The notes: generated by a model not told the origin, from the sequence alone. 64,000 bases of DNA from an uncultured Chloroflexia bacterium (GCA_963813535.1 CAWEZH010000002.1:736001-800000); one strand, 5' to 3'; positions 1 through 64,000 are shown, counted from the first letter of the stretch. Numbers and translations are program-made.

Positions 1-681
1 AACTTCCAGCGGGTCACGGAGCTGATCGACGAGGGCATCGACCCGCTCGCGTTTCGCTACCTCGTCCTGACCTCACGCTACGGCCACAAGCTGAACTACT
101 CCGACGAGTCGATCGGCGCCGCGTCGTCCGCATTGGCGTCGCTCCGCGGCCGGCTCGCGGCCTTGGGTCCGCCACCCGAGACCGGGCCCTGGACGGCGCC
201 CGCCGTCCTGACCGCGGGGTCGGCCGGCGACCGGCCGGCGGGCTCGGCGAGCGGGCCGAGCGGCTTCGGCGGCGCGGACTACGTGCGCGCCGATCGAGCC
301 CACGCGCCGTCCGCCCGGCTGTCGACCGACGGTAGCGCGTTCCACGATCGATTCGTGGACGCGCTCGACGACGATCTCGATCTTCCCGCTGCGCTCGTGA
401 CGATCCGCGAGGTCCTGCGAGCCGACCTGCCCGCCGATGAGCGCCGCTGGCTCGTCCTGGACGCGGACGCCGTGCTCGGACTCGATCTCCATCGCGTCTG
501 GGAAACCTCGGACGACGTCGTCGAGGTGCCGGCCGAGGTCAGCGCCCTCGTCGCCGAGCGTGACGGCGCGCGACGAGCGCACGACTACGCCCGGGCTGAT
601 GCCCTTCGGGACGAGATCGGGGCGGCGGGCTTCGACGTCATCGACGACGCCTCGGGTTCGACCGTCCGTCCGCGCCGCTAG
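1..681 (+). CDS. cysS: Cysteine--tRNA ligase, C-terminal part (5' truncated by window)
   Basis: Frame 1 reads NFQRVTELIDEGIDPLAFRYLVLTSRYGHKLNYS; DALR-type segment FVDALDDDLDLPAAL; C-terminal ERDGARRAHDYARADALRDEI..G..VID. Confidence 0.93.
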   Translation, partial: NFQRVTELIDEGIDPLAFRYLVLTSRYGHKLNYSDESIGAASSALASLRGRLAALGPPPETGPWTAPAVLTAGSAGDRPAGSASGPSGFGGADYVRADRAHAPSARLSTDGSAFHDRFVDALDDDLDLPAALVTIREVLRADLPADERRWLVLDADAVLGLDLHRVWETSDDVVEVPAEVSALVAERDGARRAHDYARADALRDEIGAAGFDVIDDASGSTVRPRR

Positions 682-1031
682 GCGCCCCACCAGTACCGGA
701 TGTTCCGACCGTCGTCGCGCTTCCATGCGATCGCGGCCCGAGCCAGGTCCCGCCACGCGTCGTCTTCGGTCGTGCCCCGTCCCTCCAGGAGGGTCCGGCC
801 ACCGTCGACGAGGCCGACGGCCACGATGTGCGCCGGCGGACCGGCGTCGACCGACTCGACCAGGATGCCGACGCCGAGGAGTTCGGCCAGTTGTGCGATC
901 GCGCCGGGGCCGGGCGGCGGGATCCGGCGTCGGGTCGCTGCGCGCCGCGACCGAGCCACCGGCCGGATCGCCAGCAGGATGACCACGGCCACGATCGCGA
1001 CGACGATCGGCACCGAGGCATCGTTGATCAC
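678..1031 (-). CDS. Hypothetical protein with N-terminal membrane anchor
   Basis: Hydrophobic N-terminus VPIVVAIVAVVILLAI; start overlaps the stop of the upstream glycosyltransferase. Confidence 0.65.
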   Translation of the reverse strand: MINDASVPIVVAIVAVVILLAIRPVARSRRAATRRRIPPPGPGAIAQLAELLGVGILVESVDAGPPAHIVAVGLVDGGRTLLEGRGTTEDDAWRDLARAAIAWKRDDGRNIRYWWGA

Positions 1032-1996
1032 GTCCCGTCTCGCTCGCTGACCAGGAGGTCGCGCCGCGACCCGAACCGGTCGATGATCCGGTAGAAGTTG
1101 CGCTTCGACTGCCGCGTCCGTTCCTCGTCGGGCAGGCTCGCCCAGCCGCGATGCTCGTGGCGGACGGCCGGGACGTCGGGAACGCGGACGGCACGCCGAG
1201 ACGTGCTCCCCTCCCCTTCATCGCGAAGGGCGAGGCTCCACCAGATGTCGAGGTTCCGGTAGAAACGGAACCGCTCGTCCAGTGGGCCCCGGTCGGCGGC
1301 GTCTGCCCGGCGGAAGGCCATGAGGTATCCCTCGATCGCATCGACGTCGCCCGCCGGCGCGTCCTCGAACGTGCGGAGATCGCGCGAGGTGATGCCCCAG
1401 CCGCCGGCAACAGCGACGGACTGGTCGTCCAGGGCCCGAGCCAGCGGCGTGATGACGTCGCCGGTCGGTTCCACGCTCGTGTCCATCAGCACGACCATCG
1501 GAGCACTCGCCCGACGGATACCGATGTTCGTTGCAGCGCCCTGTCCGAGCCGCTCGGTGGTCCACGTGACGTCGACATCGTCGGTGTCGCGATCGAGGGC
1601 CTCGAGCGCCGCGGCCTGCTCATCCGAGGGAGCGTCCGCGACGACGACGATGGACGTACCCGCAGGCGATGTCGCGCGGACCGCATCCACCGCCCGCTGG
1701 ACATCCGACGGCCAGTCCGTGGCCACCAGGAGCACGCTGGCCACGCCGACCGGCGGCTCCTCGAGACGTGATGGCACGTTGCGCGACGCCCCGAAACGGA
1801 GCCGGCTCCCCTCCTCCACGTCCGGTGGAGCGGCGGGTGACAGCGCGAAGTCCGTGCCACGGTCGACGACCGTCCAGCCGGCGGACTCGATCTCGGCACG
1901 GAGGCGGTCGGCCGTCGCCCAGTCGCGCTCGGCGCGTGCCTTCGCTCGCTCGTGCGCGGCCGTGAGGACCTCCTCCGGGATCCGCTGGCGCGTCAT
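1028..1996 (-). CDS. GT2-like glycosyltransferase with N-terminal CysRS C-terminal-like domain
   Basis: SVLLVA..., IVVVAD, LGQGAATNIG, VVLMDTS, GYLMAFRR, LDERFRFY motifs; first ~45 aa resemble the CysRS C-terminus. Confidence 0.8.
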   Translation of the reverse strand: MTRQRIPEEVLTAAHERAKARAERDWATADRLRAEIESAGWTVVDRGTDFALSPAAPPDVEEGSRLRFGASRNVPSRLEEPPVGVASVLLVATDWPSDVQRAVDAVRATSPAGTSIVVVADAPSDEQAAALEALDRDTDDVDVTWTTERLGQGAATNIGIRRASAPMVVLMDTSVEPTGDVITPLARALDDQSVAVAGGWGITSRDLRTFEDAPAGDVDAIEGYLMAFRRADAADRGPLDERFRFYRNLDIWWSLALRDEGEGSTSRRAVRVPDVPAVRHEHRGWASLPDEERTRQSKRNFYRIIDRFGSRRDLLVSERDGT

Positions 1997-2014
1997 GGGC
2001 GCGTGATCGTCGCG

Positions 2015-2719
2015 TCAGCCGCTTCGACGCGCGAGGGTGAGGTAGTAGAGCAGCGTCAGGATCGCCGTCACGGCGGCGGCAAGGTAGGTCAGGGCTGCCG
2101 CCGTCAGCATCGACTTGGCCCCATCCCGCTCTTGAGGAGTCGTGATGACACCCGTCGATCCCAGCATCGCCAGCGCCTTCTGGCTCGCCTGGATCTCGAC
2201 GGGAAGGGTCAGGACGGAGAACAGCACCGCAAGCCCGAACAGCAGGATGCCGAGCGTCAGCAGCCCGGTCATGTTCAGGATGATCCCGCCGATGATGAAG
2301 ATGTAGGCCACGCTGGGGCCGACGCTGACGGCCGGGACGAGCACCGAGCGGAGCTGCATCAACGCGCTGCCCTCGGCGACCTGCGCCGCATGGCCCACCT
2401 CGTGAGCGGCGATGGCCATGGCCGCGACCGACGGCTGCGTCGCGACCGCTTGCGAGAGGCCGAGTGACCGGTCGCGCGGATCGTAATGGTCCGATAGCTC
2501 GCCGGGCACGACCTTGATCTCCGTGATCGCCTCGGTGCCCGGCCTGTCGCCGAACGTCGCGTGCGAGCGCAGGTGCGCGGCGACCTCGGCACCGGTCAGG
2601 CCGGCTGCGTTCGGGACTCGGCTCCACCGCCCGTACGTCGAGCGGATGTAGAGCTGCGCGCCGCCCGAGATGACGAGCGTCGCGATGATGACCAGGAGGT
2701 AGAGCGGATCGAAGAACAC
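2015..2719 (-). CDS. Membrane zinc metallopeptidase (YugP/Zn_peptidase_2 family)
   Basis: LSDHYDP, AAHEVGHA (HExxH), TLPVE..AS, L.AAALTY; GGAG upstream of GTG. Confidence 0.9.
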   Translation of the reverse strand: MFFDPLYLLVIIATLVISGGAQLYIRSTYGRWSRVPNAAGLTGAEVAAHLRSHATFGDRPGTEAITEIKVVPGELSDHYDPRDRSLGLSQAVATQPSVAAMAIAAHEVGHAAQVAEGSALMQLRSVLVPAVSVGPSVAYIFIIGGIILNMTGLLTLGILLFGLAVLFSVLTLPVEIQASQKALAMLGSTGVITTPQERDGAKSMLTAAALTYLAAAVTAILTLLYYLTLARRSG

Positions 2720-2850
2720 GGGAGACTCCAGGGTGTGTGGCGATGCTCACATCGTATGACGTCGTTCGTGAAGCATCGATAGCGGCAATATCAAGAACAT
2801 CCAACTATCGCGGATGCGACGTTCGCGGTCGACTCCCGAGGGATGGGCGG

Positions 2851-3069
2851 TCAATCCGGTGGCTGCTCCCCTGCGGCGACCTTGGCCACGATCCAGCGGA
2901 TACCGTCCTCCCACGAGTCGGCGCTCGGTTCGAGTCCGCGCCGGTCCGCCTCCGCTTCCCAGGCGTCGCACCAGCGACTGACGGCGAAGCCAGGGACCTG
3001 CATCGACAGCAGGCGGGCCTTCGTGAGCATCCGCAGGGCCGTCTCGAGTCGATCCTGACCGTCCGACAT
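2851..3069 (-). CDS. Small hypothetical protein (72 aa)
   Basis: MSDGQDRLETALRMLTKARL...; TACCAT -10-like hexamer 7 nt before the ATG. Confidence 0.55.
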   Translation of the reverse strand: MSDGQDRLETALRMLTKARLLSMQVPGFAVSRWCDAWEAEADRRGLEPSADSWEDGIRWIVAKVAAGEQPPD

Positions 3070-3131
3070 CCCAGCGATGGTACGTCGAGGCGTTAGGCTC
3101 GGCGGAGGCTCATGGCGTTGAAGGAGGGACG

Positions 3132-3593
3132 ATGAACGCCGTCGACATGCTGATGTACGGCCAGCGAACCGTCCGAGCGACGATCGACCGGTATGGACCG
3201 GCCGATTGGGATCGGATCGCGCTGGGCGTATGGACCGCCAAGGACCTGCTCGGTCATCTCGGGGCGTTCGAGGTCCGTTTCGCGGACCAGCTGGCCCCAT
3301 TCGTCGGTGCACCGACCGAGAGCGAGCTGCCGTCGGCCGACCCGAGCACGTTCAACGACGACCAGGCGGCGATCCGCAAGGATTGGCCGGTGGCCGAGGT
3401 CCTCGCCGAGTTCCTCGATGCACACGAACGCGTCATGCGCCACGCGCGAGGCATCGAGCCCGAGGTGTGGCGGCAGGTCGGGACCATCCCGTGGTACGGC
3501 CCCGACTACTCCCTCGACGATCTTCTCGTCTACCAGATGTACGGCCACAAGCGGGAGCACGATCCACAGTTGAGCGCCGCGCTCGAGCGCTGA
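3132..3593 (+). CDS. DinB / maleylpyruvate-isomerase N-terminal-like protein
   Basis: WTAKDLLGHL and C-terminal HKREH; strong RBS AAGGAGG. Confidence 0.85.
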   Translation: MNAVDMLMYGQRTVRATIDRYGPADWDRIALGVWTAKDLLGHLGAFEVRFADQLAPFVGAPTESELPSADPSTFNDDQAAIRKDWPVAEVLAEFLDAHERVMRHARGIEPEVWRQVGTIPWYGPDYSLDDLLVYQMYGHKREHDPQLSAALER

Positions 3594-3611
3594 AGAGGTC
3601 GACGGCCGGGA

Positions 3612-4064
3612 CTAGGTCGTGACCGGTGCCCCTGGGACCTGACCGGCCTCCAGGCGCGCGAGCGCGTCGATGATGGCCCTGGACACATCGGGAGTCGCCG
3701 CGGCCGGCAGATCGAGGCGGATCGCCGCGGATTCGGTGAGCATCGGGTTGTAGGCGCCGGCGTTTCCCGCAAGCGTGCGGAAATCGGTGCGGACGAGGAC
3801 GACGGGCTTCTTGCACCCGAACGCGTAGCCGACCTCCCAGCACGTGCCGGAATCCGGATCCGGGCCATCCATGATCGCCACCAGGCCGTCGGCCCAGTCG
3901 ATGCCGCCGACGTCGACGGCGAAGATGCCCGCGGCGTCCTTGCCGGGCTCCTGCTCCTGCGGCAGGAAGATCTCATGGCCCGCGTCACGCAGGGCGGCCA
4001 CGACCTCCGCATTCCAGGCTCGCTCGGGGGTCGTGAACAGCGGACCGGCGAAGTACAGCTTCAT
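3612..4064 (-). CDS. Nucleoside 2-deoxyribosyltransferase family protein
   Basis: LYFAGPLF, FLPQE, DSGTCWEVGYA, TDFR, YNPML. Confidence 0.9.
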   Translation of the reverse strand: MKLYFAGPLFTTPERAWNAEVVAALRDAGHEIFLPQEQEPGKDAAGIFAVDVGGIDWADGLVAIMDGPDPDSGTCWEVGYAFGCKKPVVLVRTDFRTLAGNAGAYNPMLTESAAIRLDLPAAATPDVSRAIIDALARLEAGQVPGAPVTT

Positions 4065-4105
4065 GTCCCGAGTATCGCGGAGGGGATGTCGGCCCGCTGG
4101 GCCGC

Positions 4106-4775
4106 TCAGGCTCCTCCGAGTCGGTCCCGCAGGAAGGCGACCGTCCGCTCGAACGCGAGCTCCGCGGCTTCGGGCTTGTATGCGTCGCGCGACGGCTCGG
4201 CGAACCAGTGCCCGGTGCCCGGATAGCGGTACGTCGTGATCTCACGACCCGCGTCGCGGAACCCCGCCTCGAGCTGGCTCACCTCGTCGTCCGTCGTGAA
4301 CGGATCCTCCTCGGCGAAGTGGCCGATGAGCGGCGCCTTCGACCGCTTGAGGAAGTCGTCGGCCCAGGCGCCGTAGTAGACGACCGTCGCGATGACCCGG
4401 TCCCGCTCTGATGGAGCCCAGATCGCGTACGCGGCACCGAACGACCAGCCGAGCGTGGCCAGCGGCGCGTCCGGCCCGAGCTCCTCGGCGAAGCCGATCC
4501 ACGGCGGCGAACGAGATGGAATCGGCGCCACCGGCGTCGCCCTCAGCCGAGAGCCGTTCGGCGTCCTCGACCTCGGTGGCGACCTGGCCGCGGAACATGT
4601 CCGGTGCGATCACGGCGAACCCGGCGTCCGCCAGACGATCCGCGTAGGCGATCACGTCGTCGTTCAGGCCCCACCACGCGTGCAGGACGACGACGCCGGC
4701 GCGTGCCCCGTCGGGGATCCGCAGGTATGCACGCGCCGTCGTGTCGCCGACGGCGATCTGGGTGAAGTCGGTCAT
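4106..4775 (-). CDS. Dienelactone hydrolase family protein, apparent frameshift near 4491
   Basis: HAWWGLN, APDMF in the 5' ORF; GWSFG, YYG, YPGTGHWF in the 3' ORF; removing one base joins them. Confidence 0.85.
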
Positions 4776-4792
4776 GGCGCTCCTCGGTGGAC

Positions 4793-5549
4793 CTACGGTC
4801 TGGACGGAAGTGCTGGCAAACCGCTGGGCGTCTGATCGGGGGATGCAGGGCCATGGGCGCCCTCCGCATCCTCCGGCACGCTCGGCGCCGATACGGCGCG
4901 GTCCTCTGCCAGCGCCAGCTGGCCGCGTGGTGACAGGGCGTAGACGCCACGGCCCACGCGTTCGAACCAGCCGTAGACGTTGGTCTGGAGGATGCGGGCG
5001 GCGTGCGGCACGTCACCGCGCCCGGCGGATGTCGCGGATCGGGGCTTGACCGGCCTCGAGCCGTGCGGCACAACGGAGCGCCTCCTGCCGATACGCGGTC
5101 ATGATCGGGCGGCGGACCGAGCCACCGACGCTCGGATCGCCGACCCGCCGCCGATGCTCGTCGAGGAGCCGACCGGCTCGGCGTCGGTTCTTGCGAGGCG
5201 CATACGGCAGTGGGTCGAGCAGGACCTCGGCACGGCCGTGCGTGACAACGATGAGACCGAGACCCACGCGCCGGCACAGCCGACGCACGTTGGCGAGCCG
5301 ACGTGGCCAGGCGCCGACGGCGAGGTACACGGCATCGGTGAGGGCCAGCCGGTCGATGCCTTGGATGACCAGGTCGAGTCCGAACTTCCGCTTCAGTTCG
5401 ACGATGACCGGCGGTTCGTCACCACGGACCGCGACGACGTCGCAGCCGACGATCTCACCCTTGACGTCGTATCCCTGGGCTTCGAGCAGTGCCTTCACCG
5501 GCCCGTACAGCTCGACTTCCGGCGGGGACGCGGATCGCGGCGAGCTCAC
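4793..5549 (-). CDS. DUF2161-type putative PD-(D/E)XK protein, apparent frameshift near 5018
   Basis: ELYGPVKALLE.QGYDVKGE..CDVVA, VELK, MTAYRQEAL, then ILQTNVYGWFERV.RGVY in another frame. Confidence 0.85.
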
Positions 5550-5606
5550 GCGGTAACCATGCCACGTCGGGCTGCTGCGAAGTCGAGCGTGAACGACTTG
5601 GTCCGA

Positions 5607-6209
5607 TCACCCGACGAGCACGGACCTGTCCCTGGGCTGTCGGCCGATGTAGGCCAGGAACCGGTCCTCAGGGCCGGCGTCACCGGAGACGGCGATCTCG
5701 GGCGGGAAGATCCCCATCTTTCGAAGGAGGTCGCCATTCTGCGTCGCGATCGCGTGGATCGCGTGGATCGTCTCGTCGGGCACATTCGGCTCGAGGCCGG
5801 TCAGAGCCGCGGCATCGTAGAGGGCCATCGTCCGGTTGAGCGAGATGTCGGACAGGTAGCCACTGGCTGGGACGTCCGCGTATGACATGTGGACGGTCCG
5901 ATCGAGATCGGCGTGGGCACGGACGGATGCGTTGGCCTCGGAGGCGAGGCGCTCATAGTTGCCTGCCAGATCGTTGCCGAGCAGGTCGCCATCGAACTCC
6001 GGGTTCGTCGTCAGTCCCGTCTCGCCTGCGAGCACCTTCGGGACGCACAGGTTCTCGTAGGCCATCAGGTTCAGTGAGGTGCGAAGCGTCTGGCCGTCGT
6101 GGAAGCGCGAATACGAAGCAACTGGGAGCGCCAGATGTTCCGGCCGGACGCGCAGGACCAGGTCGGTCAGGGCGCTGTTCGCGGCGAGGAAGGTGTCTTT
6201 GATGTCCAT
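5607..6209 (-). CDS. TIGR03086-like / DinB-superfamily protein
   Basis: MDIKDTFLAANSAL..., TLRTSLNLM, C-terminal DA.PEDRFLAYIGR. Confidence 0.7.
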   Translation of the reverse strand: MDIKDTFLAANSALTDLVLRVRPEHLALPVASYSRFHDGQTLRTSLNLMAYENLCVPKVLAGETGLTTNPEFDGDLLGNDLAGNYERLASEANASVRAHADLDRTVHMSYADVPASGYLSDISLNRTMALYDAAALTGLEPNVPDETIHAIHAIATQNGDLLRKMGIFPPEIAVSGDAGPEDRFLAYIGRQPRDRSVLVG

Positions 6210-6289
6210 CGTCGTAGCGTGATGGTCGCACCGTTGCGGGCGCATAAAGCGGATCACGGATCGGTCGATGACGACGCCTGCCTCGGGTG

Positions 6290-6365
6290 TGGCGCCCCCG
6301 GACGGATTCGAACCGCCGACGCAGGCCTTAGGACGGCCTCGCTCTATCCACTGAGCTACGGGGGC
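6290..6365 (-). tRNA. tRNA-Arg (anticodon CCT)
   Basis: GCCCCCGTAGCTCAGTGGATAGAGC-G-AGGCC-GTCCTAA-GGCCT...GGTTCGAATCC...GGGGGCGCCA; full cloverleaf with encoded CCA. Confidence 0.96.
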
Positions 6366-6523
6366 GTGGTCGACATCGTACTCCGAGGGATTCGTGGCGA
6401 CTGGGTCTCCCGCGAGATGGTCGCCCACGTCCGATCCTGGCCATACGTGCATGAGGCACACCTTGGGGCCGGTTTCATGCCGATGACGCCCCATCGGACC
6501 GCATCCATGGAGCGATCCGTGCA

Positions 6524-6740
6524 GGGCTGAGCGTGAAACCGACCCCGACCCCGGCGCGAAATCAGCCGCTACGGGCGGCCGAAGGTGCACAGGGTGCACG
6601 CAAGGCACAACCGGGCTGGGCCGGGGCCTCGGCACAGGGCTCCCTCGGGGCGCCGGAACTGCCCTGACCAAACGGGGAACCGCCACGCCACGCCCGCCGT
6701 CACCAACCCAAGCCGTCGCGCCTCCCTGCGACGGCTTGCT
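6524..6740 (+). ncRNA. Putative structured non-coding RNA or leader of unknown family
   Basis: Nested complementary segments and a terminal 12-bp hairpin in an intergenic region with no convincing ORF; strand uncertain. Confidence 0.35.
6709..6738. terminator. Terminator-like hairpin
   Basis: caagccgtcgcg / tgcgacggcttg stem with 6-nt loop; weak U-tail. Confidence 0.55.
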
Positions 6741-6768
6741 CTCATCCGGGTCCAGAGGCGCTCGCCCC

Positions 6769-6774
6769 TACAAT
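6769..6774 (+). promoter_or_regulatory. -10 element for the glutaredoxin-ccdA-TlpA operon
   Basis: TACAAT 10 nt before ATG 6785. Confidence 0.55.
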
Positions 6775-6784
6775 CAGGCACACG

Positions 6785-7084
6785 ATGGCCGACACTCCCC
6801 TCCCCGATCTCATCCTGTACGGCCGTCCCGAGTGCTCCCTGTGCGATGAGGCTCGCGCGCTCCTCCACGCGATCCTCGACGAGCGCGCGCGCAACGGCCT
6901 GTCGACGCCGACCATGATCGAGCTCGACATCGAGGCCGACGACGAGCTCCAGCGGGCCTTCTTTGCGACGATCCCGGTCGTGGAGCTTGGCGATCGCCGC
7001 CTCGAGCTCGCGACGAGCGCGGCCAAGCTCCGACGACTCCTCGCCGAGGTCCTGGACGGGAGCCCGCAGACCGCCTCCGCATGA
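6785..7084 (+). CDS. Glutaredoxin-like protein (DUF836)
   Basis: LYGRPECSLCDEA, ELDIE.D.EL, TIPVV. Confidence 0.85.
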   Translation: MADTPLPDLILYGRPECSLCDEARALLHAILDERARNGLSTPTMIELDIEADDELQRAFFATIPVVELGDRRLELATSAAKLRRLLAEVLDGSPQTASA

Positions 7085-7905
7085 CCGCCGGAACCGACCT
7101 CACCATCCTCGTCGCGCTCGCGGCCGGCCTCATCAGCTTCCTCTCGCCGTGCGTCCTGCCGCTGGTGCCGGCGTATCTCGGTCAACTCAGCGCGATCGCC
7201 GTCGCAGGAGCGGAGACACCGCGACCGGACCGCTGGCTGGCCATCCGCCACGCCGTCGCGTTCGTGGTCGGCTTCACGGCGGTGTTCACGCTGCTCGGCA
7301 TCACGGCGACGTACCTCGCCCAAGGGCTCGTCGACATCCTGCCCCTGCTCCGTGTGGTCGGTGGCGTGATCCTCATCGTCATGGGTCTGAGCCTGGCGGG
7401 CATCCTGCGGATCCCTGCCCTCGAGCGAACGTGGCGACCGCTCGATGCGGGCGCCGCCGGCAGCCTCGCCACGGCGACGGGCTCGATCGCGCTGTCGACC
7501 GGCGGGCCCGATGCGCGCCCGACGCTCGGCGACCGGCTCGGCGGTCGGTTGGTCGGGTCGGGCGGCGGGTTGCTGGCGTCGTTCGGCCTCGGCTCGATCT
7601 TCGCCATCGGCTGGACACCGTGCATCGGGATCATCCTCGGCGGCATCCTGACCATGGCCGCGACGAGCGGCACGGTCACCCAGGGCACGCTGCTCCTGGT
7701 GGCCTATTGCCTCGGCCTGGGCGTGCCGTTCCTGGTCATCGCCCTTGCGTACGACCGCGCCCCGCGCTTGATCCAGCCACTCCTCCGGCACGGACGGACG
7801 GTCTCCCTGATCGGCGGGTTGCTGGTGTCGGCGATCGGTGTGGCGATGGTGCTCGACCTCCTTCGCCTGCTGCCGCGCTATTTCCAGTTCCTGACGGCGA
7901 TCTGA
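7081..7905 (+). CDS. ccdA: Cytochrome c biogenesis protein CcdA
   Basis: SFLSPCVLPLVPAYL and GWTPCIG motifs; multiple TM helices. Confidence 0.92.
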   Translation: MTAGTDLTILVALAAGLISFLSPCVLPLVPAYLGQLSAIAVAGAETPRPDRWLAIRHAVAFVVGFTAVFTLLGITATYLAQGLVDILPLLRVVGGVILIVMGLSLAGILRIPALERTWRPLDAGAAGSLATATGSIALSTGGPDARPTLGDRLGGRLVGSGGGLLASFGLGSIFAIGWTPCIGIILGGILTMAATSGTVTQGTLLLVAYCLGLGVPFLVIALAYDRAPRLIQPLLRHGRTVSLIGGLLVSAIGVAMVLDLLRLLPRYFQFLTAI

Positions 7906-7909
7906 TCCC

Positions 7910-8604
7910 ATGACGATCGAGACCGAGCGGCCGACGTTCACCCACAAGCGCGCCCGCCATGGGCTGATCGGGCCGTTCAGCGGCCGCCAGCTGCTCGCAG
8001 GTGCGATCGCCGTGCTCGTCGTGGCGATCATCGGGGTCGCGGTGACCACGCCGCTCGGCAACACGGCGAATCCGCCCGACCTCGTCGACCCGCTGGCGAC
8101 GCCGTTCATCATCGGCGACGAACCGGCACAGGGCCTCCAGGCGGGCACGACGGCACCCGAGCTCACGATCGACCTCGGCGACGGTAGACCTACCAACTGC
8201 AGGATCTCGACGGCAAGCCGGTCACCCTCGCTGCCCTCCGGGGCAAGGTCGTGTGGCTGAACTTCTTCGCCTCGTGGTGCCCGCCGTGCCAGCAGGAGAC
8301 CCCGATCCTGCGCACGCTGGCGGATGAGTACCGCGATCGCGGTCTCGAGGTCGTCGGCGTCAGCGTCCAGGAGACGACCGCCGCCGACGTGAAGGCGTAC
8401 GCCGATCGATATCGACTCCGCTACACCATCGGCTTCGACGGCTCCGGGCATGTCCTCCGTGAGTACCGCGTCTTCGCCCTGCCGACCCAGTTCTTCATCG
8501 ATGTCGACGGGGTCATCCGGCAGGTCGTCAGCGGTCCCGTCGACGAGCAGGGCGCCAGGGCGCTGATCGAATCGATGCTCAGCGAGGTCCCGGCGGCGTC
8601 CTAG
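7910..8604 (+). CDS. Membrane-anchored TlpA/ResA-like thiol-disulfide oxidoreductase, apparent frameshift near 8187
   Basis: TM segment and TAPEL in the first ORF; LQDLDGKPVTLAALRGKVVWLNFFASWCPPC in the shifted frame. Confidence 0.88.
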
Positions 8605-9467
8605 ATCGGCTCGAAGCGGAACCGGTCGCGATCGCGGGTGATGTGACCGACCGGGTGCGTCCGCTCGTGGGACAGCGCGATGAGCCAGCCCTCGTCGGCG
8701 GCCTGACCGAACAGCTCGGCCTTCTGCGAGACCGAATCGAGCGGGAAATCGTCGAAGGCCGTGACCCAGCGGGGGTTGGCCGCCCATGGCCGCATGAACA
8801 GGTCGCCGAAGAAGACGAGGGTCTTGGCGCCGTCGCCGGTCCCGCGCGCGACGATCGCCTGGTGACCGGTCGAGTGTCCGCCGGTGGGGATGACCGTCAC
8901 GCCCGGAACCAATTCCTTCTCGCCGTCGGTCCAGCCCTGCTCGCCCCAACTCTTGACGAGCTCCAGCTCCGGCTGCACGTACGAGGCGACAAGGCGTGGG
9001 TTGTCACCGAGCGCGACCTCCCACTCGGCCTTCTGGGCGACGACCGTCGCGTGCGGGAACGCGCGCTCGCCATCGGCCCGCAACAGCCCCCCGGCGTGGT
9101 CGAAATGGAGGTGGCTCAGCGCGACGACGTCGACGGTCTCGGGGAGGAACCCGGCCGCCTCGAGCGCCGGCAGGATGGCCGGCCCCTCGTAGACGCGCAT
9201 GGCGCGGGTCTTCTCGTCGACCCGCTCGCCGATGCCGGTCTCGACCAGCACGCGCCCCGATGGCGTCTCGATCAGGAGGCAGTTGAGCGCCTGGAGGAGG
9301 CGGTTCTCCGGGTCGAGCTCGTCGGTCACGAGCTTGTCCCACAGGAGTCGCGGGACCGGTCCGAAGAGCGCCCCGGCGTCGGATCGGAACGTCCCGGCCT
9401 GGATCAGGGCGACGCGCGTGCCACCGCCGAGATCCGCGTGCCAATCGACCGCGTCATTGATCGCCAC
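8601..9467 (-). CDS. MBL-fold metallo-hydrolase (YtnP-like)
   Basis: DAGALFGPVP, SHLHFDHAGG, GGHSTGH, GD, SHE. Confidence 0.9.
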   Translation of the reverse strand: MAINDAVDWHADLGGGTRVALIQAGTFRSDAGALFGPVPRLLWDKLVTDELDPENRLLQALNCLLIETPSGRVLVETGIGERVDEKTRAMRVYEGPAILPALEAAGFLPETVDVVALSHLHFDHAGGLLRADGERAFPHATVVAQKAEWEVALGDNPRLVASYVQPELELVKSWGEQGWTDGEKELVPGVTVIPTGGHSTGHQAIVARGTGDGAKTLVFFGDLFMRPWAANPRWVTAFDDFPLDSVSQKAELFGQAADEGWLIALSHERTHPVGHITRDRDRFRFEPI

Positions 9468-9471
9468 GCGT

Positions 9472-10047
9472 CTAGCGCTTCCCGTCGAAGTCCCGGTGGA
9501 ACGCCGATGCGGTCGGTTCCTTCTGACCCTGGTACCGGGAACGGAGCTCCGGGGAGCCGTATGGCCGCTCGACCGCGGAGGACATCTTGAAGAACGAGAT
9601 CTGGCCGATGCGCATGCCGTAGTAGAGCGCGATCGGCAGATTGGCGACGTTGGAGAGCTCGAGCGTCAGGTTGCCCTTCCATCCCGGGTCGACGTAACCA
9701 GCGGTCGAATGGATGAGCAGCCCGAGACGGCCCAATGAGCTCTTGCCCTCCAGTCTCGCCACGAGATCGTCCGGCAGCTCGACCCATTCGAGCGTCTGGC
9801 CGAGCACGAACTCACCAGGGTGGAGGATGAACGCCTCGTCGTCCTCGACGGTCAGCAGCTCCGTCAGGTCGGGCTGCGGCGCGCGGACGTCGATGTACGG
9901 ATAGCGGTTGTTGCGGAACACCCGGAACGCGCGGTCGAGGTGCAGGTCGACCGACGACGGTTGGAGATCCTGGGAGTCGTAGGGATCGATGCGGACCGAC
10001 CCCGCCTCGAGCGCCGCGCGGATGTCGCGATCGGAGAGGACGCTCAC
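9472..10047 (-). CDS. dcd: dCTP deaminase
   Basis: [40 protein letters not shown]. Confidence 0.97.
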
Positions 10048-10520
10048 GCGGCGTTGTGCCCGTCGCCCTTCTCGGCGTACAGGCTGTCGACCTCGCGCTT
10101 GAGGTCCTCGAGGTCCTCGAAGCTCTGGTACACGCTGGCGAAACGGATGTAGGCGATCTGGTCGAGGCCGCGCAGAGCCTCCATCGCCAGGGCCCCCACC
10201 CTCGACGACGGCACCTCGGTCATGCCCTCGGCACGCAACTCGGCCTCGATCCGGTCGGCCGCGACCTCGGCCGCGTCATCCGGCACGGGCCGGCGCGTCA
10301 GGGACTTGCGCAGACCCGTCACGAGTCGCTCGCGGTCGAACTCCTGGCGCGTCCCGTCGCGCTTGACGACGACGAGGCGCGCGGCCTCGATCCGCTCGTA
10401 GGTGGTGAAGCGCGTCGCGCAGACGTTGCACTCGCGTCGACGCCGGATCGTGGCCGACTCATCGAGATCGCGCGAGTCGACGACGCGGGTATCCCGGTCG
10501 CCGCATTGGGGGCAGCGCAT
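10044..10520 (-). CDS. nrdR: Transcriptional repressor NrdR
   Basis: MRCPQC, VVDSR, IRRRREC..C..RFTTYE, ATP cone [15 protein letters not shown]. Confidence 0.97.
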
Positions 10521-10540
10521 CGCTCTCCTGTCGATCGATA

Positions 10541-10587
10541 CCACTACACGTTGTGGTGTTGCGCGATGATACCACTAGATGGTGTGG
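10541..10587. promoter_or_regulatory. Tandem NrdR boxes flanking a -10 element
   Basis: ccactacacgttgtgg (10541-10556) and ccactagatggtgtgg (10572-10587), 31 bp apart; minus-strand TATCAT at 10566-10571. Confidence 0.85.
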
Positions 10588-11166
10588 TCAGGGGCGCGTG
10601 GTGCCGGCCGGCGCGGACCCCTTCGCCGCGCCGTCGGGTTGGGCGACCTCGAGGGCCTCGGCGGCCAGGGCGTGGGCCGCGATGGCGTCGCGGGCATGGA
10701 TCAGGTTCAGGTAGCCGCGCTTGACCGACGTCTGGGCCTCGATCTCGCGTCCGCGGCGGCGCGACTGGGCCATGATCTTCGCGCCGTGGTCGACCATGGC
10801 GAGCGCGCGCTCGGCGCGCTCGAGCTCCTCGACGATGGCGTCGCGGATCGGCACGGCGGCCGGTGGCCCCTTGAGTGAGCGTGCCTCCTCGGCGTAGCGC
10901 GTCACGGCGTCGGTCGCGGCTTCGAGGGTCTGCCCGATCGCGTCGGCGCCGAGCTGTCCGCGGCGGACCGCATCGACTCGTCCTGCGGCCCCTTCCAGCG
11001 AGCGGTCGATCCGCGCGGACAGGTCTCGCACGGCCGATCGGAAATGCTCGACCTCGCGGGTCCGCGCCATGATCCGGCCGGCTCGCCGCAGGACGACGGC
11101 GACGGCAAGGGCCAGGGCGATGAACGCCGCGACCGGCAGGAGGATGGTGAGTTCGGCCACGCCCAT
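10588..11166 (-). CDS. Hypothetical membrane-anchored helical protein
   Basis: N-terminal TM helix then a charged helical region; follows etfA. Confidence 0.7.
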   Translation of the reverse strand: MGVAELTILLPVAAFIALALAVAVVLRRAGRIMARTREVEHFRSAVRDLSARIDRSLEGAAGRVDAVRRGQLGADAIGQTLEAATDAVTRYAEEARSLKGPPAAVPIRDAIVEELERAERALAMVDHGAKIMAQSRRRGREIEAQTSVKRGYLNLIHARDAIAAHALAAEALEVAQPDGAAKGSAPAGTTRP

Positions 11167-11182
11167 CAGGCCGCGCACTCCC

Positions 11183-12163
11183 TCAGCTGGTCCGAGCTCG
11201 CAACTCGGCGAGCAAGGCGTTGCCGACCTCGACGAGGTCGCCGATCACGACCATGTCGGCGAAGTCCGCGATCGGGGCGTCCGGGTCGCGATTGACGGCG
11301 ATGATGGTCGATGCGGTCTGCATCCCGACCTTGTGCTGGATAGCGCCGCTGATGCCCATCGCGAGATAGAGCTGCGGCTTCACGATCTTGCCGGTCTGCC
11401 CGATCTGCTGGCTATACGGGATCCATCCGGAGTCGACCGCGGCCCGCGTCGCACCGACGGCGCCACCGAGCGCGTCGGCCAGTTCCTGGATGAGCCCGAA
11501 GCCCTCCGGACCGCCGACGCCACGACCGCCCGCGACGATGATGCGGGCGTCGTCGATCTGGGCCGCCTTGGTCTCGGCCGGGAGGCGCTCGACCACGGGC
11601 ACGGCCGGCTGCTGCAGCTCCCCGGTGGTGGTCGCCGTCTCGACGGCTCCAGTCGATGCGGCCGGCTCCGCCGTGATGCTGTTCGCGCGGACGGTGATGA
11701 TCCCCTTCCCGCCGGTCAGCCCGCTCTCGGTGATGAGCTTGCCGCCGAAGACGCTATGGGTCGCCACCGGACCATCTGCCGATCCCGTGACACCGGTCGC
11801 GTTGGCCAGGACGCCCCACCCGGTGAGCGCGGATAGCGCACCGGCGAGGTCGCGACCCTCGGCTCCAGCACCGGTCATCACGATGTCGGGGTCGTGGGTC
11901 TCGATCAGCGATGCGAGACGCTGCGCGACGATCATCCCGGCCGCGTGATCGCCAGTCGTCGGCTCCGTGACCGCGAGGACCTTCGGGACGTATCGGGCGA
12001 GCTCCGCAGCGGCGGCGGTCGGGTCGGACCCGATCACGACACCGGTCACCTCGGCACCACCGCTCTGTCCAGCCACGGTCCGGGCGAGCGTGGCGACCTC
12101 GGTAGTCAGTTTCGCGAGCGATCCATCGCCGGCGATCTCGCCATGGACCCAGATCCCGGCCAT
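11183..12163 (-). CDS. etfA: Electron transfer flavoprotein alpha subunit
   Basis: IVAGGRG, GATRAAVD.GW, QIGQTGK.V.P.LY.A.GISGAIQH. Confidence 0.96.
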   Translation of the reverse strand: MAGIWVHGEIAGDGSLAKLTTEVATLARTVAGQSGGAEVTGVVIGSDPTAAAAELARYVPKVLAVTEPTTGDHAAGMIVAQRLASLIETHDPDIVMTGAGAEGRDLAGALSALTGWGVLANATGVTGSADGPVATHSVFGGKLITESGLTGGKGIITVRANSITAEPAASTGAVETATTTGELQQPAVPVVERLPAETKAAQIDDARIIVAGGRGVGGPEGFGLIQELADALGGAVGATRAAVDSGWIPYSQQIGQTGKIVKPQLYLAMGISGAIQHKVGMQTASTIIAVNRDPDAPIADFADMVVIGDLVEVGNALLAELRARTS

Positions 12164-12954
12164 CAGATCAGCCGCCGCTCGGCCAGGAGGTCCGCGATCT
12201 GTTTCGCCGCTTCCTCGGGAGCGTCCCTCACGACACGCGTCGCCCCGCGCGGCTCGGGCGGCCGCGAATCGACGACCTTCGTGGTCGCACCGGTCAACCC
12301 GACCGTCGCCGGCTCGATCCCCAGATCCGCCAGCGACAGCGTGGTGATCTCCTTCGAGCGGGCCGCCATGATCCCCTTCAGCGACGGATAGCGCGGCTCT
12401 CCGAGCGCCTGCGTCCCGGAGATGAGGGCCGGCATCGGCGCCTCGAGCACATCGTAGCCGTCGGCCGTGATCCGCCTGACCCGCACGGTACGCCCGGCCT
12501 CGTCCGGCTCGATCGTCGCGGCATAGGACAGGTACGGCAGACCGGTCAGCGCGGCGACACCGGGCGCCACGACGCCGGCAGTGCCGTCGGACGTGTCGAC
12601 GCCGGCGAACACGAGGTCGAACTCGAGCGTCTTCAACGCGGCCGCCAGGATGCGCGTCGTCGCGACGGTGTCGGAGCCCTCGATCGCGGGGTCCGTCACG
12701 AGGACACCTCGGGTCGCCCCCATCGCGAGCGCCTTGCGCATGGTCTCGGGCGCCGTCGCCGGGGCCATCGTCAGGAGGATGACCTCGCCGTCACCGGCCG
12801 CCTCGATGAGCTTGAGCGCCTTCTCGAGCACGTATTCGTCATTGCCGTTGACGACGGCCGGGCTATTGGCCCGATCGAGCCTCCCATCGGGACCGAGTCG
12901 TTCGCCGCCCGAGGCGGGATCCGGGACGGGTTTCGTGAGGACGACGATGCGCAC
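12163..12954 (-). CDS. etfB: Electron transfer flavoprotein beta subunit
   Basis: KPVPD, ALAMGA, GSDT.AT, EPRYPSLKGIMAA. Confidence 0.95.
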   Translation of the reverse strand: MRIVVLTKPVPDPASGGERLGPDGRLDRANSPAVVNGNDEYVLEKALKLIEAAGDGEVILLTMAPATAPETMRKALAMGATRGVLVTDPAIEGSDTVATTRILAAALKTLEFDLVFAGVDTSDGTAGVVAPGVAALTGLPYLSYAATIEPDEAGRTVRVRRITADGYDVLEAPMPALISGTQALGEPRYPSLKGIMAARSKEITTLSLADLGIEPATVGLTGATTKVVDSRPPEPRGATRVVRDAPEEAAKQIADLLAERRLI

Positions 12955-12987
12955 GAGCGGACGGAACCTCCTGGGCGCTCGCGGCGG

Positions 12988-14160
12988 TCAGCCCTTGCCG
13001 AGCAAGGATCGCGCGATGACGAGCCGCTGGATCTGCTGTGTCCCCTCGTAGAGCTGGGTGATCTTCGCGTCGCGCATCATCCGCTCGACCGGGAACTCGT
13101 CGATGTACCCGTAGCCCCCGAGCACCTGGACGGCGTCGGTCGTGACCCGCATCGCGGTGTCACCGGCGACGAGTTTACACATCGCCGACCATCGACTGGC
13201 GTCCGCCGCACCGGCGTCGATCTCGACGCACGCCTTGTACAGGAGCTGCCGCGCAGCCTCGGTCCCGGCGTCCATGTCGGCCAGCATCGCGCCGACCTGC
13301 TGGAAGTCGCCGATGCGCTGCCCGAACTGTTTGCGGTCGCGGGCGTAGGCCGCCGCCGCCTCGAGTGCGCCCTGGGCGATACCGACCGCCTGGGCTGCGA
13401 TGGCCGTGCGGCTCCGGTCGAGCGTGCGCATCGCGATGCTCCAGCCATCGCCCTCCTCGCCGAGCCGGTTCGAGGCGGGGACCCGCAGGTTCGTGAAGGC
13501 GAGCTCGGCCGTCGGGCTGCCGCGGATGCCCATCTTGTGCTCGATCCGGGTGACCGAGAACCCGTCACTCGGGACCTCGACCACGAAGGCGCTCAGGCGT
13601 TCGTGTCGCGGGGCGTCGGGCTTCGTCACGGCGAAGACGACGACGAGTTCCGCGACCGAACCCTGGCTGATGAACCGCTTGCCGCCATCGATGAGGTAGT
13701 CGTCGCCATCACGGCGCGCGGTCGTGCGCGCTGCGGCGGCGTCGGATCCGGCCTCGGCCTCGGTGAGGGCGAACGCGATGAGGTGCTCCCCGCTGGCCAG
13801 CTTCGGGAACCAGCGCGCCTGCTGCTCGGGCGTACCGGCCAGCGTGATCGGCAGCGAGCCGAGTTCCTGGACGGCGAGGATCAGACCGGTCGTCGCGCAC
13901 GCCCGACTCAGCTGCTCGACGGCGAGGCACACGGTCAGCAGCTCTCCCCCGAGGCCCCCGTGCTCGGTCGGGAACGGCAGGGCGAGGATGTCGTGGTCGG
14001 CGAGCAGCCGGCGCATGTCCTCGGGGAACTCGCCGGTCTTGTCGATCTCCGCGGCGCGGGGGGCGACGCGGTCGTCGGCCAGCACGCGGACCGCGTCGCG
14101 GAGCATCTGCTGGTCTTCCGTGAGTCGGAACGGGCCCGGGGCGCGGCTCGCGGTGGTCAC
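12988..14160 (-). CDS. Acyl-CoA dehydrogenase
   Basis: FALTEAEAGSD, KMGIRGSPT, RKQFG, QVLGGYGYI, RDAKITQLYEGT.QIQR; start at GTG after TACGAT. Confidence 0.95.
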   Translation of the reverse strand: MTTASRAPGPFRLTEDQQMLRDAVRVLADDRVAPRAAEIDKTGEFPEDMRRLLADHDILALPFPTEHGGLGGELLTVCLAVEQLSRACATTGLILAVQELGSLPITLAGTPEQQARWFPKLASGEHLIAFALTEAEAGSDAAAARTTARRDGDDYLIDGGKRFISQGSVAELVVVFAVTKPDAPRHERLSAFVVEVPSDGFSVTRIEHKMGIRGSPTAELAFTNLRVPASNRLGEEGDGWSIAMRTLDRSRTAIAAQAVGIAQGALEAAAAYARDRKQFGQRIGDFQQVGAMLADMDAGTEAARQLLYKACVEIDAGAADASRWSAMCKLVAGDTAMRVTTDAVQVLGGYGYIDEFPVERMMRDAKITQLYEGTQQIQRLVIARSLLGKG

Positions 14161-14199
14161 TGCCCGCATCGTACCGCGCGGTTCGGCGATCGCGGCGAT

Positions 14200-14363
14200 G
14201 TCGGTCACCCGGCGACCGAACTGACGGTGGAATGACCGCGCATTCGCCCGTGGGGCCGATCGTTCGCTGGTTCCGTCACCCGGTGACGGAATCGACGGTC
14301 GAAGCGGGTCTCCGGGGTCCGCGCCGGCCGCTCGGTCGCCGGTTCGGTCACCCCGTGACCGAC
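14200..14363. repeat. Three palindromic repeats at 71-72 bp period
   Basis: tcggtcacccggcgaccga, ttccgtcacccggtgacggaa, ttcggtcaccccgtgaccga. Confidence 0.7.
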
Positions 14364-14372
14364 CAGCCACCA

Positions 14373-15164
14373 TCAGCTCTTTCGCAGGCGCCAGATCTCC
14401 TCGGCCGGCCAGCGGCGCGCCCACTCCAGCTCCTCGGCATCGCGATACGAGCTGGTCGCGCCCTCCGCGGCCTGGAGCTCGAGCAGATCCTCCACGACGA
14501 AGCCGTTGTCGCGGAACAGCCGGAGCCACTCCCCGTACGGCAGCTGGAACGTGGTCGTCTCCCCGTCGTCGAGACGATGCATGCCGAAGTAGTCGACAAC
14601 GAACCGATCGGTGACCCGGTCCCCGTCCAGCGGCCACGCGATCGCTTCGATCGGCGTGTGGTGGTTGAACGCGAACGATCCACCCGATCGCAGCACTCGC
14701 GCGGCCTCCGGAACCGTCCGATACGGGTCGGCGAACGTCATCGCCCCGTGGTCGCAGAACACGATGTCGAACGACGCGTCCGGGAGCGGGATGCGTTCTG
14801 CGCTGCCGTGGATCAACGGGAAGTCGAGCCCGGCCTCGTCCATCAGGCGGCGGGCGTGCTCGAGCTGTCGATCGGACAGATCCAGCCCGACGGGCCGGGC
14901 GCCCAGCTTGGCCAGCGCGATCGACCATTGCGCCGCGCCGCACCCGAGTTCGAGGACGTCCTTGCCGGCGACGTCGCCGAGGATGTGCAGCTCAGCCTCG
15001 GGGATCTGGGTGGTGCCCCACGCGAGGCCCGCGCTCGACGCGAGTTGCGCGCCGTGGCTCGCCTGGTACCGATCGGCGTCGGCATTCCAGGAATCGCGGT
15101 TCTGGATCTCGTGGTCTGTCAGTCCAGGAAGATCCGCGTGGCCCGTTTCAGCGCGGTCTGTCAT
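14373..15164 (-). CDS. Class I SAM-dependent methyltransferase
   Basis: VLELGCGAAQWS, GLDLS, SFDIVF, EAARVLR.GG. Confidence 0.92.
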   Translation of the reverse strand: MTDRAETGHADLPGLTDHEIQNRDSWNADADRYQASHGAQLASSAGLAWGTTQIPEAELHILGDVAGKDVLELGCGAAQWSIALAKLGARPVGLDLSDRQLEHARRLMDEAGLDFPLIHGSAERIPLPDASFDIVFCDHGAMTFADPYRTVPEAARVLRSGGSFAFNHHTPIEAIAWPLDGDRVTDRFVVDYFGMHRLDDGETTTFQLPYGEWLRLFRDNGFVVEDLLELQAAEGATSSYRDAEELEWARRWPAEEIWRLRKS

Positions 15165-15170
15165 GTGGCA

Positions 15171-15355
15171 ATCATGCGATACGTGGATGAGGGCAGCCGT
15201 ATGGCGACCGTACGGTCCCCAAGGCGCCGATCGGACGTCTCGACGACAGCGCGAGGTCCCTTTCCGTGCGTGACCACAGACTCAGGGGCAAGAACTTTGG
15301 CCCGATCAGGGCCGGCTGTCGCCATAAGGCGGCCGTGATCCGCGTTATTCATGGT
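15171..15355. repeat. Imperfect ~41-bp inverted repeat pair (MITE/REP-like)
   Basis: 15171-15211 vs reverse complement of 15315-15355 share a gccNtatggcgac core; about 29/41 identity by hand. Confidence 0.5.
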
Positions 15356-15414
15356 CGCGGACCGAGCGCGGGCGTCGCGGCCGCGGCGGCCCGGGCAGCG
15401 GCTCGCGGCCCCCG

Positions 15415-15753
15415 TCACCGCGTCCGCCGAGCCACGAAGGCCTCCGACTCGGTCGCGAGCGACCGCCACTCGCTCGGATCCCCACCCGTCACGGAGAGCC
15501 ACTCCTTCTGGATCCGGCCGTGACCCGGATCGAACCGCTGCCCCACCCCGGCCTCGACCAGCTCTTCCACGCGTTTCGCCGGCAGCTTCACGACCAGTCG
15601 CTCCTTCACGAGCATCGCGAAGATCTTCCCGTCGGTCTTCAGTGACGTCGCGCCGAACGCCCGTTCCGGGCCGCTCTCGTTGCCATACGTCGCCGAGCCC
15701 TCGCCGAGCACCTCGCCGACGAGCGCCTCCCAGCGCTCCGCCGCGCTCCCCAT
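15415..15753 (-). CDS. TfoX/MmcQ-YjbR-like small protein
   Basis: FGATSLKTDGKIFAML...LVVKLP..RV..LV..G.G.RFDPG.GR..KEW. Confidence 0.75.
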   Translation of the reverse strand: MGSAAERWEALVGEVLGEGSATYGNESGPERAFGATSLKTDGKIFAMLVKERLVVKLPAKRVEELVEAGVGQRFDPGHGRIQKEWLSVTGGDPSEWRSLATESEAFVARRTR

Positions 15754-17885
15754 CACACGACCGGTAGCCGCCGGTCCTCCGGCACCGACGCCAGACGGGC
15801 GGCGAGGACCTCGCTGATGTCCATGGCGTTCACCGCCGTCCCGCCGTCGGCGGCCGCCAGACCGTCGGTCATCATGACCATGCAGAACGGGCAGGCCGTC
15901 GCGACCGTCGAGGCGCCTGTCTCGAGCACCTGGCGCGTCCGTTCGACGTTGATGCGCGTCCCGCGCGTCTCCTCCATCCACATCCGACCACCGCCGGCGC
16001 CACAGCAGAAGGTGTCCTTGCCGCTCTTGGCCATCTCGGTGACGGCGATGCCGGCCGCGCCCAGCACCTCTCGCGGCGCCTGGATCACGCCGTTGTAGCG
16101 GGCGAGATAGCACGAGTCGTGGACCGTCACGCTGCCGGGTCGATGGTCGCCGGTCGACGATTCGGCATCCTCCGGCAGCGTCGCGAGACGTCCGGAGGCG
16201 ACGAGCTCTGACAGGTACGTCGAGTGGTGGACGATGCGGAACGAGCCGCCGAGCTGCCCGTATTCGTTGCCGATCGTGTTGAAGCAATGCGGGCAGGCGG
16301 TCACGATCGTCCGCTCGCCCATCCCGTAGCGGTTCAGCGTCTCGACCGCCCCGGAGGCGAGGATCTGGAACACGTAGTCGTTGCCCATCCGTCGGGCCGG
16401 GTCACCCGTACACGACTCTTCCTGGCCGAGCACCGCGAATGACACGCCCGCCGCGTGCAGACACGTCGCCACCGCCCGAGCGACCTTCTGGTTGCGGGGA
16501 TCGAATGCCGCTGCGCAGCCGACCCAGTAGAGGACCTCGAGGTCGTCGATGCCACCATCGGCCGCGAGCGACGCGACCGTCGGCACCTCGAACGGCAGGG
16601 GCTTGGTCCAGTCCATCCGTTGCGAGGCCGGCTGACCCCAGGGATTGCCCTGCCCCTCCATCGAGCGGAAGGCGGCGGTGAGCTCCTGCGGGAAGCGTGA
16701 CTCCTCGAGCACGAGGTTCCGGCGCAGGCCGACGATCTTGTCGACGTGCTCGATCAGCACCGGGCAGGCCTCGACGCATGCACCGCAGGTGACGCAGTCC
16801 CACACCGCGTCGTAGGGGATCGCGTCGTCCACGATCGGCTTGGCCAAAGCGGTCGCGGCGGGTCGCGCATCGTCGAGGCCGTACGTCTCGCGGACGATCG
16901 GCGAGTTCGGGATGAGGTTGAGGCCGTGCTCGGCTTCGACCGACATGTCCCGGATGCCCATGATGAAGGTCTTGGGGTTGAGCGGCTTGCCGGTGTTCCA
17001 GGCCGGGCAGGCCTCCTGGCAGCGGCCGCATTCCGTGCAGGTGAACCCGTCGAGCAGGTCCTTCCAGCCGAGGTCCTGTAGTGACTTCAGGCCGAACGTC
17101 GCGTTCTCGTCCTCGAGGTCCATCTGCGGCAGCTCGCCGCGCGGCGCGAGCTTGCGGAACCAGATGTTCGGGAAGCTCGTGGCGATGTGGAGGTGCTTGC
17201 TGAACGGCAGGTAGATCAGGAACGCCGCGACGAGCGCGATGTGCGCCCACCAGAAGACCGCGAACAGCGTCTCCAGCGTTTCCGGGGCGAGGGCGGCTCG
17301 CAGTGGCGCGGCGAGCGCCGCGGACACGAACGCACCGGGTTGGTCGCCGTGGGCCGCAAATTCGAACGCCTCGGCGAGGAGCTCGGTCGCGACGACCCCG
17401 CCGATCATCGACAAGATGATCAGGGCGTCGCGGTTGTACGTGAGTCGCCGCGGTTTGGTGATGAGCCGCCGGACGAACGCCCACCCGATCGACACCAGGA
17501 CGATCACGGCCACGACGTTCTGCATCGCGCTCACGAGCGCCCACAGCAGCCCGTCGAACGGGATCGACAGGATCTGCTCGAGGAGGCCGCCGGTCACGAT
17601 GTTGACGGTGCCGATCGTGAGGAGGACGAAGCCCCAGAAGATGCCGGCGTGCATCAGCCCGGCGCGCCAGTCCTTGAACATCTTGGTCTGGACGAACGCG
17701 TACTCCATCAGGCCGACGACGCGGCGTGGAAATTCGGAGAACGGGTTCGGACCTTCGGCGCGCACCGCGGCGAACACCCGGAGGTGGCGCGCCATCGCCA
17801 GGACGAACACGGTCGCCGCGCCCCAGAACAAGGGGAATACGAGCGGGTAGTACGGGACCTCGGTGAACGGCCCGAAGAGGGTCAT
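15753..17885 (-). CDS. Membrane-bound Fe-S oxidoreductase (FadF/EtfD-like, HdrD-type CCG domains)
   Basis: N-terminal TM region, CTECGRCQEACP, CVTCGACVEACP, CTGDPARR.GN, ACPHC, HDSCYL.R, CCGAGG, ACPFC. Confidence 0.93.
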   Translation of the reverse strand: MTLFGPFTEVPYYPLVFPLFWGAATVFVLAMARHLRVFAAVRAEGPNPFSEFPRRVVGLMEYAFVQTKMFKDWRAGLMHAGIFWGFVLLTIGTVNIVTGGLLEQILSIPFDGLLWALVSAMQNVVAVIVLVSIGWAFVRRLITKPRRLTYNRDALIILSMIGGVVATELLAEAFEFAAHGDQPGAFVSAALAAPLRAALAPETLETLFAVFWWAHIALVAAFLIYLPFSKHLHIATSFPNIWFRKLAPRGELPQMDLEDENATFGLKSLQDLGWKDLLDGFTCTECGRCQEACPAWNTGKPLNPKTFIMGIRDMSVEAEHGLNLIPNSPIVRETYGLDDARPAATALAKPIVDDAIPYDAVWDCVTCGACVEACPVLIEHVDKIVGLRRNLVLEESRFPQELTAAFRSMEGQGNPWGQPASQRMDWTKPLPFEVPTVASLAADGGIDDLEVLYWVGCAAAFDPRNQKVARAVATCLHAAGVSFAVLGQEESCTGDPARRMGNDYVFQILASGAVETLNRYGMGERTIVTACPHCFNTIGNEYGQLGGSFRIVHHSTYLSELVASGRLATLPEDAESSTGDHRPGSVTVHDSCYLARYNGVIQAPREVLGAAGIAVTEMAKSGKDTFCCGAGGGRMWMEETRGTRINVERTRQVLETGASTVATACPFCMVMMTDGLAAADGGTAVNAMDISEVLAARLASVPEDRRLPVV

Positions 17886-18388
17886 CGGTCGGCGACGCCG
17901 GCGGCCGGTTCGGCCTCGTCGTGATCGAACGGGCCCGCGAGCGTCTCGAGCGCATGGTCGAGCACGGGCTCGATGGCTGCCAACGATTCCAGCGCGCCGC
18001 GGGGACTGCCCGGCAGGTTGACGACCAGCGCTCGTCCGATGACGCCGACCACGCCCCGCGAGAGGTCGGCGAGGGGCGTCGACTGCCGGCCGGCCGCGCG
18101 CATCGCCTCGGCGAGGCCGGGCACCTCGTAGTCGATCGCGTCGCGCGTCGCCTGGGGGGTCACGTCGCGCGGGGTCAGCCCGGTACCGCCGGTCGTCACG
18201 ATCAGCTCGTTCTTCTGAGCTGACGAGTGGAGGATCTCGGTGAGCGCCGCTCGCTCGTCGGGCAGGACCTCGCGCTGGACGGAGAACCCGAGAGCTTCCA
18301 GCCGCCGGCCGACCCCGGCGCCGGATGTGTCCTCGCGGGCGCCGTGGGCGACGCCATCGCTGGCGGTGATCACGAGCGCGCGCCTCAC
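17882..18388 (-). CDS. MogA/MoaB family molybdenum cofactor biosynthesis protein
   Basis: [24 protein letters not shown]. Confidence 0.92.
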
Positions 18389-19017
18389 GTCGGTCGGCGT
18401 CCGCCGCCGCGCGAACCCTGCCGTGGCGGTTTGCCGATGCGTCCCGCGGCGCGGGCTCCGGGGCGGTGGGTGCGCGACGCGCTCGGCGGATCGGTCTCCT
18501 GGCGCACCCAGTCGCCGCTCTTGCCCCCGCTCTTGGCGATCAGCCGAACACCGCCGATGGTGACGCCGCGCTCGACGCCCTTGACCATGTCGTACACGGT
18601 GAGGGCGGCGATCGACACGGCGGTCATCGCCTCCATCTCGACGCCGGTCTGACCGGTCGTGGCTGCCTCGGCGCGGATCCGAAGCGCACTGCTCGCCCGG
18701 TCGGGCGTGATCGTCACCTGGAGGTCCGTGAGCGGGAGCGGGTGGCAGAGCGGTATCAGCTCGCTGGTCCGCTTGGCGCCCATGACACCGGCGAGCTCGG
18801 CCACACCCAGGACATCGCCCTTCGCGCCGCCGCCATCGATGACGAGGCTGAGGGTCTCGTCCGACATCGACACCATCGCCTCGGCGACCGCACGGCGGGC
18901 CGTCACGGGTTTCCCGCTGACATCGACCATCCGCGGCCGACCGCTGCGGTCGACGTGCGACAGCCGTCGCCGCTCCGCCCGTGGTGCCGGCGTTCGTCCC
19001 GCCTTGGGATCCATCAC
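18385..19017 (-). CDS. moaC: Cyclic pyranopterin monophosphate synthase
   Basis: MVDVS.K, LIPLCHP, TGVEMEA, YDMVK, KSGGKSG. Confidence 0.96.
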
Positions 19018-19066
19018 GTCCCGAGGATACCGGCCCGCCGGGCCACAGGAGCGCTGCGTCGACGCC

Positions 19067-20431
19067 TCAGGCCCGGTCGATCCACCAGAGCTCGACCTCG
19101 GCGCCAGCTGAGAGGGTGTCGTTCGCCTCGGGGATCACGGCCAGCGCATCGGCCGTCGCCAGGGCCGACAGCACGTGGCTCCCCTGCCCGCCCGCACCGC
19201 CGGACAGGTGGACCGTGACACGGCCCCGGTCGTCGCGGCGAGGGGTTCCATGCTCGTCGCGATCGGCCGTGACGCGGACGAAGCCACGTCGTCCGGTCGA
19301 CTTCGTGACGTCGTCGGCGAGCACGGCACGGTCGACCGGCCGGAACAGCGCGTCGTCGCGATGTCCCGCGAGCCGGCGCAACGCGGGCCGGACGAACAGC
19401 TCGAAGGTGACGAAGGTCGACACCGGGTTGCCCGGCAGCCCGAAGAGCAGCGTGGGCGGCCGGTCCGGGTCGGTGCCGTCGTCACCCGGGGCTCGGGCCG
19501 TGCCGAAGGCGAACGGCTTGCCCGGCTGGACGGCGACGCGCCACAGGTCGATCTCGCCGAACTCGGCGAACGCGGCGCGGACGACGTCATATGGACCGAC
19601 CGAGACGCCGCCGGACACGATGATCGCGTCCGCCCCACCGACCAGACCCGCACAAAGCCGGGAACGCACGTCGTCGAACCGATCCGCGGCGATGCCCAGC
19701 GCGTCGGGATGGCCGCCTGCGGCCTCGACCATGGCCATGAGGGCTGGGCCGTTCGCGTCGGGGATCCCGGCAGCCCCGAGATCGGCACCGCGGGTCCGCA
19801 CCTCGTCGCCCGTCGCGAGGATGCTGACGCGCGGCCGGCGATGGACGTCGACCGTCTCGAGCCCGACGCCGGCAGCGAGACCGATCACGGCGGGGGTCAG
19901 TACCGTGCTCGGCTCGATGATCGGCGTCCCCGCCGACAGGTCGCTCCCCATGGTCCGGATCGACCCGCCGGCCGGGATCCTGGCATGTGCCGCGATCCCC
20001 GCGGGCAGCGGCCCGGTCGCATCCCGGCCGCGCTCACCGGCGACCGCCCCGCTCGCATCGAGCGGCGTGGTCTGCTCGACGGGGATGACGGCATCGGCCC
20101 CGGGCGGGACGGGTGCACCGGTCGCGATGCGGACGGTCGTGCCGCGCCGGACCTCGGTGTCAGGCGGCTGGCCTGCCGCGACCTCGCCGATCACCTCGAG
20201 CGTGGCGGGCGTGTCCTCGGAGGCGTCGGCCGTGTCACCGGACCGGATCGCGTAGCCGTCCATCGCCGAGTTGTCCCACGGTGGGAGGGCGATCGGGCTC
20301 GTCACGCGCGCCGCCGCAACCCGGCCGAGTGCCTCGGACAGCCAGGCCACTTCCGTCGGCGTCGGACCCGCGATCGCGGCGAAGACGCGCTCGCGCGCCT
20401 CCTCGACGCTGAGCAGTCGGTCACCGCTCAC
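19067..20431 (-). CDS. moeA: Molybdopterin molybdotransferase
   Basis: [45 protein letters not shown]. Confidence 0.95.
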
Positions 20432-21126
20432 GGGCGCGTGCCCTGCAGCGTGGCCGCGGCCGGCACGGATCGAGCGCTCTGCGTGAGTCGGCGCGTGGCC
20501 ACGGCGGCGACGACCGCCGCCACGACGATGGACACGGCGCCGACCGCGATCGCGGTCTCCTGCCAGAACTGGAACGGGAAGAGCTGGACGAGCCTGTCCG
20601 TGGCGGGGTCGAACGTGTAGGAACCGCCCGCGAAGAACAGTCGATGGAAGGTCTCGAACAGCGCGTCGAACGCCACGAAGGAGAGGACGCCCCCGACCGC
20701 GAGGAGCACGATGAGCCCCACCGCCCCAGCTCGCACGGCCCGCCACGACGCCACGCGGTCGTCGCCTCGTCTCCGGGCGGCGACCAGAAGCCCCGTCGCG
20801 CCGACGAGGATGGCCAGGGCGAAGAAGCCCATGAACACGCCTCGGACGTCGCGCATGTGGCCCCGCTCCCGTTCATCCAGGACGGGCGCACCGCCGACCG
20901 CCGCGTCGAAGTCGGGCGGCCCGAAGACCAGGTCGGCCAGGATCGAGTCGGTCGCCTGCCGGAGGTCCGGTTCCGTGAACCCCGTCCACGCCGAAGCCTG
21001 GGCACGACCCTGCTCGAACGCCACCCACACGGGGTTGAGGAACAGCGGGATCGTCAGCGCCACGATGGCGAGACCGGTCGCGACCGCGATCCAGACGTCA
21101 CCGATCCGGCTCAGGGGCGTGCGCAC
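20428..21126 (-). CDS. Integral membrane protein (DUF1461/TIGR01906-like)
   Basis: E..HMRDVR.VF, F..LFETFH.LFF, L..LFP..FW. Confidence 0.82.
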   Translation of the reverse strand: MRTPLSRIGDVWIAVATGLAIVALTIPLFLNPVWVAFEQGRAQASAWTGFTEPDLRQATDSILADLVFGPPDFDAAVGGAPVLDERERGHMRDVRGVFMGFFALAILVGATGLLVAARRRGDDRVASWRAVRAGAVGLIVLLAVGGVLSFVAFDALFETFHRLFFAGGSYTFDPATDRLVQLFPFQFWQETAIAVGAVSIVVAAVVAAVATRRLTQSARSVPAAATLQGTRP

Positions 21127-21152
21127 CCGGGCATCGTAGCCCGAACCGGGCG

Positions 21153-21542
21153 CTACTCCTCTTCGAGGGTCTTGGCTTGCTCCCACCAGCCCGACACGGT
21201 CATGTCGTCAGGTGGCTCTCGCTTCAGCTCGGTGGCCGCACGGTGGATGCGCTCGCCGAACGCGTCGAGCGACAGGCTGAGGATGTCGCGGAGGCCGTCG
21301 ACCTCGGCCTGGATCATCAACTGGTGGTCAGCAGGACCGAAGCTCGCGAGGTTGAGCATCAGCGCCTCGTCGCGCCATTCGTTGACGTCATTGATCGTCG
21401 CGTCGACCTGGTCGGCGAGGTACTGGCGCCGGGTCGGCGTCTCGGAGCGCTCGAGCAGCAGGCCCGTCGTGAATGTGCCCTGCTTCTCGAGACGCGCGAG
21501 GTGGGCGGGCTCGATGCGGGTGAGCTCGTTGATCGGCGGCAT
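21153..21542 (-). CDS. DUF4332-like protein
   Basis: MPPINELTRIEP...LE..G..TT..LL...TP..R..LA...V..W.EQAK.L; TATCAT 7 nt before the ATG. Confidence 0.72.
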   Translation of the reverse strand: MPPINELTRIEPAHLARLEKQGTFTTGLLLERSETPTRRQYLADQVDATINDVNEWRDEALMLNLASFGPADHQLMIQAEVDGLRDILSLSLDAFGERIHRAATELKREPPDDMTVSGWWEQAKTLEEE

Positions 21543-21613
21543 GGCGGCGATGATACCGGCGCGGACGACCCCCCCGTGACCGACGGCGGCCCGGCCCAAC
21601 CCCAGGGGGATGA

Positions 21614-22220
21614 TCAGCGGCGGGACTGGGGACCGCGCATCGGGCCGACCGGCTGACCGGCCGCGGACGCCTCGATGAGCGCGTCGACCCGACGAGCACG
21701 CGTCTCGGGCTTCTTGGCACTTGCGACCCAGTACGTGATCGTCCGGCGGTAGCCACGGCGGGCGACGCTCCCAGTCGGCCCACGCTGCGTCGTCTGCCTT
21801 GAGCCGCGCGATCTCGTCGTCGCTCAGTCTCGCCTCGTCACGCTCGTACGAGTAGATCGCCGTCTTCTCCGGATCACGCGCCTCGTACGCCGCCAGCCCA
21901 GCCGGTCGCATCCGACCCTGCTTCCTGAGTTCGGCGACCTTCGCGACGTTGATGGCGCTCCAGATGCTGCGCTTGCGCCGCGGCGTAAACCGTTGCGCCG
22001 AGCGCTCCCCGTCGATCGAGTAGCGCACGCTGTCGATCCAGCCGACGCAGAGCGCCTCGTCGACCGCCTCGGACCAGCTGACGGTCGGGCGCCCGGTCGA
22101 CTTCTTGTGGTAGCCGAGCCAGAGCTCGTCGGCGGTCGCATGGTTCGCGTCGAACCAGTCGCGCAGGGCATCGGTCGACTCGAGGAAGAGGACGTCGTCC
22201 GGGTCCGGTCGCGAGGTCAC
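21614..22220 (-). CDS. YdeI/OmpD-associated family protein, apparent frameshift near 21755
   Basis: EAVDEALCVGWIDS, RFTPRR..S.WS..N; shifted frame continues GYRRTITYWVASAKKPETRARR to a stop at 21614. Confidence 0.85.
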
Positions 22221-23650
22221 GTGCCGACGCTACTGCGCGCCGCCTGGCGGAGCAGCTCCCAGGCCCGCTCGACATGGCGTGGCTCCGTGCGCAGGTTCCC
22301 GACCGACAGCCGGATCGTGAACCTGCCCGCGAGTCGGGTATGCGACAGGAACACCTCACCGGTCCGGTTCACGGCGTCGATGATCGCGGCGTTCCGCGCG
22401 TCGAGCTCCTCCTCGGTCACGCCCCGACCAGGGTTCCAGCGGAAGCAGACCGTCGCGAACGGAACGGGCGACAGCCGCTCCCACGCCGGATCGTCGTCGA
22501 CCCAGCCGGCGACGTCCTGGGCCATCCCGATGTGCCGCTCGATCCGACGCCGAAGCCCATCGAGCCCGAACCAGCGGAGCTGCAGCCAGAGCTTGAGCGC
22601 TCGGAACCGGCGCCCCAGCTGCGGCTGGTACTCGGTGTAGTCGCGGACCGGCGTGTCGCGATCGAGCGTGCGCAGGTATTCGGGCACGAGGCTGAACGCC
22701 GACCGCAGGTCGGCCATGCGCCGGGTGAGGAGCAGCGACGCGTCGAGTGGCGTGAACAACCACTTGTGCGGGTTGACGACGATCGACTCGGCACGTTCCC
22801 AGCCGTCGAACGGTGCTCGACGCTCCGGGATCAAGGCCACGGCCCCGGCATAGGCCGAGTCGACGTGGAGCCACAGCCCGTGCCGTTGCGCGACGTCGGC
22901 GATCTGGGCGACGGGGTCGATCGCGGTCGACGAGGTCGTCCCGATCGTGGCGACGACCGCGATCGGCAGCCGGCCGGCTCCTCGATCGGCCCCGATCGCG
23001 GCGTCGAGCGCTTCCGGACGCATGGCGAACGCGTCATCGACCGGGATCCGGACGAGGCCCTCGCGGCCGATGCCGAGCGTCATGCACGCCTTCTCGATCG
23101 AGCTGTGCGCCTCCTGCGAGGCGTAGACGCGGATCGGTGGGACGTCGGGCCGGCCGGCCAGCCCGCGCGCCGCGATGTCAAGTCCCGTCGCTTCGCGTGC
23201 CGCTGCGAGCGCGATCAGCGACGAGGTCGATGCTGTGTCGGTCAACAGACCATCGAACCCGACGGGCAGCCCGAGCCCCTGGCGCAGCCAGTCGACGACG
23301 ACCTCCTCGAGCTCGGTGCCGATCGGCGACGTCCTCCAGAGCATCGGGTTCTGGCCGAGCGACGCGGTCAGCATCTCGCCGAGGATGCCGGGCCCCGACG
23401 CTGTCGTCGCGAAGTACGCCATGAAGCCCGGGTGCTGCCAGTGCGTCGCATTGGGGACGACCAGCCGGTCGTAATCCGCGAGGATCGCGTCGATCGCCTC
23501 GGCTGTCTCGGGCGGCTCGCTCGGGAATGTGGGTCGCAGCGAGCCGGGCTCGATCGGAGGGAAGACGGCGTGGTCCTCGACGTGCTCGAGGTACTCGGCG
23601 ATCAGGTCGGCGACCTGATGGGCGGCCGCCCGGAACGCGGCGGCATCCAT
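22217..23650 (-). CDS. PLP-dependent aromatic L-amino-acid decarboxylase (group II)
   Basis: THWQHPGFMAYF, HSSIEKA, GTTS, WLHVDSAYAG, NPHKWL, LGRRFRALKLW; start uncertain. Confidence 0.92.
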   Translation of the reverse strand: MDAAAFRAAAHQVADLIAEYLEHVEDHAVFPPIEPGSLRPTFPSEPPETAEAIDAILADYDRLVVPNATHWQHPGFMAYFATTASGPGILGEMLTASLGQNPMLWRTSPIGTELEEVVVDWLRQGLGLPVGFDGLLTDTASTSSLIALAAAREATGLDIAARGLAGRPDVPPIRVYASQEAHSSIEKACMTLGIGREGLVRIPVDDAFAMRPEALDAAIGADRGAGRLPIAVVATIGTTSSTAIDPVAQIADVAQRHGLWLHVDSAYAGAVALIPERRAPFDGWERAESIVVNPHKWLFTPLDASLLLTRRMADLRSAFSLVPEYLRTLDRDTPVRDYTEYQPQLGRRFRALKLWLQLRWFGLDGLRRRIERHIGMAQDVAGWVDDDPAWERLSPVPFATVCFRWNPGRGVTEEELDARNAAIIDAVNRTGEVFLSHTRLAGRFTIRLSVGNLRTEPRHVERAWELLRQAARSSVGT

Positions 23651-23700
23651 GTCGACCAGGCCATCGACTTGGGCGGCGTCGAGGGCGGACTTGGACGTGG

Positions 23701-24579
23701 TCAGACGGACTCCCCGACTTGGGACAGGATCGAGCTCACCTGCGATCCGAGGAAGATGAGGGCGACGATGCTCAGCAAGGGGATCAGCAGGAGGATCAAG
23801 AGGATCACGACGCAGCCGATCGCGAGGCCATTGCCGGCGTTGACTGGTCGCACGACGGCAGAGTTGGCCAGTCGATCGTGGAGACCCTGCTTCGTCGGGC
23901 TCGCGGCCGTCGTGATGAGCAGGACCAGCGCCCAGAGGAAATACAGGCTGCTGGCGCCGGCCAGTCCGGGTACGAACCCGATCAGCCAGATGAACTCCCC
24001 GAAGCCGAGCCAGCGACGGATGGCCTGGTCCAGGGTGAGCGGCCGACCGTCGAATGCATTGCCGACCTGGATCTTGAGCAGACGCTGGCCGAGCGTCGCC
24101 CGCCGGCCGCCGCTCCATGACCCGATGAAGTAGAGCGCGCTGACCGCCAGACCCACGATGGTGAGCTCGTTCGCGAAAAAGAGCTCGTTGTAGTCGACTT
24201 GACTCGTCGGTGAGTCGAACGTGGTCGTGACCGCGGTGCCGACGCCGAGGATGCTCCCGATCACGGCTCCGATCAACGTCAGCAGAAGGCCGTCGATGAA
24301 CCAGGCAGCGACCCTCGGGATCGTGTCCGAGAACGCGAGTCCGGGCGCCACCTCCTGGCGGACAGGCGCAGGAGGAGCCCAGCCGACGCCAGGCGGAAGG
24401 CCACTGGCGGTCGGTTCGGGCGGGTTCGGCGCGGTCGCGGGCGCTGTCGGCTCCGGCGGCCCGCCGGTGGTCGTCGCGGCCACAGGTGGGGTGTACGGCG
24501 CGGTGTCGGCGCCCGGATCGGACGACGGTGGCCGATCGTCGGTCGGACGATCGCCTGATCCGGGCGGTCCGCTGGTCAT
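23701..24579 (-). CDS. RDD family membrane protein
   Basis: R.AAWFID, ATLGQR, KQGLHDRLA.S.VV; Pro-rich N-terminus. Confidence 0.88.
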   Translation of the reverse strand: MTSGPPGSGDRPTDDRPPSSDPGADTAPYTPPVAATTTGGPPEPTAPATAPNPPEPTASGLPPGVGWAPPAPVRQEVAPGLAFSDTIPRVAAWFIDGLLLTLIGAVIGSILGVGTAVTTTFDSPTSQVDYNELFFANELTIVGLAVSALYFIGSWSGGRRATLGQRLLKIQVGNAFDGRPLTLDQAIRRWLGFGEFIWLIGFVPGLAGASSLYFLWALVLLITTAASPTKQGLHDRLANSAVVRPVNAGNGLAIGCVVILLILLLIPLLSIVALIFLGSQVSSILSQVGESV

Positions 24580-25604
24580 ACCGGATTACTGGGCAGTGAC
24601 TCGATGTACTCCTGGATCTGCGGCATCGCTGCTGCGAAGAAGATCGTCGTCGCGACGAACCCGAGCAGGATGATCAGCACACCCCACACGAGGCAGCCGG
24701 CAAAGGTCGCCCCGTTGCCGCTCGTCACGGAGCGGATGACAAGGGAGTTCGCCCACTTGTCGTGGAGGCCCTGACGACGATCGTTCGTGACGGTCGTGAA
24801 GAACAGGAAGACCCAGAGCGCGAATTGGATCAGACCCTGCGATGCCTGCAACGCCGGGACAAGCGTGAGCAGGCTGAGTGGCCACCCAAGGGCGATCCAG
24901 CGTTTGGTCGCCTGGACGACGGTCAGCCCACCACCGCTGCCGGCATCGACGAGCCGCATCTTGAGCCCGATCATCCCCGGCGTCGCACGCCAGCGGCTGG
25001 TCCAGAACCCGACGAAGTACAGGTACTGGATGCCAAGCCCGATGAGGGTCACGAGGACGAGGTCGAGCGTGAGCGGGATCGAGTAAGCGGTGGTCGCGTT
25101 GAAGCCTCCGGTCGGGTCGCGTTGCGCCTGCTCGAGTGCGTCGGTGATGATCCGCGACCAGTCGATGAGGACGAGGCTGAGAGCGGCAGGCACGATCCCC
25201 GCGATCGTGATGTCGATCAGCCAGGCCACGAAGCGGGCGCCGACCCCCGCGATGACATAGCCGTCCTGCTGTGGCGCTGCTGCCGCGGCTGCCGGGACCT
25301 CCCAGCCACCTGTCGGGGCGACCGGCGGCGGAACGGCACCCTGGCTGGGCTGCTCCCAGCCGGAGGCTGGTGGCGTCGGGGTCGCGCTGATGATCGGGCC
25401 CGCAGCAGCTGCCGGCGGCACGTCGCCGGCCGGCGGCGGCGCGTCGGGCGTCGGCGGCTCGGCCGCGTCGCCCGGGCCGCCCTCAGCAGCCGGCTTCTCG
25501 GGTTCGGGCTCCGGCGGCGTCCACGCGACGGTCGGCTCGTTCTCGGGTCCGCCATCGCCCCCCGGCTGGTCCGGTCGAGGGCGGTCGTCGGGTGGTTGGG
25601 TCAT
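24576..25604 (-). CDS. RDD family membrane protein
   Basis: ARFVAWLID, ATPGM, RQGLHDKWA; long Pro-rich N-terminus. Confidence 0.88.
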   Translation of the reverse strand: MTQPPDDRPRPDQPGGDGGPENEPTVAWTPPEPEPEKPAAEGGPGDAAEPPTPDAPPPAGDVPPAAAAGPIISATPTPPASGWEQPSQGAVPPPVAPTGGWEVPAAAAAAPQQDGYVIAGVGARFVAWLIDITIAGIVPAALSLVLIDWSRIITDALEQAQRDPTGGFNATTAYSIPLTLDLVLVTLIGLGIQYLYFVGFWTSRWRATPGMIGLKMRLVDAGSGGGLTVVQATKRWIALGWPLSLLTLVPALQASQGLIQFALWVFLFFTTVTNDRRQGLHDKWANSLVIRSVTSGNGATFAGCLVWGVLIILLGFVATTIFFAAAMPQIQEYIESLPSNPV

Positions 25605-25644
25605 GGTCCTTCCCTTCCCTGCGAGGCCCCCATGATACGGACCG

Positions 25645-26391
25645 CTACGAGGGCCAGAGTTCCCGGATCTGCTCGGCGAAGTAGTCGAACGGGTTCGTCC
25701 CGGGCGGGAAGGCGTTCGTGTTGCCAAGGCTGCCGATGATCGAGAACAGCGCGACGACCAGCACCACCTCCACGACCGTCACGATGATCAGCAGCCAGAC
25801 GCAACCGACCGCCCATCGATTGCTCTGACCTGCTGGTCGGACCAGCGCCGACTTCGCGAACCGGTCGTGGATGCCTTGCTTGGTCGGACTCACGATCATC
25901 GAGATCACGAGGACGACCGACCAGACGAAGGACAGCGCGTACGCCGCGACGGCGACCGACAGGACGGGCAAGAGGACCAGCAAGCTGATCCACCATCCCA
26001 TCGCGAGCCACCGCTCGACGGCCTGGGTCGTCGTCAGCGGGCGTCCGTCGAAGGCGTTCGCCACCTGGATCCCGAACGCGCGCTGTCCCGGTGTGCCCCG
26101 TCGGCCGCCGCTCCAGAAGAACAGGAAGTAGGCCGCGTAGATCGCGAAGCTGAAGATCGACACGCCGACGAACGTCGCCCGCGGCAACGGCTCGGGCACC
26201 GACGCACTCGTGAAGGCCGTGTCGTACATACCCAGGACGGCCGGCGGGATCGACACGAGCGCGCTGAGCAAGACGCCGTCGAGGACATACGCGGCGATAC
26301 GAGAGGGCGTGTCGGCGAAGACGAGCCCGGGCGGCAACAACGTGGCCGCCGCGGGCGGCGCCTCGGGCAGTCGCTGCTCGTCAGCGGTCAC
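25645..26391 (-). CDS. RDD family membrane protein
   Basis: RIAAYVLD, GTPGQR, KQGIHDRFA. Confidence 0.88.
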   Translation of the reverse strand: MTADEQRLPEAPPAAATLLPPGLVFADTPSRIAAYVLDGVLLSALVSIPPAVLGMYDTAFTSASVPEPLPRATFVGVSIFSFAIYAAYFLFFWSGGRRGTPGQRAFGIQVANAFDGRPLTTTQAVERWLAMGWWISLLVLLPVLSVAVAAYALSFVWSVVLVISMIVSPTKQGIHDRFAKSALVRPAGQSNRWAVGCVWLLIIVTVVEVVLVVALFSIIGSLGNTNAFPPGTNPFDYFAEQIRELWPS

Positions 26392-26455
26392 GGCAAACCG
26401 CTCCCCTCGTGTCGTATGAGACCTCGCCGACGGTCGGCGAGGTCGCCGTTCCCGG

Positions 26456-26716
26456 TTAGACCGCGGCGCGGCGGCCCATCACACCTCGATACAGCGCGAC
26501 CACGATGACGGCGCCGATCACGGAGACGATGATGCTCTCGATGTTGATGCCGGTGACGTCGGCCACCTTCAGGACCGTGCCGGCAAGAAAGCCACCCACG
26601 ACCGCCCCGATGATGCCGAGGAGGATCGTGGCGAGCACCCCGCCACTGCCACCCATGAGCAAGTTGGTGATGAACCCGGCGATCGCACCGAGCACGATCC
26701 ACGCGATGATGCCCAC
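26456..26716 (-). CDS. GlsB/YeaQ/YmgE (transglycosylase-associated) membrane protein
   Basis: IIAWIVLGAIAG...ILLGIIGAVVGG...VIGAVIV; RBS AGGAGGT. Confidence 0.92.
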   Translation of the reverse strand: MGIIAWIVLGAIAGFITNLLMGGSGGVLATILLGIIGAVVGGFLAGTVLKVADVTGINIESIIVSVIGAVIVVALYRGVMGRRAAV

Positions 26717-26880
26717 ACCTACCTCCTAGCGCGGACCAGGACAGCGGTCGTGTGACCGCGGTCGGGCGTCCCGGCTCCGTCTGGGGCGGATGGTACCTGC
26801 GCCAGGCGGTGTCTGCGACATTGCAGACTCGTCGCGGATGTCCGCCCCAGCACCCGGTGCAGCGACCGCAGGAAGGTCGG

Positions 26881-27528
26881 CTAGATCCTCGATCGGCTGG
26901 GGGTCGCTTCTGGCTGGGCAGCCTCGCTCACGGGGATGGTCTCCCGCATCAGCCAGACGCCGAGCCAGGCGATGGCGATGCCCAGGATGACGCCGCCGCT
27001 CAGGTAGGCAAGGCCGATGGGAACGCCCGACAACAAACCGCCGACCAGGATGGCGCCAGAGATCGCCGTCGGAAACACGTGAGCCCGGAGGCTGGCGGCT
27101 CCGAACAGGGCCCAGCCGATGCCCAGCACAACAAAGCTCGAGATGCCACCCAACTGCAGGCGGCCCCCAACGAAGGTCGGGATCGCTTCGGGAACGACCT
27201 CTGCGATCCGAGGCACGGCGAACGCCTCGTACCACCAATCCCCGGTCATGAAGATCGTGCCCAGCAATGCGGTCGCGAAGCCGATCAGGCCGAACCAGCC
27301 AGCGCTCGGCGCCTCGCGCTCGTAGATGGCGACGAGGGCGAGCACGAGCAACCCGAACGCCACGATCGTGACGACGCTGGTGATCGCATGCGTCGGGCCG
27401 AGGATGTATTCGGTCAGATCACCGCCAGTCAGGACGAGGAGCATGGTGGGGAGCCTGGTCGCCACGACCAATACGCCGGTGACGACTGCGAGCGGCCCCG
27501 CGATCCGCGATAGCGGTGACGTCGACAT
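26881..27528 (-). CDS. Hypothetical multi-pass membrane protein
   Basis: About six hydrophobic segments; GAGAGGG upstream. Confidence 0.75.
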   Translation of the reverse strand: MSTSPLSRIAGPLAVVTGVLVVATRLPTMLLVLTGGDLTEYILGPTHAITSVVTIVAFGLLVLALVAIYEREAPSAGWFGLIGFATALLGTIFMTGDWWYEAFAVPRIAEVVPEAIPTFVGGRLQLGGISSFVVLGIGWALFGAASLRAHVFPTAISGAILVGGLLSGVPIGLAYLSGGVILGIAIAWLGVWLMRETIPVSEAAQPEATPSRSRI

Positions 27529-27561
27529 CTCAACCCTCTCCGGACCGTGCCTGGACGATCC

Positions 27562-27825
27562 TTATGGCGCAGGCGACGGCGACGCGACCGACGGCGACGC
27601 GGCCGACGGCGACGCCGATCCAAAGACGTCGGAGTCGTCCAAGCGCGGGTCGCTCGCGGTGCAGCCGGCGGCCAGTGCGCCAAGGACCATTACGCCGAGC
27701 AGCAACGACTGGAGCATCGGGTAGCGGGCGAGCGCCCGCTTCCTCTGGGTCTTCGACGGTCGCACCGGCGCACCTCCCACGTGGTCGTGTGCCCCCGAGT
27801 CTGACCCGACGGCGACAGTCGTCAT
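27562..27825 (-). CDS. Possible small lipoprotein
   Basis: LLLGVMVLGALAAGC lipobox-like segment and SPS repeats; start uncertain. Confidence 0.45.
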   Translation of the reverse strand: MTTVAVGSDSGAHDHVGGAPVRPSKTQRKRALARYPMLQSLLLGVMVLGALAAGCTASDPRLDDSDVFGSASPSAASPSVASPSPAP

Positions 27826-28079
27826 GACGAGACGGTCATGTCGACCAGCGACGCCTCGATCGCCGTCTGAGGGGATGACGACCCGTCATACGCTCCGTCG
27901 CGGACGGCGCACACTGTTCGAGAGGCATTTCGCCGCGGAGGGGACCCTTCCTGGGGGATATGGGTCCCTCCGCGCGTGGCGCTGTACGGGGGAGGAACCT
28001 GCCCACCTGGCTTCAAGGCGAGACGGGCCGACGAAGAAGCGATGAGGCCCTCGATCGTCCAGCCAGAAGGGGAACACCC

Positions 28080-28553
28080 ATGACCCGCAACACCATGACC
28101 CAGGTGGGCACCGTGCTCGCTATCGCCGTCTTCGCGATCGCGGGGTGCAGTCAGGCCACCCCGGGCGCTTCGGCTGCCCCGACCGGCGCCGGCTCCTCGG
28201 CGGCCTCCGTAGCCCCGGGCTCGAGCGCCACCGCCTGCCAGGACCTGACCGCGTTCAAGACCTCGGTCGACGGGCTCCGAGCGCTCGATCTCGCGAGCCT
28301 TGCTTCCGATGGCGTCACGACCGCCGTCGCCGATGTCGAGTCGGCGGCCTCGTCGCTCGCTGCCTCCGCGAAGGCAGAGGCTGGACCGGAGGTCGATGCG
28401 CTGGAGACCGCGATCCTTGGCTTGAAGCTCGCCGTCGTGAACCTGACCAGTGAGGAGACGCTGGTTCAGAAGAGAGCCGAGATCAAGGCGGCCGTCGTCG
28501 GAGTGGACCAAGCGACGACGGCGCTGGCGACCGCGCTCACCGCTTGCCAGTAG
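28080..28553 (+). CDS. Putative lipoprotein
   Basis: Signal peptide ending FAIAGC; Ala/Ser linker and helical domain; RBS GAAGGGGA. Confidence 0.75.
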   Translation: MTRNTMTQVGTVLAIAVFAIAGCSQATPGASAAPTGAGSSAASVAPGSSATACQDLTAFKTSVDGLRALDLASLASDGVTTAVADVESAASSLAASAKAEAGPEVDALETAILGLKLAVVNLTSEETLVQKRAEIKAAVVGVDQATTALATALTACQ

Positions 28554-28765
28554 GAGGCGTCCAAGATCTGCCGGGGGCGACCGGATCTGAACGTTCGACC
28601 GACCGTCGTCACGAAGGTTCCGGGATCGGAGCGAGGGACGGGAGCCAGGGCGATCGCGAGCCGACGCACCGGCGCTTCTAGCCGTTTGCCGTAACAAGCG
28701 CGTTCGAAGCGCGTGTACAGGGAGCGACCGGGCGGTCGCAGATCATCCTGTATGGAGCGGGAACG

Positions 28766-29239
28766 ATGGTGCGTCACCCAACGATCGGACTCGCCGGCTT
28801 GCTCGTCGTAGTCCTCGCAGCCTGCGGTATGACGCAGAAGCCGATCCCGCCTGATGCCCAGGTGCTGCACCTGGTCATCACGCCAGCCGAGATACGTCTT
28901 GACCCTGCGACCGCCCGGGCCGGGTATGTCTACGTCGTTCTCGACACGCCGAATACTGGCTACACCTTCGTGTCGACCGGGCTTGGGCCGGACGGGGAGA
29001 TTCCGTTGACCGACGACGATCTGGCTCGTCTCAGGCGGGGCGATCAACAGGGGATGTCATTCGCGTTCTGGGGTGGCGAGCAATGTTCGCTGGAGCAGAT
29101 CGCCGAGGGCCGCGGCAAGATGGGTCCGCCATGCGGGAACGTCGCGGAGATGAACTTGACTCCCGGCATGTACGCGTTCTTGATCGAAGCTGACGCGGGC
29201 CCCCCGACAGCGATGGCGATCCTCCAGGTCGAGTCGTAG
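28766..29239 (+). CDS. Putative lipoprotein (possible cupredoxin-like fold)
   Basis: VVLAAC lipobox; I.L.P.T..AG and LTPG.Y.F patterns. Confidence 0.65.
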   Translation: MVRHPTIGLAGLLVVVLAACGMTQKPIPPDAQVLHLVITPAEIRLDPATARAGYVYVVLDTPNTGYTFVSTGLGPDGEIPLTDDDLARLRRGDQQGMSFAFWGGEQCSLEQIAEGRGKMGPPCGNVAEMNLTPGMYAFLIEADAGPPTAMAILQVES

Positions 29240-29280
29240 TTGCCTGAGTCACATAGTTCGGGTCTGTACCTGACGCGTCG

Positions 29281-30174
29281 ATGCATCGAGTCGTAGTCGA
29301 CAACTTCTTCCTGATCGCGTTCGCAGTATTCGCGGCAGCGTCGTTGGTGATCATCGGCTCGCCGCTCCGAAAGGGTCTGCGTGCGTCAGTAGCGGCCGAT
29401 CTGCCCGGGGTGATCCTTGGTCTTCTCGCAGGCGTCGTGTTTTCGGCGCTGCTCGCATTCGCCAATGCCGTCGTCGCCGTGGCTGCCCTTATTCCTACAT
29501 CTCGGGAGGGATTCTTCGTCCAGTACGTGCTGTGGCCTTTCCTGTATGTGGCCAGTCTCGTGTCACTGGTAGTGCTCGATGGCTTCGCCATTCGGCCGCT
29601 TCGCCCCGGGAAGCGTGCCGGCGCTGTAGGGCGTGGGTTCGTGAGCGGCTTTGCCGTGGTAGCCGTTGGTATTGCGGCGGCCGGGGCGGTTATGGCGGCG
29701 GCACAGGTGGCGGAGCAAAGAGCGCAGGCCGAGGAGGCTCAAGCCGTCGAGGTGCGCTCTGCGGGATTGTCGATGGTGATCACGGTCGTCGATGCGCGGC
29801 TCGGAAATGGGACGGTCAACGGGACGATCGTGTCGCACCTCACGCTCGACGTCACAGTCCGTTCGACGACGGAGATCCAACTTCGGCAAGCGGCGTCAGG
29901 TTTCCACTCTCACTGGATCAACCTGGCTCCTCCCGGGACAGGGTTCCCAGTCCAGCCCGAGGGGGGATTGGGCCTCCCGACGCACATCCCGGCGGGCTCT
30001 GATGTCACCTATCGGCTCGAGGTGCCTATCGACGAATTGCGGCTCGAGCCTGCGGACGAATTCACCGCCGGGACCTGGACGGCCTCCCTGTTCCTTGAAG
30101 GGAACGGCGGCGTCCCTGGATCGCCGCCCATGTACAAGGCCGAGACCTCGTTCATTGTTCCTGACGCGCCGTAG
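29281..30174 (+). CDS. Hypothetical membrane protein with C-terminal beta-rich domain
   Basis: About four TM helices then a soluble region; more T-ending codons than core genes. Confidence 0.65.
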   Translation: MHRVVVDNFFLIAFAVFAAASLVIIGSPLRKGLRASVAADLPGVILGLLAGVVFSALLAFANAVVAVAALIPTSREGFFVQYVLWPFLYVASLVSLVVLDGFAIRPLRPGKRAGAVGRGFVSGFAVVAVGIAAAGAVMAAAQVAEQRAQAEEAQAVEVRSAGLSMVITVVDARLGNGTVNGTIVSHLTLDVTVRSTTEIQLRQAASGFHSHWINLAPPGTGFPVQPEGGLGLPTHIPAGSDVTYRLEVPIDELRLEPADEFTAGTWTASLFLEGNGGVPGSPPMYKAETSFIVPDAP

Positions 30175-30247
30175 GCATGACCTCGCTTCGGGGGCCATCG
30201 GCCTGGGTATCCGTGGCGCTCGACGGTCTTGACGTAGGAGGTGGGGA

Positions 30248-30625
30248 GTGAAGCGGTGGCGTGTCCCGACTTGGTTGCTTTTGATCTGGACGGTCCTCTG
30301 CATTGCATGGATCGCGGCCGGCCCAAGGTTCTTCCCCTTCAGTGGAGGCGCAAACCCGATGGCCCCGTCGGTCGCGGTCGCGGGCATCTTCTTCTTCTGG
30401 TGCGTAGGCATGATCGTGCTCGGCGTGATCTGGTTCGTGACTCTGCCGCGCGCGGCGCCGGCCACCATCGGTCCGTTGCCGTGGGGACCGAACAGTTACC
30501 CGGGGGACCGGATGGCATGTGGGCGCTGCAACAAGCCGCTCAGCCCAGCCTGGCGCGGGAAGTGCATGCACTGCGGCGCGGCCTTCGCCGAATACAACCC
30601 GATCCCCCGCGACCCGCAGGTCTGA
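30248..30625 (+). CDS. Membrane protein with C-terminal zinc ribbon
   Basis: Two TM helices; CGRC...CMHCG; RBS GGAGGTG. Confidence 0.7.
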   Translation: MKRWRVPTWLLLIWTVLCIAWIAAGPRFFPFSGGANPMAPSVAVAGIFFFWCVGMIVLGVIWFVTLPRAAPATIGPLPWGPNSYPGDRMACGRCNKPLSPAWRGKCMHCGAAFAEYNPIPRDPQV

Positions 30626-30741
30626 CAGAGCGGCTGTATGGGGTCGGGGCAGCGTTACGAAGTCCGGCGCTGACCTCGGTCCGGCCCGCAGCGGATCCGT
30701 CACTGCAGGTCGGTCGTCGGTCATCAGGCGGCCAAAGGTCG

Positions 30742-30771
30742 GGCCCCCGCCCGGACAAGCCGGCGGGGGCC
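30742..30771 (-). terminator. Hairpin downstream of tRNA-Pro
   Basis: ggcccccgcccgg / ccggcgggggcc near-perfect inverted repeat. Confidence 0.5.
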
Positions 30772-30788
30772 TTCTCACGTTCAGATAT

Positions 30789-30865
30789 TGGTCGGGGCGG
30801 CGGGATTCGAACCCACGACCACCAGTCCCCCAGACTGGTGCGCTACCAGACTGCGCCACGCCCCG
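30789..30865 (-). tRNA. tRNA-Pro (anticodon GGG)
   Basis: CGGGGCGTGGCGCAGTCTGGTAGCGCA-CCAGT-CTGGGGG-ACTGG...GGTTCGAATCCCGC-CGCCCCG-ACCA. Confidence 0.97.
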
Positions 30866-30906
30866 ACGGGGTGCCGAGTCTAGCACGGGGCCACCGCCCG
30901 GCCGCC

Positions 30907-31923
30907 CTACAAGAGGTCCTGCAACTCGTCCTTCGATTCGCGCGACAGCAGGTCGATGAGACAACGCTGCACGCTCTTGCCCTCGAACAGCGCGCGATGG
31001 ACCTCGCGGGCGATCGGCATCTCGACCCCGTGGCGATCGGCGAGCGCGAGCGCCGCATCGACCGTGTAGGCGCCCTCGGCGGTCCCTGGCAGCGTCGCCT
31101 CGATCTCCGCCCATGACCGGCCCTTGGCCAGCTCCTCGCCGAGTCGATGGTTGCGCGACAAGCGCGAGCCGCAGGTCGCGATCACATCGCCGATCCCGGC
31201 CAGCCCGGCGAACGTCAGTCGATTGGCGCCGGCCGCCGCCCCGAGCCGGATCATCTCGGCCAGGCCCCGGGTCATCAGCCCGGCCTTGCCGTTGTCACCG
31301 AATCCGAGACCGTCGGCTGCCCCGGCCGCGATCGCGATGACGTTCTTGAGCGCGCCGCACAGCTCGACTCCGAGGATGTCGTTGTTGACGTAGAGGCGGA
31401 ATTCGCGGCGGCCCAGTCGATCGGCGATCCGGTTGGCGAGATCGAGGTCGGACGCGGCGATGACGGCCGAGGCCGGCAATCCCCGTGCGATCTCGGACGC
31501 GAGGTTGGGACCGGACAGCGCGGCGATCCGTTCCGGCGCGATGCCGCCCGCGTCGGCGATCACCTCGCTCATCCGGAGCAGCGTGCCGTTCTCCAGGCCC
31601 TTGACGACCGACAGCACGTCCGCGGACGCGGCGATGGACGGCGCGACGCTACTCGCGACCGACCGGAGGTGCGACGACGGGGCCGCGAGGATCACGAGGT
31701 CGGTCGCGCCGACCACCGCGGCCGGGTTCGCGGTCGCGACCACGTCCTCGGGCAGGTCGATCCCTGGCAGCCGGCGCTCGTTCCGGTGCGTCGCGTTGAT
31801 CTCGTCCGCCACCTCGGCACGATGCGTCAGGAGAAGGACCGGTTCGCGCCGGGCGACGATCGACGCCAGGGTCGTACCCCATGCCCCGGCCCCGACCACC
31901 GCGACGGTCGGCGAGGCGGCCAT
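30907..31923 (-). CDS. gpsA: NAD(P)H-dependent glycerol-3-phosphate dehydrogenase
   Basis: GAGAWGT, KGLE, LSGPNLA.E, GALKNVIAIAAG, GDVIATC..SRN. Confidence 0.96.
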   Translation of the reverse strand: MAASPTVAVVGAGAWGTTLASIVARREPVLLLTHRAEVADEINATHRNERRLPGIDLPEDVVATANPAAVVGATDLVILAAPSSHLRSVASSVAPSIAASADVLSVVKGLENGTLLRMSEVIADAGGIAPERIAALSGPNLASEIARGLPASAVIAASDLDLANRIADRLGRREFRLYVNNDILGVELCGALKNVIAIAAGAADGLGFGDNGKAGLMTRGLAEMIRLGAAAGANRLTFAGLAGIGDVIATCGSRLSRNHRLGEELAKGRSWAEIEATLPGTAEGAYTVDAALALADRHGVEMPIAREVHRALFEGKSVQRCLIDLLSRESKDELQDLL

Positions 31924-33559
31924 CAACGGGCCCGGCGGGACCGCGGCGATGTGGTCCGACGCGTCGGCTTCGGGGGCGCGGAGCGGGTCTTTCGCCGCCG
32001 CGGTAGCTTGACCGAGGCCCGATCGCGGAACACGAGCCGGATCGGCGTCCCGTGGAACCCGAACGTGTCGCGCAACCGGTTCTCGAGGTAGCGCCGGTAC
32101 GAGAAGTGCACGGACGATGCATCCGAGGCGAAGAAGACGAAGGTCGGCGGCGAGATCGCCGCCTGCGTGGCATAGAACAGCTTGGGCCGCTTGCCACGGA
32201 CGAGCGGTGGCGGGGTCCGGTCGGTCGCCGCCATGAGCATCCGGTTCAGCTCGCCGGTCGGGACACGCTTCCGCCGTTCGGCCCAGATGTCGACGGCCAG
32301 CTCGAGCACGCGGCCGACGCGCTGCCCGGTCTTGGCGCTGATCGAGACGACCGGGGCGAACTCGAGGAACGGGGCGTCGTTGCGGATCCATTCGATGTAC
32401 TGGTCGAACGTCTTGTCGGTCTTGTCCTCGACCAGGTCCCACTTGTTGACGGCCACGACCAGGCCCTTGCCCTCCTCCACGGCATAGCCGGCGACGTGGG
32501 CGTCCTGGGCGGTCAGACCTTCGACCGCATCGATGACGAGGACGGCCACGTCCGCCCGAGACAGCGCGGTCAGGGCACGCATCGTCGAGTAGCGCTCGGC
32601 GGCCGCACCGGACGCGACCTTGCCCCGACGACGGATGCCGGCGGTGTCGATGAGCACGACCTCGCTGCGGCCCCAGGCCAGACGGGTGTCGATCGCGTCG
32701 CGGGTCGTGCCGGGGACCTCGGAGACGATCGTCCGCTCTTCGCCGAGGAGGGCGTTGAGAAGGCTGGACTTGCCGACATTCGGGCGCCCGACGAACGCGA
32801 TGGCAGCGGGCGCGGTGTCGGCCTCCGCGGCGATCGCGGCGTCCCAGCGTGCCCCCTCGGCATCGGCGCTGGAGGAAGCCGCCCCGCCTCGGCGTCGCCG
32901 TCAAGGTCCGCTTCGGGTTCGCCGACGACGAACGGCTCGAGCCGGCCCGCGGCGACCTCATCGGCCCACGCATCGGCCTCGGCCTCGCGCTGCTTTCGGG
33001 CGAGCTCCTCCTCGCTCTCCGGCGGCAGCGCCCAGACGATCGCGTCGAGCAGGTCGCCGGTCCCGCGACCATGCGATGCGGAGATGGGATACGTCTCGTC
33101 CCAACCGAGGGCATGGAACTCAGCGGCCTCGATCTCGCGCTTCTCGTTATCGGCCTTGTTGACTGCGACGATCACCGGTGCCGGGGCGCGGCGCAGCAGC
33201 TCGGCCGCCTCGAGATCGGCGGGCGTCATGCCGACCGCGGCATCGACGACGAACACGATCACGTCGGCCTCGGAGATGGCCAGCCGTGCCTGCTCCTGGA
33301 CACGCAGCTCGATCGGGTCGTCGGTATCGACCTCGAGCCCGCCGGTGTCGATCAGCACGAACCGCCGACCATTCCATTCCGCGTCGCCGTACAGCCGGTC
33401 CCGGGTCGTCCGGGCCCGGTCCTCGACGATCGCCGTGCGCGTGCCGATGACGCGGTTGAACAGCGTGCTCTTGCCGACGTTGGGCCGGCCGACGATGGCG
33501 ACGAGCGGGACCGCACCACCGAGGCGAGGGCGCCGCACGGCGCCGGTCCGGGACGCCAC
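31923..33559 (-). CDS. der: Ribosome biogenesis GTPase Der, apparent frameshift near 32883
   Basis: Two GRPNVGKS/DTxG/NKxD GTPase domains plus a KH-like tail; frame changes in a G run in the linker. Confidence 0.94.
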
Positions 33560-33564
33560 GGCGC

Positions 33565-34542
33565 TCAGGCCGCGCCAGACGCCGGCGTGGACGTGATGTG
33601 CGGGAGTGACGTCGTGCGACCGGCCGGAGTCGCGGCACGACCCAGTGCAGCCTCGGCGAGCTCCTCGGCCTTGGCGGCGACCTCGGGCGTGCCCGCCAGC
33701 TCGAGGATGCGTCGGGCGACGTCACGCAGGTCCTCGATCGGGGTCGATGTCCCGCCGGTCACGCCCACGACACGTGCCCCCTCGAACGCTGCAGCGTCGG
33801 TGAGGTCACGCTCGCCCTCGATCTGGAGCGCGTGCGTGCCGGCGATCTCGCAGAGACGCGTGAGCTCCTTGGTGTTCGCGCTCGATCGCCCGCCCACCAC
33901 CACCATGAGGTCGACCTCGGCGGCCGTTTCCATCGTGTCCTGCTGCCGCCGGATCGTGACCGGGCAGACCGTGTTGACGATCTTGAGCTCGTGGGCACGG
34001 GACACCATCAGGGCCGCGAGCTTCTCGAACTTCCACGGCGGCTGCGTCGACTGCGACAGCAGCGCCATCCGCTTCTTGCGCGGGATCGCGGCGTCCCACT
34101 CCTCTTCCTCGTCGACGACGATCGCGTCGGGCGCGAATCCCAGCAGGCCGACGACCTCAGGGTGCTTGGGCGTCCCGAGGACGACGATCGTGTAGCCCTC
34201 CTCGACGAGGCGGGCGAGCTCCTTCTGCTCCTGGATCACCCAGGTGCAGGTGCCGTCGATGACCTCGAGGCCGCGGGCCTCCGCGCGCTCCATGACGTCC
34301 GGCCGGACACCGTGCGCGCGGATGACCACCGCCGCACCGTGATCGACGTCGTCGAGCGTCTCGACGGTCTCGATGCCGAGGTCCTGCAGGTCCCGGACCA
34401 CGCCCTCGTTGTGGACGACCTGGCCGAGGGTATGCGTGGCCTTACCGGCGGCCGACGCCTCCTTGGCTTTGTCGATCGCCTCACGCACGCCATAACAGAA
34501 CCCGGTCCGCTTCGCGATGCGGACCTCTTGGACGGTACCCAC
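33565..34542 (-). CDS. ispH: 4-hydroxy-3-methylbut-2-enyl diphosphate reductase
   Basis: GFCYGV, VVHN, IRAHG, DGTC, HPEV, NTVC..T.RRQ, GGRSSANT, GTSTP. Confidence 0.95.
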   Translation of the reverse strand: MGTVQEVRIAKRTGFCYGVREAIDKAKEASAAGKATHTLGQVVHNEGVVRDLQDLGIETVETLDDVDHGAAVVIRAHGVRPDVMERAEARGLEVIDGTCTWVIQEQKELARLVEEGYTIVVLGTPKHPEVVGLLGFAPDAIVVDEEEEWDAAIPRKKRMALLSQSTQPPWKFEKLAALMVSRAHELKIVNTVCPVTIRRQQDTMETAAEVDLMVVVGGRSSANTKELTRLCEIAGTHALQIEGERDLTDAAAFEGARVVGVTGGTSTPIEDLRDVARRILELAGTPEVAAKAEELAEAALGRAATPAGRTTSLPHITSTPASGAA

Positions 34543-34549
34543 GTCCCGA

Positions 34550-35290
34550 TTATCCCACGGGCTCCGGTTCGGCCACGCTGGCGGGGTTCGTCGCGTAGCG
34601 ACCCCGCTGACGTTCCGGTAGCAGCGCGGCGATGCGCCGCATGATGAGATCCGTGGCTGCCGACTTGGCCGCGCGGCGGTCGATGCCCGGTGGAAGCTCG
34701 TCGACGAGGCGGAACGGCGAACCGACACGGACGGTCACCCGACCGCCCGGATGCGGCAGCTTCTGGCCGCGTGGCCAGCGCTCATAGGAGCCACTGATGC
34801 CGATCGGCACGATCGGGGCACCGGTCCGCAGCGCGAGGACGGCGACACCATCGCGCCCCTGCCCGAGCGTGCCGTCGCGTGACCGCGTCCCTTCAGGGAA
34901 GACGAACAGCGCGTGCCCCTCCTCGAGGATCCGGGCAGCGAGACGGAAGGCCTCGACATCGGCACTCGAGCGGTCGACGGCGTGGACGCCGCCGTTCCGG
35001 GCGAGCCAGCCGATGACCGGCCAATCGAACAGCTCCTTCTTGCCGAGCCATTGGAGACGGCGGCCGAGCCTGGGCATGACGGTCGACCCGAGCACGGGCA
35101 CGTCGAGGTTCGAGCTGTGATTGGCGGCGATGATCACCGGTCCGGTGCGAGGGATCTCGTCCACGGCACCCTCGACCCGCACGCGCGTGAGACCGGCCAG
35201 ACCCACCCGGACGGCGCCCGCGAGTCCGGACATCCACGGTGCGATGTCCTCGAGGATCGGCGTCGCCTGGCGCCCCGGTTCGTCGGTCAT
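34550..35290 (-). CDS. plsC: 1-acyl-sn-glycerol-3-phosphate acyltransferase
   Basis: NHSSNLD, KKELF, FPEGTRS. Confidence 0.9.
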   Translation of the reverse strand: MTDEPGRQATPILEDIAPWMSGLAGAVRVGLAGLTRVRVEGAVDEIPRTGPVIIAANHSSNLDVPVLGSTVMPRLGRRLQWLGKKELFDWPVIGWLARNGGVHAVDRSSADVEAFRLAARILEEGHALFVFPEGTRSRDGTLGQGRDGVAVLALRTGAPIVPIGISGSYERWPRGQKLPHPGGRVTVRVGSPFRLVDELPPGIDRRAAKSAATDLIMRRIAALLPERQRGRYATNPASVAEPEPVG

Positions 35291-35985
35291 GACGACGAGC
35301 GTGCCGGCTCCAGTCGCGCCTCCGCGTCCCGGATCGCCCCCGCGACCGCCTCGACGGTCTCCTCGAACGTGTTGCCGTCGGTCGTGATGATCCGGGCATC
35401 GGGCGGGATACGAAGCGGCGCCACGGCCCGGGTGCTGTCCAGGCGATCGCGCCGTCGCAGGGACTCGAGGATCGACTGCCCCTCGGGACCATCGAAATCG
35501 ATGCCGCGCTGCTCGGCGCGCCGGCGAGCACGCTCCTCGACCGAAGCGTCGAGGTAGATCTTGAGATCGGCGTCCGGCAGCACGATCGTGCCGATGTCGC
35601 GCCCGGCCATCACGATCCCGCCGCCATCGGCGAGCTCGCGCTGCCGGGCGAGGAGCGCCGTTCGGACCTCCGGCACCGCCGACACGGACGAGACGGCCGA
35701 CTCGACCGCCGGTGCCTCGATATCGGCCGTGTGATCGACGTCATCGATGCGGACGCTCGCGAGCTTGCCCGACTTGTCCTCGGCGATCCGGATGTCGTCG
35801 ACGAGATCGACCAGACCCTCGGGGTCATCGACCGACACGCCACGCCCCTCGGCGAGCCACGTCACGGCGCGGTACAGGAGCCCCGTATCGAAGAACCGAT
35901 AGCCGACGTCCTGGGCTGCGGCCGCGCCGACGCTGCTCTTGCCCGACGACCCCGGGCCATCGAGCGCCACCACCAACCGGTCCAT
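35287..35985 (-). CDS. cmk: Cytidylate kinase
   Basis: DGPGSSGKSS, DTGLLYRA, GRDIGT.VLPDA, RRD..D. Confidence 0.95.
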   Translation of the reverse strand: MDRLVVALDGPGSSGKSSVGAAAAQDVGYRFFDTGLLYRAVTWLAEGRGVSVDDPEGLVDLVDDIRIAEDKSGKLASVRIDDVDHTADIEAPAVESAVSSVSAVPEVRTALLARQRELADGGGIVMAGRDIGTIVLPDADLKIYLDASVEERARRRAEQRGIDFDGPEGQSILESLRRRDRLDSTRAVAPLRIPPDARIITTDGNTFEETVEAVAGAIRDAEARLEPARSSS

Positions 35986-36002
35986 GCTCCGAAGGATAGC
36001 CG

Positions 36003-36809
36003 TCAGCCCCGCCCCGACCCGGGCCGCGACGCTCGGGAGCGGCCGGCGCCCGCCGCGAGACCGCGGACCTCCGGCGCCTTGAGTGGTCGGACACCTCCGC
36101 TTCGGAGGCCATCGATCCGGACGGGGCCGATCCGAACGCGCGCGAGCCGGGCGACGGGCGCACCGACGGCGCCGAACATCCGCCGTAACTGGCGCTTCCA
36201 GCCCTGGGTCAGCGTGGCCCGGTACCAGACCAGGTCCGGCGGAGGCGGTCGTAGCAGCCCGACGAGCCGCTCCGTCTCGACAGCCGTCACCGGCCGTAGG
36301 CCGCCGAGCGTGGCCAGTCCCTCGTCGAGCTGGATGCCGGCTTGCAACGCCTCGACCTGGCCGTGATCGAGCGGCCGGTGGAGGCCCAACGCGTACTCCC
36401 GCTCGACGCCGTGGCGTGGATGGAGCACACGCTCGGCCCACTCCCCGTCGTTGGTGAGCACGAGCAGCCCCTCGCTGTCCTGGTCGAGCCGACCGACCGG
36501 GTACAGCCGGGCGCCGTCGGGCACGAGCGCCGTCGGGACCAGGTCCAGCACGGTCGTCGCCGCGTGACGGTCGCGCGTCGTCGACGTGACGCCCGGTGGC
36601 TTGTGCAGCAGCAGATAGGCGTGCGCCGCTGCCGCGCCGATGAGCCGGCCGTCGACGGCGATGACCGACCGCTCGGGATCGGCCTGTGTGCCGACCGTCG
36701 CGACCTTCCCATCGACCGTGACCCGACCCGCGGCGATCATCGACTCGGCGCCGCGTCGGGAGGCGACGCCCGCTGCGGCCAGGACCTTCTGGAGGCGCTC
36801 TGCGGGCAT
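36003..36809 (-). CDS. rluB: rRNA pseudouridine synthase (RluB/RsuA family)
   Basis: ERLQKVLA.AGVASRR S4 domain; YPVGRLD..SEGLL.LTNDG; follows scpB. Confidence 0.88.
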   Translation of the reverse strand: MPAERLQKVLAAAGVASRRGAESMIAAGRVTVDGKVATVGTQADPERSVIAVDGRLIGAAAAHAYLLLHKPPGVTSTTRDRHAATTVLDLVPTALVPDGARLYPVGRLDQDSEGLLVLTNDGEWAERVLHPRHGVEREYALGLHRPLDHGQVEALQAGIQLDEGLATLGGLRPVTAVETERLVGLLRPPPPDLVWYRATLTQGWKRQLRRMFGAVGAPVARLARVRIGPVRIDGLRSGGVRPLKAPEVRGLAAGAGRSRASRPGSGRG

Positions 36810-37525
36810 CAGGCCTCGGTCGGAACGTCGTCCGTGAACAGCGGCTCGGTGAGCGGTTCGCCGCCCTCCTCGGCGAGGCGCGCGGCGACATCGACATCGA
36901 GCGGCGGCAGGTCGGCGAGGCTCGTCAGCCCGAAGCGTTCGAGGAACTCGAAGGCCGTCCCGTACAGGAACGGCCGGCCCGGTCCCTCCGACCGCCCCAG
37001 CTCGACGATCAATCGACGGTGCAGCAACGAACGGACCGTGTAGTCGGAGTCGACGCCGCGGATGCGCTCGATGGCCCCACGGGTGACGGGCTGGCGATAG
37101 GCGACGATCGCCAGGGTCTCGAGGCTCGCCGGGGACAGCCTGACCGCGTCCGCGCCCACGTACCGCGCCACCAGCGCACCAGCCTCCGACGCGGTCGCCA
37201 GCTCGACCCGGTCGCCATCGACGAGCAGGCGGATCCCGCGCTCGGCCAGGCTGACCTCGAGATCGCCGAGACGCTGGTCGACGGTGTCGCGGTCGACACC
37301 CGCGAGCGCCGCGATCTCGCGGCGGCTGAGCGGTCGCTCGGCCACGAAGAGCAGGCCCTCGAGGGCCGCCTCGGTCAGTTCCAGGGGCGGTCGATCCTCG
37401 AGGGAGGCGGATGGGGAGGCAGGCTCGTCCCGGCCATCCGGCTCGGGAGCGCCGAGTTCGAGGCCGTCCACGCCCAGGCCGTCCGCGCCCAGACCGTCCT
37501 GCCCAATGTCCCGCTCGTCGGTCAT
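36809..37525 (-). CDS. scpB: SMC-Scp complex subunit ScpB
   Basis: LS.ASLETLAIVAYRQPVTR..IE.IRGV, GRP.LYGT..FLERFGL.SL.DLP. Confidence 0.96.
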   Translation of the reverse strand: MTDERDIGQDGLGADGLGVDGLELGAPEPDGRDEPASPSASLEDRPPLELTEAALEGLLFVAERPLSRREIAALAGVDRDTVDQRLGDLEVSLAERGIRLLVDGDRVELATASEAGALVARYVGADAVRLSPASLETLAIVAYRQPVTRGAIERIRGVDSDYTVRSLLHRRLIVELGRSEGPGRPFLYGTAFEFLERFGLTSLADLPPLDVDVAARLAEEGGEPLTEPLFTDDVPTEA

Positions 37526-38397
37526 GCGAACGACTCCAGGCTCTCGTCAAGCGGCGCATCATCCGCCAGCTCGTCAGTCGCGCGGGCCACGATGGCGCCC
37601 CACGGCTCCGCCTGCTCGACGATGATCTCGCGCCGCTTCATCAGCTCCAGCATCGCCAGGAACGTGACGGCGACCACGACCCGGTCATGCACGTCTCGGA
37701 GCAGGTCCTGCAGGACGATCTCCGGCGCGTCGCGGAGTGCCGCGCGGATGATCGCGGCGCGCTCCGTCAGCGTCACCGTTCGCGGCATGACCTCGGGCGG
37801 TGGCTCCGGTGGCGGCACGATCAGGGCGAGATGCGTCAGCGAGTCGACGAGCCGCATCGGATCGATGGGGGGCGCGTCCGCCGGTCGCGCTCCTGCCAGG
37901 CCGGCCGCCCGCGCTGCGCCGGCCTCGCGACGAAACAGACCGATGCGTTCCAGTGCGTCATCGGCGAGTCGTCGTCCGGCGTCGCGGTGCGCCTGGTACA
38001 GCAGGAGTCGGGCGCGGAGCTCGGCCTCGGGGTCGAGTCCGTCGTCGCCATCGCCCTGACCCGTGGCGACGGCCGGCGGGCGCGGCAGCATCGCCCGGCT
38101 CTTGATCAGGATCAGCTGCGAGGCGACCGCAACGAACGCGCTGACGTTCCCGAGCCGGTCCGCCTCGAGGCTCGCGAGCGCCTCGAGGTACCCATCGGCC
38201 AGACTGCCCAGGGGCACCGTCAGCACATCGAGCTGACGCGCTTCGATGAGCGACAGGAGCAGACCGAGCGGCCCGTCGAACATCGCCAGTTGCACGTGCG
38301 TGGCGGTCTCGGGTCGTCGCCCCTCGCCGAATCGCACTGCTGGACCGTCCTCCCGCATCACCGGCACGCCGGGGGACCCGGTCAGCTCGGGCAGCAT
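37522..38397 (-). CDS. scpA: SMC-Scp complex subunit ScpA
   Basis: FDGPLGLLL.LI, IKSRAMLP, VTFLAMLEL.K. Confidence 0.94.
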   Translation of the reverse strand: MLPELTGSPGVPVMREDGPAVRFGEGRRPETATHVQLAMFDGPLGLLLSLIEARQLDVLTVPLGSLADGYLEALASLEADRLGNVSAFVAVASQLILIKSRAMLPRPPAVATGQGDGDDGLDPEAELRARLLLYQAHRDAGRRLADDALERIGLFRREAGAARAAGLAGARPADAPPIDPMRLVDSLTHLALIVPPPEPPPEVMPRTVTLTERAAIIRAALRDAPEIVLQDLLRDVHDRVVVAVTFLAMLELMKRREIIVEQAEPWGAIVARATDELADDAPLDESLESFA

Positions 38398-38897
38398 CAG
38401 TTCGCCTCGTCGGCGAGTTGGAGCGCTCGCCCGGCATCGGGATCGACCGGCGCGTCCTGGTGGCGGATCAGCTCGACGGTCCGTGCCGAACACCCTGCCT
38501 CGGCCGCCATCAGGGCGGACCTCTCCGCGTGGTCCCGCAGTCGGTCGAGCGCGGCGCGCCAGCCGGGGACCGCGCCTGCAAATCGCCAGATCCATCCACC
38601 GTAGCCCTGGCCGAGGCTGTACGCGACGCGCGGCCACACCCCCGTCGCACCCTTACCGGCATCGTGGAGCAGGCCGGCGAGGAGGACGTCCGTCTCGGTC
38701 ACGCCGTCGGCCTTGAGCGTGGCGGCCACGTCGAGTCCATGTCGTCGATCGGCGATGTGCATCCCGTCGAAGAGCGCGAGTTGTTCGGGGCTCAGCCAGC
38801 CAGCCAGTGCCGCCCGCTCGTCCGCCCCCACCCGGGCGCGGACGTGCGTTCGGAACTGGCGGACCTTAGATGCCCACCAGGACGCTGACGAATGCAT
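38397..38897 (-). CDS. HD-domain protein
   Basis: DRRH, LLHDAGK, H.E, IRH, LQLAD; start uncertain. Confidence 0.85.
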   Translation of the reverse strand: MHSSASWWASKVRQFRTHVRARVGADERAALAGWLSPEQLALFDGMHIADRRHGLDVAATLKADGVTETDVLLAGLLHDAGKGATGVWPRVAYSLGQGYGGWIWRFAGAVPGWRAALDRLRDHAERSALMAAEAGCSARTVELIRHQDAPVDPDAGRALQLADEAN

Positions 38898-39522
38898 CGA
38901 TGATCGGGATGAGGATGCGCCCGCCGATCGAGCCGCCGGGCGGCAGGAAGAAGACGATCAGCAACAGGATGAAGCCGTACTGCTCCAGGACCGGCCGCCA
39001 GCGCCAGGCGACCTGTGGCGGCAGGAAGGCGAACAACACCTTCGACCCGTCGAGCGGAGGGATCGGGAACAGGTTGAACACCATCAGCACGATGTTGATG
39101 TTCACGAAGATCAACAGGATGTAGATGACGATGAACGGGATCTGGTCGGCCAGCGACGGGTTCGCGAGGATGAACCGGAGCGGCAATGCCGCCGCGACTG
39201 CGAGGACCAGGTTCGACAGCGGGCCCGCGGCGGCGACGATCGCTTCCCCACGACGTCCTCCCTCGAGGTTGTTCGGGTTGACCGGCGTCGGTTTCGCCCA
39301 GCCGAAGGCGAAGCCCGAGCCGCTGATCAGGGTCACGGCCAGCAGGATGCCGCCCAGGGGGTCGAAGTGGACGATCGGGTTGAGGGTGAGCCGGCCCATG
39401 AACCGGGCGGTGCTGTCGCCGAGTCGATAGGCGGCCAGGGCATGGGCGAACTCATGCACCGGGAAGCCGACCAGCAGCATGATGGCGACGACGATGATCG
39501 ACGCCAGGAGTTCTTCAGACAC
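38866..39522 (-). CDS. Site-2 protease (M50)
   Basis: HEFAH, GRLTLNP..H.D, FGWAKP.PVN, AGPLSN, FNLFPIPPLDG. Confidence 0.95.
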   Translation of the reverse strand: MSEELLASIIVVAIMLLVGFPVHEFAHALAAYRLGDSTARFMGRLTLNPIVHFDPLGGILLAVTLISGSGFAFGWAKPTPVNPNNLEGGRRGEAIVAAAGPLSNLVLAVAAALPLRFILANPSLADQIPFIVIYILLIFVNINIVLMVFNLFPIPPLDGSKVLFAFLPPQVAWRWRPVLEQYGFILLLIVFFLPPGGSIGGRILIPIIDAFVSVLVGI

Positions 39523-39572
39523 GGGGTTCCTCTAGGGGTCCGCCGTATGGTACTGGCGCCATCGGCCGTGAG

Positions 39573-40301
39573 TCAGAGTCGCCCCATCAGGTCGGCCTTC
39601 TTGCGCTCGTACTCGTCGGCGCTGATCGCCCCGCGGTCACGCAGGTCGGCAAGACTGTTGAGCGTCCGCGTCACTTCGTCACGTGACAACGGAGCGGCCG
39701 GAGGTGGCGGCGGCAACGGCGTCGACACGGTCTCATCGGTCAACGGCTGCGCCGGCGCCGGGTCCGCTCTGAGGGGCGGGGTCGCCGCGAAATCCGCTCC
39801 GGAGATGTCGCGTTCGTACTCGTGCTTCGCATCGAGCATCGCGCGCTTGAACGCCACCGGCTGGACGAGCATCCGGAACTTGCTGATGCCCGACTCAGAC
39901 GCAGTCAGCACCTCCAGGTCGCCGAAGCCGAATATTCGCCCGAAGACCGACTGGGTGAGCACGACATCGTTCACCTTCTCAAGCGATGAGTCGGTGACCT
40001 TCTTGTTGAGGACGCCCTCGACCTGGATGACTCGCCGGTTGGTCAGCACGTATTCCTGGTTGATGTAGCGCAGGATCGTCCAGCCGAGCAGAAGCAGACC
40101 GCCGATGAAGAGGATGGCCGCGGCCCACCCGAGGATCTCCCTCCACGGCGACGACAGGTTGACCTGAAGGACCGCTGCGATACCGGCGATGATGATGGCC
40201 AGGATCGTGTAACGGGCACCCCACACGAACACGAACCAGTGCTGTTTCTCGCGATGCGTGATCCGCTCGCCGGTCGAAAGCAGCCCTTCGGAGTAACCCA
40301 T
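39573..40301 (-). CDS. bPH_2 domain membrane protein with C-terminal SHOCT
   Basis: YVLTNRRVI...G, QS..GRIFGFGDL, L..L.DLRDRGAIS.DEYERKK. Confidence 0.88.
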   Translation of the reverse strand: MGYSEGLLSTGERITHREKQHWFVFVWGARYTILAIIIAGIAAVLQVNLSSPWREILGWAAAILFIGGLLLLGWTILRYINQEYVLTNRRVIQVEGVLNKKVTDSSLEKVNDVVLTQSVFGRIFGFGDLEVLTASESGISKFRMLVQPVAFKRAMLDAKHEYERDISGADFAATPPLRADPAPAQPLTDETVSTPLPPPPPAAPLSRDEVTRTLNSLADLRDRGAISADEYERKKADLMGRL

Positions 40302-40321
40302 TCCTCGCGTGTCCCTCCTGG

Positions 40322-41233
40322 TCAGGCCCGCGGATGGGCCCGACGATAGACGTCCCTGATCCGCTCACCGGTCAGGTGCGTGTACAGCTGGGTCGTGGAG
40401 ATACTCGCATGCCCGAGCAACTCCTGGACCACGCGCAGGTCGGCACCGCCTTCGAGCAGATGGGTCGCGAACGAGTGCCGCAGCGTGTGCGGGCTGACCC
40501 TGGCTTCGAGACCGGCTCGCTGGGCTGCGGCGGTCACGGCCGCCCACGCCTGCTGCCGCGCGAGCCGCCGCCCGCGATCGCCGAGGAAGAGCGGCCCGCC
40601 ACGCACCGGCGCGACGTGATGCCGCGCGATGAGCACCTGGCGGGGGCCGTCCAGCCACGCGATGAGGTGGTCGATCGACACCTCGCCGATCGGCACGAGC
40701 CGCTCCTTGTCACCCTTCCCGATGACCCGCACGAACGCGCCGTCGAGCGAAAGGTCCTCGCGATCGAGCCCGATGCCCTCGCTGACGCGCAGGCCCGCGG
40801 CATAGAGCAGCTCGAGCAGGGCCCGGTCGCGAGCCCCACCGGCTGACGCCGCTTCCAGGAGCCGCTCGACCTCGGCCACGTCGAGCGTATCGGGCAGCCG
40901 CCGGCTCTGGCGCGGCAGGTCGAGGTGGGTGGCGACGTCGACATCGATCAACCCCTCGCCGAACGCGAAGCGGTAGAAGCCCTTGAGCGCGGCGGCCCGC
41001 CGTCGGAGGCTGGTCGGGGCCAGCGGCCGTTCGCCGGGCTCGCCGCGTCGGGTGCGCGCAGCCAGGTAGCGCACGGCCGGATCGGCGGAACGCGCCCAGG
41101 CGTCCTGCCCCTCGGGGAGGCTCCGCTCGAAGTCACGGAGGTCCGACCGATAGGCACGGATCGTCGCGGCGGCGAGGCCGCGTTCCACGTGCAGGTAGGC
41201 AAGGTAGTCCTCGATCGCGTGGTCGAGGTTCAC
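40322..41233 (-). CDS. xerD: Tyrosine recombinase XerD
   Basis: RDRALLELLYA.GLRVSE, GKGDKER, SPHTLRHSFATHLL.GGADLR.VQELLGH.SI.TTQ.YT; recN-xerD-scpAB context. Confidence 0.9.
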   Translation of the reverse strand: MNLDHAIEDYLAYLHVERGLAAATIRAYRSDLRDFERSLPEGQDAWARSADPAVRYLAARTRRGEPGERPLAPTSLRRRAAALKGFYRFAFGEGLIDVDVATHLDLPRQSRRLPDTLDVAEVERLLEAASAGGARDRALLELLYAAGLRVSEGIGLDREDLSLDGAFVRVIGKGDKERLVPIGEVSIDHLIAWLDGPRQVLIARHHVAPVRGGPLFLGDRGRRLARQQAWAAVTAAAQRAGLEARVSPHTLRHSFATHLLEGGADLRVVQELLGHASISTTQLYTHLTGERIRDVYRRAHPRA

Positions 41234-42987
41234 GCCGAGCGGTCGCCTCCGGCCGCCACCGGCCCGGCCCGCCACGACTCGGCCCGGTCGAGCAGCTCGC
41301 GGGCCGAGGCCAGTGCAGCTGGATCGCCCGGCCCGCCGCCGAGCATCGCCGCGAGCTCGACGATGCGGCCTTCTCGATCGAGTCGCTCCACCTCAGTCAC
41401 GGTCCGGCCGTCGCGCTCCCGTTTCACGATCCGGTAGTGGGCGTCGGCGTGCGAGGCGATCTGGGGCAGGTGCGTGACGCACAGGACCTGATGGCGACGG
41501 GCGAGACCCCACAACGACCGGCCGAGCGGGTCCGCGCTCCGCCCGCCGATGCCGGTGTCGACCTCGTCGAAGACCAGCGTGGGTGTCGAATCGGCCTCCG
41601 CGAGGACCCGCTTGATGGCCAACGCGACCCGCGACAGCTCGCCGCCCGACGCGATGCGGGCGAGGGATCGCGCCGGTTCGCCGGGGTTCGGCGCCAGCCG
41701 ATAGACGACCTCGTCGACGCCCGTCGCATCGAACGCGACCGCGTCGCCATCGAGCTCGACCGCGGCCTCGTTCGCACTGGCGACGCGTCGCCCCACGGCG
41801 ACATCGAAGACACCGGCCGGAAAGCCGAGCTCCTCCAACACCTCGGCGACGGCGGTCGTCATGGTCTGCGCCGCATCACGGCGCGCAGCGGACAACGCGG
41901 CTGCGGCGGTGCCGACATCGAGGAGCAAACGGGCATCCTCGCGCTGACGTCGCGCGCGTTCCTCGTCGAGCCCTCGGAGGCGCTCGACCTCCGCGGCAGC
42001 ACGTTCCCCATGTTCGATGACCACCGCCTCGTCGTCACCGTAGCGTCGGAGCAGTCCGTGGATCAGTCCGAGTCGGGCGTCGAGCTCGGCGACGGCACGG
42101 GGGTCGTGGTCCACATCGTCCGCGAGCCGGCGAGCGTCATCGGCCACATCGGCGAGCTCGGCGTCGAGGCCGGCGAGCCGGTCGGCGACCGGTTCGAAGC
42201 GCGGGTCGAGCCGGGCGATGCCACGCGCCTCGTTCAGCGCCACGGCCGTCGCGTCGCGCGCCCCGGCACCGTCGCGGGTCAGCGCCTCGTGGAGCGCCGC
42301 AGCTCCTCGCGCGATGGCCTCGCCGTGCTGGGCGGCCGTCAGCCGGGCCCGGATCTCCTCCGCCTCGCCTGGTCGCAGGCCCGCGCGGGCGATCTCGTCG
42401 GTCTCGTGTTCGAGCAGCTCGATGCGTCGGGCGACCTCGCGCGGGTCGAGCGCGGCGGCATCGAGCGCCGCCCGGTTCTCGCGCCAACGGTCGACGGACC
42501 ACGCCACGGCCGTCCGGCGGTCGTCGTGACCACCGAAGGCGTCCAGCAGGTCGCGCTGCCAGCGCTCGTCCAATAGGCGACCCTGGTCGTGCTGGCCGTG
42601 GATCTCGACGACCGGCCCGACCTCCTCGGCGAGTCTGGCCGCGGTGACCGTCGTGTCGTCCAGGCGAGCCGTCGAGCGCCCGTTGGCGGCGACCTCGCGC
42701 ACGGCGATGAGTGGTTCCGGCAGTCGGTCGAACAGGGCCTCGACCTTCGCCGTCTCGGCGCCGTGTCGGACGAGCGTCGTGTCGGCGCGTGCGCCGAGCG
42801 CCAGGCCGAGCGCGTCGATCAGCAGGCTCTTGCCGGCGCCGGTCTCGCCGGTGATGACGTTGAAGCCCGCATCGAATTCGAGGCGCAATCTGTCTATGAG
42901 GGCGAGGTCGGCGACGGTCAGCTCCAGCAGGCGGCCGGGCGCGCGGTCCTCATGGAGCGTCTCGGCGTCGCGCCGGCCGTCGCTCAC
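41230..42987 (-). CDS. recN: DNA repair protein RecN
   Basis: TGETGAGKS, HGQHD, ASGGELSR, FDEVDTGIGG, VTHLPQIA. Confidence 0.96.
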   Translation of the reverse strand: MSDGRRDAETLHEDRAPGRLLELTVADLALIDRLRLEFDAGFNVITGETGAGKSLLIDALGLALGARADTTLVRHGAETAKVEALFDRLPEPLIAVREVAANGRSTARLDDTTVTAARLAEEVGPVVEIHGQHDQGRLLDERWQRDLLDAFGGHDDRRTAVAWSVDRWRENRAALDAAALDPREVARRIELLEHETDEIARAGLRPGEAEEIRARLTAAQHGEAIARGAAALHEALTRDGAGARDATAVALNEARGIARLDPRFEPVADRLAGLDAELADVADDARRLADDVDHDPRAVAELDARLGLIHGLLRRYGDDEAVVIEHGERAAAEVERLRGLDEERARRQREDARLLLDVGTAAAALSAARRDAAQTMTTAVAEVLEELGFPAGVFDVAVGRRVASANEAAVELDGDAVAFDATGVDEVVYRLAPNPGEPARSLARIASGGELSRVALAIKRVLAEADSTPTLVFDEVDTGIGGRSADPLGRSLWGLARRHQVLCVTHLPQIASHADAHYRIVKRERDGRTVTEVERLDREGRIVELAAMLGGGPGDPAALASARELLDRAESWRAGPVAAGGDRSA

Positions 42988-43829
42988 GACGGCAGGAGCT
43001 CCACCTTGTGGCGGAGCAGGTCCCAGAACGGCTGGGCACCCTTCGGTTCGATGAGACGGATCGGGTGGTCGAGGGCCCTGACCTCGACGGTATCGCCGAC
43101 GGCGATCGGCAGGTCCTCGCGACCGTCGACCGACACGAGCGCCTCATGGGCGTCGACCACCCGGCAGCGCACGACCTGTTCGGGGCTGACGACGACGGAT
43201 CGGATGGCCGACAGGTATGCGGCGATCGGGGTGACCACGAGGTTGCGACTCGCCGGGTCGAGGATCGGTCCGCCGGCCGAGAACGAATACCCGGTGCTGC
43301 CCGTCGGGCTGGCGACGACGAGACCGTCGGCGATGAACGTGGCGAGGTGGCTGTCGTCGATGCTGACGTCGAGGCGGCACACGCGGGCGAGCGAACCCCG
43401 AGCGACGACGATGTCGTTGAGCGCGATGTGGCGGTCGCCGTCGCCCTGCCCGCTACCGCGCATGATCCGACCCTCGATGGCCATCCGCTCGTCGAGGCGG
43501 TACTCGCCGGCGATGATGTGCTCGAGGACCGCTTCGAGGTCGCCGGCCTCCGCCTTCGAGAGGAACCCGACCTTGCCAAGGTTTACCCCCAAGAGCGGGA
43601 CATCGAACTCCGCGACCGCGCGCGCCGCCCGCAGGAACGTGCCATCGCCGCCCAGAACGACGAGCGCGTCGGTCGTCGGCAACTCGCGCCGTAGGGTCGC
43701 GAGATCGCCGGACTGCGCGCGCCACTCGTCGATCGCATGCTGATGGCACCAGCCCGATGCGCGCGCCGCCAGCTCGACGGTCGCCTCGATCGTCGGGTTG
43801 TACGCGAAGCCGATCCGTTTGACGGTCAC
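42984..43829 (-). CDS. nadK: NAD kinase
   Basis: GGDGT, GVNLGKVGFL, ALND, ADG..V.SPTGSTGYS.SAGGP. Confidence 0.96.
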   Translation of the reverse strand: MTVKRIGFAYNPTIEATVELAARASGWCHQHAIDEWRAQSGDLATLRRELPTTDALVVLGGDGTFLRAARAVAEFDVPLLGVNLGKVGFLSKAEAGDLEAVLEHIIAGEYRLDERMAIEGRIMRGSGQGDGDRHIALNDIVVARGSLARVCRLDVSIDDSHLATFIADGLVVASPTGSTGYSFSAGGPILDPASRNLVVTPIAAYLSAIRSVVVSPEQVVRCRVVDAHEALVSVDGREDLPIAVGDTVEVRALDHPIRLIEPKGAQPFWDLLRHKVELLPS

Positions 43830-44638
43830 GCGCCGGTGACCTCGGCGATGCGCTCGGCGAGATCCGCGCAGCCGGGTCCCTGCGCCAGGTGGACGAGGAA
43901 CTCGCGATTGCCGTCCTGGCCGGTGAGGGGCGACGCGATGACATCGCGGGTGCCGAGATCGAGGGACCGAGCATGGCTGGTCACACGCTCCAGCACCTCG
44001 CGATGGGTTGCTGGGTCGCGGACGACGCCATGGTCGGTACGCCCCTTGCCCGCCTCGAACTGCGGCTTGACCAGCGCCACGATGTGGGCGGACGGGGTGA
44101 GCGTGCTGGCGGTCGGACCGAGCACCTTGTCGAGGGAGATGAATGACACGTCGATCACGGCCAGGTCGATCGGCTCGGGAAAGGTCGTCGCGGTCAGCTC
44201 GCGGGCGTTCGTGCGCTCGAGCGAGGTGACGCGGGGATCGAGTCGCAACGATTCGGCAAGTTGACCGCGACCCACGTCGAGAGCGTAGACATGGCGCGCG
44301 CCACGCTGCAGCAGGACGTCGGTGAAGCCGCCGGTCGAGGCGCCGACGTCGAGCGCGGTCGTGCCCGTCGGATCGATGCCGAAGGCGTCCAACGCCGCGG
44401 CGAGCTTGTGACCCCCGCGTCCGACGTACGGTTCGGGGGCATCCAGCGCGACCGGCTCTTCCGGGCCGATACGGTCGCCGGGCTTGCGGTCCCGTCGCGC
44501 GGCATCCCCTACCCCGACCCGAACCTTGCCGGCGAGCACGAGCGCTTGCGCCTTGGAGCGTGTCTCCGCCAGCCCGCGCTCGACGAGCAGCTCATCGAGG
44601 CGCACCTTTGGCTGCCGATGCGTGACGGTCGGACTCAC
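43826..44638 (-). CDS. tlyA: TlyA family rRNA methyltransferase
   Basis: RLD.LLVERGL, GRGGHKL, DVGASTGGFT, DVSFISL, LVKPQFE. Confidence 0.95.
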   Translation of the reverse strand: MSPTVTHRQPKVRLDELLVERGLAETRSKAQALVLAGKVRVGVGDAARRDRKPGDRIGPEEPVALDAPEPYVGRGGHKLAAALDAFGIDPTGTTALDVGASTGGFTDVLLQRGARHVYALDVGRGQLAESLRLDPRVTSLERTNARELTATTFPEPIDLAVIDVSFISLDKVLGPTASTLTPSAHIVALVKPQFEAGKGRTDHGVVRDPATHREVLERVTSHARSLDLGTRDVIASPLTGQDGNREFLVHLAQGPGCADLAERIAEVTGA

Positions 44639-44688
44639 CGGCCTATCGTGGCACAGCACGCTGCACGTGGACTCACTCCGAGTCCCGC

Positions 44689-45381
44689 TTAGCGCTCCCT
44701 GCGGCGGCGGTCGCGGGCGAGGGTCAGCCCGACGATCCGCGAGATGACGAACGCGACGTAGAGGAGGCCCGCAACCTGCTCGATCATCACCAACGATCTT
44801 GCCTGCGGGAGGATCGGCGTGATGTCGGACAGACCCACGCTGGTCAGGTTCGTGAACGAGAGGAACAGCAGCTCGAACCATGTGCGCGGCGCCTCCGGCG
44901 CGATCGCGGCTGCGAACGAGCGCGGCCACACGACCTGGATCGCGGCGAACGCGTAGGCGAACCCATAGGCGACAACCGTGAACGTCGCACCGGTCGCCCA
45001 CAGCTCGTCCCGCGTCACGAAACGGTCGAAGAAGAGGTAGCGGATCAGCGCGAAGCTGGTGTACGCGTAGAAGGCCGCGTGGAGCGCCGCCGACCAGAAC
45101 GCGACCACCTGGTTCGAGGGGTCGCTCACCTCGAGCAAAGTCAGCACCACGAGCGGGATCCCAATCCCGATCGAGACCCACGTGAGGGCCGGCGTCGCCC
45201 GGACGGCACGGACCGCGAGCAGCAGCACGACCAATGTGAACAGCGACAACGCGGCCCGCCCGACGGGCGAGTCGTCCATGAACGGGAAGAGCAGGACGCC
45301 CAGCAACTGGACGACGAGCAGGACGGCGGACGGCTGCCGCCACCACGGCGTGATCTTGCGAGCTGGGACCTCCACCGTCAC
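44689..45381 (-). CDS. Potassium channel family (Ion_trans_2) membrane protein
   Basis: SFTNLTSVGLSDITP pore-like segment with a divergent filter; multiple TM helices. Confidence 0.82.
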   Translation of the reverse strand: MTVEVPARKITPWWRQPSAVLLVVQLLGVLLFPFMDDSPVGRAALSLFTLVVLLLAVRAVRATPALTWVSIGIGIPLVVLTLLEVSDPSNQVVAFWSAALHAAFYAYTSFALIRYLFFDRFVTRDELWATGATFTVVAYGFAYAFAAIQVVWPRSFAAAIAPEAPRTWFELLFLSFTNLTSVGLSDITPILPQARSLVMIEQVAGLLYVAFVISRIVGLTLARDRRRRER

Positions 45382-45394
45382 GTGACGGTCGCGG

Positions 45395-47416
45395 CTACGC
45401 GACGTCGGAGGTGGACCGTCCCGGCGACAGCCGCAACGTCGCGAGCGTCTCGCGGACCTGTTCCGCCAGCCCCGGCACGTCGAGGCGCAGGACGCGACGC
45501 AGGTCGGCGACCGAGCCATGGTCGACGAACCGGTCGCCCGGGATCCCGATGATTCGCACGGCCGTGTCACGGTAGGCCGCATCGGCCAGCCGCGCCTCTT
45601 CGATGAGCTCGAGGACCGCCGAGCCGAATCCGCCCGAGAACACGCTCTCCTCGAACGTCACGACCAGGCGCTTGCCGCGTGCCGCATCGAGGATCAGCTG
45701 CCGGTCGAGCGGCTTCGCGAACCGCGCGTTGATGACACCGATCGACCAGCCGTCCGCCTCGAGCGCCGACGCTGCATCCATCGCCCGCTGCACGATCGGC
45801 CCGAAGCCCACGAACAACAGGTCTCGCCCGTCCCGCAGCGTCTCGGCCTGTCCGACCGGCACCGCGGCCGGCTCGACCGGCTCCAGGCCGAAACCCGGAT
45901 CGCGCGGATAGTGCAGTGCGAACGGGTGATCCTGGGCCAAGCCCGTCCGCAACAGGGAGCGCAGCTCCTGCTCGTCCTTCGGCGACGCGATCACGAGGTT
46001 CGGCAGCTGGCGCTGGGCGGCCACCGTGAACATGCCCTGATGTGACGTGCCGTCCTCACCGACCAGACCCGCTCGGTCGACGGCGATCAGGACGGGCTGG
46101 TCGTTCTGGCACACGTCGTGGACCGTCTGGTCGAACGCGCGCTGCAGGAAGGTCGAGTACAGCGCGACGACCGGTCGCATGCCACCCATCGCGAGGCCCG
46201 TCGCAAGCGTCACGGCGTGCTGCTCGGCGATGCCCACGTCGAAGACGCGGTCGGGGAAGACTTCGGCCAGCTTCGACATGCCCGTCCCGGTCGGCATCCC
46301 GGCCGTGATACCGACGATCCGGCGGTCGTCCCGTGCCGCCTCGATGAGCTCGGCCGCGAACACCGCCGTGTAGTTCGGATTCTTCTTCGGCGCCGCCGGC
46401 TCGGGCGTGGGCGAAGCGGCGTCGTCGGCCATCGACTCGGTCGGGAGCCCGGCCGGTGCGGTGGACGTTCTCGCCCCGTCGTAGGAATCGGCCTCGGGCG
46501 AGAGCTGCATCGGTGGCAATGCCGCCCCATGGAACGCGACCTGGTCCTCGATCGCGGGTCGGTAGCCCCGACCCTTCTGCGTTCGAACGTGCACGATCGT
46601 GGGGCCAGGCAGGGCAAGCGCGGCGCCGAGCGTCTCGAGCAGCGCGCGCATGTCGTGGCCCGGCACCACACCGATGTAGGTGATACCGAGGTCCTCGAAG
46701 AGCTGGCCCGGCTGGGCGAACCGCACAACGGACGCGCGAAGCCGCCTGGAGAGCTCGAGCAGGTGCGGCCCGAAGATCGGGACGCGCAGGACCGCACGAT
46801 CGTACGCACTCCGGCTCTGCCGCCACGCGCTCGACAGCTTGATCTGCGAGAGGTACTTGGAGAACGCGCCGACCGTCGGGCTGATGGACATCTCGTTGTC
46901 GTTGACCACGATCAGCATATGCGTCTTGCGCTGGCCGATGTCGTTGAGGGCTTCGAGCGAGAGGCCACTCATCAACGCCGCGTCGCCGACCACGACCGCG
47001 ATGCGCTCCATCCCATGACGCAGATCGCGCGCCTCGGCCAGCCCCTCGGCGATGGACAGACCAGTCCCTGCGTGACCGCCATCGAACACGTCGTGCGCCG
47101 ACTCCGAGCGGCGGGGGAAGCCACCGACGCCGTCGAGTGAACGAAGCGTCCGGAATCGCTCGAGTCGGCCGGTCAGCAGCTTGTGCGGGTACGCCTGGTG
47201 GCCGGTATCCCAAACGATCCGGTCGCGAGGCAATTCGAGCAGTCGGTGCAGGGCGATCGTCAGCTCGACGACGCCGAGGGACGAGCCGAGATGGCCGCCG
47301 GTCTCCGCGACGGTCGAGACGATCGTCTCGCGGATCTCGGCGGCGAGCTGGGCGAGCTCTGGTTCGGAAAAACCGCGCAGCTCGGCGGGATCGTGCAGTT
47401 CCTGGAGGATGGTCAC
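45395..47416 (-). CDS. dxs: 1-deoxy-D-xylulose-5-phosphate synthase
   Basis: GGHLGSSLG.VELT, WDTGHQAYPHK, GDAAL..N.N, GIAEQH, YSTFLQRA.DQ, DRAG.VGEDG..H. Confidence 0.97.
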   Translation of the reverse strand: MTILQELHDPAELRGFSEPELAQLAAEIRETIVSTVAETGGHLGSSLGVVELTIALHRLLELPRDRIVWDTGHQAYPHKLLTGRLERFRTLRSLDGVGGFPRRSESAHDVFDGGHAGTGLSIAEGLAEARDLRHGMERIAVVVGDAALMSGLSLEALNDIGQRKTHMLIVVNDNEMSISPTVGAFSKYLSQIKLSSAWRQSRSAYDRAVLRVPIFGPHLLELSRRLRASVVRFAQPGQLFEDLGITYIGVVPGHDMRALLETLGAALALPGPTIVHVRTQKGRGYRPAIEDQVAFHGAALPPMQLSPEADSYDGARTSTAPAGLPTESMADDAASPTPEPAAPKKNPNYTAVFAAELIEAARDDRRIVGITAGMPTGTGMSKLAEVFPDRVFDVGIAEQHAVTLATGLAMGGMRPVVALYSTFLQRAFDQTVHDVCQNDQPVLIAVDRAGLVGEDGTSHQGMFTVAAQRQLPNLVIASPKDEQELRSLLRTGLAQDHPFALHYPRDPGFGLEPVEPAAVPVGQAETLRDGRDLLFVGFGPIVQRAMDAASALEADGWSIGVINARFAKPLDRQLILDAARGKRLVVTFEESVFSGGFGSAVLELIEEARLADAAYRDTAVRIIGIPGDRFVDHGSVADLRRVLRLDVPGLAEQVRETLATLRLSPGRSTSDVA

Positions 47417-47573
47417 GCGGTCGGTGGCTCCGATGGGGTTCGGTCGCTGGACGGGTCGGATGCCCGATGTGTGATGTCGATGCGAAGGGTAGCGCGGCAG
47501 TCGCGATGGCGGCCGACAGTCTAAACCTGTTCCTTCCGGGTCGCCAGTTTCGTCTGCCCCGGTGAAGGAGTGG

Positions 47574-47840
47574 TCAGGCGTCGTCGACGGTGCGGTCCTC
47601 GGTCACCTCGACCGTGTCGAGCGTGCTGCCCTTGGCGACCAGCTGCCGCATCCGGAGTTCCGCGCTCTTCAGCAGGGTCTCGCAGCGCTCCAGCAGAGCG
47701 GCGCCACGCTCGTGGAGTGCCAGCGTGCGCTCGAGAGGCAGATTCCCGGTCTCGAGCTCCGAGATCGTCCGCTGGAGCTCGGCAAGCGCGTCGTCGAACG
47801 ACAGCTCCCCGGGCGGCGTCCCCCCGGAAGCGTCGGGCAC
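47574..47840 (-). CDS. xseB: Exodeoxyribonuclease VII small subunit
   Basis: SFDDALAEL.....LE.G.LPLE.....E.G..L...C...L..AE; start may be at 47864. Confidence 0.9.
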   Translation of the reverse strand: MPDASGGTPPGELSFDDALAELQRTISELETGNLPLERTLALHERGAALLERCETLLKSAELRMRQLVAKGSTLDTVEVTEDRTVDDA

Positions 47841-47847
47841 GCGTTCC

Positions 47848-47988
47848 TCAGTCGTTCCCGTCACCGTCGTCCTCATCGATGCGCTCGGCGAGCCGGCCGA
47901 GTCGCGGCGCGACCAGCATACCGATGCCGATACCGACGATCGCCAACACCGCGACGACCACGACGAACAAGATGAGGTCCGTGCTCAT
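47848..47988 (-). CDS. Small single-TM protein (46 aa), absent from the ORF track
   Basis: MSTDLILFVVVVAVLAIVGIGIGMLVAPRLGRLAERIDEDDGDGND; ATG overlaps the xseA stop (ATGA). Confidence 0.65.
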   Translation of the reverse strand: MSTDLILFVVVVAVLAIVGIGIGMLVAPRLGRLAERIDEDDGDGND

Positions 47989-49448
47989 CGATCCTGCTTG
48001 TCGACCGTGGCGGCGATATCGCCTCTGGCGACGCGGATACGTAGCGGTGACCCACTCGGTGCCTCGGCTGGATCGCGAACGATCGATCCGTCACTGCGCC
48101 GCACGATCGCGTATCCCCGCTCGAGGGTGGCGTTCGGTCCGAGGACGGCCAGGGCGGCCGACGAGGCGTCGAGCGCCGAGCGGGCAGCCGCAACGCGCGC
48201 CGCGCTCAGCCTGGGCAGGTCCGCCGCCGCCGACGTCAATCGCATGCGCTCCCGCGCCAGACGCGCCTCGACCGCCCGCGTGCCCCGATCGAACAGCAGC
48301 CCCACCTGCTCGCGCGCAGCCGCCAGCCGTGCCGCTGGATTGACCCGCTCGAGCGCGCGCCGCTCGACCGCCACATCCCGGGCGGCAGCGACAAGGCGAC
48401 GCTCGGTGGCCGCCGTCAGCCGGTCCGCGGCACGCCGCAGGGCTGCCGCCATCTCGAGCTGGTCGGGCACGACGATCTCCGCGGCAGCGGACGGCGTCGG
48501 CGCCCGGACATCGGCCGCGAAGTCGGCGAGGGTCACGTCGACCTCGTGGCCGACGCCGCATACCACCGGGAGCGGATGGGCCACGACGGCCCGCACGACG
48601 CGCTCGTCGTTGAATGCCCACAGGTCCTCGAGCGAGCCGCCGCCCCGGGCGAGGATCGTCAGCGCGGGTGCGTCGTCCGGTCGGCCGGCCGCCGTCATCG
48701 CGCCGGCGTAGCGGGCCGTGCGTCGGAACGCGGTGACGATGCTGGCGGGGGCCCCCTCCCCTTGCACCTGGGCGGCGACCAGGACGACCTGGACGAGGGG
48801 CCAGCGACGCGCCAGCACATGGCTCACGTCGCGCCACACCGCCCCGGACGGGCTCGTGATGACGGCGATCGTCCGCGGTCGAGTCGGCAGGGGCCGCTTG
48901 CGAGCGCTGTCGAACAGCCCTTCGGCCGCAAGGCGCGTCTTGAGTGCCTCGAACCGGAGGGCCAGGTCGCCGACGCCCGATGGCTGGATCGAGTCGACAT
49001 AGAGCTGCATCGCGCCCGACGGCTCGTACAGGTCGATCCGACCGTGGACGACGACGCGTAACCCGGCCTGCGCCGCGAACATCGAGCGTTCGCGGTCGTC
49101 GCGGAACCAGACGCACTGGAGCTGGTTGCGCTCGTCCTTGAGCGCGAAGTACGCGTGACCAGCCGATGACACGGTCACGCGACCGATCTCCCCCTCGACC
49201 CACAGGTCGAGCAGGCGTGGATCCTGGCGGATCGCTGTCCGGACGGCGCGGGTGACGTCGCTGACCTTGAGGATGCGCAGCCCGAATGTGCCCGGCGCCG
49301 TGGGGCCGGCTCGATCGGCACCCGGAGACGCTACGGGAGCCGGCGTCTCGACGCGCCCCGGCCCCACCGGGACCGGCTCCTCCGGATCGACGGCATCCCA
49401 GCCAGGCAGCGCCCAGTCAGGCGGTGTCGAGCCCTCACGTGCGCTCAC
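47985..49448 (-). CDS. xseA: Exodeoxyribonuclease VII large subunit
   Basis: WVEGEI, GH.YF.LKD, ITSPSGA, RGGGSLEDLWAFNDE, VGHE.D, APTPSAAAE, LERGYA. Confidence 0.96.
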   Translation of the reverse strand: MSAREGSTPPDWALPGWDAVDPEEPVPVGPGRVETPAPVASPGADRAGPTAPGTFGLRILKVSDVTRAVRTAIRQDPRLLDLWVEGEIGRVTVSSAGHAYFALKDERNQLQCVWFRDDRERSMFAAQAGLRVVVHGRIDLYEPSGAMQLYVDSIQPSGVGDLALRFEALKTRLAAEGLFDSARKRPLPTRPRTIAVITSPSGAVWRDVSHVLARRWPLVQVVLVAAQVQGEGAPASIVTAFRRTARYAGAMTAAGRPDDAPALTILARGGGSLEDLWAFNDERVVRAVVAHPLPVVCGVGHEVDVTLADFAADVRAPTPSAAAEIVVPDQLEMAAALRRAADRLTAATERRLVAAARDVAVERRALERVNPAARLAAAREQVGLLFDRGTRAVEARLARERMRLTSAAADLPRLSAARVAAARSALDASSAALAVLGPNATLERGYAIVRRSDGSIVRDPAEAPSGSPLRIRVARGDIAATVDKQDR

Positions 49449-49449
49449 A

Positions 49450-50007
49450 TCAGACCCGGGTCTGGTACTCCCCGGTCCGCGTGTCGATGCGGATGGTGTC
49501 GCCGCTCTCGACGAAGATCGGCACCTGGACCACCAGACCGGTCTCGGTCGTCGCCGGCTTCCGCGCACCGGTCTGCGTGTCGCCAGCGAACCCGGGCTCC
49601 GTTTCGATCACCGACAGGTCGACACTGACCGGCAGCTCGACGCCTATGGTCTCGCCCTGGTAGCTGGTCCGATCGAGCGTCATGCCGTCCTTCATGTACT
49701 GCGTGGCGTCTCCGAGCTGCTCGGCCGTCAGGTGGAACTGATCGTAGGTGTCGTTGTCCATGAAGTGGAAATCAGCGCCGTCGCGGTACAGGAACTGGAC
49801 TGGTCGCTGCTCGAGCTGGGCGCGGGGCCACTTCGTCCCCGCCTGGAACGAGCGCTCGATGGTCTGCCCGCGCTTGACGTTGCGCAGGGTGATGCGGACC
49901 TGGGCCGAGCCTCGACCCATCTTGATGTGGTGGTAATCGAGGATCTGCCAGAGCTCGCCGTCGAGCTCGATGGTCACGCCCTTGCGCAGTTCGCCGGTAC
50001 TGATCAT
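49450..50007 (-). CDS. efp: Elongation factor P
   Basis: HHIKMGRGSAQVR, FLY.DG, FMD..TYDQ, KPA..ETG..V.VP.F, DTRTGEY. Confidence 0.97.
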   Translation of the reverse strand: MISTGELRKGVTIELDGELWQILDYHHIKMGRGSAQVRITLRNVKRGQTIERSFQAGTKWPRAQLEQRPVQFLYRDGADFHFMDNDTYDQFHLTAEQLGDATQYMKDGMTLDRTSYQGETIGVELPVSVDLSVIETEPGFAGDTQTGARKPATTETGLVVQVPIFVESGDTIRIDTRTGEYQTRV

Positions 50008-50109
50008 GTCGTCGAAGGGCTCCCTGGGCTCGGACCGCCGCGCAGGCGCGGACGGACCGCAGATGGGCCGGGATGAGGCGCCCATTCTAGCCGCTACGAT
50101 GCGCTGACC

Positions 50110-52419
50110 ATGGACCCCGTCCTCGCTGCGGCACGGCCCGCGTTCGATCCTGCGGACGTCGTCGATATCGCTCGACGGACGTTCGACGTCGAGTCGGGCG
50201 GCGCCCGCGATCTCGGCAGCGAGCGCGACCAGGCGTTCCTCCTCCTCGACGCGTCGGATCGTCCGCTGGCGGTCATGAAGGTGTCGAACATCGCCGAGGA
50301 CCCGCGGACGCTCGACATGGAGGCGCTTGCGGTCCTCCATGCGAGCCGGGTGGATCCCATGTTGCCGTTGGCGATCCCGTGGCTCGCGCCCGGCGCCGCG
50401 AGCACGTCCGTGGACCCGGTCGACCGTCGCGTCCCGATCTCGGCCGCGGACGGCGACCACCACGTCCGCATGTACTCCGTGCTGCCGGGACGGACACGGG
50501 TGGACGCCATGGACCTGTCAGATGCCGCCCTCGGCGAATGGGGTGAGGTGGCGGCGCGAGTCGGTCGCGCGTTGCGCGGCTTCTTCCATCCGTCGGCGCA
50601 GCGCACGATGCTCTGGGACGTCCAGCACGCCGCACGATCGCGCGAGCTGCTCGGAGCGATCCGTGACACCGATCACCGCGATCTCGTGGAGGTCGTGCTC
50701 GACCGCTTCGAAACCACGGTCATGCCGGTGTGGCCAGCACTGCGCGCGCAGGTCGTCCACGGCGACCTGACCACAGACAACGCCCTCACCGACGCCGCCG
50801 GCATGGTCAGCGGCATCGTCGATTTCGGCGACATGAGTCACAGCGCGCTGGTCACCGATCTCGCATCGCTGCTCGACTCGCTGCTCAACGACAGGACCGA
50901 CGACGAGCTCTTCCGCTCTGCGCGGCTGGTGCTCGACGGCTACCAGCGGATCACGCCACTCGAGCCGGTCGAGCTGCGCCTCCTGCCGGAGCTCTTGGCA
51001 GCCCGTGCCGCGGTCACGATCGCGATCTCGTCGTGGCGCGCCGGGCGCGGTCTCGAGGACGCGACGTTCGCGGAGCGCTACAACGGGTCGGTCGCCGCGA
51101 CGATCCGCACGCTGCTCGATGTCGGCTGGGACGAGGCTGCTCGCCGGTTCGGTGCCGCGAGCCACGCATCTCCGTCGAGTGGCCTTGCTGCGCGGCGGGA
51201 GGCCGTGCTCGGACCGGCGATGGAGGCACTCACGTACGAGGAGCCGATCCACGTCGTGAGCGCGAGCGGCGTGTGGATGACGGCGGCCGACGGGCGTCGG
51301 TACCTCGACGCGTACAACAACGTCCCGTGCGTCGGGCACGGCCATCCGCGGGTCGCCGAGGCGATCGCCCGGCAGGGTCGACAGGTCAACACCAACATGC
51401 GCTACCTGCACGAGACGGCGATCGAGCTTGCCGAGCGGCTCGTGGCGACGATGCCACCCGAGGCCGGCCTCGACACCGTCATGTTCGTGAACTCGGGATC
51501 GGAGGCGAACGACGTCGCGTGGCGGCTGGCGACGAGTTTCACGGGGAACGACGGGGCGCTCTGTACCGCCTTCGCGTACCACGGCGTGACCGAAGCCACC
51601 GCCGCCTTGTCACCCGAGTCGTGGCAGGCCTCGCGCCGGCCGGCACATGTCGAGACCTGGGCGCCACCGGACCGCCTGCGCGGGTCGAACCTCGACGGCG
51701 AGCCGTTCAGCGCGGCGGTCGCCCGGCTCCGGGAGCGCGGGCTCGCCCCGGCCGCGACGATCCTCGACGGTGTGCTGACGAGCGACGGCTTCCTCGACGC
51801 GGGCCCGGCCCTTGCCGCGGAGTGGCTCGCGGCGACCCGGGCGGCCGGGGGCCTGTGGATCGCCGACGAGGTCCAGGGCGGTCACGGTCGCACCGGACGG
51901 GACATGTGGTCGTTCCAGCGCCTGGGCATCACGCCCGACATCGTCACGCTCGGCAAGCCGATGGGCAACGGCCACCCGGTCGGGGCGGTCGTGACCCGCC
52001 GGGAGATCGCAGCCAGGTTCGCGGACGAGACGGTGTTCTTCAGTACGTTCGGCGGCAACCCCGTCTCCGCGGCGGCAGCCATCGCCGTATTGGACGTCAT
52101 CGACGACGAGTGCGTGCTGGAGCGCGTCACGCTCGTCGGAGCCGCGCTGGTCGACGCGATCCGGTCGGTCGCCCTGCCCTACCCCGCCGTCCGCGACGTG
52201 CGCGGGGTGGGTCTGGCGATCGGCGTCGAGATCACGGACGTCGACACGGCTCGCGCGATCAAGGAGGACCTGCGCCGGCGCGGCGTTCTGATCGGCACCG
52301 CCGGTCGTGATGGGAATGTCTTGAAGGTCCGTCCGCCCCTGGCCTTCTCCGTGGCCGACGTCCGGGTGTTCGCGGACGCCCTGGCGGCGACCCTCGCTTC
52401 TCTCGGAGCGGGCGCCTAA
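50110..52419 (+). CDS. Fusion of APH-like kinase and class III aminotransferase-fold domain (hydroxylysine kinase / phospho-lyase type)
   Basis: LGSERD, HGDL..DN, DFGD; [45 protein letters not shown]. Confidence 0.88.
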
Positions 52420-53654
52420 CCGGGGCCGGTGCCGACGATCACGAGGTCCCGCGGGAAGCCGGTGAGCCGCTCCATCCGTCTGGCCGTCGCGTCGATCGAC
52501 ACGAGATCCTCGATCCGCACCCCGATCTCGCCGTCGAGGTAGACACCGGGTTCGACCGAGAAGACCGTCGGGCTCGGCAGCGGCGCATCGGTCGCCCGCC
52601 TGCTGAGCGTCGGGGCCTCGTGCGTTGCGAGTCCGATGCCGTGGCCCAGGCTGTGCCCGAAGTGCTCGCCGTGCCCGGCGGCCCCGATGACCTCGCGGGC
52701 GATCGCATCGACCGCACGGCCCGACGGCAGGTCGCCACCTCGATCGAGCGCCTCCTGGAGCGCCTCCATCGCGGTCGCCTGGGCGCGTGCCACGAGCTCG
52801 TACACCTCGGCGTCGCGCGACGACGGCTCGCCCACGAACAGCGTTCGCGTCATGTCGCTTCGATAGCCACCGACCTGCGCGCCGAAGTCGAGCAGCAGGA
52901 CGGCGCGATCCGACACCGGCCGGTCTCCGGGTGCGCCGTGGGGCAGCGCCGCCTCCGGCCCGGACAGGCACGCGACGTCGAACGCGAGGGCCTCCGCACC
53001 GCTCGTGCGCATCGCCCATTCGAGCCGGAGCGCAAGGTCCCTCTCGCTGACACCCGGACGGATATCGGGCAGCAGCGCGGCAAGCGCGCGGTCGGCCACC
53101 GCGCAGGCCGCGGCGATCCGCTCGATCTCGGCGGGCTCCTTGGTCGCCCGATCCTGCTCGATCCAGCCTTCGATCGGCACGAGCTCGACGTCCGGTGCGG
53201 CGGCAGCCAGACGCTCCCAGACGGCGTGCGGGACGAACGCCGACTCGACACCGACCCGCTTCGCCCCGACCGAGCCGACGAGCTCGGGCCAGCGAGCCTG
53301 GAGGTCGCCGTAGACGATCTCGATCCTGGCCTCTGGCGCCTCGCGGCGGGCCTGGATCTCGTAGCGCGAATCGGCGAACAGGACGAGATCGTCGCCCGAT
53401 AGCAGGAATTGCCCGGAGTTCCCGGCGACCTTCTCCTCGCCGTCGGCGAGGATGAACCCCGTGAGGTAGCGCATGTGCTCGCGGCGGACGCCGAAGTACG
53501 CGTCCAAGCCCGCGCCGGCGAAGCGGTCGCGGACGCGTTCGCGACGGACGGGTCGGGCCGCCCTGTCAGCCTCCTCCCAACGCCGCAGGTCGGCCGGGGT
53601 CGGTGGCCCGGCGAAGTCGGCCGGGGTCGGCCACGCGGCACCGGCGAGCGTCAC
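52416..53654 (-). CDS. Xaa-Pro aminopeptidase (M24)
   Basis: ALPHG, LDFG, YRSDMTRT, HSLGHGIGL..HE, SVEPG.Y, GVRIED. Confidence 0.93.
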   Translation of the reverse strand: MTLAGAAWPTPADFAGPPTPADLRRWEEADRAARPVRRERVRDRFAGAGLDAYFGVRREHMRYLTGFILADGEEKVAGNSGQFLLSGDDLVLFADSRYEIQARREAPEARIEIVYGDLQARWPELVGSVGAKRVGVESAFVPHAVWERLAAAAPDVELVPIEGWIEQDRATKEPAEIERIAAACAVADRALAALLPDIRPGVSERDLALRLEWAMRTSGAEALAFDVACLSGPEAALPHGAPGDRPVSDRAVLLLDFGAQVGGYRSDMTRTLFVGEPSSRDAEVYELVARAQATAMEALQEALDRGGDLPSGRAVDAIAREVIGAAGHGEHFGHSLGHGIGLATHEAPTLSRRATDAPLPSPTVFSVEPGVYLDGEIGVRIEDLVSIDATARRMERLTGFPRDLVIVGTGPG

Positions 53655-55057
53655 GGGATGTAGCCGTATTTCTTCCGGTTCGCGTCGTGTTGCTTCTTGG
53701 TCTTGGCGAAGGCGTGCTTCCCATCGGTCTCGGGGATGGCCAGGAAGTAGATGTACTTGTCGGCCGTGTCTGGATGGAGCGCCGCGTCGATCGAGGCGAG
53801 CGTCGGTGTCGCGATCGGCCCGGGGATGAGCCCGGGCTGGGTGTACGTCTGGTAGCCCATCAGCTCCGGCGGCAGCGGGACCTCACGGAGCGGTGCTTCG
53901 GGCACGACCCAGAACCGATAGTCCTGCCACTTCTCGAAGTCGAGGGCGTCCAACTGGACGGTGTCGTTCGCGTAGAGGACCGTCGGATCGGCGTTGAGGA
54001 TCTTGTTCTTGATGCCCGGGATGCCGTCCATCCGGTTCTGGTACACGCCGGCGATGAGCGCCCGCTCTTCGTCGAGGACGGCCTCTCGCTCGACGATCGA
54101 GGCGAGCGAGAGGACCTGGTAGAACGTCAGCCCGCGATCCGCGGCGACCTTGAGCTTGTCGTCGCCGACCGCTGTGTGGAACCCGTCGAGCATCTTGCGG
54201 ATCAGCTCCTCGGGTGTCGTGTCGGGCAGCAATCGGTACGTCCCCGGCCAGAGGAAGCCCTCGAGCGATGCACCGTCGGGCGCATCCTGGAGGACACGAC
54301 GAAGCCACGGGTAGTCGGCGAGCAGCGCCTCGGGCGGCTCCTTGGCGAGCTCGTAGAACTCTCGCGGATCCATCTCGAGGGCCTCACCATCGGTCTTCTT
54401 CTTCTGCAGGAGCGCGGTGATCTGCTCGAGACGAAGCGCGGTCCGCAGGTCCACTTCGATGTACGGATTCGGCGGTGGGGCGAGCAGCGCCGAGACCAGC
54501 TGGTCTGGCGTCATGTTGCCGCGCAGCACGAATGTCCCCTGCTGGAGCGCGCCGGTGAGGTCGCGCTGACTGGCGAGGAAGATGAACGCCCGCGGATCGC
54601 GGATGAGACCCTCTGCGCCCAGGCGCGTGGCGATGGTCGACGCGGTGTCACCGTCTTCGACCACGAACTCGACCTGCTCGGCGTTGGTCGAGACCGGCTG
54701 GGTCAACGCCGTTCCGAGGTCCTCGCGCACGATGTCGGCCACGAACGGGAGACCCAGCGCCCCGGGGCTGTCTTCGGCCCAGGAGAGGATCGCGCCGTTG
54801 ACGAGCGGCCGCAACGCGGTGAGGGCGACGACCAGGACGAGGCCGGCCAGTAGGACCGCGAACAGCACGAACTTGATCAGCCCGACGACCCCGCCCCCAC
54901 CACTGCCTCGTCGGCGACCGTTTCGACCTTCCTTCCCGGACCGACGCGACGGTTCGAAGCCCTCCGGGACGTACTCGGTCGCGTAGGCGTCCGGCTCGTA
55001 GCGTCGGGCGTGCGGGGTTCGTCCGTCGCGCGGGCGGCCGCCCGAGCGGATCGTCAT
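53651..55057 (-). CDS. mltG: Endolytic transglycosylase MltG
   Basis: TM helix, LEGFLWPGTY, LASIVERE, IAGVY.NR, ADPTV.Y, Y.TY...GL.PGPI, YIYF. Confidence 0.92.
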   Translation of the reverse strand: MTIRSGGRPRDGRTPHARRYEPDAYATEYVPEGFEPSRRSGKEGRNGRRRGSGGGGVVGLIKFVLFAVLLAGLVLVVALTALRPLVNGAILSWAEDSPGALGLPFVADIVREDLGTALTQPVSTNAEQVEFVVEDGDTASTIATRLGAEGLIRDPRAFIFLASQRDLTGALQQGTFVLRGNMTPDQLVSALLAPPPNPYIEVDLRTALRLEQITALLQKKKTDGEALEMDPREFYELAKEPPEALLADYPWLRRVLQDAPDGASLEGFLWPGTYRLLPDTTPEELIRKMLDGFHTAVGDDKLKVAADRGLTFYQVLSLASIVEREAVLDEERALIAGVYQNRMDGIPGIKNKILNADPTVLYANDTVQLDALDFEKWQDYRFWVVPEAPLREVPLPPELMGYQTYTQPGLIPGPIATPTLASIDAALHPDTADKYIYFLAIPETDGKHAFAKTKKQHDANRKKYGYIP

Positions 55058-55551
55058 GGGGTCGTCTCCATCGTGGGCCGGGCCTGGGCGGACCTGATCT
55101 CGCGGCGGCTGTCGAGCTCATCTTGCAGGATGATCGCCGCGGCTTCCCGATCGACGCGCGCACGGTAGGCGTCACGCTGCGTCCGCGAAGGCGGCCCGCC
55201 GGATCGTCCGCGGCTCATCGGACCGAGTCTGGTCTCGGCCACGTGGCTGCTCAGCCGCTCGTCGCGCAGCCCGATCGAGACCCGCTCGCCGAGGTGCGTG
55301 GTGATCCCGTCGACCCAGGTGCGGGTCGCGGCGGCCTGTGGCCCCTCGTGCCCGGCCGCATCGATCGGCAACCCGACGATGAGCTGCGTGACGGCATGCC
55401 GCTCGATGAGCGTGAGCAGCGCGGCCGCATCCGCCTCCACCGTGCGTCCGCGGCGGAGCGTCACGAGGGCTCGGGCACCGACGTCCGGGCCGTCGGCGAT
55501 GGCCACGCCGATCCGGCGCTCCCCGAGATCGACGCCGAGCAGCGCGGTCAT
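55054..55551 (-). CDS. ruvX: RuvX/YqgF family nuclease
   Basis: LGVDLGERRIGVA, VGLP, DERLSS, VD..AA..ILQ. Confidence 0.93.
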   Translation of the reverse strand: MTALLGVDLGERRIGVAIADGPDVGARALVTLRRGRTVEADAAALLTLIERHAVTQLIVGLPIDAAGHEGPQAAATRTWVDGITTHLGERVSIGLRDERLSSHVAETRLGPMSRGRSGGPPSRTQRDAYRARVDREAAAIILQDELDSRREIRSAQARPTMETTP

Positions 55552-57422
55552 GGTTCGACGACCTCGGCCGTCCGAACGTCGACGCGCGCATCGAAGGTCG
55601 GGATCGTGCCGACCCAATCCGGCCAGACCGACAGCTCGGCCTGGCCGTACCTATCGAGGATGGCCTGGGCATCGGCCAGGGGCTTACCACGGATCTCGGC
55701 CTCGATCGCGGCCGGGTCGATCTGCAGCACCTGGCGTGCGGTGATGGTCACGGGGAACGAGATCACGCCGGCCTCGACCTGGCCGGGCGACGGCGTGACG
55801 TCGCTGGAACCCTCGACCAGCGCATAACCCTGTTCCACCTGCGGCGCGATGTTCGCGTCGGCGACCTCCTGGACTGCCGCCTCGTCGACCGCCTGGACCG
55901 TTCCGGTCGCCATCGCCCCAAGCTCGAACGATTCGATCTCGTCGCCGAGCAAGGTGGCCGGGTCCACGCTGTAGCTCGCCTCGCCGAGGACTCCCGTCTC
56001 CGGGAAGACGGTCGTGCCATCAGCGACCAATGTCGGGTCGGTCAGCTGCTCGGCAAAGGCCGTGGCGAGCTGGGCGTCGACCGCCTTGGTCGCGGCAGCG
56101 ATGTCGGCCTGGACGACGCGCGGGAACTCGTCCCGTTTCCCGCCTCGTGTCGGCTCGGGATTCGTCACGTCGAGGGTCACCGGGTTCTCATCGCGCGGGA
56201 TGACGTGGATCGCGTTGGCCTCGACGTTGCCCTCCGGTCCGGCGTTCGCGGCCCGCACCTTGACCGCCGCCGACGTCGGGAACACCTGGAGCCCGACGAG
56301 CTCGGCCGGCGGGATCGTGATCGAGCGCTCGGTCCGGAAGCGGATCCCGTTCTCGGTACTGACAGTGCTGCCCTTCGGGATCGTGTTGGAGTCGGTGAAA
56401 TCCTTGTTCCGGAAACGGACGGTGCCGGTCGCCGCAGTCTCCTCGACGCGCTTGCCGGTCACCTCGAACGGCATCGTCGCCTCGACCGGGATGTCCTTCG
56501 TGACCGCCGGGACCGTCCGGCCGACCGGATCCGGCTCGGTCGCCGAGGGATCCGCCACGATCCGCAGCGGGATCGGTCCGATCACGCTCTCGCGGGGCGC
56601 GATCACGGCGGTCGCCGTCGGCAGGAACACGAACGCGCCCACCCCACCGACGACGAGCGCCAGACCGAGGACGGCCGCCCCGGCCACGATCGGCGTTCGG
56701 CGCAGACCCGCTGCCAACCCCTCACCCGCCGGCACCGGCCTGACCCGGGAGCCAGCCGGGATCGGCTCGGACGGCGTGTCGGCCACGACCCGCGCCGCCG
56801 GGACGGCCGCAGGGGCGCGGTGCGAGGCGGTCACTGCCGCGTCGCGCGGCGGTGGGCCCGGCACGTCCGAGGGGAGCGCCGCCGCGCCGCCTGTCGTGGT
56901 GCCCGCCGCCGCGACCGTGGCTCCGGCAGCCGCCAGCCCGACGGGCCCGGCGGATCCCGGCGTGGCGTCGATGGCCGCACCGTCGCGGTCACCACGGGGC
57001 TTGCGTCCGCCGCTCCCTCGCGGTGATGCCCTCGATGCCCCCACGGCGGTCGCCGCGGCAGCGGCTGCTGTATGTCCCGTGTCGTCGCGTTCCTCAGCGG
57101 CCGCCTCAGGCGTTGCCTCGGCGGACGGAGCGACCGAGCCGCCCTCCTGCACCGACGATTCGTACTCGGTCACGCTCGCGAAGATCGGCAGACCAGCAGA
57201 CGCGGCCAGAGCGCGTGTCGCAGCGTCACTCGCCACGATCGCCAGTCGCTTGCCGTTCAGCGTCGCGTCCCGGGCGAGCAACCGGAAGTTGATGCGCGAC
57301 GTCGCCACCCGCGAGCCGTTCGGCAGCACGATCGCGATCCGGCTCGTCTCCGCGGCGCGCACGCGGGTCGCCGCGGTCGTGATCTCGTCGTCGATGTCGA
57401 GATACAGGATCCGGACGTCCAC
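55548..57422 (-). CDS. Single-pass membrane protein: N-terminal alpha/beta domain, disordered linker, TM helix, baseplate-J-like C-terminal region
   Basis: YLDIDDEIT N-terminus; TM AAVLGLALVVGGVGAFVFLP; A.G.V.F.N, IPKGSTVST..GIRFRT, V.A...G.EGNV..N.I, V.N..PT.GG. Confidence 0.75.
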   Translation of the reverse strand: MDVRILYLDIDDEITTAATRVRAAETSRIAIVLPNGSRVATSRINFRLLARDATLNGKRLAIVASDAATRALAASAGLPIFASVTEYESSVQEGGSVAPSAEATPEAAAEERDDTGHTAAAAAATAVGASRASPRGSGGRKPRGDRDGAAIDATPGSAGPVGLAAAGATVAAAGTTTGGAAALPSDVPGPPPRDAAVTASHRAPAAVPAARVVADTPSEPIPAGSRVRPVPAGEGLAAGLRRTPIVAGAAVLGLALVVGGVGAFVFLPTATAVIAPRESVIGPIPLRIVADPSATEPDPVGRTVPAVTKDIPVEATMPFEVTGKRVEETAATGTVRFRNKDFTDSNTIPKGSTVSTENGIRFRTERSITIPPAELVGLQVFPTSAAVKVRAANAGPEGNVEANAIHVIPRDENPVTLDVTNPEPTRGGKRDEFPRVVQADIAAATKAVDAQLATAFAEQLTDPTLVADGTTVFPETGVLGEASYSVDPATLLGDEIESFELGAMATGTVQAVDEAAVQEVADANIAPQVEQGYALVEGSSDVTPSPGQVEAGVISFPVTITARQVLQIDPAAIEAEIRGKPLADAQAILDRYGQAELSVWPDWVGTIPTFDARVDVRTAEVVEP

Positions 57423-57423
57423 G

Positions 57424-58686
57424 TCAGACCTTCATCGCGCGGAGGACCCGCTTGAGCGCGACATCGAGCGGATCGGCGATCGTCTGGAGCTCGATCGCCT
57501 GGTACGCGAGACCGAGGGGTGTGACGTCCTGCTGGTCGACCAGGAGGTCGGTCGCGTCGACCACGGTCTCGATCTGGTCCGGAGCCAGGACGGTGACCTC
57601 CGGGGGCCGGGCGAAGGGCATCCGCTTCCAGAACGTCTCGGCGGCAAGCGCCTCGCGGATCTCAGGCAAGCGCGACCCACCGCCGCACAGGAAGATCCGG
57701 CCGGGCAGCAGATCGCCACCCGACAGTTCCTCCATCACGAGCTCGACACCGGCGGCCCACACGCGGACATCGTCGCCGATGATGTTCGCGATGTCCTCCC
57801 GGCCCTCGACCTCGAGTCCGCGGGCGTAGTCGACCTTCAGCGATTCGGCACGTGGGAACGGCAGGTCGAGCCGGTCGGCGATCGACTTCGTGAAGGCTCG
57901 GCCACCGAGCGCGAACATGCGCGTCCCCTCGATGCCGCCCTGGCGCACGAGGGCGACGTCGGTCGTGCCGCCGCCGACGTCGACGAACAGGGCACCGGTC
58001 TGGCGGATCTGGTCGGTGCCGAGGACCCGCGCCACCGCATACGGCTCGGCGACGATCTCGAGCAGCTCCAGATCGAGTTGCGACGCGACGCTCTGGAGCG
58101 CGCCGAGGTGCACGAGCGGCGCGAAGGCGTTGAAGATGCCGATCCTGACGTGACGGCCCTGGAACCCGACGGGGTTGGTCAGTGCATACCCATCGATCGA
58201 CGCGGACGTCACCGCCGCATGGACCAGCCGCACATCGACGTGCGGGAGTCCGGTCTCCCAGGTGATGGCGCGCTCGGCCTCGATCAGGGCCTCCCGCTGG
58301 ACGCCGTCGATCAGCTTCTGGAGCTCCGCCTCGGAGATCGGCTGGTCCGGACGTTTGCGCTCCTGGCTGTGCGTGGTCGTGAATCCCTTGACCAGCTCAC
58401 CGGCGATGCCGATGACGACCTGGCTCGGTCGGAAGCCGGCCATCTCCTCGGCTTCCTGGAGCGCCACCGCGCAGTTATCGACGACCGCCGCGATATCCGC
58501 GACGGTCCCTGATTGCATGTGCGAGAGGCCCTGCCTCTTGCGGCCGACGCCGCGCACCGTGCCGAGGCCCTCGTCGTCGATCTCGAAGACCAGGGCCTTG
58601 GCGAACTCGGTCCCGACGTCGAGAGCCGTGCACGCTGCCAGGTCGTCGGCCCCATCGCGTTGCCAGATCCGGCGCCAGAAGGCCAT
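57424..58686 (-). CDS. FtsA-like actin-fold ATPase
   Basis: ALDVGTEFAK (phosphate 1), AEPYAVA (connect 1), DVGGGTTDV (phosphate 2), GG..FT..IA...AESLK, LCGGGSRL (adenosine). Confidence 0.88.
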   Translation of the reverse strand: MAFWRRIWQRDGADDLAACTALDVGTEFAKALVFEIDDEGLGTVRGVGRKRQGLSHMQSGTVADIAAVVDNCAVALQEAEEMAGFRPSQVVIGIAGELVKGFTTTHSQERKRPDQPISEAELQKLIDGVQREALIEAERAITWETGLPHVDVRLVHAAVTSASIDGYALTNPVGFQGRHVRIGIFNAFAPLVHLGALQSVASQLDLELLEIVAEPYAVARVLGTDQIRQTGALFVDVGGGTTDVALVRQGGIEGTRMFALGGRAFTKSIADRLDLPFPRAESLKVDYARGLEVEGREDIANIIGDDVRVWAAGVELVMEELSGGDLLPGRIFLCGGGSRLPEIREALAAETFWKRMPFARPPEVTVLAPDQIETVVDATDLLVDQQDVTPLGLAYQAIELQTIADPLDVALKRVLRAMKV

Positions 58687-61445
58687 CAGCCCCCCGCGCC
58701 GAGCCGTTCGGCGACCGAGCTCCGGACCGCGGCCTCTGCCTCTGCCAGACCGTCGCGGCGGGTGCCCATGCCCTGGGCCATCTGCGGACGGCCACCGCCC
58801 TTCGCGCCGATCGGCCCGGCCGCCACCTTCACGAGGTCGCCAGCCGACAGCCCGCGATCGACCAGGTCGTCCGATACGGTCACCCAGACCTGTGGCGCTT
58901 CCGCGTCGAGGAACATCGCGATGATCCCGCTCCCGAGCGCGACGCGGACCTCCTTGGAGGCGGCCTTGAGCGCATCCATCGACTCGTACGGGACCGTCGC
59001 CACGACGAGCCGGACCCCCGGCACGACCTCCTCGGCGCGGGCCGCAAGCTCGGCAGGTCTGGGCACGCCACCCCCGCCTGCCCGCAGGCGACGCCTCGTC
59101 TCGCGCAGCTCCTCCTGGAGCGCGGCGACGCGATCCTCGAGGCGATCGATGGAGTTGGCGCCGACCACCTCGGCGAGTCGTTCGAGCGTTTCCGAGCGCT
59201 CACGGCTCAGCCGGTCGGCGGTCGCACCGGTCACGGCCTCGATGCGCCGCTGGCCGGACCCGATGCTGCGTTCGCCGGTGATCAGGAAGCCGCCGATCTG
59301 GCCCGTCGCCCGGCAATGCGTCCCGCCGCACAGCTCGAAGCTGTAGTCCTGGACGCGGACCGTGCGCACCGTCTCGCCGTACTTCTCGTCGAAGAAGGCA
59401 TCGGCGCCCCGGGCGATCGCCTCGTCCATCGGCAGGAACTCCACGCTGACCGGTCGATCGTCACGGATGATCCCGTGGACCTCGTCCTCGATCGCCCGCT
59501 TCTCGTCGTCCGTGAGGGCGCGATCGAATGGGTAGTCGAAGCGGAGATAGTCGGGATGGACGAGCGAACCTGCCTGGCGCGCCGAGTTCCCGACGACGTT
59601 CCGCAACGCCCGGTGCAGAAGGTGCGTACCGGTGTGGTTGCGCATCGTGTGGGCGCGTCGGTCGGCGTCGACCACCGCCTCGACGATCTCGCCCACCTTC
59701 AGCCGGCCACGCAGTGTCCCGCGATGGACGATCAGCCCGCCGACGGGGCGCTGCGTGTCCTCGACCGAGAACAGCTCGCTGCCACCGGGCTCTCGGATGA
59801 CGCCCTGGTCCCCGACCTGCCCGCCACCCTCGGCGTAGAACGGTGTCTGGTCGAGCACGACCTCCGCCGCGCCATGGCCGGTCAGCTCGCTGAGCTCCAT
59901 GCCGTCGCGGATGATCGCGACGACGCGGCCCTCTGCTGTTGTCGTGTCGTAACCCAGGAACTCGCTGTCGCCGACACGGCCCTGCATCGCGCCGTAGAGG
60001 GACGCCAGCTCGGCGTGCTTCGCCAATTCGGCCTTCTTGCCCGAACGGCTCCGCTCGCGTTGTTCCGCCAGGGCGGCGTCGAAGCCGGCTCGGTCGATCG
60101 CGACGCCGTACTCGGCCGCGAGCTCGGCCGTCAGGTCGACCGGGAACCCGTAGGTATCGTGGAGCCGGAACGCGACCTCGCCCGGGAGGGCCGGCGCACC
60201 CGCCGGCAGATCCTCGGGTCGCCGCCCGATCACGCGCTCTTCCCCGGTGAGGGGGATGAGCGCCTCCTCGAGGTGGACGGTGCCGGCGTCGAGGGTCCGC
60301 GCGAACTGCACCTCCTCGCGGCCGATCACGGACAGGACCTGGTCGCGCTTCTCGACGAGGTGGGGATAGGCGTCGGCCATGACGTCGATCACCACTGACG
60401 CCGTGTCGGTCATGAACGGCTCCCGTCGGCCGAGCAGGCGTCCATGGCGGACGGCTCGACGCAGGATGCGGCGCAGGACGTAGCCCCTCCCTTCATTGCT
60501 GGGTAGGACGTCGTCCGCGATGAGGAACGTGACGGCACGCGAATGATCGGCGATGACCTGGTAGCTGAACCGCTCCTGCTCGAAGGCACCCGGGTCATGG
60601 CCGAGCAGCTCGCGCATCCGCTCGTGGATCGGCGTGAACAGGTCCGTGTCGTAGTTGGTCGGGACCTGCTGGACGACGCTCGCCAGCCGCTCGAGACCCA
60701 TCCCGGTGTCGACGCCCGGTGCCGGCAACGGCACGAGCGACCCATCGGGCTGGAGGTCGAACTCCATGAACACGAGGTTCCAGATCTCGAGCCAGCGCGG
60801 ACAGGTCTCGCTGTGGTCCGGGATGCACTCCGGACCCTCGCTGAGGTGCGCGCCCCGATCGAAGTGGATCTCGCTACACGGCCCGCACGGTCCGATGTCG
60901 GCCATGCGCCACCAGTTCTTCTCGTCGCCGTTGGGGAAATCGCCCCAGCGCACGAGTCGCTCCGGCGGCAGGCCGATCTCGTCGCGCCAGACGTCGAAGG
61001 CGAGGTCATCGGTCGTGTAGGTGGTCGCGGCGAGCCGCTCGGCGGGGATCCCGAGGTCACGCGTCAGGAAGTCCCATGCCCAGTGGATCGCCTCGCGCTT
61101 GAAATAGTCGCCGAAGCTCCAATTCCCGAGCATCTCGAAGAGCGTGTGGTGACGCGGCGTCCGCCCCACCTCCTCGAAGTCGTTGTGCTTGCCGGCGACG
61201 CGCAGGCTGCGCTGGTAGTCGACCGCCCGTTTGTAACTGCGGGTCTCCTTGCCGGTCAGGACGTCCTTGAACTGGACCATCCCGCTGTTGGTGAACAGCA
61301 GCGTCTGATCGCCGGCGGGCACGAGGCTCGCGCTCGGGACGACCGTGTGGTTCCGCTCAGCGAAGAACTCGATGAACCGGTCACGGAGTTCCGACGCAGG
61401 CCGCCACGCGATCCGGGGATCCGGGGTGACGGGTGGGGTCGACAT
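58686..61445 (-). CDS. alaS: Alanine--tRNA ligase
   Basis: LLFTNSGM.QFK, HHTLFEMLGNWSFGDYFK, DTGMGLER, RNHTGTHLL, ELCGGTH, GGGRP.MAQG. Confidence 0.98.
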   Translation of the reverse strand: MSTPPVTPDPRIAWRPASELRDRFIEFFAERNHTVVPSASLVPAGDQTLLFTNSGMVQFKDVLTGKETRSYKRAVDYQRSLRVAGKHNDFEEVGRTPRHHTLFEMLGNWSFGDYFKREAIHWAWDFLTRDLGIPAERLAATTYTTDDLAFDVWRDEIGLPPERLVRWGDFPNGDEKNWWRMADIGPCGPCSEIHFDRGAHLSEGPECIPDHSETCPRWLEIWNLVFMEFDLQPDGSLVPLPAPGVDTGMGLERLASVVQQVPTNYDTDLFTPIHERMRELLGHDPGAFEQERFSYQVIADHSRAVTFLIADDVLPSNEGRGYVLRRILRRAVRHGRLLGRREPFMTDTASVVIDVMADAYPHLVEKRDQVLSVIGREEVQFARTLDAGTVHLEEALIPLTGEERVIGRRPEDLPAGAPALPGEVAFRLHDTYGFPVDLTAELAAEYGVAIDRAGFDAALAEQRERSRSGKKAELAKHAELASLYGAMQGRVGDSEFLGYDTTTAEGRVVAIIRDGMELSELTGHGAAEVVLDQTPFYAEGGGQVGDQGVIREPGGSELFSVEDTQRPVGGLIVHRGTLRGRLKVGEIVEAVVDADRRAHTMRNHTGTHLLHRALRNVVGNSARQAGSLVHPDYLRFDYPFDRALTDDEKRAIEDEVHGIIRDDRPVSVEFLPMDEAIARGADAFFDEKYGETVRTVRVQDYSFELCGGTHCRATGQIGGFLITGERSIGSGQRRIEAVTGATADRLSRERSETLERLAEVVGANSIDRLEDRVAALQEELRETRRRLRAGGGGVPRPAELAARAEEVVPGVRLVVATVPYESMDALKAASKEVRVALGSGIIAMFLDAEAPQVWVTVSDDLVDRGLSAGDLVKVAAGPIGAKGGGRPQMAQGMGTRRDGLAEAEAAVRSSVAERLGAGG

Positions 61446-61581
61446 CGGCGGCAATGGTACCCAACGCAGCGGGGCCGCCTATGCAAGGTACCCGCGATGT
61501 GCGCGTGCGACCGGCATGATGCGACCGACCTCGTGAGACGGCCAAGGTGGGTCGGTCGGAAACCGCAGACGAGGTGCCCAC

Positions 61582-61767
61582 ATGGGCTACGTCCGCAAGT
61601 GCGAGAAATGCGGAACCATCGATTCGCGCCAGCGCTGGTCGTCGCCGAGCGAGGCGGCATCGCAGGACGCGTTCAACAATTGGACGTGTGTGTCCTGTGC
61701 ATGGACCGAGTTCGACCTGGTCGAAGAGGAGACCGAGGTAGAGGCGCAGGCACAGGCGACGCGCTGA
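61582..61767 (+). CDS. Small zinc-ribbon protein (61 aa)
   Basis: CEKC...CVSC; RBS GAGGTG. Confidence 0.7.
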   Translation: MGYVRKCEKCGTIDSRQRWSSPSEAASQDAFNNWTCVSCAWTEFDLVEEETEVEAQAQATR

Positions 61768-61849
61768 ACCTCACTCAGCCGCGTCTCAGACCATTCTCAC
61801 GCTCGAGCGGGACGCTCCGGAGGTCGAAGACCCCCCGGAGACGTCCCGC

Positions 61850-62692
61850 ATGACCACGCCCGCCCCACTGTCCCCACCCAACCCGATCGACGAGGTCGAT
61901 GACGACGACCGGCTGATCGGTCGCATCCTGACGCGACGCGAGGTCCTGGCGCTCATCGGCGCCGGCGGCACCGCCGCGTTCCTCGCGGCGTGCACGCCTG
62001 CCGGGTCGGCGTCACCCGCTGCTTCCGGCGGCCCATCGGCCGCTGCATCAGCCAGCGCGAGCGCCGCCGCGACCGCCGACGCCTCGGCTGCCATCGCGAC
62101 GGCCCTGCCCGCGTGCGTCGTGGCACCCGAGCTCACCGAGGGTCCGTACTACGTCGACGTCGACCTCGAGCGCTCCGACATCCGGACGAACACCGCCGAC
62201 AGCGTGGCGGTCGAAGGTGCGCCGCTCGTCCTTGACTGGGTCGTGTCGCAGGCCGATGGATCGGCGTGCATGCCGATGGAAGGCGTGGTCGTCGACGTCT
62301 GGCATTGCGATGCCCTGGGGACGTATTCCGGCGTCCAGGGCAACTCGGCGAACTTCCTGCGCGGCTTCCAGCGCACCGACAGCCAGGGCAAGGCGTCGTT
62401 CACGACGATCTACCCGGGCTGGTACCAGGGCCGCGCCGTGCACGTCCATTTCAAGATCCGTACCGATCCCGACGCGGAAGCGGGCTTCGAGTTCACGTCG
62501 CAGCTGTTCTTCGACGATGACGTCAGCCGCTCCGTGTACGCGACCGGCGTGTACGCCCAGAAGGGCGCGCAGGACCAGCCGAATGAGTCAGACCAGATCT
62601 TCAACCAGAGTGGCGGCATGACGTTGCTCTCCGTGACCCAGGAGGGCGACGGCTACCGGGCCACCTTCCCGATCGCGGTCCAGCTGACCTAG
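61850..62692 (+). CDS. Intradiol ring-cleavage dioxygenase-like protein with Tat/lipoprotein signal
   Basis: LTRREVL...FLAAC; TEGPYY, DVWHCDA.G.Y, LRG.Q.TD, YPGWY.GRAVHVHFK, TSQLFF. Confidence 0.88.
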   Translation: MTTPAPLSPPNPIDEVDDDDRLIGRILTRREVLALIGAGGTAAFLAACTPAGSASPAASGGPSAAASASASAAATADASAAIATALPACVVAPELTEGPYYVDVDLERSDIRTNTADSVAVEGAPLVLDWVVSQADGSACMPMEGVVVDVWHCDALGTYSGVQGNSANFLRGFQRTDSQGKASFTTIYPGWYQGRAVHVHFKIRTDPDAEAGFEFTSQLFFDDDVSRSVYATGVYAQKGAQDQPNESDQIFNQSGGMTLLSVTQEGDGYRATFPIAVQLT

Positions 62693-62808
62693 CCCTTGGG
62701 GCGCCGCCCGAATGCGCGCCACAAGCGCGACCCGGCGATGATCGCGCCGAGGATCGCGCCGATCGTCAGCCCACGCAGGAAGTTGGCGGTCGAGTGATCG
62801 TCGTTCAT
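62689..62808 (-). CDS. Small membrane peptide (39 aa), absent from the ORF track
   Basis: MNDDHSTANFLRGLTIGAILGAIIAGSRLWRAFGRRPKG; starts about 10 nt after the upstream stop. Confidence 0.55.
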   Translation of the reverse strand: MNDDHSTANFLRGLTIGAILGAIIAGSRLWRAFGRRPKG

Positions 62809-62818
62809 GCCAGTCCGT

Positions 62819-63100
62819 TCATGTCGGTCGTTGGGAGTTCGGGCCGAGGACCGCGATGACCGACACGATCGCGATGCCCAGCCATGCCACGATCGACGCG
62901 CCGACGAGGTGGTAGTCCCCGAGCGTCACGATGTCGATCCCGAGGCGCCCGAAGATCGCGTCGCCGGCCCACGCGCCGAGGATCGCCGCCGCGACGAGAG
63001 CGGGAAGCCGACCGCCCGCCGAACCACGGATCGCGACCGAGAGGGCCGCATGGAACACTCCGACCAGCACCGATAGCACGAGTGAGGGCTCAAGGCTCAC
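62819..63100 (-). CDS. Small multi-pass membrane protein
   Basis: Three hydrophobic segments; start overlaps the mnmA stop. Confidence 0.7.
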   Translation of the reverse strand: MSLEPSLVLSVLVGVFHAALSVAIRGSAGGRLPALVAAAILGAWAGDAIFGRLGIDIVTLGDYHLVGASIVAWLGIAIVSVIAVLGPNSQRPT

Positions 63101-64000
63101 GCGCCGACGAGCGACGCCTCGCGCCCGACCGCTCGATCCGCAGCGACGGCGATCCGACCACCCCCGAGGACTTCGTCGCCGTCATAGAAGACGGCCGCCT
63201 GTCCCGGCGCCGCGGCCCACACGGGTTCGTCTGTTCGCACGAGCCAGCGGCGATCGCCGAGCGGCGCCACGGTGGCATCGATCGGCGTGGCGCGATGACG
63301 GATCCGCACGGCCGCCCGGAAGGGCTCGGACGGGGCGACCTCCCCGATGAACGAGCCGCGCTCGACGGTGAAGTCGTGGGTCTCAAGGTCCTCGCGTCGA
63401 CCGAGCTGGATCGTGTTGGAGATCGGGTCGATGCGCGAGACGTACCGCGGCGCGCCGAGTGCCACGCCAAGGCCCTGCCGCTGCCCGACGGTATAGGCGG
63501 GCGTCCCCTGGTGCTCACCGACGGGGGAGCCGTCGACGTCGAGCAGCGTGCCCGCCTCGGGCCGCCAGCCGGCGCGCGTCCGGAGCGCCTCGCGATAGTC
63601 GCCGCCCGGCACGAAGCAGATCTCCTGGCTCTCGGGCTTCTCGGCGGTGACGAGACCCAGCGACCGGGCGACGTCGCGGACCTCGGGCTTGGTCAGCTCG
63701 CCGAGCGGGAAGCGGGCGTGCGCGAGCTGGTCCGCACGCAACCCGTACAGGAAATAGGTCTGATCCTTGGCTTCGTCGCGTGCTCGGTACAGCCGCGCCC
63801 GTCCATCGTCGCCGACCAGCCGGCGCGCATAGTGCCCGGTCGCGACCGCCTCGCACTCGTACATGTGCCGTGCACGCCCGAGCAGCGCCCCGAACTTCAC
63901 GTACGTGTTGCAGTCGACGCACGGGCTCGGCGTCCGCCCGTCGATGTACGCATCCAGGAATGGCTGGAGGACCCCAGCGTCGAACTCGCGCTCGAGGTTC
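63097..64000 (-). CDS. mnmA: tRNA 2-thiouridylase MnmA (5' truncated by window)
   Basis: TPSPCVDCN, ATGHYAR, KDQTYFL, KPESQEICF, YTVGQR.GL, PGQAAVFY, LGGG. Confidence 0.97.
   Translation of the reverse strand, partial: NLEREFDAGVLQPFLDAYIDGRTPSPCVDCNTYVKFGALLGRARHMYECEAVATGHYARRLVGDDGRARLYRARDEAKDQTYFLYGLRADQLAHARFPLGELTKPEVRDVARSLGLVTAEKPESQEICFVPGGDYREALRTRAGWRPEAGTLLDVDGSPVGEHQGTPAYTVGQRQGLGVALGAPRYVSRIDPISNTIQLGRREDLETHDFTVERGSFIGEVAPSEPFRAAVRIRHRATPIDATVAPLGDRRWLVRTDEPVWAAAPGQAAVFYDGDEVLGGGRIAVAADRAVGREASLVGA

Follow-up and report, generated by a model that had tools for sequence, protein, structure and literature searches.

An FtsA-like actin-fold ATPase and the bitopic protein encoded beside it in a Chloroflexia genome have about an even chance of forming a two-part cell-envelope module, in which a membrane-associated actin-like scaffold is linked to a domesticated phage fold that faces the envelope. 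The ATPase, apparently an ancient FtsA paralogue retaining a complete nucleotide site, would be held on the inner membrane face by the amphipathic helix at its C-terminus, perhaps with help from its basic N-terminus, and would dock on the partner's folded cytoplasmic domain of 92 residues, as complex modelling predicts. The partner would relay this contact across the membrane to an outward-facing, complete baseplate-wedge (J) domain. In phage tails this fold is an oligomerising scaffold, and the internal actin-like scaffold may position or cluster the external one during peptidoglycan wall growth or remodelling. We infer membrane binding and polymerisation of the ATPase, oligomerisation of the ectodomain and the role in the cell wall. 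The initial annotation had likewise read the pair as an actin plus bitopic-protein envelope module using a domesticated phage-like fold, and this reading is supported by the findings below: a separate canonical FtsA in the genome, conservation of the two genes together, baseplate-J similarity and a predicted interaction. No published study of the pair was found.

The window analysed was the whole stretch of 64,000 nucleotides, which comes from a soil-type Chloroflexota genome. On its minus strand alaS, the ATPase gene, the partner gene, ruvX, mltG and pepP form a run joined by overlaps or by a 1-nt gap (Table 1). Reading the junctions directly, the alaS TGA and the ATPase ATG have one base in common, the partner GTG follows the ATPase stop after a single base, and the partner TGA and ruvX ATG are combined as ATGA; the coordinates give 4-nt overlaps for both ruvX/mltG and mltG/pepP. 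The tight coupling that had been noticed at first was thereby confirmed with its open reading frames, and the names given to the neighbours were borne out by profile matches to tRNA-synt_2c, RuvX, YceG/MltG and Peptidase_M24.

Table 1. Features of the ATPase–partner locus, with positions counted from the first letter of the window
Feature	Position	Strand	Remarks
alaS (alanyl-tRNA synthetase, 922 aa)	58686..61454	-	first operon gene; PF01411, 635 bits
FtsA-like actin-fold ATPase (P0001), 420 aa	57424..58686	-	Pfam/TIGR matches, motifs, tree
ATPase N-terminal basic/amphipathic extension, residues 1-18, MAFWRRIWQRD...	58633..58686	-	precedes first actin-fold strand
ATPase C-terminal amphipathic helix, residues 403-420, ...DVALKRVLRAMKV	57427..57480	-	probable membrane targeting
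Bitopic partner protein (P0002), 624 aa	55548..57422	-	Pfam match, AlphaFold2 model
Partner N-terminal cytoplasmic alpha/beta domain, residues 1-92	57147..57422	-	pLDDT >95; predicted ATPase docking site
Partner Ala/Pro/Gly-rich disordered linker, residues 93-243	56694..57146	-	pLDDT <50
Partner single TM helix, residues about 244-266	56625..56693	-	modelled helix 246-265; N-in topology inferred
Partner extracytoplasmic baseplate-wedge (J/gp47-like) domain, residues 267-624	55551..56624	-	Pfam, PHROG, Foldseek
ruvX/yqgF	55054..55551	-	ATG at 55551
mltG (YceG-family endolytic transglycosylase), itself bitopic	53651..55057	-	YceG/MltG profile match
pepP-like M24 aminopeptidase	52416..53654	-	final gene of run; Peptidase_M24

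Judged from its sequence, the ATPase is an FtsA paralogue and not the divisome FtsA. It matched Pfam FtsA PF14450 with 54.2 bits and the FtsA equivalog TIGR01174 with 110.1 bits, below the cut-off of 175.85, and its best solved relatives were the FtsA entries 7q6f, 7q6g and 7q6d. When the genome was searched with the FtsA profile, the canonical ftsA scored 423 bits against 102.3 bits for the ATPase; the two proteins are 25% identical and the 2B region of the ATPase is 19 residues shorter in their alignment. A separate ftsA-ftsZ locus, which the initial annotation had proposed to look for, lies at C2:331526-334349, outside the window and about 460 kb from the ATPase gene, so the ATPase is not the sole FtsA and, unlike canonical FtsA, is encoded outside the division and cell-wall (dcw) cluster and not beside ftsZ. 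Canonical FtsA was present in 58 of 61 sampled genomes, some of them also carriers of the paralogue. In a phylogeny of 42 FtsA-like, 30 canonical FtsA and 2 MreB rows (no PilM rows; a quick search without a mixture model), the FtsA-like rows formed one clade and the canonical FtsA rows another (SH-aLRT 99 and 99), which places the ATPase outside canonical FtsA.

The nucleotide site appears complete, as the phosphate-1, phosphate-2 and adenosine motifs hardly vary among the 42 orthologs, D23/G25/T26, D236/G238/G239/T241/T242 and G335/G336/G337 being fully or almost fully invariant. The ATPase aligns to TIGR01174 positions 3-258 and to residues 10-277 of FtsA 7q6f, 1C-type insert included, the fold and the insert being assigned by alignment only (a single-sequence structure model had pLDDT 37.6). 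Both terminal segments described initially are present, an MAFWRRIW start and an ...LKRVLRAMKV end, and their proposed amphipathic character is in keeping with the hydrophobic moments: 0.59 for the C-terminal 14-mer (rank 7 of 407 windows) and 0.49 for the N-terminus. The C-terminal pattern ...RRVxRAMKV is retained phylum-wide, and the N-terminus is basic in all classes, with its sequence conserved only within Limnocylindria.

Modelled with AlphaFold2 (overall pLDDT 83), the partner has four parts, in agreement with the layout first proposed of an N-terminal domain, linker, one TM helix and ectodomain. An alpha/beta domain at residues 1-92 (pLDDT >95) is followed by disorder at about 95-247, a helix at 246-265 and a beta-rich ectodomain extending to residue 620 (pLDDT >95). 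This ectodomain is a full-length baseplate-wedge (J) fold, and the suggested baseplate-J similarity was recovered by Pfam, PHROG and Foldseek searches. Pfam Baseplate_J PF04865 matched residues 325-428 with 30.5 bits (cut-off 21.1) and PHROG_6 'baseplate wedge subunit' matched at 2.9e-14. Foldseek aligned about 340-390 columns, at probability 1.00, with the wedge proteins of cyanophage A-1(L), phi812, phiCD508, Mu, diffocin and AFP, and also with BFVD 'Baseplate J-like' models, with E down to 3e-9 (PDB) and 1e-9 (BFVD). Rigid-body TM-scores against the wedge proteins were 0.14-0.25, which suggests that the subdomains of the ectodomain are differently or flexibly arranged. The ectodomain shows no evident catalytic or ligand site, and its conserved residues are J-family fold motifs, among them GxxGNV and N..T.GG. 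The partner is the sole Baseplate_J match in the genome and its neighbours are housekeeping genes with no tail gene cluster around; the canonical ftsA-ftsZ lies elsewhere and PilM had no genome match at E<=1e-20, in line with the reported absence of ftsZ, pilMNO and phage genes from the window. The N-domain itself matched no Pfam entry up to E=10 and no named family.

The ATPase and the partner N-domain probably bind each other, as predicted by complex modelling. The check proposed at annotation, a complex prediction of the two, returned an ipSAE of 0.71 (runs 0.71, 0.67 and 0.74), the best of three controls reaching 0.01; the mark used was reached by 58 of 80 solved complexes and by 2 of 110 mismatched pairs, counts that are only approximate because our own alignments were used. 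The runs showed 100% contact agreement, with partner pLDDT of at least 87. With no solved relative of the N-domain to draw on (best profile E-value 0.14), the model is unlikely to have reached this value by memorisation. The predicted interface residues of the N-domain are its most conserved ones, with a mean entropy of 0.86 vs 1.65 that only 2 of 10000 random sets matched, whereas the interface on the ATPase was not enriched for conservation (1.63 vs 1.49; 7897 of 10000 random sets as low). The contact is predicted on the 2A/2B face near the interdomain cleft, the subdomains being assigned through sequence alignment to FtsA and the domain boundaries of FtsA. The contact residue L48 of the N-domain was kept in 94% of 32 ATPase-linked lineages vs 22% of 9 partner-only lineages, although the two groups are not independent samples and the differences at L48, T15 and S42 may reflect only relatedness.

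Across a sample of 301 Chloroflexota genomes, an ATPase ortholog was detected in 92. In all 58 genomes with both positions listed it immediately preceded the partner gene on the same strand, and in 80/80 Limnocylindria-type loci it was again directly upstream; in all four genomes checked among those where the search had missed the partner (L135, L136, L137 and L143), the N-domain adjoined the ATPase. The expectation that the two are conserved together thus held in one direction: wherever both were listed the ATPase was beside the partner, but at least 61 sampled genomes have the partner gene in its usual place ahead of ruvX-mltG and no ATPase. The partner of family f20, which lacks the ATPase, has lost the N-domain too, and both genes are absent from two tiny same-order genomes (f2) and from one same-class genus (g12). 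Many Chloroflexota families share this fixed partner slot by vertical inheritance, and no patchy, island-like distribution with mobile-element flanks was seen. Median identities over the 80 Limnocylindria-type loci were 89% for the ATPase, 77% for alaS, 62% for ruvX, 62% for mltG and 52% for the partner; judging from these alignments, the ATPase is under very strong purifying selection. Two records that bear the names Patescibacteria and Saccharimonadales encode ATPases with 96% and 90% identity to the present one, and at such identity they look like mislabelled relatives. Beyond these, protein-atlas leads hint at a possible occurrence in Patescibacteria.

As to the cell wall, 37 of the 40 loci fetched had mltG downstream of the partner, and two of the remaining three ended at a contig edge. 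MltG was found in 264/301 genomes and in 151 of the 154 partner-positive ones, and the partner was unmatched in 34 of the 37 MltG-negative genomes. A further 113 MltG-positive genomes had no partner match, the partner search giving a floor, and the pair is not required for peptidoglycan in general. The alaS-ruvX-mltG block is widely conserved and functionally mixed, so gene position tells little about function; the possible tie to MltG raised at first rests on gene order and co-occurrence.

The pair resembles several known systems in part. Like FtsA with FtsN or FtsQ/DivIB, the ATPase combines an FtsA-type fold and 1C-type insert with an intact nucleotide site and an amphipathic helix at the C-terminus, and its predicted binding target is the cytoplasmic end of a protein that crosses the membrane once, as with the bitopic divisome partners of FtsA. 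It differs from canonical FtsA in clade, equivalog score (110 vs 175.85 bits) and 2B length, and the partner differs from those of FtsA in offering a folded 92-residue domain instead of a short peptide, in contacting 2A/2B (predicted) and not 1C alone, and in bearing a phage baseplate fold outside in place of SPOR or POTRA. MreB-RodZ shares the cell-wall context and the order of parts, a membrane actin-like ATPase bound by the adaptor's folded cytoplasmic domain followed by linker, TM helix and outer domain. However, the ATPase is not MreB by score (29.2 bits on TIGR00904, cut-off 365.75; about 30 bits on MreB models with cut-offs of 293-366), the genome has two true MreB genes, and the N-domain, with no Pfam match, is not the RodZ helix-turn-helix. 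The J family, to which Mu gp47, P2 gpJ, T4 gp6, the AFP and diffocin wedge proteins and T6SS TssF belong, shares the ectodomain, which aligns whole with whole wedge proteins and passes the Pfam and PHROG thresholds. Unlike them, the partner is tethered to the cell membrane by a TM helix and has a cytoplasmic domain in the same chain, and it is an orphan inherited in a housekeeping operon across the phylum.

The architecture also recalls PilM-PilN and GspL, where an FtsA/PilM-like actin-fold protein with a 1C-type insert is coupled (in GspL, fused) to a bitopic protein, and the pair might accordingly be an assembly platform for a pilus, a sortase substrate or another surface structure or secretion machine, and not serve wall growth. 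Phage J proteins do belong to an envelope-crossing machine, and the ATPase gives weak PilM matches, yet these (PilM_2, 20.5 bits; TIGR01175, 29.7 bits) are far under the cut-offs of 27 and 133 bits. PilM had no match at E<=1e-20 in this genome and none above cut-off in the 61 sampled genomes, the operon has no pilus, secretion or sortase gene, pilN, pilO and secretin genes are missing here, and the partner is predicted to bind by a folded domain and not by an N-terminal peptide as in PilM-PilN. With a housekeeping slot and a gene order pointing to mltG, we consider a platform unlikely. Similarly improbable in our judgement is a reading in which function centres on the membrane partner, and the ATPase, EutJ-like and of actin/Hsp70 fold, regulates the partner's state through the N-domain as a nucleotide switch or chaperone that forms no filament. 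The partner is the more widespread of the two and keeps its slot alone, the ATPase scores on EutJ-type NF011660 (52.5 bits) and Hsp70-type PF00012 (20.1 bits), and a ligand at the predicted contact near the cleft could sense nucleotide state. Nevertheless the best matches are FtsA throughout, an identity above that of alaS fits many constrained surfaces, such as those of a polymer, and the FtsA-style C-terminal helix is conserved phylum-wide.

Membership of the FtsA superfamily and a C-terminus of membrane-targeting type would also suit a specialised role in cell division, with the ATPase as an alternative anchor for FtsZ, for instance for the second of the two FtsZ genes of this genome (G000), which we regard as quite improbable. 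Carriers of the FtsA-like gene in families f1, f3, f7, f17, f21, f22 and f26 mostly have one FtsZ, and in f1 all 15 relatives have a single one, only G000 having two; moreover, the gene is remote from ftsA-ftsZ. The 2B subdomain is the FtsZ-tail binder in Thermotoga FtsA, and here 2B is shortened and the 2A/2B face is predicted to hold the N-domain. Least credible, and disfavoured, are the readings that the partner is left over from a phage, or is a phage-related protein used in defence or as a receptor, with its neighbours there by accident, or that the two do not interact. The baseplate fold is indeed of phage origin, but the sole J match of the genome stands without other tail genes, PADLOC matched neither protein, and the slot is vertically conserved across families. 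The TM anchor, the conserved cytoplasmic domain, the adjacency in 58/58 genomes and the strong predicted contact likewise speak against it.

The actin-like scaffold with an envelope-facing wedge domain could be extended to a bolder proposal, which we hold as possible though doubtful: the domesticated wedge protein would be the outer arm of an unrecognised cytoskeletal system, in which FtsA-paralogue filaments have captured a new docking domain and pattern an extracellular scaffold governing peptidoglycan growth or division in Chloroflexota, and in candidate-phyla-radiation bacteria if the atlas leads hold. Actin-like proteins with bitopic adaptors, FtsA-FtsN, MreB-RodZ and PilM-PilN, organise division, elongation and pilus assembly. 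The present pair, widespread in a major phylum and with an ATPase more conserved than the neighbouring aminoacyl-tRNA synthetase, may be a fourth of this kind. The predicted interface names residues on both proteins, which makes the binding directly testable by mutation and assay. A fold that is structural in phage tails has apparently been exapted to a housekeeping role in the envelope, and if the pair is indeed a fourth actin-plus-adaptor system, it would be a new cell-biology component of soil and water lineages that are abundant and almost unstudied.

The window holds an FtsA-like actin-fold ATPase and a bitopic partner, which are encoded within a set of six genes running head to tail on the minus strand from alaS to an M24 aminopeptidase. 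The initial annotation had placed this pair inside an alaS-ruvX-mltG operon, and the identities it gave to the flanking genes were borne out by Pfam and NCBIfam. The junctions, read directly, are tight: alaS ends in a TGA that has one base in common with the ATG of the ATPase gene, a 1-base gap separates the ATPase stop from the partner GTG, and the partner TGA overlaps the ruvX ATG as ATGA. The G+C content stays at ~70% along the whole operon region, which ends at a convergent kinase-aminotransferase fusion gene on one side and a divergent dioxygenase-like gene on the other. The convergent fusion gene (window 50110-52419, plus strand) encodes 769 aa with a phosphotransferase (APH) domain and a class-III aminotransferase.

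Genes of the operon and parts of the partner protein
Feature	Location	Strand	Basis or model confidence
alaS	58686-61454	minus	ORF call, Pfam/NCBIfam
ATPase, 420 aa	57424-58686	minus	ORF call
Partner, 624 aa	55548-57422	minus	ORF call
ruvX	55551-55054	minus	ORF call, Pfam/NCBIfam
mltG	55057-53651	minus	ORF call, Pfam/NCBIfam
M24 aminopeptidase	53654-52416	minus	ORF call, Pfam/NCBIfam
Partner beta-alpha N-domain	residues 1-92		pLDDT above 95
Partner linker, Ala/Pro/Gly			disordered, AlphaFold2 model
Partner helix	residues 246-265		AlphaFold2 model
Partner beta-rich outer domain	to residue 620		pLDDT above 95

The source records name the ATPase 'cell division protein FtsA' and the partner 'baseplate J/gp47 family protein' (Candidatus Limnocylindrales). 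The best matches of the ATPase are indeed FtsA, by PF14450 (54 bits), by TIGR01174 (110 bits over model positions 3-258, under the FtsA equivalog cut-off of 175.85) and among solved structures (7q6f, E 5e-16). The same genome carries a canonical ftsA (423 bits) adjoining ftsZ ~460 kb from the ATPase gene; the two FtsA-type proteins share 25% identity, and the 2B region of the ATPase is 19 residues shorter. A quick tree search (LG+G4) was run on 42 ATPase orthologs and 30 Chloroflexota sequences of canonical FtsA, with 2 MreB sequences as the only outgroup. The ATPase orthologs and canonical FtsA each formed one clade with SH-aLRT of 99; their stems measure 1.9 and 1.3 changes per site. Canonical FtsA was present in 58 of 61 sampled genomes, paralogue carriers among them, and PilM over its cut-off in none of the 61. 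All three nucleotide-binding motifs show little or no variation among the 42 orthologs, and the character of the C-terminal ...RRVxRAMKV helix and of the basic N-terminal extension is retained across classes; the hydrophobic moment of the C-terminal window is 0.59, rank 7 of 407.

The genome also encodes a second ftsZ outside the window (G000:C2:244408-245352, 377 bits), with which the ATPase might have been tied. This was rejected because most lineages carrying the FtsA-like gene have a single FtsZ; within the family of this genome, each of the 15 relatives sampled has only one. Two mreB genes of 350 and 332 aa were located at G000:C3:560843-561424 and C3:819598-820170 (loci L003 and L004).

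The AlphaFold2 model of the partner (114-row alignment, pLDDT 83) resolves into four parts. The baseplate-J-like character noticed earlier in its predicted extracytoplasmic region was upheld by structure, as Foldseek aligned ~340-390 columns of the outer domain, at probability 1.00, with solved wedge proteins, namely those of cyanophage A-1(L) (3e-9), phi812, phiCD508, Mu, diffocin and the anti-feeding prophage, and also with predicted 'Baseplate J-like' phage proteins. The TM-scores to wedge proteins are low (0.14-0.25), so that the domains have a different or a flexible arrangement. By profile, the partner scored 30.5 bits to Pfam Baseplate_J against a cut-off of 21.1 and 2.9e-14 to PHROG_6 'baseplate wedge subunit', and it is the sole Baseplate_J match in the genome; by sequence it matched nothing in the PDB up to E=1. 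Its N-domain matched nothing in Pfam up to E=10, a profile search against solved structures gave no match (lowest E 0.14), and in the protein atlas it paired with unnamed Chloroflexota clusters only, below 0.9. A role in defence was considered and set aside, neither protein having a match in PADLOC.

An interaction of the ATPase with the partner N-domain was predicted, with the ATPase alignment and residues 1-95 of the partner as input, at an ipSAE of 0.71 (runs 0.71, 0.67 and 0.74), while three controls gave 0.00-0.01, the best being 0.01. Of 80 solved complexes 58 attained the ipSAE mark, as did 2 of 110 mismatched pairs, counts that are only roughly valid here because our own alignments were used. 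The runs had 100% of contacts in common, with partner pLDDT of at least 87, and the prediction supports binding of the ATPase to the N-domain. In the model the contact involves N-domain residues 11-22, 38-52 and 68-72 and ATPase residues 258-272 and 305-317, plus 54-59, 97-98 and 143-147, which from the FtsA alignment and domain limits we take to be the 2A/2B face next to the cleft between the domains. Within the N-domain, the contact residues are the most conserved ones, and those of the ATPase are no more conserved than the rest of this very conserved protein. The best-defined contact residue, L48, occurs in 94% of the 32 ATPase-linked lineages against 22% of the 9 partner-only lineages, a comparison that is descriptive only because relatives are not independent. 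A search for longer proteins returned 16 long ORFs (P0400-P0415), each represented by one sequence from one contig, that join alaS, ATPase, partner or ruvX, including forms of the alaS C-terminus with the ATPase and forms of ATPase with partner (P0403, 980 aa; P0409, 985 aa). Such joins could be taken as natural fusions and thus as 'Rosetta-stone' evidence, but the operon junctions are 1-nt or overlapping and single-base indels would yield just such ORFs, so they were read as probable indel or read-through artefacts.

The pair proved to be conserved together: in all 58 genomes with both positions listed, the ATPase is encoded directly upstream of the partner and on its strand; among genomes apparently carrying the ATPase alone, the N-domain adjoins it in 4 of 4 checked. 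The partner family is large (1588 matches among 8000 scored candidates; 4333 cluster representatives at E<=0.001). Among 301 sampled Chloroflexota genomes, an ATPase ortholog (E<=1e-25) was detected in 92 and the partner in at least 154, the latter a floor as the first search pass was stricter. A contig scan with an N-domain motif particular to close relatives returned Limnocylindria-type loci only, its reach being confined to that group. The gene order is maintained in 80 Limnocylindria-type loci (ATPase 80, ruvX 80, mltG 79, alaS 75), the missing genes corresponding to contig ends; median identities were 89% for ATPase, 77% for alaS, 62% each for ruvX and mltG and 52% for partner. Many families beyond Limnocylindria show the order ATPase-partner-ruvX-mltG too, and in 23 of the 30 loci fetched alaS is the gene immediately upstream. 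Family f23 (L133-L136), with genomes of 5-7 Mb, has a far longer partner: its open frames span 836-914 aa, ~1.9 kb separates the N-domain from the matched ectodomain, and an additional region may have been inserted.

The partner occurs with no ATPase ortholog in at least 61 sampled genomes; at these loci it stands immediately after alaS or other genes and is followed by ruvX-mltG. The N-domain is retained in diverged form in most partner-only lineages and is lacking in the four loci of family f20. From the partner-only loci and the f20 proteins it follows that the constant element is the outer-domain protein before ruvX-mltG, and that the ATPase with the docking domain is a cytoplasmic add-on, found in roughly one third of the genomes sampled from the phylum. 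In the partner-only family f9 (L152:1723-3000, L157:5273-6997) a family-2/21 glycosyltransferase gene lies between alaS and the partner, occupying the place that the ATPase has in the window.

MltG was detected in 264 of the 301 genomes and in 151 of the 154 partner-positive ones, the three exceptions being fragmented assemblies. Among the 37 MltG-negative genomes, all small, 34 are without a partner match, as are 113 MltG-positive genomes. This co-occurrence is consistent with a role dependent on the presence of a peptidoglycan wall, and proves no more. In Bacillota, the same position, between alaS and ruvX, is occupied by the peptidoglycan-synthesis regulator IreB/ReoM. MltG of the window has a ~60-residue, Arg/Gly-rich cytoplasmic extension ahead of its TM helix (residues 1-60, window 54880-55057), which could be a further cytoplasmic contact point.

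Six loci (L045, L056, L063, L081, L104 and L114) encode an ATPase 87-96% identical to that of the window, and their labels vary between Patescibacteria group, Saccharimonadales, Thermomicrobiales and Anaerolineaceae, which are probably taxonomic mislabels of metagenome bins. L045 and L056, labelled Patescibacteria and Saccharimonadales, were rejected as evidence for the candidate phyla radiation, being near-identical relatives. Occurrence of the pair in those bacteria, suggested by the protein atlas, stays a lead because the loci so labelled look mislabelled.

Full-text literature searches returned no paper on the ATPase-partner pair and none combining 'baseplate J' with 'FtsA' or 'FtsA-like' with 'Patescibacteria'. 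Among the papers listed that use FtsA-paralogue phrases, none was found to concern the pair, and the main text of a Saccharibacteria Tn-seq paper (PMC10633639) has no 'baseplate', 'FtsA', 'MltG' or 'RuvX'. So far as these searches go, the module is undescribed. The FtsA paralogue and the bitopic protein with a domesticated baseplate-wedge ectodomain constitute a real, conserved module, whose two proteins are, on the predicted complex, probably in physical contact and whose most likely function is that of an envelope scaffold in the context of the cell wall.
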